Source: an uncultured Dehalococcoidia bacterium
GTDB lineage: Bacteria > Chloroflexota > Dehalococcoidia > Lucifugimonadales > UBA2985
DNA length: 25,931 nucleotides
NCBI GenBank assembly: GCA_964452695.1
Contig: CAYVMY010000007.1
Location: 575-26,505 of the forward strand
Reading direction: 5' to 3'
Position numbers and translations under genes: made by a program. The notes beneath the pieces are model-generated. The model searched no databases, was not told where the DNA came from, and worked only from the letters and a program-made list of their open reading frames with translations. Of this stretch, positions 1 to 25,931 are shown piece by piece (within the stretch, counting starts at the first letter, position 1; every line of letters begins with the position of its first letter).

Positions 1-38
1 TTGCTATAGAAGGAATTTGCAGACGTAATAGGTCCCAC
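1..38 (-). CDS. Probable 5' end of the next nuo operon gene (possibly nuoH), truncated by the window edge
   Basis: GTG at 38-36 directly follows the nuoD TAA and the frame is open to the edge (MGPITSANSFYS). The call is positional only. Confidence 0.3.
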   Translation of the reverse strand, partial: MGPITSANSFYS

Positions 39-1142
39 TTAGCGGTCCACCTCTCCCATGTTTATATCTATGCTACCCATGGTAACTATCATATCGGACA
101 ACTTACCTCCGACGAGTAAATCTTTAATGGAGGTCAAGTTTATAAGGGATGGTGATCTAATTTTACACCTGTAAGGCGCTATCCCACCGTTACTAACTAG
201 ATAGAATCCCAATTCCCCTTTTGGTCCCTCGACATGGTCGTAGGCATCTCCTACAGGAGGCCTTACTAACCATGGTACGTCTGCCTTCACCGGACCAGGG
301 CTAATTTGTTTGACACATTCTTGAACTATACGCAGCGACTGCCTCATCTCTTCAATCCTCATAAGGTAGCGGTCGTAATTATCCCCAACCGTCCCGAGAG
401 GTACGTCAAATTCTATCCTGTCATATATCTCATACGGATCCACCTTACGTAGGTCCCAATCGACACCAGAGGCCCTAAGCACTGGACCAGTGATAGAACA
501 ATCTACAGCGGTATCGGCAGGAAGAACACCTACGCCCTTAGTACGAGTCAAGAGGATTTCGTTCCCGGACAGAAGTTGTTCATATTCATCTATGTAGTTA
601 GGCATATCCACCAGAAATTTGTCCAACGCGACCCAGAATTCATCAGGAGCATCCTGAAACACTCCACCTACACGCATATAGCTGAACGTGACCCTGGCGC
701 CACAAAGCATCTCGAAAAGATCCAACACACGCTCTCTCTCTCTGAAACAGTACATCAAAGGGGTCCCAAAAGCCCCTAAGTCCTGAAGAAGGAATCCAGT
801 GGCAACCAAGTGGCTAGCCACCCTCTGAAGCTCCGCTGAAATAACCCTCAAATACATTGCTCTATCCGGGGGTTGTACGCCTGCAAGCTTCTCTACTGAT
901 CTCACGTATGCCAGGTTATTGGACATAGAGGCCACATAGTCCAGACGATCCGTTAAGGTGACTACCTGAGAGTACGTCCTCTCCTCGGCAAGTTTTTCAG
1001 AGCCTCTGTGAAGGTATCCAAACACAGGCTCAAGATCCTGTATAACTTCTCCATCGAAGGTAACCCTCAGCCTGAATACACCATGTGTACTAGGATGTTG
1101 CGGGCCTATATTTACAGTAACTGGCTCTGTTCGTATTGGCAT
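39..1142 (-). CDS. nuoD: NADH-quinone oxidoreductase subunit D
   Basis: NIGPQHPSTHGVFRL, GYLHRGSEKLAE, DRLDYVAS, GEVDR C-terminus; follows nuoC. Confidence 0.97.
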   Translation of the reverse strand: MPIRTEPVTVNIGPQHPSTHGVFRLRVTFDGEVIQDLEPVFGYLHRGSEKLAEERTYSQVVTLTDRLDYVASMSNNLAYVRSVEKLAGVQPPDRAMYLRVISAELQRVASHLVATGFLLQDLGAFGTPLMYCFRERERVLDLFEMLCGARVTFSYMRVGGVFQDAPDEFWVALDKFLVDMPNYIDEYEQLLSGNEILLTRTKGVGVLPADTAVDCSITGPVLRASGVDWDLRKVDPYEIYDRIEFDVPLGTVGDNYDRYLMRIEEMRQSLRIVQECVKQISPGPVKADVPWLVRPPVGDAYDHVEGPKGELGFYLVSNGGIAPYRCKIRSPSLINLTSIKDLLVGGKLSDMIVTMGSIDINMGEVDR

Positions 1143-1163
1143 AACTAGTTCCTCTAATCTACT

Positions 1164-1616
1164 CTACCTAGGTGGCTCCAAATAATCTTTTCTATGTGGA
1201 TGGCCAGGGAATCCTTCCCACAATAGTATTCTCTTAAGATTGGGATGATCTGTGAAGGTTATCCCCATGAGGTCATATATTTCTCTCTCTTGGAGGTCCG
1301 CTCCTCTCCATAAATCTACAACAGAAGCTATTGCAAGGTTTTCTCTACCCCAGCATTTCGTTTTAATTGTCATCTTGTGATTGTGCACTATAGACTGCAT
1401 GTGATATATCAATTCGAAGTATTCTATGTAGTCCACAGCGGATATAGCAACCAAGAAGTCCATCCTGAATTCGGAGTCTTCTTTAAGGAACTTACATACA
1501 TCGTGCAGTAATCCCGGCTGTACCCACACATCGTTCCCATTCCAACTCTCAATAGAGCCTTGGACGGCGCTCCCCACTCTATCCTGCACTTCCTGTCCAG
1601 TTAGGGATACAGTCAT
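1164..1616 (-). CDS. nuoC: NADH-quinone oxidoreductase subunit C
   Basis: EREIYDLMGITFTDHPNLKRILLWEGFPGHPHRKDY motif; ATG abuts the nuoB TAG. Confidence 0.95.
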   Translation of the reverse strand: MTVSLTGQEVQDRVGSAVQGSIESWNGNDVWVQPGLLHDVCKFLKEDSEFRMDFLVAISAVDYIEYFELIYHMQSIVHNHKMTIKTKCWGRENLAIASVVDLWRGADLQEREIYDLMGITFTDHPNLKRILLWEGFPGHPHRKDYLEPPR

Positions 1617-2267
1617 CTATCCCCCTGCCGGCTTTCTTTCCAAGCTATATCTTTTGATCTTTTCGTGAAGCTGCATTATCCCATAGAGCAGTGCATCCGG
1701 ACGTGGAGGGCACCCAGGCACGTAAACATCCACTGGAACAACGCGGTTGACACCTGGAACAACGCTGTACGACTGATAGTAGGGTCCACCGCTGGTCGCA
1801 CAAACCCCCATAGATATTACCCATTTTGGCTCTGGCATCTGGTCATAAATTCGCTTTATTGCCGGGGCCATCTTCCAAGTAACCGTTCCTGCAACAATCA
1901 TCAAATCTGCTTGGCGAGGAGAAGCTCGAAACGCCTCCATTCCAAATCTGGCGATATCAAATCTGGACATGGCAGTGGCCATCATTTCGAAAGCACAACA
2001 GGCCAGTCCAAAAGCTAGAGGGAACATGGATGATTTTCTACCCCAGTTCAACAGCGCATCCACTGATGTGAGCACAACGTTGCCTTCTAGGTCGTCAGGA
2101 ACCTCTATAGCATCGTCCGTATATTGTTCAAGATGAGTGGCTTTCATTTCGTTGATAACTGTGCCTTCGGCCCGATCCAAATCCCAAGTCGTGGAATAAA
2201 GAGGTATCGACACTGGTTGCCCATCTCCAGTTTGAGCAGGATTACCTATCTCATATTGTGAAGCCAT
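1617..2267 (-). CDS. nuoB: NADH-quinone oxidoreductase subunit B
   Basis: [43 protein letters not shown]. Start placed at ATG 2267, just after the nuoA stop. Confidence 0.96.
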
Positions 2268-2269
2268 TT

Positions 2270-2653
2270 TTACTCCCACTCTAGGGCTTTATGCTTCCAT
2301 GCATAAGCCCATCCAACTACAAGAATAAGTACGAAAATCATCATCTCTATTAGTGCAAACAAACCTAGTTGTTTATAATGTACTGCCCACGGGTATAGGA
2401 AGACTGTCTCCACATCGAAGATAACAAACAGCAAAGCAAACATATAATACCGAAAATTGAATTGAACCCACCTGCCCCCAATTAGCTCCATTCCACACTC
2501 GTAAGGGCTTCTCTTTATCTCGGTTGGTTTAGACGGCCTAACTCGGATGAAAGCAAACACCCTGGATAGAACCAGAAGGCTGGTTGGCATAATCACCGCC
2601 ACCGCGGTGAATATGGCGATGAGCCCATATTGCCGGAAGTAATCCTCAAGCAC
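2270..2653 (-). CDS. nuoA: NADH-quinone oxidoreductase subunit A
   Basis: [29 protein letters not shown]; three hydrophobic segments. Confidence 0.96.
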
Positions 2654-2919
2654 AGGGGCACTCCTTGTAAATGCTTAGTAGTCAGTGAAACCTGCCAAAA
2701 TATATCATACGACTCTATCATTATCAAGTGAAAAATTACACTAACCGAGGCCAAATCATGTAAAATTCCAAACCTTATCCATTACAACCATGGTTACTCA
2801 TCACACAAAACATACAAGTTTCGTGCTTCCAAATAGTCAACTACAAATATCGGCAATGAAACAGTCCACTTTATGATAAAATGTGCAAGCTAGCTGACAA
2901 AATGTAATCCCTTACTACA

Positions 2920-4215
2920 ATGCGCAAAAGTATCCACTTCCTTTCATATAAATCCTTTCTTTTCTTGACTATAGCCCTAATTCTCGCTGCGACCGCGATA
3001 GGATGCCAATTTCGAGATTTGCTGCGAAGCCCAACTCCAACACCACCCAATCAGATTGATGAAATCATACGATCATGGTCCAATTTGACAGGAGAGATTC
3101 AAGATACCAAGGAAAACACCATCGTAGAAACATGGACTCACATCTCCAATCAATATATAAACAAGGACGATATCAATGTAGATAACGTTAGGGATAATGC
3201 CGTGGGATCTATGGTAGATCTTGTAAACCACATGTCAGAACCGGACCCACTCCAGATACGTGACGCAGCAATAACTGCTATGTTAGACACCCTAAATGAT
3301 CCATACGCGGCATACATGAATCGCAATGAGTACACCAATTTTGTCAACGAAAGTCTCGGTAAATTTAGTGGCATCGGGGTTCGTATTGGATTCAAGAATG
3401 GACAAATGACCGTAATATCCCCGATACCAGGTAGTCCTGCGGAAAAACAAGGAATTGAGAGCGGGGACATAATACTTGAAGTAAACGGGATTAGCACTGA
3501 CGGATGGAGCCTCATGGAAGCAGCTATGGCTATCAGAGGTCCAAAGGGAACAGAAGTAATGCTCCTCATAAAACAAAGTGACCAAAAGCTACCAATTAAT
3601 ATAAAAATAATTAGAGACGATATAGACGCCTCCAGTGTCACCCTGGAAGTTTTGTCGAGTGGAATAGCCAAAATAAATATCTCCAGCTTTGCAGACGACA
3701 CTGATGAAGACTTACAAGAAGCTCTGTCAAATATCGGAACAGATACTCTAGATGGGATCATTTTGGATTTAAGGAGTAACCCAGGTGGGTTGCTGGACAG
3801 TACAGTAGGAGTTGCCAGCCAGTTTCTGAAGGAAGGACTAGTATTATATATGCTTGATTCGGACAACAACAGAACGAATTACCACGTAGAATCTGGAGGA
3901 TTAGCTCTAGAAACACCAATGGCAGTACTGGTGAACCAATATAGCGCCAGCGGAAGTGAAGTGTTAGCCAGGGCTTTGAGAGACCATGAGCGGTCAGTCA
4001 TTATTGGAACTAAAACTTTTGGAAAGGGCAGCGTTAACATAATTCAGCCACTTAGTGACGGTTCAGCAGTACTATTTACAACTGGACACTGGTATTCTCC
4101 CGATGGGCATATTATAGAAGGGATAGGGGTAGAACCTGACCAAAATATCCATATTGACCCTAATGCGGAAAGAGATACTCAACTACAAAGTGCTATTACA
4201 TATTTAACCGAATAA
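2920..4215 (+). CDS. ctpA: S41 family C-terminal processing protease with PDZ domain, possible lipoprotein
   Basis: FSGIGVRI PDZ motif, ILDLRSNPGGLL, SASGSE (catalytic Ser), TFGKGSV (catalytic Lys); hydrophobic N-terminus ending AIGC. Confidence 0.93.
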   Translation: MRKSIHFLSYKSFLFLTIALILAATAIGCQFRDLLRSPTPTPPNQIDEIIRSWSNLTGEIQDTKENTIVETWTHISNQYINKDDINVDNVRDNAVGSMVDLVNHMSEPDPLQIRDAAITAMLDTLNDPYAAYMNRNEYTNFVNESLGKFSGIGVRIGFKNGQMTVISPIPGSPAEKQGIESGDIILEVNGISTDGWSLMEAAMAIRGPKGTEVMLLIKQSDQKLPINIKIIRDDIDASSVTLEVLSSGIAKINISSFADDTDEDLQEALSNIGTDTLDGIILDLRSNPGGLLDSTVGVASQFLKEGLVLYMLDSDNNRTNYHVESGGLALETPMAVLVNQYSASGSEVLARALRDHERSVIIGTKTFGKGSVNIIQPLSDGSAVLFTTGHWYSPDGHIIEGIGVEPDQNIHIDPNAERDTQLQSAITYLTE

Positions 4216-4268
4216 GATACGCAAAAATCTGATATAGATAGCTCTACTATAATAATGTAAAATTAGTC

Positions 4269-4763
4269 ATGCCTCGCGTAAAAAAACCTACAAGAATGAA
4301 AGCCGAATCGAAAACAATCTCAGTGAATCGTCGGGCACGAAGAGATTACGAAATCCTTGAAACCCTAGAGGCCGGGTTAGTGTTAACTGGTACTGAGATC
4401 AAATCGCTAAGGCTAGGAAGAGTGAATATCCAACAATCTTTCGCAAGAGCGTCCGACACGAGCCTTTGGCTATATCAAACCCATATAGCAGAGTACAATC
4501 AAGGCAATATTTATAATCACGAGCCAACCAGACCTAGAAAACTCTTGCTCCACAAAAAACAGATGCGGCAGTTAATGGATTCCATATCTCAAAAGGGGCT
4601 GACCATTGTTCCTCTCAAGATATACATCAAGGGCCATTATGCAAAAGTTGAACTTGGATTGGCTAAAGGGCGTAGACTTTACGACAAAAGACAGGTGATT
4701 GTAGATAGAGATAAGGCTCGTGAAGCAGACAGAGACATGAGTAGAATTGCTCACGGGCGCTGA
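4269..4763 (+). CDS. smpB: SsrA-binding protein SmpB
   Basis: NRRARRDY, EAGLVLTGTEIKSLR, RPRKLLLHK, KGRRLYDKR; adjacent to tmRNA. Confidence 0.97.
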   Translation: MPRVKKPTRMKAESKTISVNRRARRDYEILETLEAGLVLTGTEIKSLRLGRVNIQQSFARASDTSLWLYQTHIAEYNQGNIYNHEPTRPRKLLLHKKQMRQLMDSISQKGLTIVPLKIYIKGHYAKVELGLAKGRRLYDKRQVIVDRDKAREADRDMSRIAHGR

Positions 4764-4777
4764 CAAAGAAATCTGTG

Positions 4778-4786
4778 TGATATAAT
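4778..4786 (+). promoter_or_regulatory. Extended -10 promoter of ssrA
   Basis: TGATATAAT ends 10 nt before the mature tmRNA 5' end. Confidence 0.55.
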
Positions 4787-4796
4787 TCGATCACTA

Positions 4797-5151
4797 GGGG
4801 ACGCGCGGATTCGACAGGGGGTGCCTCTTCCAGATTGCAGGCCGAGGTTCCGTCACCCTCGTAAATCAGACGGGAAACTGTAACTGGCGATAACAAACTC
4901 GCCGCTGCTGCCTAAATAAGGTAGCGCCGTCCATCCTAGCCTACCCTCGAGGGTGTGGCATGGGCGTCATAAAATCGAGGTGCGATATCCAGATGCAGAT
5001 ACGGATCATCTAAGTAAATATCTGTTGGCCTCAGAGAAACCCTAGCCGCGTGAGGTTCTCTGAGGTGAGAATTTTCACTCGGACAAGCCTGTAGTACATC
5101 TCCGGAGAGATCTCTTTGGACGGGGGGTTCGACTCCCCCCCGTCTCCACCA
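4797..5151 (+). ncRNA. ssrA: tmRNA; tag peptide (A)GDNKLAAAA at 4886-4915
   Basis: 5' GGGGACG...GGATTCGAC; 3' GGTTCGACTCCC T-arm; CGTCTCC-A-CCA pairs with GGGGACG; TAACT precedes resume codon GGC; follows smpB. Confidence 0.97.
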
Positions 5152-5215
5152 AAATCCTTGTAAACTCAATCATAAATTCATACTAGGATACATGTTATCC
5201 CCTCTTAAAATAGAA

Positions 5216-5244
5216 TTGACAATACAAGAAAGCGGAGATACAAT
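5216..5244 (+). promoter_or_regulatory. Sigma70-type promoter of the hydrolase-pan operon
   Basis: TTGACA (5216-5221), 17-nt spacer, TACAAT (5239-5244). Confidence 0.8.
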
Positions 5245-5250
5245 TCGGGC

Positions 5251-5393
5251 GCCACTGACTTGGTTGAAGCAGTGAGTTAAGTTATCGCTAAAAGCGAGGG
5301 GGCCGCGGGGATCTTGAGACCACGACGGCAGTTAGAATCTCGTAAGCGTCAAGAAAAGCCTTACCATAGGCGTGGTGGGGCTTTATTTTTTTT
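5251..5393 (+). ncRNA. Structured 5' leader / attenuator, resembling the pan RNA motif
   Basis: Hairpins at 5253-5274 (bulged A), 5285-5297 and 5302-5329 (several unpaired As), then an intrinsic terminator, all upstream of pantothenate genes. Confidence 0.6.
5355..5393 (+). terminator. Intrinsic terminator within the leader
   Basis: AAAGCCTTACCAT-aggc-GTGGTGGGGCTTT (13 bp including G-U pairs), followed by A and T8. Confidence 0.85.
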
Positions 5394-5404
5394 ATGTGGA
5401 TTCC

Positions 5405-6391
5405 ATGTTTAGCTCCATAACTGATGTAGCTGGCATAGAGGTTGGTCACTACACTAACCAGTCAGCGGCGACGGGTTGTACTGTTCTACTCGCTCCTAAT
5501 GGAGCAGTGGCCGGCGTAGACGTACGCGGCTCAGCGCCAGGGACTAGGGAAACTGACCTTCTCCGTACTGGCAATCTGGTAGAAAAGATTCATGCTATCG
5601 GCCTCAGTGGCGGTAGTGCATTTGGGCTCGATACCGCATCCGGAATAGTAAGATATCTCGAAGAGAAAGGTATTGGATTTCCAATAGGATCAGGTGTAGT
5701 GCCTATCGTTCCTGCTGCTATTATATTTGACCTCGGACTAGGTGGAGGATCATTCAGACCTGGGGCTGAAGAAGGCTACCAAGCATGTTTGAATGCATCG
5801 GATAGCATGGTAGAACAAGGCAGTGTTGGCGCTGGAACTGGAGCAACAGTTGGCAAAATATTGGGACGAGAGCAATCCACAAAAGGAGGTCTGGGATCGT
5901 ATAGTCTCAAAGTAGGGAGCGTAACTATCGGGGCCCTAGCTGTAGTGAATGCCTTCGGAGACGTAATAGACCCCAAAGACGGGAAAACGATAGCTGGCCC
6001 AAGAAAAAAACCAGCACCTCCATTATTTGAAAATACAGTGGACCTACTTATAAACCCAGATAACACCAGTCAGGTCCCAGAGTTATCCCCAACAAATACG
6101 ACCCTAGCTGTGGTAGCGTGCGACGCAACATTAACAAAGGAACAAGCTAACAAACTCGCGCAAGTAGGTCAGGATGGCCTTGCTCTGGCCGTAAGGCCTA
6201 GCCACACAATGGTTGATGGTGACATAGTATTTGCCTTGGCCACCGGGAATAATCAGGAACCCCCAAACATGAGGAGCCTATGTGCAGCAGCCTCCGTTGT
6301 CGTATCTAAAGCCATAATAAATGGAGTGTTAGCTGCAACAGCAATCAATGGCATACCGTCTGTGAAAGATCTTGGCATTTTGCAATCTTGA
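5405..6391 (+). CDS. P1/S58 (DmpA/ThnT-like) self-processing hydrolase
   Basis: ITDVAGIEVGH, GVDVRGSAPGTRETD, GGSAFGL, GAGTGA, N-TT autoprocessing site (TNTTLAVVA), HTMVDGDIVF. Start moved to ATG 5405 because the GTG at 5372 lies inside the terminator. Confidence 0.88.
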   Translation: MFSSITDVAGIEVGHYTNQSAATGCTVLLAPNGAVAGVDVRGSAPGTRETDLLRTGNLVEKIHAIGLSGGSAFGLDTASGIVRYLEEKGIGFPIGSGVVPIVPAAIIFDLGLGGGSFRPGAEEGYQACLNASDSMVEQGSVGAGTGATVGKILGREQSTKGGLGSYSLKVGSVTIGALAVVNAFGDVIDPKDGKTIAGPRKKPAPPLFENTVDLLINPDNTSQVPELSPTNTTLAVVACDATLTKEQANKLAQVGQDGLALAVRPSHTMVDGDIVFALATGNNQEPPNMRSLCAAASVVVSKAIINGVLAATAINGIPSVKDLGILQS

Positions 6392-6449
6392 TTGAGGCAG
6401 TATGGGCAATAGTTATGCTTACATTGTATAAATATTGAGTGGGAATAGT

Positions 6450-7364
6450 ATGGCAACAAAGAAAAAAATATCAGTGGGGTTCATAGGATCTGGTCGGATA
6501 GCCAAAGCTTTAGCCTTGGCTTTAGCCCCAAAAGGATATTCTGTGCCCATTGTAGCAAGTCGCAGCTCAGATTCCGCAAAACATCTTGCAGGCCTTATTC
6601 AAGGCTGTAAACCAACTGATAGATTCCAGGATGTAGCTGATATCTGCGACATAGTATTCATCACAACTCCAGACGACCATATAGCAGAGGTAGAAAGTCA
6701 AATAAATTGGAGGATTGGAGTTATAGTAGCCCACTGTTCTGGTGCTGAAACTTCACATATACTCAGTCATGCTAAAACTAACGGAGCCAATGTTGCAAGT
6801 TTCCATCCAATGCAAACGTTCTCAGGATACCCTGACGAGCACGAAAAACTTAGCAATGTGGCCTTTGCATTAGATGGGGATAAACAAGCAACTGATACGC
6901 TCGCGGAATTAGCCTACGCCCTTGGAGGTTGGCCAGTTTTCATAAATCCAGAACTAAGGTCACTTTATCATATCTCTGGATTCCTAGCTTGCGGAGCCAT
7001 ATCCACTCTATTGTCCAAGTCAATAGACTTATGGAAACTAATGGGTTATTCCACACAAGACGGACTAAGAGTCCTTCTTCCTATACTGCACAATACTGTA
7101 GGTAATATCGAGCACTATGGACCTGCCAAATCTCTGACTGGACCGGTGTCTAGAGGAGACATAACTACAGTAAGCAAACACATTGAAGCACTGAGTAACA
7201 ACGCTCCTGATCTGCTTGGACTTTACCGACAGCTATCCATTAATGCTGCCAGCCTTTCAAAACAACTAGGAGGTATAGATGATAAACAGGAATCAGCTCT
7301 GCTCGAAGTACTAGGTACAATATACTATGCAGAAGAATCATCGTCCGAAAAGTCTATCAAATAA
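6450..7364 (+). CDS. panG: Rossmann-like + DUF2520 oxidoreductase, probable PanG-type ketopantoate reductase
   Basis: GFIGSGRIA, HCSGA, SFHPMQTF, LTGPVSRGD; directly upstream of panB. Start at ATG 6450. Confidence 0.8.
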   Translation: MATKKKISVGFIGSGRIAKALALALAPKGYSVPIVASRSSDSAKHLAGLIQGCKPTDRFQDVADICDIVFITTPDDHIAEVESQINWRIGVIVAHCSGAETSHILSHAKTNGANVASFHPMQTFSGYPDEHEKLSNVAFALDGDKQATDTLAELAYALGGWPVFINPELRSLYHISGFLACGAISTLLSKSIDLWKLMGYSTQDGLRVLLPILHNTVGNIEHYGPAKSLTGPVSRGDITTVSKHIEALSNNAPDLLGLYRQLSINAASLSKQLGGIDDKQESALLEVLGTIYYAEESSSEKSIK

Positions 7365-7391
7365 ATATTTTCAGCCACAGGGAGGTTTGAT

Positions 7392-8231
7392 ATGCGCCTG
7401 ACAATAAGCGACATCCAAGACCTGAAAACTAAAGGAGAGAAAATCCCTACTATAACAGCCTATGACTATACATCGGCAAGAATAGTTGACTCAGCTGGAA
7501 TACCATTGGTGCTGGTAGGAGACACTCTGGGGCAAGTAGTATTAGGATACGACTCTACAATACCAGTTACTATGGAAGACATGATTCATCACGTAAAAGC
7601 AGTAGTGAGAGGTTCGTCTCGAGCTCATATAGTAGGAGATATGCCATTCATGTCCTACCAAACCAGTTCATATGACGCACTTCGTAATGCTGGAAAATTT
7701 CTACAAGAAGGCGGCGTACAATCTGTCAAACTAGAGGGGGGAGTAGCCATAGCATCTACGGTTCAAAGATTGGTATCTAATGGCATCCCTGTTATGGGAC
7801 ACATCGGGCTCACACCCCAATCTGTTAACCAGATGAGCGGATACAAAGTTCAAGGTAAAACTGTCAAATCAGCGGCTAAATTAATGGAGGACGCAAGGGC
7901 ACTAGAGGAGTCAGGGGCATTTTCCATAGTACTTGAATGTGTTCCCGCCTCTCTTTCGAAATTGATAACAGAGAGATTATCTATTCCAACTATTGGCATA
8001 GGTGCTGGGCCAGACTGCGATGGACAAATTCAAGTATTCCATGACATCTTGGGATTATTCACGGATTTTGTGCCCAAACACACCAAGAGATATGCCGATC
8101 TGAACCACACAATAGGAAATGCAATAATCTCCTATATGGACGAGGTGCGACTACAACAATTCCCAGGGAAAGAGCACGGATATGCCATGAAGGAGAATGT
8201 CTTGGCGGAGCTTCAAGCTCACGTCGATTAA
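7392..8231 (+). CDS. panB: 3-methyl-2-oxobutanoate hydroxymethyltransferase
   Basis: TAYDY, LVGDTLG, DMPFMSY, VKLEGG, GHIGLTPQ, IGIGAG, DGQIQVFHD; GGAGG SD. Confidence 0.97.
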   Translation: MRLTISDIQDLKTKGEKIPTITAYDYTSARIVDSAGIPLVLVGDTLGQVVLGYDSTIPVTMEDMIHHVKAVVRGSSRAHIVGDMPFMSYQTSSYDALRNAGKFLQEGGVQSVKLEGGVAIASTVQRLVSNGIPVMGHIGLTPQSVNQMSGYKVQGKTVKSAAKLMEDARALEESGAFSIVLECVPASLSKLITERLSIPTIGIGAGPDCDGQIQVFHDILGLFTDFVPKHTKRYADLNHTIGNAIISYMDEVRLQQFPGKEHGYAMKENVLAELQAHVD

Positions 8232-8235
8232 GGGT

Positions 8236-9087
8236 ATGAGAACCATATTTTCTGTTCAGGAGATGGTCGACATACGCGATAAACTCGAACGTCCTATGGC
8301 TTTAATCCCTACAATGGGGGCTCTTCATGCTGGTCATGTCTCTTTAGTTGACAAAGCTAAACAGGAAAATGCTAGCGTAGTAGTTAGTATCTTTGTCAAT
8401 CCAGCTCAATTTGGACCCAGAGAAGACTTTCAATCTTATCCGCGCCAACTAGAATCTGACTTGGACCTCTTAGAGTCTCTTGATGTGAATGTAGTATTTG
8501 CACCTGGCCAACAAGACATGTACCCAAACGGGTTCGATACTTGGGTCGAATCCGGAGATATATCGCACAGACTCGAAGGGGAGCAGAGGCCTGGGCATTT
8601 CAGGGGAGTTTCAACAGTAGTAACTAAGCTATTCACCATAACCAGGCCAGATACGGCATACTTTGGTCAAAAGGATGCTCAACAAACCATAGTGATTGGA
8701 AAGCTCAACAGGGATCTCAACTTAGGGGTAAACGTCAAGGTGTTGCCTACAGTACGGGAGTCAGACGGGTTAGCCATGAGCACTCGCAACTCTTATTTGA
8801 AACCAAACGAACGTCAAGCATCAAGAGTATTATTTCAATCTCTAACATTGGCATATGATATGCACTCAAATGGACAGCAAAACGCTAATGACATTAAATA
8901 TGAGATGCGGAAACTTATAGGGAAAGAATCGTTGGCAATAATCAATTATATTAGCGTCGCAGACCTAGATACCTTAGAAGAGATTAAACAAACAAACGAA
9001 GGTGCATTAATCTCCATAGCCGTAAAAATCGGAAAGACCAGGTTAATAGACAACATAACTCTTAGATCCAACTCTAAACATATGTAA
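8236..9087 (+). CDS. panC: Pantoate--beta-alanine ligase
   Basis: PTMGALHAGH, SIFVNPAQF, RPGHFRGV, FGQKDAQQ, RESDGLAMSTRN, RLIDN. Start at ATG 8236. Confidence 0.97.
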   Translation: MRTIFSVQEMVDIRDKLERPMALIPTMGALHAGHVSLVDKAKQENASVVVSIFVNPAQFGPREDFQSYPRQLESDLDLLESLDVNVVFAPGQQDMYPNGFDTWVESGDISHRLEGEQRPGHFRGVSTVVTKLFTITRPDTAYFGQKDAQQTIVIGKLNRDLNLGVNVKVLPTVRESDGLAMSTRNSYLKPNERQASRVLFQSLTLAYDMHSNGQQNANDIKYEMRKLIGKESLAIINYISVADLDTLEEIKQTNEGALISIAVKIGKTRLIDNITLRSNSKHM

Positions 9088-9263
9088 TCATAGACATATA
9101 CGTATAAAGGAAATTGGCTCCTTGACTAATGACAACGAATCCACGAGAGGAACGAAACCCTATTGACCCGATAAGTACGATCAACTAAAGTCAACGGAAC
9201 GGCCAGACATAACATATCAATATTTTTGTACATTACACGACACAGGCATATGGGTGATCAACA

Positions 9264-10043
9264 TTGAGAATACTTGCAACTAACGATGACGGAGTCTATG
9301 CAGAGGGCCTCTGGGCTTCTGTTGCCCAGCTGAGAGAGGTTGGAGAGGTTACAGTGGTCGCTCCAGATCGGGAACAAAGTGGCGTCGGAACCGCTATCAC
9401 TCTAAATGAACCATTACGCGCTATGGAGATAAAGCCAATAGTGGAAGGTGTCAAAACCTACGCTGTAGAGGGCACACCTGCAGACTGCACTATACTAGCT
9501 CTAGAAACTTTATTGGATGAAAAAGTAGACTTGGTTGTTTCTGGAATAAATCGTGGGGCAAATCTTGGCAACGACATGTTAATATCTGGCACTATGGGAG
9601 CGGCATTTCAGGGTTTCTTTAGAGATATACCAGCCTTTGCTTTATCTGTGGCAGCGTTGAAAGACGTACATTATCAAACTGCCGCCCTAGTCGGAAAAAT
9701 GCTAGCCCAAGCAGTGGAACGAGGAGATCTAGAATCTCCATTATTACTAAACGTCAACGTACCTAATCAACCTATGGACAAGATCAAAGGTATTTCTCTC
9801 ACTAAAATTGGACGTCGCACCTACATGGATGTAGTCAAAGAAGACGATGACGGAAGAAGAAAATACTACTGGATTACCAGGGACAAACCAGGATGGGTCA
9901 TGGAGAAAGGCTTAGACATTTGGGCGATCAGAAGAAAACGCGTCTCCATAACACCTATACATTCCGACCTGATCAACAGCGTTAAGGACAAAGCTGTGAA
10001 TAAGGCAATTCGAGGAGTACGAAGCGCCGTATTAGGACGATAA
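9264..10043 (+). CDS. surE: 5'/3'-nucleotidase SurE
   Basis: ILATNDDGV, VVAPDREQSG, GTPADC, SGINRGANLG, SGTMGAA; TTG start. Confidence 0.95.
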   Translation: MRILATNDDGVYAEGLWASVAQLREVGEVTVVAPDREQSGVGTAITLNEPLRAMEIKPIVEGVKTYAVEGTPADCTILALETLLDEKVDLVVSGINRGANLGNDMLISGTMGAAFQGFFRDIPAFALSVAALKDVHYQTAALVGKMLAQAVERGDLESPLLLNVNVPNQPMDKIKGISLTKIGRRTYMDVVKEDDDGRRKYYWITRDKPGWVMEKGLDIWAIRRKRVSITPIHSDLINSVKDKAVNKAIRGVRSAVLGR

Positions 10044-10094
10044 ACAACTTCAAACAAAGCCTCACGATTGAGAATGACATGCAGAATTACATGA

Positions 10095-10880
10095 TCAATC
10101 TACCTGGATAGTTACCTCGCCACCTGAAAATGCTGTTACTGTGCCGTTGTCCATCTTAACTACCAGACTGCCCGATTCATTAACTCCTAAAGCATGTCCC
10201 TCAAATTTTTCAGACAAAGCCAGTACAGTTACACGTTTGCCAATCGTATCTATCAAATCCTCCCATTCACTCACAATCGATATGCCATTCTTGATTCTTT
10301 CGTAAGATGTTTCCATTTGCTCAATTAGCACGCGCATTGTCTCCAGACGTGATACATCGTGTCCAATTTCATTTCTTATACTAGTGGCGATATCGACAAT
10401 TGAGTCGTGACTTGTTGGATCAAAGTTTACATTAATGCCAATGCCTATCAAACAAAATTCTACACTATCCCCATCAATTTCATTTTCTATCAGTATTCCT
10501 GCCACTTTTTTCCCACCGATTCTTACATCGTTAGGCCACTTAACGGTCGGATTGAGTGGAAATCCAGAAATACGTTTTATTGCATGCACGATTGATGTAG
10601 CTGCCATCATACTCAACTGAGGAAGCCATACAATGTTTGGCCTGAGAATCACAGTTAAATACAGGTTAAGGCCAGGTGGGGATATCCATTGCCTATTAAA
10701 TCTTCCTCTTCCAAACGATTGCTCTTCGGCTATTACCAACGTCCCCTCCTCACAGCCCTCTACAGCTAGCTTCCTTGCCTGATCCATAGTAGACGAGGTT
10801 CTTTCCATATATAAAACACGATTACCAAATGAAATATTCTTCAATGACTCCCTAATTACCACTTCATTCAGATCGCTCAT
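10095..10880 (-). CDS. birA: Biotin--[acetyl-CoA-carboxylase] ligase without an N-terminal HTH
   Basis: TSSTMD, GRGR, KWPND, KVAGIL, GIGIN. Start at ATG 10880 (10901 is an alternative). Confidence 0.93.
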   Translation of the reverse strand: MSDLNEVVIRESLKNISFGNRVLYMERTSSTMDQARKLAVEGCEEGTLVIAEEQSFGRGRFNRQWISPPGLNLYLTVILRPNIVWLPQLSMMAATSIVHAIKRISGFPLNPTVKWPNDVRIGGKKVAGILIENEIDGDSVEFCLIGIGINVNFDPTSHDSIVDIATSIRNEIGHDVSRLETMRVLIEQMETSYERIKNGISIVSEWEDLIDTIGKRVTVLALSEKFEGHALGVNESGSLVVKMDNGTVTAFSGGEVTIQVD

Positions 10881-10983
10881 AGTATCAACACCCATATACA
10901 TCTCTCATGATTTTATTCCGGACTGTCGGCATCATTAACTGAGTCTTTTTGACATCAAAGCAATAAGGGTAAATGGCAGGTTA

Positions 10984-11386
10984 ATAGGTAAGCCTGTAAG
11001 CCGAGTTCTGTGCTACCACAAATAAGTTTTATCTTACTTTATAGTAGTGGTGATCATCTATCTGGGACTCCAATTTCTTGAAGCCTCGTGCAGCCAACCC
11101 GAGGGCGAGCCAGGCTCTCTTTGCCCTCCTATTCGGCCTTGCTCCAGGTGGGGTTTAGCCGCTGCCACGTCGCCGCGTCAGCCGGGAGCTCTTACCTCCC
11201 GATTTCAACCTTACCTGCCATCCTCATAACAAACTTGTTTAAAAATGTTCCGAGAATTTGCAGGCGGTATGTTTCTGTGCCACTTTCCTTCGAGTTACCC
11301 CGACTGGCCGTTAGCCAGCACCCTGCCCAGTGGAGCTCGGACTTTCCTCCCCTGCAGATGCAGGAGCGATCACCCGGCCTACCTAT
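10984..11386 (-). ncRNA. rnpB: RNase P RNA, type A
   Basis: GAGGAAAGTCCGAGCTCC, AGTGGCACAGAAA, GGTAAGAG, TAAACCCC..GGAGCAAG, ACAGAACTCGGCTTA; P1 ATAGGTAGGCC/GGCTTACCTAT. Confidence 0.97.
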
Positions 11387-11398
11387 CAACCATACCCA

Positions 11399-11427
11399 AG
11401 TCTATCACCAGTCACCGCCCCGGTCAA
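11399..11427 (-). promoter_or_regulatory. rnpB promoter
   Basis: TTGACC (11427-11422), 17-nt spacer, TAGACT (11404-11399), with an extended TG. Confidence 0.7.
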
Positions 11428-11576
11428 AAGATTCAGATTACTATGTGGTTAGCACATAATAATACTCGTACACAACCACCAAGCACCACAAACCTACTGT
11501 TGCTCTTAAGTAAACATAAGCAACTTATGAGGGTTTCCTGTATATCTAGTAACAGGTTATTCCCTAGTAAACCAAA

Positions 11577-12947
11577 CTATTTCCGATTAAAATTTATATC
11601 TGCAGAGTTGTCCGTTACCATAACACTCGATATCAGAACGATAAGTATGCTTCTCAAGAAGTCTTTGTCTAAAGAGTCCCACTTATCAAGTATGTAGTTA
11701 TATGTTTCCTTTTTCGTGGATTCTTTCGGCAAATCAATCAATTCTCTCATACCCACAACTGTCTCTGATATCTCCTCATCCATCCCAGCCACGATGTCTC
11801 TAAGATAGGACATGGATGTGTTGCCAAGGGCAGTGTTTTGAAGCGCCCTAATAAATTGGACCCCCAGCTTTTTCTGTGTCTTATCCAAGCGATCGTTAGT
11901 GAAGGAATGGCTTTGTAAGGCTGGTAGTGAATTATACTCCTGAGCCATGGCATCTCTAACGTGCTCAAGTACAGCGTTTTCGAGATTATTTGCCCTCCAA
12001 GTGTGATACCTACACACGCCCTGATTCGTCCTAGATTGACATTGATAGTATCTGTATTCACCCTGAACCTTGGATCCATCTTTGCGACCCCAGGATTGAC
12101 GCCTTGTTACACCAACCATCTTGTTACCACATGCTGAACATACAGCGAGACCAGAGAGCATAAAAAATTCCAAGGGCCTGCTGTTACGATCAGTCCTGCG
12201 GTTTGACATCACTTCCTGCGCTTGATTGAAAACCTGGCCATCTATTATTGCGGGGTGGTTCCGGGGAACCCTCATACCGAATCTAGTGTAAGTTCCAACA
12301 TAAGCTCTGTTTCTCAAAACATCTCGGACTGTTACGATACTCCAATTTCTACCATTTCTTGTTGATATGGATCGTTCATTGAGATGGTTTACTATCTTAC
12401 GCATACCCATTTGTCGCTTCGTATACAACTCAAATATAAGATGTACAGTGGAGGATTCATCCGGCATGACCTCAAGCTTACCAGATTTCCCTATTCGGTA
12501 TCCAAACGGCGGCTTACCCAGACCTTCACCTCGAATTGCCCTGGACATCATTCCTTCTCTTATTCTCTCTCCCCTTTTCCCACCACTTCCAGAAATATGC
12601 CAATATCTAACTATCTGCTGGAGAGGATCGGGAGTATCGTCGTCCATACACGTCACTTTGGCCCCAAGAGAATCCAATTCTAAAATCTTACGGACACAGG
12701 ATTCCGGATCTGAGCCAAGAGAACTTGGGTGTGACAACACAAGTAGAAATTCCCTGCTGGATTCCCTTAGAAACTTCAGCATCTCATCATATTGGGCTCG
12801 ATTATCACCATCTGCTGAGTCAGAAAACGTAGCAACCGCGTTATGACCCAAGCGTTGGCAAAATTCGAGGAATGACTCCTGGAGATGAGAAAGACAATCC
12901 TTCTCATACGAATCGTTACTGATGGAGAAATATGCTATAGCCTGCAT
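11577..12947 (-). CDS. Large serine recombinase-family protein with a degenerate catalytic domain
   Basis: Resolvase-like N-terminus; recombinase domain (KPPFGY, IFELY, WSIVTVRDVLRNRAYVG, HPAIID); Zn ribbon (LSGLAVCSACG, YYQC, C); typical C-terminal segment. Confidence 0.88.
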   Translation of the reverse strand: MQAIAYFSISNDSYEKDCLSHLQESFLEFCQRLGHNAVATFSDSADGDNRAQYDEMLKFLRESSREFLLVLSHPSSLGSDPESCVRKILELDSLGAKVTCMDDDTPDPLQQIVRYWHISGSGGKRGERIREGMMSRAIRGEGLGKPPFGYRIGKSGKLEVMPDESSTVHLIFELYTKRQMGMRKIVNHLNERSISTRNGRNWSIVTVRDVLRNRAYVGTYTRFGMRVPRNHPAIIDGQVFNQAQEVMSNRRTDRNSRPLEFFMLSGLAVCSACGNKMVGVTRRQSWGRKDGSKVQGEYRYYQCQSRTNQGVCRYHTWRANNLENAVLEHVRDAMAQEYNSLPALQSHSFTNDRLDKTQKKLGVQFIRALQNTALGNTSMSYLRDIVAGMDEEISETVVGMRELIDLPKESTKKETYNYILDKWDSLDKDFLRSILIVLISSVMVTDNSADINFNRK

Positions 12948-12949
12948 TA

Positions 12950-13651
12950 CTATGTTGCGTATAGAATACGACTACAACTAGGACAATGTGTCAAAGATTC
13001 AGATTTGCGTGCACTTTGTATAAGTTGCGTAGGAAGGGCAATACGACATCCCTGACAGAGCCCTCTCTCTATTTTCACAACCGACTGAGATTGACCTTTG
13101 GTCCGTAATCGTTCATAGACACCAAGATGTTCTAACTTTATCGTGGAAGAAAGTTCGTCCCTTTGTTTTTGTAATAACGCCAAGTTCTCCAAGAGTGCAG
13201 CCTTTTCTTTGACGAGCCTATCATATTCTTGCTGTTTTTCCACTTCGGCATTGTGTAGTTGTCTTTCCAACACAAGCATCTTTGCTTTGGATTCTTCCGA
13301 AGATTCCATCAAAGATAATAATTTTTCTTCTTGATCACTCTGTGATTGCCTCAGGTAAACTAATTCCGCTTGAATATCTTCTAGTTCTTTTGGGTTCCGC
13401 ACGGACCCACTATACAATCTAGTTTCCACGGCTGAGGCCTTTTCCGTAATAGTCTCAGCAGCCAATTCCATGGATTTTCTCATAGTGTCCTCTTGTCCGA
13501 ATAGTCGCTTTGCCTCCAAGGCTAGTTGCCTAATACGATTGATACGCGCATCATCGTTCAGTGCTTTGTCTATAGCATCGACCGCACTATTGGAGTGCCC
13601 GATATCGCCATCTATCGCTAGCAGTTCGTGCAATTGTTGAGCGCCAGTCAT
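12950..13651 (-). CDS. C4-type zinc-ribbon / coiled-coil protein (DUF164-like)
   Basis: Long coiled coil, then CQGCRIALP...CPSCSRIL; AGAGGTG SD. Confidence 0.9.
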   Translation of the reverse strand: MTGAQQLHELLAIDGDIGHSNSAVDAIDKALNDDARINRIRQLALEAKRLFGQEDTMRKSMELAAETITEKASAVETRLYSGSVRNPKELEDIQAELVYLRQSQSDQEEKLLSLMESSEESKAKMLVLERQLHNAEVEKQQEYDRLVKEKAALLENLALLQKQRDELSSTIKLEHLGVYERLRTKGQSQSVVKIERGLCQGCRIALPTQLIQSARKSESLTHCPSCSRILYAT

Positions 13652-13679
13652 AGCACACCTCTACATCAATAACAAGTTA

Positions 13680-13709
13680 ATTGTAGAAAAGTGATGATAT
13701 CATTGTCAA
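13680..13709 (-). promoter_or_regulatory. Promoter of the zinc-ribbon/recombinase operon
   Basis: TTGACA (13709-13704), 18-nt spacer, TACAAT (13685-13680). Confidence 0.7.
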
Positions 13710-13760
13710 TAAATTATCCTCAGACAATCTCTAAAATAATTGAACACTCTGTGTCATTAT

Positions 13761-14582
13761 TTACACATGGTTTTGCGTGAATTCCTTGAAACTATATATA
13801 TGTGCGCTAACGCGATGTTTAACCATAAATTCGCCATCAACCATCTTGTCCAATAATTCCTTATGCTCTAGGTCAAAAGCAACAACCTCATCCTGGCCAA
13901 GAGATGCGCCTATTCCTCTACTAGCTCGCATTCTTCCTCTCCATTCCTCTTTCGTATATGGTATCTCCACGTCATAGAAAAACATTCCACGTAGAATAAC
14001 CTGATCTTGTGGGTTACCCGAAAATGGGACTACAACTCCACCTCGTTTTACTAAATCGTCAATTTCTGCGATATTATTCCAGTTTTCCCGTTCCCAATAG
14101 GGATTAAACTTGAGGGCAAGACCCTCACTGACGCGAGCAACTTCATCAAGGCGAGGCAGCCACGACAAATAACAAATTGCCAAGAGGCCATCTGGCTTCA
14201 ATACTCTTTTGATCTCGCTTAAAGCCTCAACTTGATCGAAATATTGCCAAGAATTGCTAGATATAACACAATCAAAGCTGTCATCTGCGAATGGTAGTGC
14301 TTCCGCCATTGCAACCCTGAAGTCAATATCCAAATCCTCCGATTTAATTGTCTCCCTGGCAACTCTTATCTGATTTTCAGATATATCTATACCAGCTACA
14401 AAAACACCATACCTAGAAAACTTCCTCGCAATCAACCCGGTACCTGTTCCAATATCCAACACATATAGACCTGGTACACCCACGCCCAAATTAAAAAGCT
14501 TTATGAAAAAAGATGCAGGAGGGCCATGTCTATATGAGCCGTAATCTGGAGATGTTTTTCCCCAATCAACACGTTCATTCAT
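13761..14582 (-). CDS. Class I SAM-dependent methyltransferase
   Basis: VLDIGTGTG, GIDIS, AEALPFADDSFD, EIKRVLKPDG. An alternative GTG start is at 14606. Confidence 0.9.
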   Translation of the reverse strand: MNERVDWGKTSPDYGSYRHGPPASFFIKLFNLGVGVPGLYVLDIGTGTGLIARKFSRYGVFVAGIDISENQIRVARETIKSEDLDIDFRVAMAEALPFADDSFDCVISSNSWQYFDQVEALSEIKRVLKPDGLLAICYLSWLPRLDEVARVSEGLALKFNPYWERENWNNIAEIDDLVKRGGVVVPFSGNPQDQVILRGMFFYDVEIPYTKEEWRGRMRASRGIGASLGQDEVVAFDLEHKELLDKMVDGEFMVKHRVSAHIYSFKEFTQNHV

Positions 14583-14623
14583 TTGATTGATATAGCCTCC
14601 ACTCACAACTAATATACAACCTA

Positions 14624-15880
14624 TTATCCCAACATCTTTGGAGTCGGCCTGCTTGACTTCGGCACTCGCGTAACGGCTAAAACTCCGGCAGCTGCAATAG
14701 TAACAATACCTGAATATACAAAGGCTATCTCAGTATCATATATGGTCACAAGAAACCCTACGATAACTGGAGCCGGCAAGCTAAGCACTTGGGTAAAAAA
14801 TCCAGTGATTCCCAACGTAGAAGATTGTATCCTGTCGCTCGCTACATCCATAATGGTTGCAGTGGTGATATTAACCAATGCATAAAAGAAAAGTCCTAGC
14901 GCCGCTACAACTACTATCAACTGTGGGCCAGCATCCGCCACTGCCAAAGCAAAATAAAGTATCCCATAAAGAATAAGAGATGGAAGTAAAATTGGTTTCC
15001 TACCGAACTTATCTGACAGATAACCCATTACAGGCTGCGACACCGCTCCCATAACGTGAAGGAGTCCCCAGAAGAAGCCCAGTCCAAATGCTGAATATCC
15101 CAAATCATCTTGAATATATATAGGCAGGAATGTCATAACTGCCAAACGGGCCATACCAGTTAGGACATTGACGGCAATTATAGCTAAAACAACACGACTC
15201 TTCATCAAGTTTTTCAAGTCATTCCAATAAGAATCTAGTGAAGGCCGATCCCCTAGTCCTTCATGTGTTTTGTAAAAAGAGCCCAAGCCTTTCCATAACA
15301 ATAGTGCAACCAATATAGCTGGTATCATATGTGCCTCTAGCAGCCGTTGCCAGGATAATGTTAGCAACAAGAATCCGATAGCTATAGGAGCCACAGTATC
15401 CCCGATGCTAGCCCCTACACCATGTATTGCCAATACACTGCCACGTCTTTCAGGAAAATGTCTGGAAAGAGTCCCCATAGATGCTGGGTGCCACAGAGCA
15501 GTTCCAACCCCTAATAGCGCGACGCCAGGTATAATCCATCCATATGTGGCAGACTGAGCCACCAAGAAATGAGAAATCCCAAATGCAATAAACGCCAATG
15601 CCAATATTATGGACGTACGCCTTCTAAACATATCTGCCATTAATCCAGACGGCAGTGTAAGTAGTGGACCTGACGCAAACTGCCTTACTGCAGTCAATGT
15701 CCCAATTTGAACATTTGTCAAAGCCAGGCTCGACTTAACAGAAGGTATGATCACAGGCCAGAGTTGCTGAAACCAATGGATAGCCACATGGCCAAGTGAC
15801 AATGACCCAACAATAAACGGACCCGCAGGTGCCTGCGAATGCTCATTTTTCCCTGTATCTATTTCATTCAAGTTTCCCAC
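14624..15880 (-). CDS. MFS transporter (FsR-like)
   Basis: About 12 hydrophobic segments; GLMADMFRRR and GYLSDKFGRK motif A repeats; HPASMGTLS. Confidence 0.9.
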   Translation of the reverse strand: MGNLNEIDTGKNEHSQAPAGPFIVGSLSLGHVAIHWFQQLWPVIIPSVKSSLALTNVQIGTLTAVRQFASGPLLTLPSGLMADMFRRRTSIILALAFIAFGISHFLVAQSATYGWIIPGVALLGVGTALWHPASMGTLSRHFPERRGSVLAIHGVGASIGDTVAPIAIGFLLLTLSWQRLLEAHMIPAILVALLLWKGLGSFYKTHEGLGDRPSLDSYWNDLKNLMKSRVVLAIIAVNVLTGMARLAVMTFLPIYIQDDLGYSAFGLGFFWGLLHVMGAVSQPVMGYLSDKFGRKPILLPSLILYGILYFALAVADAGPQLIVVVAALGLFFYALVNITTATIMDVASDRIQSSTLGITGFFTQVLSLPAPVIVGFLVTIYDTEIAFVYSGIVTIAAAGVLAVTRVPKSSRPTPKMLG

Positions 15881-16135
15881 CTATCCTGCAAACAAGAAAC
15901 CATTTCTATTGTAATCCATATGGCTACAAATGATAAATCGTTACATTTGTCATCCCAAATTACTAGGGTATAGCCAGATCTCGTGCAATACTGATACATC
16001 TCCTAGATTTCGTATATAGTCAATCTAACTGTAGGTAGTTGAACGGAAACAATAGCTGTGATAAAATCCTGCCTTCAGTGTTCCAATTCTACACAAACGA
16101 ACAATTAAATTTACTGGTTAATTTAAGGAGGAGAT

Positions 16136-16675
16136 TTGAAGAATATAATCACCTGGGCTATGTTTCTATCACTCGTACCGTTATTCATTATATCCTGTGG
16201 CGGTGGAGATTCAACAGCCTCAAGTACAAGCCCCACATCCGCCCCTACGTCCACCCCAAAAGCGGTAATAGAGAATACGCCAACTGCTGAAAATCCGGTG
16301 AGCGGTGTTGAAATCAGCCTTGAAGTCGGATCTGTTAATGGAGATGAGCTTCTGTTCGACAAAGATTTTCTATCCGCTCCTGCTGGGTCAAACGTAACTC
16401 TAACTTTTACCAACGGTTCCGATACTCAACAGCACAACTGGGCTCTCGTTGAGAACGGCACCAAAGATGCCGTTGCAACTGCTGGAATAGGATACTCTTA
16501 CAGCGATTGGGTTCCAACGGACGATAACAGAGTTTTTGCTAACGCTAAGTTGATAAACCCTGGAGAGTCAGACATAGTCAACTTCACCGCCCCGTCATCA
16601 GGCACTTACCAATTCGTTTGCACTTTCCCGGGACACAATATGACAATGCATGGAACTTTCGAAGTTACCAAATAA
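16136..16675 (+). CDS. Blue copper (auracyanin/azurin-like) lipoprotein
   Basis: Lipobox IISC, S/T/P-rich tether, QHNW His ligand, FVCTFPGHNMTM Cys/His/Met ligands; AGGAG SD; TTG start. Confidence 0.88.
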   Translation: MKNIITWAMFLSLVPLFIISCGGGDSTASSTSPTSAPTSTPKAVIENTPTAENPVSGVEISLEVGSVNGDELLFDKDFLSAPAGSNVTLTFTNGSDTQQHNWALVENGTKDAVATAGIGYSYSDWVPTDDNRVFANAKLINPGESDIVNFTAPSSGTYQFVCTFPGHNMTMHGTFEVTK

Positions 16676-16857
16676 AAAAGCGTATTCTATTTACCTAGCT
16701 AATGTTTACTGACGTTTTGGCTCTATGCCTTTAATATGCCAAACCGCCAGGCAATCTATTTTATTTAATATGGAGTACCAAATCAGACTAGATTGCATCA
16801 AACATCACGAACATTACATTGAATATGAGAGTTCGAATTGACTCACCATATGTGATT

Positions 16858-17613
16858 CTACTCACTACTCATGGAATTTATCATGCCAGCCAAATATCCG
16901 GCACCAAACCCGTTATCTATATTCACAACGGATATTCCTGGGCTACATGCATTGAGCATAGCTAGCAACGCGGACATACCTTGAAAGTTAGATCCATAAC
17001 CTACGCTTGTAGGTACTGCTATAACGGGGCATTTTACTAAACCTCCCACAACACTCGGGAGAGCCCCTTCCATACCCGCAACGGCAACTATAACTCGAGA
17101 CTCCCGTAAAACTGGAAGGTAAGCCAGCAATCTGTGGAGACCAGCTACACCCACGTCCCAAATCCTATCCACATCATTGCCTATAAGTTCCGCTGTGAGC
17201 GCAGCTTCCTCAGCAATCGGTATATCGCTAGTCCCAGCTGCAACTATGGATATTCCTTTACGTTTGTCGTCTATTCCACCCATTCCAACTACAATGGCTT
17301 TGGCAATTTCACTGTATATTGCAGTTGGAATTATACTTTTTACTGCCTCATAGGCTGGGTATTCTACTCTGGTAATAAGTAATTTGGAGGAAACTTCGTC
17401 TATACTAGTCGCTATATCCGCGAGCTGTTGTAAAGTTTTCCCAGGCCCATACACAACCTCCGGGAACCCCATTCGTAAATTCCTGTGGTGATCCACTTTC
17501 GCGAATCCAATATCTTGAAATGGAAGTATGCTTAGACTTTCCATCGCCTCACTAATAGAAAGACGGCCATTCTTCACCTCAAGCAAAAGCGATTCAATTC
17601 GATCCGTGTCTAT
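16858..17613 (-). CDS. larB: Nickel-pincer cofactor biosynthesis protein LarB (AIR carboxylase-like)
   Basis: AKVDHHR, GFPEVVYGPGKT, AGTSDIPIAEEA, DVGVAGLHRL, AGMEGALPSVVGGL, PTSVGYG, VNIDNGFGA. Start proposed at ATA 17613; the ORF track uses TTG 17586. Confidence 0.9.
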   Translation of the reverse strand: MDTDRIESLLLEVKNGRLSISEAMESLSILPFQDIGFAKVDHHRNLRMGFPEVVYGPGKTLQQLADIATSIDEVSSKLLITRVEYPAYEAVKSIIPTAIYSEIAKAIVVGMGGIDDKRKGISIVAAGTSDIPIAEEAALTAELIGNDVDRIWDVGVAGLHRLLAYLPVLRESRVIVAVAGMEGALPSVVGGLVKCPVIAVPTSVGYGSNFQGMSALLAMLNACSPGISVVNIDNGFGAGYLAGMINSMSSE

Positions 17614-17670
17614 TTTATCCCCCCTAGGTCAGTCATTTTTGTTTCATACACCGCAGCTGCCGTAAAGAAT

Positions 17671-18003
17671 TCATGGAGACATGCAGTAAAGACATCTGCA
17701 AATCGATCTCAAGAATTCAAAGTCATATATCCCAGTATAATGGGCATCGCTCCACAAAAACTTCAGAGCGTATTCTCCTACCTTCTCTTTATCTAACAAA
17801 GTGATCCCGTTCACAGGCGTCACCATATCAATATCTACAGGTTTATGGTTCAATTTGCAAGCAACACACGGACACACCGCCCTAAGAAACCCGAGGGGAT
17901 ATAGGCTCATATGCCCATCGGACCAAGCAATTCTCAGAGCGTCCTCTCCCAAGTCATTTGTGATACTTAGAGGCCTAATGACACTCTTCTCATCCCAGTT
18001 CAA
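17671..18003 (-). CDS. DUF971 / GBBH-like N-terminal domain protein
   Basis: IAWSDGH..Y...LR..CPCVAC, VGEYALKFLWSDAH.TGIY.F..LR; AGGAG SD before TTG. Confidence 0.85.
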   Translation of the reverse strand: MNWDEKSVIRPLSITNDLGEDALRIAWSDGHMSLYPLGFLRAVCPCVACKLNHKPVDIDMVTPVNGITLLDKEKVGEYALKFLWSDAHYTGIYDFEFLRSICRCLYCMSP

Positions 18004-18153
18004 TCGTTAACTCCTGAGTAAATCCAACAGAGTAGAACTATGCAGAACCCATATAACTATAGCATGGGTTTACTGCTTATAATGCCTTCTGAGTATCACA
18101 CATATGGTAGCCAATCTCAACACCAGCCTAGTAAATAGGAAACTATCAATAGT

Positions 18154-19197
18154 TTAGAATCCCGGGATTAAATTACGCAATCGGCCCCCAAATGATAATC
18201 CAGTACTATCATGTTTGAGACCAGTTGCTATCAATGTAAGTTTGACCCCATCATCAAGACTATCGTCGATTGACATTCCAAAGTATATTGATGCGTCTTT
18301 TCTGACCGCTTTTCCAACCAATTCTCCTGCAGCATTTACCGCTCCAAGTGTTAAGGATTTACCTCCCTTAACAGAAAACAATACGCCTTCCGCTCCTTTT
18401 ATAGATATGTTCAACAGCGGATTGGACATCGCTTGTTTCACAGCATCCACCGCACCCATTTTTCCTCTACCAATACCTATGCCCATTAAGGCACCTCCTG
18501 GGTACCTCATAATGCTTCTAACATCAGCAAAATCTACGTTTATTTCACCAGGAACATTGATTAGTTCAGACACACTGAGTATACCTTGTGTCACCACATC
18601 ATCAGCTGTTCTAAATGCATCCAACATACCCGCATCTTGGTTCACATAACTAAGTAACCGGTCGTTATGTATAACAATCAAGTTGTCTACGTATGGACGC
18701 AATTGAGAAACTCCATGTACCGCAAGCTTCGCCCTCCTAGTACCTTCAAAACTAAACGGAGTCGTCACAACTCCAACCACTAGCGCACCCATCTCCTTCG
18801 CAAGGCTTGCTATTCTCGGAGATGCGCCAGTACCTGTTCCACCACCCATGCCAGCTGTAATAAACACAAGCTCAGTATCCTTCAATGCCTGCCTAATGTC
18901 ATTTTCAGATTCCTCAGCTGCATGGTGCGCCATAGCCGCATCTCCACCGGCACCCCATCCATGTGTTATTCTAGGACCTATTTGAAGAACCTCCACTTCC
19001 CCATGATCCGGCTCTACAAGAGCTTTTATGTCAGTATTAACCATGACAAATTTAATTCCAGGAACATCGTTATCTAACATACGCCTCACGCAGTTACAAC
19101 CACCACCGCCCACTCCCACCACTTTGATCCTAGCTGGTGCCTGCTCCCAATAGGTCGCCTTCTCATGATTCGAGTTCGCAAGTATCGAGTTGATCAT
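18154..19197 (-). CDS. ftsZ: FtsZ-family tubulin-like GTPase, short and divergent
   Basis: IKVVGVGGGG, NTD, AGMGGGTGTG, PFSFEG, NDRLL, INVDFADV T7 loop, TLIATG. Confidence 0.93.
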   Translation of the reverse strand: MINSILANSNHEKATYWEQAPARIKVVGVGGGGCNCVRRMLDNDVPGIKFVMVNTDIKALVEPDHGEVEVLQIGPRITHGWGAGGDAAMAHHAAEESENDIRQALKDTELVFITAGMGGGTGTGASPRIASLAKEMGALVVGVVTTPFSFEGTRRAKLAVHGVSQLRPYVDNLIVIHNDRLLSYVNQDAGMLDAFRTADDVVTQGILSVSELINVPGEINVDFADVRSIMRYPGGALMGIGIGRGKMGAVDAVKQAMSNPLLNISIKGAEGVLFSVKGGKSLTLGAVNAAGELVGKAVRKDASIYFGMSIDDSLDDGVKLTLIATGLKHDSTGLSFGGRLRNLIPGF

Positions 19198-19541
19198 TTC
19201 GATTCCCCTTCTTTCTTAATAGAAATATTTACCCAAGCCTCTAATTTTCCTCAAAATGTGCACGCCATCAGTCGCTCTACTTCTTACCCTGTAGGACACA
19301 TTATTAAAAGCATGAACTAACGCGATTCGTCTGCCATTAGTTCCATATTGCTTCTAAGCCTGTAACCCAGGTACGTTTCGCAATATGATGGAACGCTCTA
19401 CCAAAAATATGTTGCACGCGTCGGCTTAACAGAGTCAATACTTTTTCACGTACCGTACCCAGATACAAAAATAAAACCATATGTACTTGATTTCTGCTTC
19501 GTGTTAAGATTCATGTAACATACGAACCGCGACCGTAACCT

Positions 19542-20306
19542 ATGTCTATCGAACAAACATATTTCAGGCCATATGCCCCACCCGCTAATGTACAAGCAAT
19601 CCTCCATAGATTAAGGCGAATGAATATGCCACTAAGGGTCAACAGAGATTTTCTACAAACTACAGGCATATCTGAAAGCATCATTCCAAGGGTCACATCA
19701 ACCCTACGATTCCTTTCACTAACTAATGAATTTGATCAACCTACTGACACACTCCGTAATCTCGCAAAAAGTACGGACGAGGAATACATAAATCTGCTGA
19801 AACAGGCCATACAAAAAGCATATGCAGAGGATTTTCGTACAATAGATCCCGGCCAAGATACGCAAGATAAGATAATCAACGCCTTTCAAAGGTATGTACC
19901 ACGCTCACAACACGGAAGACAAGTTACGTTATTTCTTGGATTATGCCGGGAGGCTGGTATTCCTACGCTAGACTTACCACGGCGTCGTAGTATGCAAAAC
20001 CACGGCATACCAGCGCCACGATACTCGAGCAAGGCACCTGCACAACGCGGGATTCGCGCTAACAGATATGCACAGGCTAACAAAGAATATTACAGCCTAA
20101 TAGGTATTAAGAAAAATACTGACAGTGATTCCTCCGGGCAAATCCTTGGAATTACCCTTGAAGATGCTGCTAACCTTACAAAAGAAGAATTTCGAGAGGT
20201 GTGGAATGCCATGGGTACACTTATTATCGCCAGGGCTAAGCGGCAGAAAACAAATATTGACCCTTCCCTTGAACATGACTCGAACAATTACCACCCTGAG
20301 TCTTAA
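19542..20306 (+). CDS. DUF5343-like (winged-helix-type) protein
   Basis: PYAPPAN, LRFLSL, LKQAIQKAY, TLFLGLCREAGI pattern recalled for DUF5343; basic low-complexity C-terminal half. Confidence 0.6.
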   Translation: MSIEQTYFRPYAPPANVQAILHRLRRMNMPLRVNRDFLQTTGISESIIPRVTSTLRFLSLTNEFDQPTDTLRNLAKSTDEEYINLLKQAIQKAYAEDFRTIDPGQDTQDKIINAFQRYVPRSQHGRQVTLFLGLCREAGIPTLDLPRRRSMQNHGIPAPRYSSKAPAQRGIRANRYAQANKEYYSLIGIKKNTDSDSSGQILGITLEDAANLTKEEFREVWNAMGTLIIARAKRQKTNIDPSLEHDSNNYHPES

Positions 20307-20394
20307 TGATAAACTGTCGTAATAGAATATATGTCACTGTAAGAAAGATAAATTCTACGCATTACATCTGTTTTCAAAGGAGACATTCTATCCC

Positions 20395-21525
20395 GTGACC
20401 AAAAAAACAGCGTTTATATACCAAGATGCTCTATCGCGCCATGTTCTCAGGGACGGTCATGTGATGGTTCCATCTCGGATCAGATACACCTACGAACTAC
20501 TTGAATCCTACGGGGCATTCCAACTACCCAACTCAATATTAATACAACCTAGAAACGCTGAGAGGCATGAGATATTGAGTTTCCACACTGAAACATACCT
20601 TAATGCGGTAGAAAAACTCAGTAGCGGATATGATCTTGCAAATCAAGGAGAGTTCAATTTCAGTGAAACGGGTGATAACCCAGTTTATGGTGGGATGTTT
20701 GAAGCATCTATGCTGTCTACAGGAGCTTCTCTATTAGCCACGGAAATGCTTATACGCGGAGATGCAGACATCGCTTTCAATTGCTCAGGTGGATTACATC
20801 ACGCTATGACAAACCATGCTTCAGGATTTTGTATATTTAATGACCCTGTGATAGCTATTAACCTACTATTGAAACACGGATTCAGGGTGGCATATATAGA
20901 TATAGATGCGCATCATGGGGATGGTGTGCAGCAAGCCTTCTATGGTTCTGACCGAGTTATGACTATATCTATTCATGAATCCGGTTCGTTTCTCTTCCCG
21001 GGCACAGGATTTACGCACGAAATAGGAGTTGGGCCTGGTATCGGATATTCCGTGAATCTTCCTCTCATGCCTAACACGCCAGATGAGGTCTACGCCCTAG
21101 CCAATTCAGAATTGATCTCGCCCATAGTGAAGTGGTTTGCTCCTGACATACTGGTTACTCAACTCGGAATGGACCCATATTTCAGAGATCCCATTACACA
21201 TCTGGGATTGACAATCCAAGGCCACGCACATTTAGTCAAATCCTTTAGAGATCTCACCAATTCCATTCCATGGCTAGCTCTCGGAGGCGGAGGGTACGAT
21301 ATCAGCGCTGTGATAAGAGGCTGGACTATAGATTACGGCATAATGCTAGACATGATTTGGCCAGACATAATACCAAGCAGCTACAAAGGGAACCACGGAC
21401 TTACAAATCTATACGAGCAAACCAAACCTGCTATAGATGAAGTCACGTTTCGAACTACAAATCAGTTTGCCAAAGATGGCATAGAGGAACTCAAAGACAA
21501 GGTTTTTCGCCTGCATAGTATATAG
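20395..21525 (+). CDS. acuC: Zn-dependent HDAC-family deacetylase (AcuC-like)
   Basis: GGLHHA, GFCIFND, IDIDAHHGDGVQ, LFPGTG, QLGMD...DP, GGGGY. Confidence 0.88.
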   Translation: MTKKTAFIYQDALSRHVLRDGHVMVPSRIRYTYELLESYGAFQLPNSILIQPRNAERHEILSFHTETYLNAVEKLSSGYDLANQGEFNFSETGDNPVYGGMFEASMLSTGASLLATEMLIRGDADIAFNCSGGLHHAMTNHASGFCIFNDPVIAINLLLKHGFRVAYIDIDAHHGDGVQQAFYGSDRVMTISIHESGSFLFPGTGFTHEIGVGPGIGYSVNLPLMPNTPDEVYALANSELISPIVKWFAPDILVTQLGMDPYFRDPITHLGLTIQGHAHLVKSFRDLTNSIPWLALGGGGYDISAVIRGWTIDYGIMLDMIWPDIIPSSYKGNHGLTNLYEQTKPAIDEVTFRTTNQFAKDGIEELKDKVFRLHSI

Positions 21526-21581
21526 GGCAGCGGAAGTGATACTCTCTGCTTCAAATCACTGGTCCAAGGGTTCTACAGCTT

Positions 21582-22526
21582 TTACTTTGATCCGCCGTCT
21601 GGACCTTCTAGATATCTAAATAGATCGCTTTCTGATGACAGTATTACTGTTGAGTCGCTTGCTAGGACCTTTTCATAAGACTCAAGACTTCTGCGGAAAG
21701 CGAAGAATTCCTCATCTTGTTCGAGGGCATCAGCAAGTATGTTTATCGCCTTTGCTTCACCTTCACCCATCAATATATTGGCCTGTTTTTCCGCATTCGC
21801 GTTTATTACTCTAACATCCTTGTCTACATCAGCAGTTATTGTTAAGTACTCTTCCTCACCTTCAGCCCTGAGCCTCTGTGCCTGTACTGCCCGCTCAGTA
21901 CGCATTCTCTCAAGTACACTTGGCTCAATAGACCCTGGGAAATCAGCCCTTTTTATTCGAACATCTCTTATCTCTATACCAAACTGAGTTTCAGAGTCAC
22001 CCTTAATCCTATTCAATACCTCATCCATCATAGCCTGCCTTGTAGCTATACCATCAGCTGTCAACTTAGGTTCAACTATAATGGTCCCATCATCAAGGGT
22101 TGTCGGGTCACCACCGATAATTTCCTTCTGTTCCCTCTGGCCAACTTCTTCTCTAATAGCACCTATCGCAATCTTGCCAATCCTATCAGCAGCCGTCAGC
22201 TCATCTCTAAGGTTTTCCAGAAAGACCCTAGGTTCTGTTATCCTATACCTAACATAGGCGTCTATTTCCAAGAATTGACTGTCCTTGTCAGGCATGCTAT
22301 CAGTAGGAACGTCTATCCGGAGTAAACGCTTGTCGAAACGCACTACTGTTTCGATTGGAGATTTAAACTTCAATCCTGGCGTAGTAACCTGCCGTTGAAT
22401 CTGGCCAAATTGAGTGATTACTGTATATTCAGTTTCGTCAACTGTATAGACGAAGCCATACCCAGCAAACTGAGAGAACACTAGGAGCACCAATATCAAC
22501 CCTAATATAGATCCTAAGATTTTCAT
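21582..22526 (-). CDS. hflC: FtsH protease modulator HflC
   Basis: TQFGQI, PGLKFKSP, FDKRLL, DVRIKRADFP, RMRTER, EFFAFRRSLESY. Confidence 0.93.
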   Translation of the reverse strand: MKILGSILGLILVLLVFSQFAGYGFVYTVDETEYTVITQFGQIQRQVTTPGLKFKSPIETVVRFDKRLLRIDVPTDSMPDKDSQFLEIDAYVRYRITEPRVFLENLRDELTAADRIGKIAIGAIREEVGQREQKEIIGGDPTTLDDGTIIVEPKLTADGIATRQAMMDEVLNRIKGDSETQFGIEIRDVRIKRADFPGSIEPSVLERMRTERAVQAQRLRAEGEEEYLTITADVDKDVRVINANAEKQANILMGEGEAKAINILADALEQDEEFFAFRRSLESYEKVLASDSTVILSSESDLFRYLEGPDGGSK

Positions 22527-23647
22527 TGTTCACCCACTTCGTTTTCTGCAGGAACAGACCCCTTATTGCTATCCGCATTCATGACGTCCAAAGGCAGGAA
22601 TTGCAGCATACTTCCGCCACTTTCCGGATTAACAATGAATTTCTTTATCCCAGGGAGTATTTCCTCCATAGCCTCAAGATAAAGCCTTTGTCTGGTAACT
22701 TCTTTAGATTCTTGATATTCCGCTAAGACAGACACAAATCGCTCTGCCTCTCCAGTTGCGCGAGCAATGCTTTCAGCCTTAAACGCTTCTGCGCCCTGGA
22801 TCGTAACTTGGGCGGCACCTTCTGCCCTAGGTACCCTATCCTGTTGATACGCCTTAGCTTCATTGATCCGACTTTCTTTATCGACTCTCGCACTAACTAC
22901 ATCGTCAAACGCAGACCTAACCTGATCTGGAGGCCGGACGGTTTGTAGTTTAACCTCGGTTATCAAGATCCCAGTATCGTAGTAATCTAAAGTGTTCTGT
23001 AGGAGTTGTTCAGTGGCATCTTGAACCTCTTCCTTCCTAATGACAAATATATCGTCATAGCTTCTCTCTCCCACAACTTGCCTGAGGGCCATCTCCGTAG
23101 CATCCTTTAGTGTTCTCCCCTCGGGATTACCTGGAGCGATACCCCGAAGCCCGTCTCCAGGATCATCCACCCGAAACAAATATTTCTCAAGATCTGATAT
23201 ACGATACTGAACTACCATCTGGACGTTAACTATATTCAGATCACCTGTAATCATAAGTGCTTCTGACTCGGCATCAGTAACTACACCTCCAGCTCCTGTA
23301 GCAAAACCGAGCTCCATACTCCTAGTCACTTGCACATCTACCTTATTCACTTTACCAATTGGGCTCGGCCAAAACCATTGGAGCCCAGGACCCCTAGTTT
23401 CTTGAAACTGTCCAAAAAGTTGAAGGGCTGCTTTTTCTCTTGGGCCAACTGAGAACATACCAGACCCCAGCCACAAGACAAGTCCAACGGCAATCAGGCC
23501 TAGAACTAATACCCGCATACCGCCCCCACCCATGCGCCCGCCAAACCGCCCAAGGCTAGAGGAAATTCCCTTTAATATATCGTCGAAATTTAGCTCTGGA
23601 GTCCTCCGCGGAGGCTCAAATCTAAGAATGGATTTTACAAATCTCAT
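22523..23647 (-). CDS. hflK: FtsH protease modulator HflK
   Basis: PGLQWFWPSPI, MITGDLNIV, VRPPDQVRSAFDDV, VTRQRLYLEAMEEIL; 4-nt overlap with hflC. Confidence 0.93.
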   Translation of the reverse strand: MRFVKSILRFEPPRRTPELNFDDILKGISSSLGRFGGRMGGGGMRVLVLGLIAVGLVLWLGSGMFSVGPREKAALQLFGQFQETRGPGLQWFWPSPIGKVNKVDVQVTRSMELGFATGAGGVVTDAESEALMITGDLNIVNVQMVVQYRISDLEKYLFRVDDPGDGLRGIAPGNPEGRTLKDATEMALRQVVGERSYDDIFVIRKEEVQDATEQLLQNTLDYYDTGILITEVKLQTVRPPDQVRSAFDDVVSARVDKESRINEAKAYQQDRVPRAEGAAQVTIQGAEAFKAESIARATGEAERFVSVLAEYQESKEVTRQRLYLEAMEEILPGIKKFIVNPESGGSMLQFLPLDVMNADSNKGSVPAENEVGEQ

Positions 23648-23802
23648 TAATACTTTCCCTGCCCTGAATTACTATCCTGTAAAAGTTACCACATATTCCA
23701 GAAATATCAATCCCGAAACCGTGTATTATTAGTTGCAAATACCAATATATCACTTACATATTTATTGATATCGGCCCTTATAAGTCTGAATTGTCAGTAA
23801 AC

Positions 23803-24633
23803 TCAGCTAATAATTAGTGTATCCTCGCGATTGCCCCATTCCCTCCAAGATGCATCGTAATTCCGAGCCCTTGTATGGCCAATCAAACGTAGAGTAAATA
23901 ATCCGTGCGCCGCACGGATACCACCCTGTCAATAGGTTATAATTTCCTTATTTAAATCTATGCCTCTATCCAATAGCATGTCCCGGATATCTGACCTTGC
24001 CTTGAATTCGTGCGTAGAACTATCCACTGAATTCAGCCACTCTAAGTTAATTGCCCCTGGGATGTGCCCGACCCTATTATTATTTCTAGTATTATCACCC
24101 GTATATTCAGCTTCAGACCTCACATCCCATAGGGTTATAGAATCGCTGTCGATGCTTCTCTTTAATCTGTCTATATCACAAAACATTTCCGGGTTTAATC
24201 TGATAGTAAACGATCCATCGCCTCCAACATCTGGAACTTTAGTGGAGACTTCTCTTTCTTCTTTAATCCACTTCACCCACCCACCATCAAGGACAGAACA
24301 CGCACTGTGTCCGTTATAGTCTAGAACCCACCAGAGACGAGTAGCGCTCAACCCAAAATTGCCATCATATGCTATAACGTGAGTATCATCTTTTATGCCA
24401 AGACTCAACATTAATGAAATGAGTTCTTCTCCTTGCATAACATGAACAGGATCGCTCTGACCTTTAACGGTATTGTTTGGAATGTTAACTGAGTTAGGAA
24501 CATGTCCCAAAATATATTCCTCATGAGATCTAGTATCTACTATGGTAAAACGACTATCATTGACTAATTGCGCCAACTCATCTGTATCTATCAGTAACCC
24601 AAGGTATTCTTGTTTTGGCTCATAACCAACCAT
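23803..24633 (-). CDS. Tandem-domain rhodanese/sulfurtransferase, predicted selenoprotein (Sec at codon 235, TGA 23931-23929), 276 aa
   Basis: IVDTR, GHVPNSV, ATRLWWVL, DGGWVKW, DVRSEAEY, GHIPGA, then ITY-[TGA]-QGGIRAAHGLFTLRLIGHTRARNYDASWREWGN...IIS-TGA. Confidence 0.9.
23891..23927 (-). promoter_or_regulatory. Bacterial SECIS-like hairpin
   Basis: On the - strand right after the TGA: lower stem AGGGT/ACTCT, upper stem ATCCGTGC-ggc-GCACGGAT (8 perfect bp), G-initiated loop 17 nt after the UGA. Confidence 0.8.
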
Positions 24634-24820
24634 AGATCTCCCTTCACAAGCCGATTTTCATTGGGAATATTATCATATGATTCTAGACCATGGAAATTGC
24701 GTTGAATCGTTTTAGCGCTCATATATCAACTATGAACACTTTAGACATTTAACTATCTGCATTTAAACTGAAATTGGTTTAAAATTAGGATAAGTACATA
24801 ATCCAAGGAGCAGCGCAACA

Positions 24821-25570
24821 TTGATCCCACTGTCTGACCCCGACATAACCAGAGAAAATCGCCCATACATAACCATGACGATTATTGGCTTTAATGCCAT
24901 CATTTTCCTATACGAATTAACTCTTGGTAGCCTAGAAACGGCTCAGTTTTTCTACAAGTGGGGCTTCATACCATTGGAGTTCACAAGTGGTAAAGAATTC
25001 GAGAACCTCTTTACCGGAACTGAAATGCTTCCAATACAGTCGAGCATACCCACATGGGCCACTGCAATAACTTCCATGTTTATGCATGGGGGCTTTATGC
25101 ATTTTGGATCAAACATGCTATTCCTTTGGGTTTTCGGGGATAATATCGAAGACAGACTTGGCCATATCAAATTCATCCTATTCTATATTTCTTGTGGAGT
25201 TGCCGCACTTTTGTTTCAGGTCGCCACAAACGGACAAAGCCAAGTGCCCAATATAGGGGCAAGTGGAGCCATAGCTGGGGTACTCGGAGCTTATCTAGTT
25301 TTATTTCCTTACAGTAGGATCAACACATTGCTAATTATGTATTTCATAACGATCATTCGCATACCCGCAGTTTTCATGCTCGTTTTTTGGTTCATATTAC
25401 AATTTTTTGGTGGGATAGGGTCTCTCAGCACTGCAACTGCACACACTGGGGGCATTGCCTACTGGGCACATGTAGGAGGATTCCTGGCGGGAGTCATTTG
25501 CATAGTAATTTACATTAAAGCCAACGGGCTCCAAGTTTTCCCAAGGCGAAAGAATCAAGACTTCTATTAG
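24821..25570 (+). CDS. Rhomboid family intramembrane serine protease
   Basis: SMFMHGGFMHFGSNMLFLWVFGDNIEDRLG, GASGAIAGVLGAY, YWAHVGGF; AGGAG SD; TTG start. Confidence 0.95.
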   Translation: MIPLSDPDITRENRPYITMTIIGFNAIIFLYELTLGSLETAQFFYKWGFIPLEFTSGKEFENLFTGTEMLPIQSSIPTWATAITSMFMHGGFMHFGSNMLFLWVFGDNIEDRLGHIKFILFYISCGVAALLFQVATNGQSQVPNIGASGAIAGVLGAYLVLFPYSRINTLLIMYFITIIRIPAVFMLVFWFILQFFGGIGSLSTATAHTGGIAYWAHVGGFLAGVICIVIYIKANGLQVFPRRKNQDFY

Positions 25571-25577
25571 GCTGCGA

Positions 25578-25931
25578 TCAACCAATAGATAGACCAAAGA
25601 TAACACTCCCCCACAATATTATCCCTATCAACGCGAAAACCACTTCTCCGAGCTGTATTGGCATTTCTCTCTCATTTTCCGCGCCTGACACGTACCAATA
25701 CTCGTTGAGCGTAGCCTGAGTCCAAATGATTGAAGTCGTAATCAAAGCCAAGCTAATAAAATTCACCAAAAAGAGAAAAACTAGATTTTGCACTCCAGAT
25801 GACGTAATACCTAGAATTTGATTCAGAACCATCAAGAGAACGACCAATTTGGGATTGAGTGATGTGGCTATCTCGGATCTATGAGCCATATTCTGTATCA
25901 ACTCAACATGCCTATGTAATCGGAACAAGCC
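25578..25931 (-). CDS. Hypothetical membrane protein, probably 5'-truncated by the window edge
   Basis: Frame open to the window end; three hydrophobic segments; no recognised family. Confidence 0.6.
   Translation of the reverse strand, partial: GLFRLHRHVELIQNMAHRSEIATSLNPKLVVLLMVLNQILGITSSGVQNLVFLFLVNFISLALITTSIIWTQATLNEYWYVSGAENEREMPIQLGEVVFALIGIILWGSVIFGLSIG

Follow-up and report, generated by a model that had tools for sequence, protein, structure and literature searches.

The pan RNA motif (Rfam RF01749) was described by Weinberg et al. (2010, Genome Biol 11:R31, PMC2864571) as two tandem hairpins, with two highly conserved bulged adenines per stem, located in the 5' UTR of operons with panB, panC or panD. 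Tandem hairpins are the usual form outside the delta-proteobacteria, in which pan RNAs are typically single hairpins (PMC2864571). A dimeric protein was favoured by the discoverers as the binder, and their in-line probing, carried out on a pan RNA from Geobacter, showed no modulation by 1 mM pantothenate, CoA or beta-alanine, a result reported together with a caution on construct problems (PMC2864571). A search of the literature for riboswitches that sense CoA, pantothenate or pantetheine, and for work on the function of the pan motif, returned only the 2010 description, mentions in transcriptome studies and reviews stating that none is known.

PyrR attenuation of the pyr operon operates through a protein-stabilised anti-antiterminator hairpin. 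In antitermination of the BglG/LicT type, the RAT site overlaps the 5' arm of the terminator. The mini-ykkC RNAs are small tandem hairpins that were first taken for protein sites and were later found to bind guanidine. In Bacillus subtilis, a pan RNA precedes panB.

The DNA under study, henceforth referred to as the window, is a stretch of 25,931 nt from an uncultured marine Dehalococcoidia bacterium (Chloroflexota; Dehalococcoidia; Lucifugimonadales; UBA2985) and corresponds to positions 575-26,505 of the forward strand of contig CAYVMY010000007.1 in assembly GCA_964452695.1. Positions 5216-5404 of the window very probably constitute the promoter and leader of an S58/PanG-like/panB/panC operon, containing a divergent pan RNA whose factor-bound hairpins would set the read-through of a terminator. 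An earlier note made from the letters of the window had proposed a terminator-containing structured 5' leader of a pantothenate operon here, and this part of its reading is supported by the present analysis. The features of the locus are as follows.

4797-5151, + strand: tmRNA gene (Rfam, 163 bits)
5216-5244, + strand: sigma-70-type promoter; -35 TTGACA at 5216-5221, 17 nt, -10 TACAAT at 5239-5244; 11 of 12 consensus matches
5251-5277, + strand: pan hairpin 1 (H1); 2-bp base, bulged A5275, 5-bp middle stem, bulged A5258, 3-bp top, 5-nt loop
5285-5297, + strand: small linker hairpin read from the sequence; 5 bp and a 3-nt loop, specific to the window and a few related genera
5297-5301, + strand: box of purines adjoining H2 on its 5' side; family consensus RGGRG
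5302-5329, + strand: pan hairpin 2 (H2); 4-bp base, bulged A5325, 5-bp middle stem, bulged A5311, 2-bp top, 4-nt loop
5355-5393, + strand: intrinsic terminator; 13-bp stem at 5355-5384, then eight T at 5386-5393; hairpin -17.4 kcal/mol
5405-6391, + strand: peptidase family S58 (DmpA-like), first gene of the operon (Pfam PF03576, E 7.7e-51)
6435-7364, + strand: Rossmann-like and DUF2520 protein (Pfam PF10728 and PF10727)
7392-8231, + strand: panB, ketopantoate hydroxymethyltransferase (Pfam PF02548, E 3.8e-115)
8197-9087, + strand: panC, pantoate-beta-alanine ligase (Pfam PF02569, E 4.4e-99)
10981-11385, - strand: bacterial RNase P RNA, class A (Rfam, 293.6 bits)

The gene order on the + strand is tail-specific protease, smpB, tmRNA, the intergenic stretch, S58, the Rossmann/DUF2520 protein, PanB and PanC. 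Homologues of the S58 protein begin aligning at the ATG at 5405, and the Rossmann-like protein at 6435-7364 belongs to what we take to be the family of PanG-type ketopantoate reductase.

Transcription from the promoter is predicted to start at about 5250-5252, within 1-2 nt of H1. The near-consensus TTGACA-17-TACAAT promoter of the earlier note is indeed present, and it is the only + strand promoter-like site found between 4700 and 5875; the separate internal promoter for the S58 gene that the note had entertained as an alternative was thus not encountered ahead of the gene. A -10-like hexamer lies upstream of the motif in 44 of the 48 related leaders having enough upstream sequence, and in 34 of these 44, drawn from many families, it ends exactly 6 nt before the first paired base of H1. 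A -35 element, spaced 16-19 nt from the -10, was present in 39 leaders. The fixed distance between promoter and hairpin suggests that the promoter and the RNA motif are passed on together as a unit, and the spacing from the -10 points to H1 as the structure at the very 5' end of the mRNA across the class.

Both hairpins contain two bulged adenines, one per strand and five base pairs apart, and the middle stem of H2 carries a central G-A mismatch (G5308/A5322). They are joined by a linker of 24 nt that is variable among relatives. All three hairpins read from the sequence earlier were recovered: the bulged-A hairpin is H1, the GCCG hairpin with unpaired adenines is H2, and the small TCGCT/AGCGA hairpin does exist in the window at 5285-5297. 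The last of these, situated in the variable linker, is not conserved in relatives (alignments A1 and A2). The 146-nt leader folds modestly better than shuffled sequences (z -2.2), so the support for leader structure comes from conservation and not from folding energy.

Homology of the leader to known RNAs was assessed in two ways. The curated model RF01749, an Rfam search being one of the checks named in the earlier note, gave no match to the leader at E values up to 10, whether 321 nt or 89 nt were searched, and no match in the window's own genome. The leader went unmatched in all 29 genomes of the family, which yielded a single weak match (18.5 bits) on another contig, and the gathering threshold of the model (36.2 bits) was not reached by the leader of the window. 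Other Rfam matches to the leader at gathering or permissive thresholds (rnk leader, viral pseudoknots, MEG8) were at chance level only and were discarded. The same curated model found matches in 53 of 151 other genomes of the class. RF01749 matches were compared with a covariance model (R1) constructed from the 27 family leaders only, which tests homology without relying on resemblance. R1 recovered each of the 12 RF01749 matches fetched from other families, over the full length and with the coordinates unchanged (E values of 1e-7 to 2e-4), as well as 36 of 40 further ones, so that 48 of 52 matches from other Dehalococcoidia families were recovered at the same coordinates. Additionally, R1 matched 24 leaders in other families of the window's order, and the bulged adenines of H1 and H2 align with the bulged positions of the RF01749 matches.

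The leader thus has the bulged adenines, the tandem hairpins, the position in the 5' UTR of a pan operon and homology by an independent profile, at a score below the Rfam threshold. The pan architecture and the recovery of RF01749 matches by R1 identify it as a divergent pan RNA, and the link to the pan motif that had been suspected beforehand is correct. Judged from its sequence, the leader is a diverged copy of the catalogued pan RNA motif joined to a transcription terminator, and so a real, conserved element of a known kind. It shares with RF01749 the tandem hairpins with two bulged adenines each, the panB/panC 5' UTR and the occurrence in Chloroflexota (Dehalococcoidia). It differs from the Dehalococcoides type in the middle stem of H2, which reads CGGGG/CCACG in the window's family and CUUGG/CCGAG in the Dehalococcoides type, and in a shorter H2 top (2 bp, 4-nt loop). 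The central H2 pair is an invariant G-A mismatch in the family, whereas others have U-G or G-G, and a conserved purine box precedes H2 in the family, unlike in RF01749. What is new here is a family-wide variant invisible to the curated model, together with an apparent loss of antiterminator pairing described below; the motif itself has been known since 2010. The pan motif is therefore wider in Dehalococcoidia than the Rfam model reports, the whole family and several further families of the order having been missed, and since the curated model misses the variant, annotation pipelines will leave such leaders unlabelled.

Conservation was examined from the family to the class. A BLAST search of the leader against 60 relatives returned a 34-nt core that corresponds to the window's H2. 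This core occurs in 26 of 28 same-family genomes, from nine genera, with 88-97% identity, and was not found by plain DNA similarity (BLAST) in other families of the order. The divergent leader is carried by 27 family genomes, among them that of the window, out of 29 searched, and a single copy of the motif per genome was found in the family. In each of the 27 family loci, S58, the PanG-like gene and PanB follow the core on its own strand, except that one genus has no S58. The earlier note had allowed for hairpins not conserved before pan genes; they are instead kept upstream in 27/27 loci. Outside the family, the motif is on the same strand and upstream of S58, PanG-like, panB or panC genes in all readable loci but one.

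The covariation alignment of orthologous leaders proposed in the same note came out in favour of the structure. In the alignment of the 27 family leaders (A1), compensatory changes occur at 7 of the 10 H1 pairs, while H2 is invariant except for its loop and hence without covariation in the family. All four bulged adenines (A5258, A5275, A5311 and A5325) are invariant in these leaders. In a class-wide alignment of 49 sequences, compensatory changes are seen at 10 of 10 H1 pairs and at four H2 pairs, 14 pairs in total, and one pair of the H2 middle stem covaries across the class (U-A/G-C, 25:22). The central pair of H2 is non-canonical (G-A, G-G or U-G) in most class sequences. The covariation score of the two-hairpin structure was 0.366, compared to 0.149 for shuffles and 0.04-0.09 for slid controls, in an alignment that was fitted to the model and so somewhat favours the structure. 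U-G wobble pairs are frequent in the H1 stem (20 of 49 sequences at one pair), which argues for an RNA element rather than a DNA operator, and a reading of H1 as an operator palindrome was rejected for this reason. A leader peptide starting in the H2 loop was also rejected, as the would-be start codon becomes non-start triplets in relatives.

The strong terminator placed by the earlier note 11 nt before the first ATG was found as described, with the T run ending at that distance from the ATG at 5405, and its stem begins 25 nt after H2 (H2 end at 5329, stem start at 5355). Terminator-like hairpins are present in 62 of 85 related leaders, 7-37 nt after H2. In leaders without one, the distance from the motif to the first gene is often just a few nucleotides, an arrangement that would fit translational control, as the conserved purine tail in the Rfam consensus suggests for Firmicutes. 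In the window's own family, a U-rich terminator is absent from six or seven leaders, so the read-out of the motif is not uniform. A sister-genus subgroup (L017 and L019, also L012, L018, L024 and L025) has no U-rich terminator 30-110 nt after H2 and has two C/U-rich boxes and a small hairpin in its place. In L017 and L019 there are also 8 nt able to pair with the H2 5' strand without a mismatch, with five U after them. In this subgroup the motif seems to be read out in a different way.

The 5' arms of the terminators carry a sequence signal of their own. CC[U/C]UC occurs in 61% of the terminator 5' arms of related leaders, compared to 2.5% of 40 control terminators from the window's genome. 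CCGAG-type leaders have an arm that could pair with the H2 3' strand along ten positions, a single one of them mismatched, and the duplex of H2 3' strand and arm has a mean energy of -11.6 kcal/mol in 42 leaders against -7.8 kcal/mol for control arms (Mann-Whitney p 3e-6, a value overstated by the relatedness of the genomes). When CCGAG-type arms were paired with the non-cognate H2 type, the mean fell to -7.8 kcal/mol. The conserved arm and the cognate duplex energies are the signature of an antiterminator formed from the H2 3' strand in sister lineages.

This complementarity is largely lost in the window's family, unlike in the CCGAG type. With the CCACG-type H2 of the family, the alternative pairing shrinks to about 3 + 2 bp, and the duplex mean is -6.0 kcal/mol against -6.9 kcal/mol for controls (p 0.77, among related genomes). 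RNAalifold applied to 19 nascent family leaders predicted only H2 and no antiterminator, and constrained folding of the window leader gave -47.4 kcal/mol for the terminated fold and -34.7 kcal/mol for the best terminator-free fold, a difference of 12.7 kcal/mol. The remark in the earlier note that a convincing antiterminator could not be picked out is borne out for the family by constrained folding, by RNAalifold and by duplex energies relative to control terminators. Other pairings were considered and set aside. The purine box can pair over 4-6 bp with the top of the terminator 5' arm in most genera; the resulting box-to-arm helix enclosing H2 is attractive by eye and appears in some nascent folds, but its energies are no better than those of control arms (percentiles 0.07-0.95) and it was not recovered by RNAalifold. 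A strong duplex between the H2 5' strand and the arm occurs in one genus only (L002-L004, -17 kcal/mol), and this pairing was dropped as a general antiterminator.

In the mechanism that we propose, the mRNA would begin with H1, followed by the variable linker, the near-invariant H2 and the terminator, which is predicted to stop most transcripts 11 nt before the first start codon. Some factor, most likely a dimeric protein and less likely a CoA-pathway metabolite, would bind both hairpins and set the number of polymerases that pass the terminator. In the sister lineages, a free H2 would open and its 3' strand would hold the 5' arm of the terminator, forming an antiterminator and leaving the operon on; with H2 stabilised by the factor, the arm would be free to form the terminator and the operon would be off. 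The complementarity of the arm to the H2 3' strand in these lineages is what suggests an off-switch upon stabilisation of H2. For the window's family the switching step is assumed by homology only, and the mechanism may differ, for example by protein-dependent antitermination.

A similar logic is that of PyrR-type pyr attenuation. There, as would be the case in the sister lineages, the competing elements are a binding hairpin, the terminator, and an antiterminator in which the hairpin 3' strand pairs with the terminator 5' arm, and the outcome is end-product repression of a biosynthetic operon. The pan hairpins differ in having no sequence similarity to the PyrR binding loop, and in the window's family an antiterminator is not evident. 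The comparison of leaders adds two usable facts on an orphan motif, namely that H1 lies at the 5' end of the transcript with fixed spacing and that, in most lineages, the arm is constrained to pair with the H2 3' strand. The latter constraint predicts end-product repression through stabilisation of H2.

Three other explanations of the leader were weighed. The hairpins might form a riboswitch aptamer to which a small molecule of the pantothenate/CoA pathway binds directly, perhaps cooperatively, favouring termination. H2 is conserved near base for base across the class, including the non-canonical mid-stem pair, which is more than a plain helix needs, and it is this near-invariance that keeps the small-molecule reading alive. 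The strict association of the motif with pantothenate synthesis genes fits as well; reviews from 2022 still list CoA among the compounds without a riboswitch and call the gap a blind spot, and mini-ykkC provides a precedent for tandem hairpins that turned out to bind a ligand. Set against these points are the absence of modulation of the Geobacter pan RNA by pantothenate, CoA or beta-alanine at 1 mM and the form of the hairpins, which are small (about 28 nt), alike and in tandem, and which the discoverers read as a dimeric protein site. Some of the ligands that the earlier note suggested testing had thus been tried once before, with a negative outcome. The probed RNA came from the delta-proteobacteria, a group with typically single hairpins, whereas the leader in the window is tandem. 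On balance, direct binding of a metabolite is considered rather unlikely. The narrower proposal, an aptamer for a CoA-pathway intermediate outside the three compounds tested in 2010, is improbable in our estimation; candidate ligands include 4'-phosphopantetheine, pantetheine, pantoate and dephospho-CoA, and both hairpins together might be needed. If true, a metabolite-binding pan RNA would fill the long-noted gap of a CoA- or pantothenate-sensing RNA.

The leader could instead serve as the site of a positive antiterminator protein, with a near-constitutive terminator being read through without any alternative RNA pairing. Such a protein would account for a family with a very stable terminator and no supported RNA antiterminator, and for a purine box that is conserved beside H2 with no clear pairing partner. 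The pan hairpins resemble RAT sites of the BglG/LicT type in being short, in their bulged or asymmetric adenines, in the proposed binding of a protein dimer and in their position before an intrinsic terminator. They do not, however, share the defining overlap, as H2 ends at 5329 and the terminator stem starts 25 nt later, at 5355. Moreover, the complementarity of H2 3' strand and arm in the sister lineages points to the opposite logic, in which binding leads to termination. No candidate gene for a partner protein was linked to the motif among the window operon and the 27 family loci, no PRD-type regulator gene lies within the window's operon, and the context is vitamin synthesis and not sugar use. 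We therefore regard a positive antiterminator as a doubtful explanation. Much less probable still is a free-standing small RNA gene extending from promoter to terminator, with the operon driven independently. Its own strong promoter and strong terminator would yield a stable RNA of about 142 nt. Against it stand the gap of just 11 nt that separates T run and start codon, the lack of a second promoter-like site, the single copy per genome found in the family, and a location immediately ahead of pantothenate genes that many families retain; in terminator-less relatives, the motif directly adjoins the first start codon. A pan leader that controls read-through into the operon thus remains our preferred reading.

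Several observations were made on the surrounding genes. The operon at 5405-9087 has no panD. Aspartate decarboxylase (PF02261) is encoded elsewhere on the chromosome in four complete same-family genomes, and in one of them (G006) the gene lies about 200 kb from the pan leader, with no second R1 match found there. The window's own genome, only 62% complete, yielded no PF02261 match, and the lack of the gene in the window is therefore a poor guide to the genome. Most of the Dehalococcoidia leaders examined have an S58 (DmpA-like) gene as the first one behind the pan motif. By this first-gene position, as read from the sequences, the S58 peptidase family is tied to pantothenate synthesis. Directly upstream of the pan leader are smpB and the tmRNA gene (4269-5151), the end of the latter being separated by 65 nt from the -35 of the pan promoter. 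Downstream, a biotin-protein ligase gene (10095-10901, - strand) adjoins the RNase P RNA gene.

What the first reader, a model, noticed from the sequence alone, without database searches (positions are those of the whole stretch)
11577..12947. Full-length large serine recombinase lacking its catalytic arginines, embedded in a housekeeping operon
Seen: the Y-x-R-x-S motif reads Y6-F-S8-I-S10 (Ser kept, Arg lost). The L-D-R-L-x-R motif reads P-S-S-L-G-S (74-79), losing Asp and both Args. The recombinase DNA-binding domain, four Zn-ribbon Cys and the C-terminal region are intact over 456 aa with no frameshift. The ATG is 2 nt after the DUF164 stop and rnpB follows, with no phage, IS or cargo genes nearby. 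Known: R8, R68 and R71 (gamma-delta numbering) are needed for serine recombinase catalysis. Inference: this is a domesticated, catalytically dead recombinase kept as a DNA-binding or architectural factor, or as a regulator of active recombinases.
Basis: partly seen in the sequence, partly recalled or inferred. Interest (0 to 1): 0.66.

Follow-up and report, generated by a model that had tools for sequence, protein, structure and literature searches.

The report
Dead serine integrase kept as host gene
This gene has the full build of a phage-type DNA integrase but lacks its cutting residues. Marine Dehalococcoidia bacteria inherit it as an ordinary single-copy gene locked behind a zinc-ribbon partner gene, so it has probably become a non-cutting nucleic-acid-binding protein whose job is still unknown.

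Summary
The gene lies on the minus strand (11577-12947, 456 aa). It reads Y6-F-S8-I-S10 and P74-S-S-L-G-S79, and has four invariant zinc-ribbon Cys. It starts 2 nt after the DUF164 stop and ends 191 nt before rnpB.

The correction is that Ser10 is in register with the nucleophile but is not conserved. The 88% and 75% identical orthologues have Asn there, and only 13 of 177 family members have Ser.

The whole family lacks the D67, R68 and R71 equivalents. Its 16 nearest active relatives keep all of them. The dead proteins form one clade (support 99).

The gene is single-copy in 167 of 301 Dehalococcoidia genomes sampled, all-or-none by taxonomic family, and was not found in other Chloroflexota classes sampled. 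dN/dS is 0.11-0.14, and 0.13-0.19 in the dead domain.

A DUF164/CT398-like gene lies directly upstream in 76 of 78 species representatives. rnpB follows in 52 of 80. Genomes without the gene have DUF164-(rnhA)-rnpB, so the rnpB link comes from DUF164.

The likeliest role is a non-catalytic DNA-binding partner of an RNA-polymerase-associated protein. That role is inferred, not shown.

Earlier follow-ups in this scan reached the same reading on other genomes. I found no paper describing the family.

The parts
13680..13709 (-). Near-consensus sigma-70-type promoter (TTGACA-18-TACAAT) of the two-gene DUF164 / recombinase-like unit
   Evidence: One search finds an 11/12 match. A TTGACA hexamer followed by TA[CG]AAT stands about 47-67 nt before the DUF164 start in most of the 58 loci read. 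The -35 hexamer with its flanks is enriched: 30 of 53 upstream regions hold the core heptamer, against at most 9 in shuffles.
12950..13651 (-). DUF164 / CT398-HP0958-MSMEG_4306-type protein (coiled-coil hairpin plus C4 zinc ribbon), 233 aa; the conserved upstream partner gene
   Evidence: Pfam CT398_CC 42.9 bits and Zn_ribbon_9 41.3 bits, both over cut-off. phmmer matches 4ilo CT398 at 1.2e-9, 3na7 HP0958 at 2.2e-8 and 5y05 MSMEG_4306 at 4.9e-6. It lies directly upstream of the recombinase-like gene in all 20 loci, 32 of 33 and 76 of 78 assessable loci.
12579..12947 (-). Residues 1-123: resolvase-fold N-terminal domain without the catalytic residues (S8, S75, S76 and S79 stand where R8, D67, R68 and R71 are expected; S10 sits at the nucleophile site but is not conserved)
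   Evidence: Fold: Z 13.4 with rmsd 1.8 A over 99 residues to 6dgc, and Z 11.3 to the Sin catalytic domain 3pkz. dN/dS 0.13-0.19.
12498..12578 (-). Residues 124-150: helix E and the G-K-P-P-x-G-Y linker; the most conserved segment of the family
   Evidence: Mean pairwise identity 0.59 over 145 orthologues. I129, M133, A137, G140, G142, L143, G144, P146, G149 and Y150 are invariant or nearly so.
12183..12497 (-). Residues 151-255: recombinase domain (the DNA-binding domain of large serine recombinases)
   Evidence: PF07508 at 6.7e-20. dN/dS 0.05-0.10. Mean pairwise identity 0.53.
11943..12182 (-). Residues 256-335: recombinase zinc beta-ribbon domain with Cys270, Cys273, Cys303 and Cys312
   Evidence: PF13408 at 1.5e-14. 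The four Cys are invariant. Mean pairwise identity 0.57.
11718..11942 (-). Residues 336-410: two long antiparallel helices, the coiled-coil motif of large serine recombinases; the sequence is poorly conserved except at the tip (A373, G375)
   Evidence: AF2 helices 346-373 and 379-403. Mean pairwise identity 0.22. Tip residues.
11577..11717 (-). Residues 411-456 and the stop codon: C-terminal helices and strands that return to the zinc-ribbon domain (W423, V444, D446 conserved)
11399..11427 (-). Promoter-like site of rnpB's own (TTGACC-17-TAGACT with TG), conserved in the closest relatives
   Evidence: The aligned block is conserved in L054, L055 and L056.
10981..11385 (-). RNase P RNA gene (bacterial class A), 191 nt downstream on the same strand
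   Evidence: RF00010, 293.6 bits, full model. Abundant in four marine metatranscriptomes.
10095..10901 (-). Biotin-protein ligase gene birA, the next gene of the conserved neighbourhood
   Evidence: TIGR00121 at 9.2e-50. Downstream of rnpB in 25 of 80 species representatives.

Best explanation
The gene encodes a domesticated, catalytically dead large serine recombinase (LSR).

Origin. An integrase of one Chloroflexota LSR lineage (N-terminus like A-V-G-Y-F-R-V-S) came to lie between a DUF164/CT398-type gene and rnhA/rnpB in an ancestor within class Dehalococcoidia. It lost the nucleophile Ser and the Asp/Arg residues that activate it. It has been inherited vertically since, as a single-copy host gene.

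What is kept. Helix E, the recombinase domain and the zinc-ribbon domain are under the strongest constraint. These are the parts that hold DNA in active LSRs. The resolvase-fold N-terminal domain and the coiled coil are also kept, but evolve faster.

Expression. The gene sits 2 nt after the DUF164 stop and behind a near-consensus promoter, so the two proteins are very probably made together.

Likely action (inferred). The protein binds a conserved nucleic-acid target, probably DNA, as a dimer or higher oligomer without cutting it. It probably works with the DUF164 protein, whose relatives associate with RNA polymerase. That would make it a site-specific adaptor or architectural factor for transcription.

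Shown and inferred. Shown here: loss of the catalytic residues, retention of the fold, purifying selection, vertical single-copy inheritance, the fixed gene pair and the single origin. Inferred: DNA binding, physical contact with DUF164 and any link to RNA polymerase.

Confidence. The figure of 0.6 is for the whole statement. I put about 0.9 on 'dead, domesticated and under selection' and about 0.4-0.45 on the DNA-binding partner mechanism.
For: Catalytic residues. In 177 family members the nucleophile site is Ser in 13 and the R8 site is Arg in 47. The R68 site is Arg in 5 and His in 104. The D67 and R71 sites show essentially no Asp or Arg. In the 16 nearest active relatives the same sites are S 16/16, R 15/16, D 15/16, R 16/16 and R 16/16 (alignment).

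Single origin. 93 dead proteins sit on one side of a branch with SH-aLRT 99, apart from the active kin.

Fold. The AF2 model has mean pLDDT 87. It matches SPbeta SprA at Z 18.3 over residues 1-456, A118 integrase at Z 15.7 over 126-456, and serine-recombinase catalytic domains at Z 11-13 with rmsd 1.8-2.6 A over 1-111.

Selection. dN/dS is 0.11-0.14 overall, 0.13-0.19 in the N-terminal domain, 0.05-0.10 in the recombinase domain and 0.07-0.10 in the zinc ribbon. Eighteen signature residues of the recombinase and zinc-ribbon domains are kept at 17.9/18 across 135 loci.

Inheritance. There is one match per genome in 25 of 31 relatives and in 167 of 301 class genomes. The pattern is all-or-none by family, for example 20/20, 20/20 and 19/20 against 0/11 and 0/9. 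The phylum-wide sample gave matches only in genomes of the same class. The gene's GC equals the window's.

Gene pair. DUF164 lies directly upstream in 20/20, 32/33 and 76/78 loci. The gap is 8 nt or less in 46 of 58 loci. The upstream promoter is conserved.

The partner family. CT398 forms a complex with RpoN and core RNA polymerase (PMC5947703, citing Barta 2015). ML1638 and CT398 are predicted to bind the beta' subunit (bioRxiv 10.64898/2026.07.15.738315). Both were read.
Against: - No binding target was found. A k-mer search of the regions upstream and downstream of the operon in 53-55 loci gave only promoter elements and rnpB itself.
- No contact with DUF164 was tested. The tools fold single chains only, and no DUF164-LSR fusion exists; the long open frames are out-of-frame read-through in GC-rich DNA.
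- Two lineages keep the LSR-like gene although no DUF164 was found. These are f17 and f109: five genomes 94-97% complete, with no match to the PF02591 HMM. The protein is therefore not strictly dependent on DUF164.
- Sigma-54, the known client of CT398 and HP0958, was not found in 31 genomes of the order. The RNA-polymerase link rests on mycobacterial predictions.
- Expression evidence is weak. Only two low-depth metatranscriptome contigs lie in the gene, and DNA carry-over cannot be excluded.
Confidence: 0.6

Rival explanations
1. RNA-directed role. The protein binds or helps process a structured RNA or an RNA-DNA hybrid, for example RNase P RNA, because the gene sits among rnhA, rnpB and, in one genome, SRP RNA.
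For: rnpB follows on the same strand in 14/19, 10/20 and 52/80 loci. RNase HI lies directly downstream in some lineages. SRP RNA lies downstream in L053. HP0958 binds flaA mRNA (PMC5947703).
Against: Genomes without the LSR-like gene have the same DUF164-(rnhA)-rnpB order in 7 of 10 loci read, so the RNA-gene link comes from DUF164. rnpB has its own conserved promoter. About a third of genomes have no rnpB within 2.5 kb. No LSR domain is known to bind RNA (my own knowledge).
Confidence: 0.12
2. Site guard or decoy. The dead integrase occupies the attachment site once used by its active ancestor, or titrates partners of active LSRs. It thereby blocks integration or excision of mobile elements.
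For: The nearest active relatives occur in the same lineage (L057 in a genome of the same family). The DNA-binding domains and the coiled coil that control synapsis are retained.
Against: The gene itself is the only resolvase-domain match in this genome, which is 62% complete. Only 3 of 31 relatives carry a second LSR-like match at E<=1e-20. No conserved att-like dyad was found near the locus. Class-wide vertical retention with very strong conservation of the recombinase and zinc-ribbon domains does not fit a target that changes with mobile elements.
Confidence: 0.07
3. It is still an active recombinase or nuclease that uses Ser10, or other residues, in a non-canonical active site.
For: Ser10 is in register with the nucleophile in this particular protein. 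The N-terminal fold is intact. D43 and R50, the likely equivalents of D36 and R45, are often kept.
Against: Ser10 is Asn in the 88% and 75% identical orthologues and is variable across the family. The R8, D67, R68 and R71 equivalents are all absent here. Mutants at these positions in resolvases are severely defective (my own knowledge of Tn3, gamma-delta and Sin mutant studies). No alternative polar residue is conserved class-wide in the N-terminal domain: the local signature falls to 3-7 of 12 in other lineages.
Confidence: 0.03
4. It is a decaying remnant of a prophage or island integrase with no function.
For: The catalytic residues are lost and Pfam Resolvase scores just under its cut-off.
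Against: The frame is intact over 456 aa here and in all orthologues read (no stops inside any match). dN/dS is 0.11-0.14. The gene is single-copy with fixed synteny across a class. GC is ameliorated. No mobile-element genes are nearby.
Confidence: 0.01

Closest known systems
Large serine recombinases / serine integrases (SPbeta SprA 9y66/9dxd, Listeria A118-LI integrase 4kis, Bxb1 Int 9iu2, PhiC31 Int 9rah)
   Same: The domain order is the same: resolvase-fold N-terminal domain, helix E, recombinase domain, Cys4 zinc beta-ribbon and an embedded coiled coil. The match is Z 18.3 over the whole model, with Pfam PF07508 and PF13408 hits.
   Different: The nucleophile is not conserved and there are no R8, D67, R68 or R71 equivalents. 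The gene is not on a mobile element. It is single-copy, vertically inherited and fixed behind DUF164. Its DNA-binding domains are conserved across a whole class, whereas those of integrases diverge with their att sites.
Active Chloroflexota LSRs with an A-V-G-Y-F-R-V-S ... G-E-R-H-V-S-L-E N-terminus (L057 protein, P0218, P0235, P0265)
   Same: They are the nearest sequence relatives of the N-terminal domain (E 1e-8 to 1e-4 in a search of 1.84 billion representatives). They share the G-Y-F start and the F-x-x-Y-C motif.
   Different: They keep every catalytic residue, are 480-560 aa long and fall outside the dead clade. The one locus read (L057) is a different contig from that genome's DUF164 operon.
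Resolvase subunits bound at accessory sites II and III of res (Tn3, gamma-delta, Sin)
   Same: This is a functional analogy: serine-recombinase dimers that bind DNA and build an architecture without catalysing strand exchange. Structures 5cy1, 5cy2 and 2r0q appear among the fold matches.
   Different: There the same protein is catalytically competent at site I. Here the protein cannot be competent at any site. No accessory-site array was found.
CT398 (CdsZ) / HP0958 (FlgZ) / MSMEG_4306-Rv2229c-ML1638 family, as the partner gene's family
   Same: The upstream gene has the coiled-coil hairpin plus C4 zinc ribbon. As in mycobacteria, sigma-54 was not found. MSMEG_4306 and the RNase HI gene MSMEG_4305 have adjacent locus numbers (PMC5947703, PMC7466739), which suggests the DUF164-rnhA order also exists there.
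   Different: No LSR-like gene is described next to the family's members in Chlamydia, Helicobacter or Mycobacterium. In Dehalococcoidia a dead integrase gene lies between DUF164 and rnhA/rnpB.

Membership tests
Large serine recombinase (structural superfamily) | Domain architecture: resolvase-fold domain, helix E, recombinase domain (PF07508), zinc beta-ribbon (PF13408) with an embedded coiled coil | tested here: met
   PF07508 scores 71.7 bits and PF13408 54.6 bits. The AF2 model matches SprA at Z 18.3 over residues 1-456 and catalytic domains at Z 11-13 over 1-111.
Large serine recombinase (as an enzyme) | Conserved nucleophilic Ser in the Y-x-R-x-S motif | tested here: not met
   This protein has Ser10 in register. 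The site is Asn in its two closest orthologues and Ser in only 13 of 177 family members, against 16 of 16 active kin.
Large serine recombinase (as an enzyme) | Catalytic Arg and Asp residues (R8, D67, R68, R71 in gamma-delta numbering) | tested here: not met
   This protein has S8, S75, S76 and S79. Across the family the R68 site is His in 104 of 177 and Arg in 5, and the R71 site is Asp in 69 of 177. Active kin keep them in 15-16 of 16.
Large serine recombinase (as an enzyme) | Pfam Resolvase (PF00239) match above the gathering score | tested here: inconclusive
   The protein scan gives 23.2 bits against a cut-off of 23.3. The six-frame genome search gives 25.2 bits. Most relatives carry no precomputed PF00239 hit.
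Serine integrase of a mobile element | Located at the edge of a prophage, ICE or island, with variable genomic context and patchy, often multi-copy distribution | tested here: not met
   The neighbours are housekeeping genes only. Synteny with DUF164 is fixed in 76 of 78 species representatives. There is one copy per genome and an all-or-none pattern by family.
Serine integrase of a mobile element | Recombines attP and attB sites, forming a covalent 5'-phosphoserine intermediate | not testable with these tools
   This needs biochemistry. No att-like conserved dyad was seen near the locus.
DUF164 / CT398-HP0958 family (partner gene 12950-13651) | Coiled-coil hairpin (PF24481) followed by a C4 zinc ribbon (PF02591) | tested here: met
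   The scores are 42.9 and 41.3 bits, both over cut-off. phmmer matches 4ilo, 3na7 and 5y05.
Bacterial RNase P RNA class A (10981-11385) | Rfam RF00010 covariance-model match over the gathering score, full length | tested here: met
   293.6 bits against a cut-off of 100, model positions 1-367.

The most novel reading that the evidence does not exclude
The dead integrase is the sequence-specific DNA-recognition subunit of a two-protein transcription device. Its recombinase and zinc-ribbon domains read a conserved DNA site. Through its N-terminal domain or coiled coil it holds the DUF164 coiled-coil protein, which in turn sits on the RNA polymerase beta' subunit. This would be a new kind of transcription factor built from a mobile-element enzyme. 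It would also give a first handle on the function of the widespread DUF164 family, whose M. tuberculosis member Rv2229c is reported as essential.
Probability: 0.25. Interest if true: 0.8.

Novelty: new variant of a known kind. Interest (0 to 1): 0.62.

Why it matters
Serine integrases are known as enzymes of phages and mobile elements. I know of no described case of one kept without its chemistry as a core chromosomal gene, and the paper searches found none.

Here at least 309 species-level genomes of an abundant marine and subsurface group (Dehalococcoidia, including SAR202) carry one. Its DNA-binding domains are more conserved than its dead catalytic domain.

The gene is fixed next to a member of the CT398/HP0958/Rv2229c family, which is widespread, poorly understood and associated with RNA polymerase. 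If the two proteins act together, the pair could show what that family does in bacteria without sigma-54.

It would also be a clear bacterial example of a recombinase turned into a DNA-binding host factor.

For annotation, these genes should not be counted as integrases or as markers of prophages or islands in Chloroflexota genomes.

Tried and rejected
1. DUF164-LSR fusion proteins as evidence of contact. Long open frames of 590-716 aa looked like fusions. In L025 and L041 the upstream part is out-of-frame read-through in GC-rich DNA, so they are not fusions.

2. The N-terminal domain as the DUF164-binding module. The two DUF164-less lineages (f17, f109) have lost the local N-terminal signature: 3-6 of 12 residues remain. 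But 38 loci with an adjacent DUF164 also score 3-7 of 12. The signature is lineage-specific, and the correlation failed its control.

3. A conserved operator or att-like site. k-mers of 7-10 nt in 200 nt upstream and 250 nt downstream of the operon gave only the -35 region with its flanks, and rnpB. An inverted-repeat scan call failed on a strand argument and was not repeated.

4. Co-transcription from metatranscriptomes. Four RNA runs cover rnpB heavily. In the recombinase-like gene they give only two low-depth contigs (12517-12748 and 12569-12753), and none in DUF164 or across the junctions. This is inconclusive.

5. A Cys/His cluster as a new metal site. C30, H35 and C100 are nearly invariant among close relatives.

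6. Literature. Searches for inactive or domesticated serine recombinases and for DUF164 found no description of this family. Papers outside the held library were not searched.
Full report
**What is in the window**

The finding's coordinates hold an uninterrupted 456-aa ORF on the minus strand. Pfam finds the recombinase domain (71.7 bits) and the recombinase zinc beta-ribbon (54.6 bits). The Resolvase catalytic domain scores only 23.2 bits, just under its 23.3-bit cut-off.

The N-terminus reads Y6-F-S8-I-S10, and residues 74-79 read P-S-S-L-G-S.

The gene upstream on the same strand (12950-13651) has the CT398-like coiled-coil hairpin and the C4 Zn_ribbon_9 domain, formerly DUF164. It matches CT398, HP0958 and MSMEG_4306 by sequence. 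Its TAG stop is separated from the ATG by 2 nt.

RNase P RNA lies 191 nt downstream on the same strand, and birA follows it.

The rest of the window is housekeeping: nuoA-D, a tail-specific protease, smpB and tmRNA, pantothenate genes, surE, ftsZ and others. The gene's GC (0.441) equals the window's (0.439).

**Register of the catalytic positions**

Three canonical LSRs from genomes of the same family or order carry Y-x-R-V-S and D/S-R-x-x-R (loci L057-L059).

Aligned with them, position 8 of the protein falls on the R8 site and position 10 on the nucleophile. Positions 75, 76 and 79 fall on D67, R68 and R71. The protein therefore has Ser at the nucleophile position but none of the activating Arg or Asp residues.

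The Ser is not a retained feature. The 88% and 75% identical orthologues P0002 and P0003 have Asn there.

| Site | 177 dead-family members | 16 nearest active relatives |
|---|---|---|
| Nucleophile (Ser) | Ser in 13 | 16 |
| R8 | Arg in 47 | 15 |
| D67 | essentially no Asp | 15 |
| R68 | Arg in 5, His in 104 | 16 |
| R71 | essentially no Arg, Asp in 69 | 16 |

**A family, not an accident**

A search of 5.8 billion proteins gave 884 hits. The best 120 are 39-88% identical and mostly 430-470 aa long. Where named, they come from Chloroflexota or Dehalococcoidia MAGs, and most have no precomputed Resolvase hit.

The N-terminal 145 residues alone, searched against 1.84 billion cluster representatives, found only 157 proteins at E<=0.001. 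About 130 of them lack both R-x-S and D-R-x-x-R. The weakest 20 or so are canonical LSRs with an A-V-G-Y-F-R-V-S ... G-E-R-H-V-S-L-E start.

In a maximum-likelihood tree, 93 dead proteins lie on one side of a branch with SH-aLRT 99, apart from these active kin. Two rows that the script's pattern match labelled 'dead' inside the active group are canonical when read by eye. One inactivation in one LSR lineage is the simplest reading. The tree was rooted at the midpoint only.

**Inheritance**

The gene was found once per genome in 25 of 31 relatives, and in 17 of 19 high-quality ones.

In an even sample of the class it was found in 167 of 301 genomes (148 of 252 high quality), always as one match at E<=1e-40. 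The pattern by taxonomic family is all-or-none: 20/20, 20/20, 19/20 and 7/7 against 0/11, 0/9 and 0/9.

In an even sample of the phylum, the only matches were in genomes of the same class.

A pattern scan of GTDB species representatives found 309 genomes encoding a relative. The 80 best are titled Dehalococcoidia, Chloroflexota or SAR202 MAGs, with one evidently mislabelled bin.

One genome in the class samples (G515) is unpublished.

The window's organism is marine: DNA runs of seawater and plankton metagenomes hold the stretch.

**Selection and structure**

Against the two close orthologues, dN/dS is 0.11-0.14 for the whole gene.

| Segment | dN/dS | Mean pairwise identity, 145 orthologues |
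|---|---|---|
| N-terminal dead domain | 0.13-0.19 | 0.34 |
| Helix E and linker | scored together with the recombinase domain | 0.59 |
| Recombinase domain | 0.05-0.10 | 0.53 |
| Zinc ribbon | 0.07-0.10 | 0.57 |
| Coiled coil | scored together with the C-terminus | 0.22 |
| C-terminal part | 0.20-0.27 | 0.28 |

The partner DUF164 gene has dN/dS 0.15.

Eighteen signature residues of the recombinase and zinc-ribbon domains are kept at 17.9 of 18 in 135 loci.

AlphaFold2 with an 80-sequence alignment gives mean pLDDT 87. The model matches:
- SPbeta SprA at Z 18.3 over residues 1-456;
- A118 integrase at Z 15.7 over 126-456;
- serine-recombinase catalytic domains over residues 1-111: 6dgc at Z 13.4 with rmsd 1.8 A, 3g13 at Z 12.0, and Sin 3pkz at Z 11.3.

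The protein is thus a complete LSR in fold. Its nucleic-acid-binding core is the most constrained part.

**Gene neighbourhood**

DUF164 lies directly upstream on the same strand in 20 of 20 loci of the order. It does so in 32 of 33 loci from the class and in 76 of 78 assessable species representatives. The same holds in two distant dead subfamilies (L060 and L062). The gap is 8 nt or less in 46 of 58 loci.

A near-consensus promoter stands about 50 nt before the DUF164 start in most loci, including this window at 13709-13680.

rnpB follows on the same strand in 14 of 19, 10 of 20 and 52 of 80 loci. In some lineages RNase HI lies between the two.

Ten Dehalococcoidia genomes without the LSR-like gene were also read. 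In 7 of them DUF164 is followed by rnpB on the same strand, in most with rnhA between and in one with birA after it.

The rnpB link is therefore a property of the DUF164 neighbourhood. The LSR-like gene looks like an insertion into it. rnpB also has its own promoter-like site, conserved in the closest relatives.

**The partner, and limits of the pairing**

DUF164 is more widespread in the class (239 of 301) than the LSR-like gene (167 of 301).

Two lineages show the reverse. In f17 and f109 the LSR-like gene persists, with a further decayed N-terminus. Neither the protein query nor the PF02591 HMM finds DUF164 in five genomes that are 94-97% complete. The protein is therefore not absolutely dependent on DUF164.

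Published work shows that CT398 and HP0958 bind sigma-54 and that CT398 joins core RNA polymerase (PMC5947703). A 2026 preprint predicts that the mycobacterial homologue ML1638 and CT398 bind the beta' subunit (10.64898/2026.07.15.738315).

Sigma-54 was not found in 31 genomes of the window's order, while the control genomes were positive. Any polymerase link here would be sigma-54-independent, as in Actinobacteria.

**What it most likely does**

The chemistry is gone, but the parts that hold DNA in LSRs are nearly frozen across a class. The gene is co-expressed with an RNA-polymerase-associated coiled-coil protein.

I therefore read it as a non-catalytic, probably sequence-specific DNA-binding protein that works with DUF164. 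It may tether or position DUF164, or bridge DNA. This step is inference.

- No target motif was found near the operon.
- No fusion proteins exist.
- A proposed link between the N-terminal signature and DUF164 failed its control.
- Expression evidence is limited to two low-depth metatranscriptome contigs.

The rivals are:
- an RNA-directed role, weakened;
- a guard or decoy against active LSRs, weakened;
- residual catalysis, weakened;
- decay, refuted.

**Novelty**

Searches of the held literature found no description of this family.

Within this scan the same family has been noted on at least eight other genomes. Five earlier follow-ups on other genomes reached essentially the same verdict. 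I reached my reading before seeing them and checked the shared claims independently.

New here, as far as the notes show:
- the Ser10 correction;
- the monophyly test against named active kin;
- the domain-resolved dN/dS;
- the demonstration that genomes without the gene keep DUF164-(rnhA)-rnpB;
- the DUF164-less lineages;
- the failed controls listed under what was tried and rejected.

Noticed in passing
L053 (G387:C14), about 1010-1275 on the minus strand: In this Dehalococcoidia genome the RNA gene downstream of the DUF164 / LSR-like pair is the large SRP RNA (RF01854, 158 bits), not rnpB.
   Followed up: no
L083 (CAYFFH010000172.1): A 6.6-kb contig from a MAG titled 'uncultured Enterobacteriaceae bacterium' carries the Dehalococcoidia-type LSR-like gene followed by rnpB and birA (42% identity to the window protein). 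This is most likely a mis-binned or mislabelled contig.
   Followed up: no
L026, L154, L156 (family f17) and L155, L157, L158 (family f109): Two lineages keep the LSR-like gene although no DUF164 gene was found in their genomes (94-97% complete). In f17 the N-terminal domain is shortened and barely recognisable, and the upstream neighbour is a divergent methyltransferase-like gene.
   Followed up: partly
L024 (G244:C1), rnpB at 559-916 (+) and the LSR-like gene at 2739-1678 (-): Here rnpB lies downstream of the LSR-like gene but on the opposite strand (convergent). This points to a local inversion of the RNA gene.
   Followed up: no
window 4269-5151 (+): smpB (PF01668) is followed directly by the tmRNA gene (RF00023, 163 bits; tag peptide GDNKLAAAA). 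The trans-translation pair is adjacent.
   Followed up: no
window 16858-17586 (-): A 242-aa protein has its AIR-carboxylase (PurE/LarB-like) domain only in residues 112-240. The first 110 or so residues have no Pfam match.
   Followed up: no
window 10981-11352, RNA runs X15-X18: Metatranscriptome contigs over rnpB show alternative joints that replace about 47-126 nt (for example 11212 to 11262, with 17 other letters between). These are probably rnpB variants of related organisms with different peripheral helices.
   Followed up: no
upstream of DUF164 in L021, L022, L028, L031, L033, L034, L042-L044: One clade shares an extended upstream block, T-rich followed by GTTGTTG, then TTGACAGCC and N17-TAGAAT. 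This is more than the bare -35 and -10 hexamers. It could be an UP-element or a regulator site.
   Followed up: partly

Follow-up and report, generated by a model that had tools for sequence, protein, structure and literature searches.

The window, i.e., the whole stretch of 25,931 nucleotides that was analysed, comes from an uncultured Dehalococcoidia bacterium and carries on its minus strand a gene predicted to encode a rhodanese with selenocysteine (Sec) at the catalytic position. The features of the gene and of its surroundings are as follows:

4797-5151, plus strand: tmRNA gene with the tag peptide GDNKLAAAA
18154-19197, minus strand: FtsZ
19542-20306, plus strand: DUF5343 protein
20395-21525, plus strand: histone-deacetylase-family protein
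up to 23647 (end of the second gene): two Band_7/SPFH (HflK/HflC-like) genes
23803-24633, minus strand: predicted Sec-rhodanese gene, complete, 276 codons plus stop, with the ATG at 24631-24633
23833-24171, minus strand: C-terminal (catalytic) rhodanese domain, residues 155-267, the best PF00581 stretch
23929-23931, minus strand: in-frame TGA, codon 235, with Sec predicted at the catalytic position of the loop U-Q-G-G-I-R
23891-23927, minus strand: bSECIS element, assigned from its fold and from the comparison of Sec forms
23803-23805, minus strand: true stop TGA, not followed by a SECIS; the homologues end at the same place
24821-25570, plus strand: rhomboid protease

The arrangement of rhomboid protease, rhodanese and two Band_7 genes was found, in whole or in part, in only four loci, all from the subclade of the window (L094, L095, L098 and L106); it was absent from the remaining 33 Sec loci and from all 65 Cys loci. 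Since it is kept in this subclade only, the neighbourhood gives no functional hint, and the assignment of a function from it was rejected.

In the list of open reading frames made with translation table 11, the rhodanese gene ends at 23929, i.e., at the in-frame TGA. Translation of the window gave 234 codons from the ATG to this TGA, ending in ...KEIITY, and a Shine-Dalgarno-like AGGGAG was read upstream of the ATG at 24638-24643. Beyond the TGA, the frame continues for 41 sense codons (QGGIRAAHGLFTLRLIGHTRARNYDASWREWGNREDTLIIS) before it reaches the second TGA at 23803-23805. An earlier reading made from the sequence only had proposed that the frame runs past the first TGA to a true stop at 23805-23803; translation confirmed this, and its coordinates and sequence details were all correct.

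The continued frame encodes a tandem rhodanese. With Pfam model PF00581 (E = 4e-37), rhodanese similarity was detected in two stretches, and the better one, residues 155-267, spans the TGA. The closest solved structure was RhdA from Azotobacter vinelandii (PDB 1e0c; E = 9e-38; residues 11-273 aligned), and full-length alignments were also obtained with 1uar, 1urh and 1rhd. Two such domains in a single polypeptide of about 280 amino acids give the protein the architecture of the tandem PF00581 rhodaneses of the COG2897/SseA type. U235-QGGIR was aligned with C-QTHHR of the RhdA loop HCQTHHRS, and the aligned Cys of RhdA is presumably the catalytic Cys230. U235 thus takes the place of the catalytic nucleophile that opens the six-residue loop of the C-terminal domain, a place held by Cys in RhdA and in 65 homologous loci. 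The two domains and the six-residue loop starting at the catalytic residue are shared with RhdA and the other Cys-type tandem rhodaneses (TST/MST), whereas Sec stands for Cys and the loop reads UQGGIR here instead of CQTHHR in RhdA. The active-site motifs of TST and MST are CRKGVT and CG[ST]GVT, respectively, and UQGGIR has neither signature. Because the NCBIfam model of the SseA equivalog (NF008557, 3-mercaptopyruvate sulfurtransferase) scored 125 bits against a cut-off of 250, the gene was classified as a member of the family, but not as an SseA equivalog.

Two selenoprotein models, NF041203 (rhodanese_LYCAU, CxU) and TsoB (NF045694, UxxxxU), describe rhodanese-domain proteins in which, as in the window gene, Sec is located within or close to the active-site loop, but which differ from it in their single-domain or fusion architectures and in their motifs. 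The window gene is a member of neither: NF041203 scored 27.9 bits against a cut-off of 115 and matched the N-terminal domain only, and TsoB scored 22.9 bits against a cut-off of 805. The local sequence ITYU has no Cys at position -2 and, therefore, no CxU motif.

When homologues were aligned, the column of codon 235 held either Cys (TGC or TGT) or TGA. A scan with one genome per species revealed TGA at the catalytic-Cys column in 16 of 80 related loci, the others having TGC or TGT. In 18 of 30 relatives from the same family or order, the best orthologue had exactly one TGA, and this was located at the same column. Overall, 38 TGA loci (37 and the window's own), referred to here as Sec forms, were found versus 65 Cys loci, and the TGA-bearing homologues reached down to 35% identity.

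A hairpin lies directly 3' of the TGA. Its 5' arm ATCCGTGC (23919-23912) and its 3' arm GCACGGAT (23908-23901) form an upper stem of 8 bp around the loop GGC (23911-23909), and the spacing from the UGA to the loop is 17 nt. A weaker lower stem is formed by the pairing of 23927-23921 with 23897-23891. The letters and positions agreed with those of the sequence-only reading, which had described an 8-bp hairpin with a GGC loop on a lower stem, 17 nt from the TGA, and had ascribed bacterial SECIS geometry to it. Published criteria for bSECIS elements comprise a loop of 3-9 nt, an upper stem of 4-16 bp, a G in the first two loop positions, a distance of 16-37 nt from the UGA and a minimum free energy (MFE) of -7.5 kcal/mol or lower (PMC13188914). 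With its 3-nt GGC loop, 8-bp stem, 17-nt spacing and MFE of -17.5 kcal/mol, the hairpin lies within the published limits on all four counts, which bears out the ascribed geometry. The fold had a z-score of -2.86, with 1 of 200 shuffles being as stable, and ranked first for downstream-fold stability among the 428 TGA-joined pairs of open frames in the whole genome.

The bSECIS overlaps the codons of the active-site loop GGIRAAHG. The hairpin, scored as present if at least five contiguous base pairs surrounded a 3-nt loop, was found in all 37 Sec forms; of the 43 Cys forms encoding the same QGGIRA peptide, a single one had it. Similarly, the Arg codon was CGT in 36 of 37 Sec forms versus 3 of 43 Cys forms. 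In the alignment of the 37 Sec forms (A2), 94.6% of the cells of the 7-bp stem with 3-nt loop were paired, and four of the seven stem pairs showed compensatory double changes, e.g., from CGTGC/GCACG to CGTTC/GAACG (L108, L121), CGAGC/GCTCG (L122) or ATTCG/CGAAT (L066). The covariation score was 0.157 for the real structure as compared to 0.000-0.024 for slid controls. Thus, the hairpin was conserved and covarying in the TGA forms only. The apical loop was GGC or GUC in all Sec forms and fits G[G|U]N. The lower stem is not claimed as a conserved part of the SECIS; 75% of its cells were paired and one pair covaried. Like the bSECIS of the E. coli fdhF type, the element is a hairpin directly 3' of the UGA within the coding region, with a G[G|U]N loop and with spacing and MFE in range; unlike it, the loop in the window is very small (3 nt). 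The rhodanese SECIS is of the ordinary proximal type.

Judged from these sequence data, 23803-24633 on the minus strand is very probably one tandem-domain rhodanese of the thiosulfate/3-mercaptopyruvate sulfurtransferase type (COG2897), in which Sec replaces the catalytic Cys. The earlier proposal that the organism decodes Sec and possesses a seleno-sulfurtransferase is supported by the conservation of the TGA, by the TGA-specific hairpin and by the sel genes found in the genome.

The genome (G000) is available as a 971-kb assembly of 63 contigs that is 62% complete and includes 16 assembled tRNA genes. The search for the Sec genes, which the sequence-only reading had named as a check, returned selD, selA with defects as assembled and a fragment of selB. 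The selD gene (C33:674-1589, plus strand) scored 249 bits against a cut-off of 125 and contains an in-frame TGA at C33:704 within the motif HCAG-U-ASKLSP, at the position that we take to be Cys17 of E. coli SelD; SelD itself is, therefore, a predicted selenoprotein. The selD hairpin AAGTCC-GUC-GGACTT, with a spacing of 17 nt, a 6-bp stem and a GUC loop, has a geometry like that of the rhodanese hairpin. A scaffold gap, filled with N, splits the selD gene. The selA gene (C8:4052-5335, minus strand; locus L008:1501-2784) scored 487 bits and, as assembled, shows an in-frame TAA-TAG at C8:5051-5056 and a frameshift near its 3' end at C8:4081-4094. Of selB, only the C-terminal 107 residues were found (PF09107 SelB-wing_3, the SECIS-binding winged helix; E = 2.5e-20), the remainder being missing because contig C53 ends within the gene. 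No tRNA-Sec was found above the Rfam RF01852 cut-off or by ARAGORN in the assembly; since this is 62% complete with 16 tRNAs only, the absence is uninformative.

An alternative reading is that, in this strain, selA is truly inactivated and the UGA is read poorly or not as Sec (e.g., by near-cognate Trp or Cys), the rhodanese being a recent relic of a Sec gene. A TAA-TAG and a frameshift in selA, a tRNA-Sec that was not found and a selB that is mostly missing from the assembly fit this scenario, which we nonetheless regard as quite improbable. Logan contigs from other marine runs (X1 and X4), which represent related populations rather than reads of the strain, have GAA GAG at the position of the selA stops, and an X1 contig contains an extra C that restores the selA frame. 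Moreover, contigs of run X3 are 100% identical to the assembly and break at exactly both selA defects, which suggests weak coverage there. Given the intact contigs of other runs and the breaks in those of X3, the stops and the frameshift in selA are probably local assembly errors rather than signs of a dying gene. In addition, selD, the rhodanese and a third candidate selenoprotein (see below) all keep an intact UGA and SECIS, and L094, which is 90% identical, keeps everything.

Among the relatives, selA was intact in 27 of 30, and a tRNA-Sec match of more than 60 bits was obtained in 24 of 30. Nearly all relatives outside genus g2 possess selA, tRNA-Sec and the rhodanese orthologue together. 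In genus g2 of the same family (G001, G010 and G015; 89-91% complete), neither selA nor the rhodanese orthologue is present and tRNA-Sec gave no strong match; this one genus seems to have lost the Sec trait as a whole.

A genome-wide screen for further Sec-UGA codons by downstream hairpin energy returned mostly false candidates. Among those rejected were the gene for the ribosome recycling factor on C1, which simply ends in a TGA stop, and spurious out-of-frame hits on C31, C3, C14 and C13. Only one candidate held up, a class I SAM-methyltransferase (PF13649) at C41:6966-7685 on the plus strand (locus L127:267-986), with a TGA at C41:7263 in the motif SIC-U-MP. Its hairpin GGACATC-GGA-GATGTCC (7 bp, 18 nt downstream) is similar in geometry to the SECIS elements of the rhodanese and selD. 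In G026, the only one of the 30 relatives with an orthologue (40% identity), this site is occupied by two TGAs in a row (UU), and distant full-length homologues have CC or RC there, with one SF. Two close homologues (94% and 84% identity) have their called start at the Met that directly follows the TGA. No NCBIfam selenoprotein-specific methyltransferase model was reached, and this methyltransferase with its CU/UU motif may represent an uncatalogued selenoprotein family.

If the first UGA of the rhodanese gene were a true stop, the product would be a 234-residue rhodanese without the catalytic loop, and the 41 downstream codons would remain untranslated. Gene callers and public annotation do give products of 233-234 amino acids, and this is the annotated length of the three closest database proteins (89, 72 and 51% identity). 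These were, therefore, called only up to the TGA codon, just as the sequence-only reading had anticipated that standard annotation would truncate the gene. The contigs of the three homologues (90, 75 and 55% identity), which come from independent Logan, ENA/JGI and NCBI assemblies, contain TGA at this codon followed by the identical hairpin, and their frames stay open for 41-43 codons past the TGA, up to a second stop. Within the 41 post-TGA codons, the window differs from L095 by 15 synonymous and 5 nonsynonymous changes and from L098 by 17 synonymous and 10 nonsynonymous changes. Since the differences are mostly synonymous, this stretch, which is conserved at the protein level, is translated and under purifying selection. 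It holds the active-site loop and the YDASWxEWG motif and aligns up to residue 273 of RhdA, while the shortened product would lack every catalytic element. Termination at codon 235 is, thus, very improbable.

A nonsense mutation or sequencing error that turned TGC or TGT into TGA, leaving a pseudogene or an artefact, is extremely improbable. The TGA is one base away from a Cys codon and local assembly errors do occur elsewhere (in selA and as N gaps), but 37 further loci, drawn from numerous independent assemblies, carry the same TGA together with a covarying hairpin that is specific to the TGA forms. As the loci are divergent, contaminant copies of one sequence were excluded as their source. 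Sequencing error and pseudogene were, therefore, rejected on the basis of TGA conservation. The possibility that TGA is recoded throughout the genome (as in genetic code 4 or 25), for which the in-frame TGA alone would speak, was likewise rejected, with a negligible probability, on the basis of stop-codon usage: TGA is an ordinary stop that ends 135 of the 585 open frames of at least 200 codons in the whole genome, as well as this gene itself, and the in-frame TGA is aligned with Cys rather than Trp or Gly.

The distribution of Sec and Cys was placed on a tree of 101 sequences inferred by maximum likelihood. Within its Chloroflexota clade, the Sec forms (38 with that of the window) were basal and paraphyletic. 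A single large Cys clade (43 rows) was nested in the Sec forms, and three state changes suffice to explain the pattern. The Sec form is the rule in this Chloroflexota order. Whether this extends to Sec, and not Cys, being the ancestral state of the rhodanese in the whole marine/subsurface Dehalococcoidia-type clade is a tentative proposal, which we consider possible but rather unlikely.

Sec-containing rhodaneses of this type have been described before. "Rhodanese-related sulfurtransferase, COG2897" was among the 15 selenoprotein families first reported in 2005 from the Sargasso Sea metagenome, with three sequences (PMC1088965), and "Sulfurtransferase COG2897" was found again in Olavius symbionts (PMC1976440). 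More recently, form 4 of the rhodanese-like selenoproteins was defined by a COG2897-type PF00581 domain with a UxxG motif, represented by MCY3690685.1 (PMC13188914). The window gene has this motif (UQGG) in a COG2897-type PF00581 domain. Because of its rhodanese domain, its COG2897 architecture and its UxxG motif, it is a member of this known family. It shares with the family the PF00581 tandem type, Sec at the position of the catalytic Cys, the UxxG motif, the marine metagenomic origin and the way of prediction, via Sec/Cys homology and a bSECIS, and there is no difference in kind. The gene thus represents neither a new mechanism nor a new family. In the sequence-only reading, Sec-containing rhodaneses were considered reported but uncommon. 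The former is correct, as they have been catalogued since 2005; the latter does not apply to this lineage, in which the Sec form is usual. The COG2897 selenoprotein literature that was searched contained no mention of Chloroflexota or SAR202 and no report of experimental selenium incorporation, and a search of a literature collection for selenoproteins in SAR202 retrieved no paper. Hence, the lineage-wide spread of the Sec-rhodanese may not have been spelled out in print.

Following the established bacterial Sec pathway, we infer that the hairpin 3' of the UGA, with its apical loop G-G-C 17 nt on, would be bound at its apical part by SelB together with GTP and Sec-tRNA(Sec). With the UGA in the A site of the ribosome, SelB would then deliver Sec in place of release factor 2, and after the insertion of Sec the ribosome would continue for 41 codons to the real stop. 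In the resulting enzyme, the transferred sulfane sulfur (or selenium) would be carried on a selenolate rather than on a thiolate.

With regard to annotation, this gene is entered, like its orthologues from dozens of Chloroflexota genomes, as a "sulfurtransferase" fragment of 233-234 amino acids that lacks the active site, while the corrected models are predicted selenoproteins of 276-279 amino acids. If Sec were ancestral, an abundant ocean lineage would depend on selenium for a core enzyme of sulfur trafficking (or of selenium delivery to SelD), and the Cys forms would be secondary escapes from this dependence. Since the organism and most of its order are predicted to use Sec, selenium would be a relevant micronutrient for this marine lineage.
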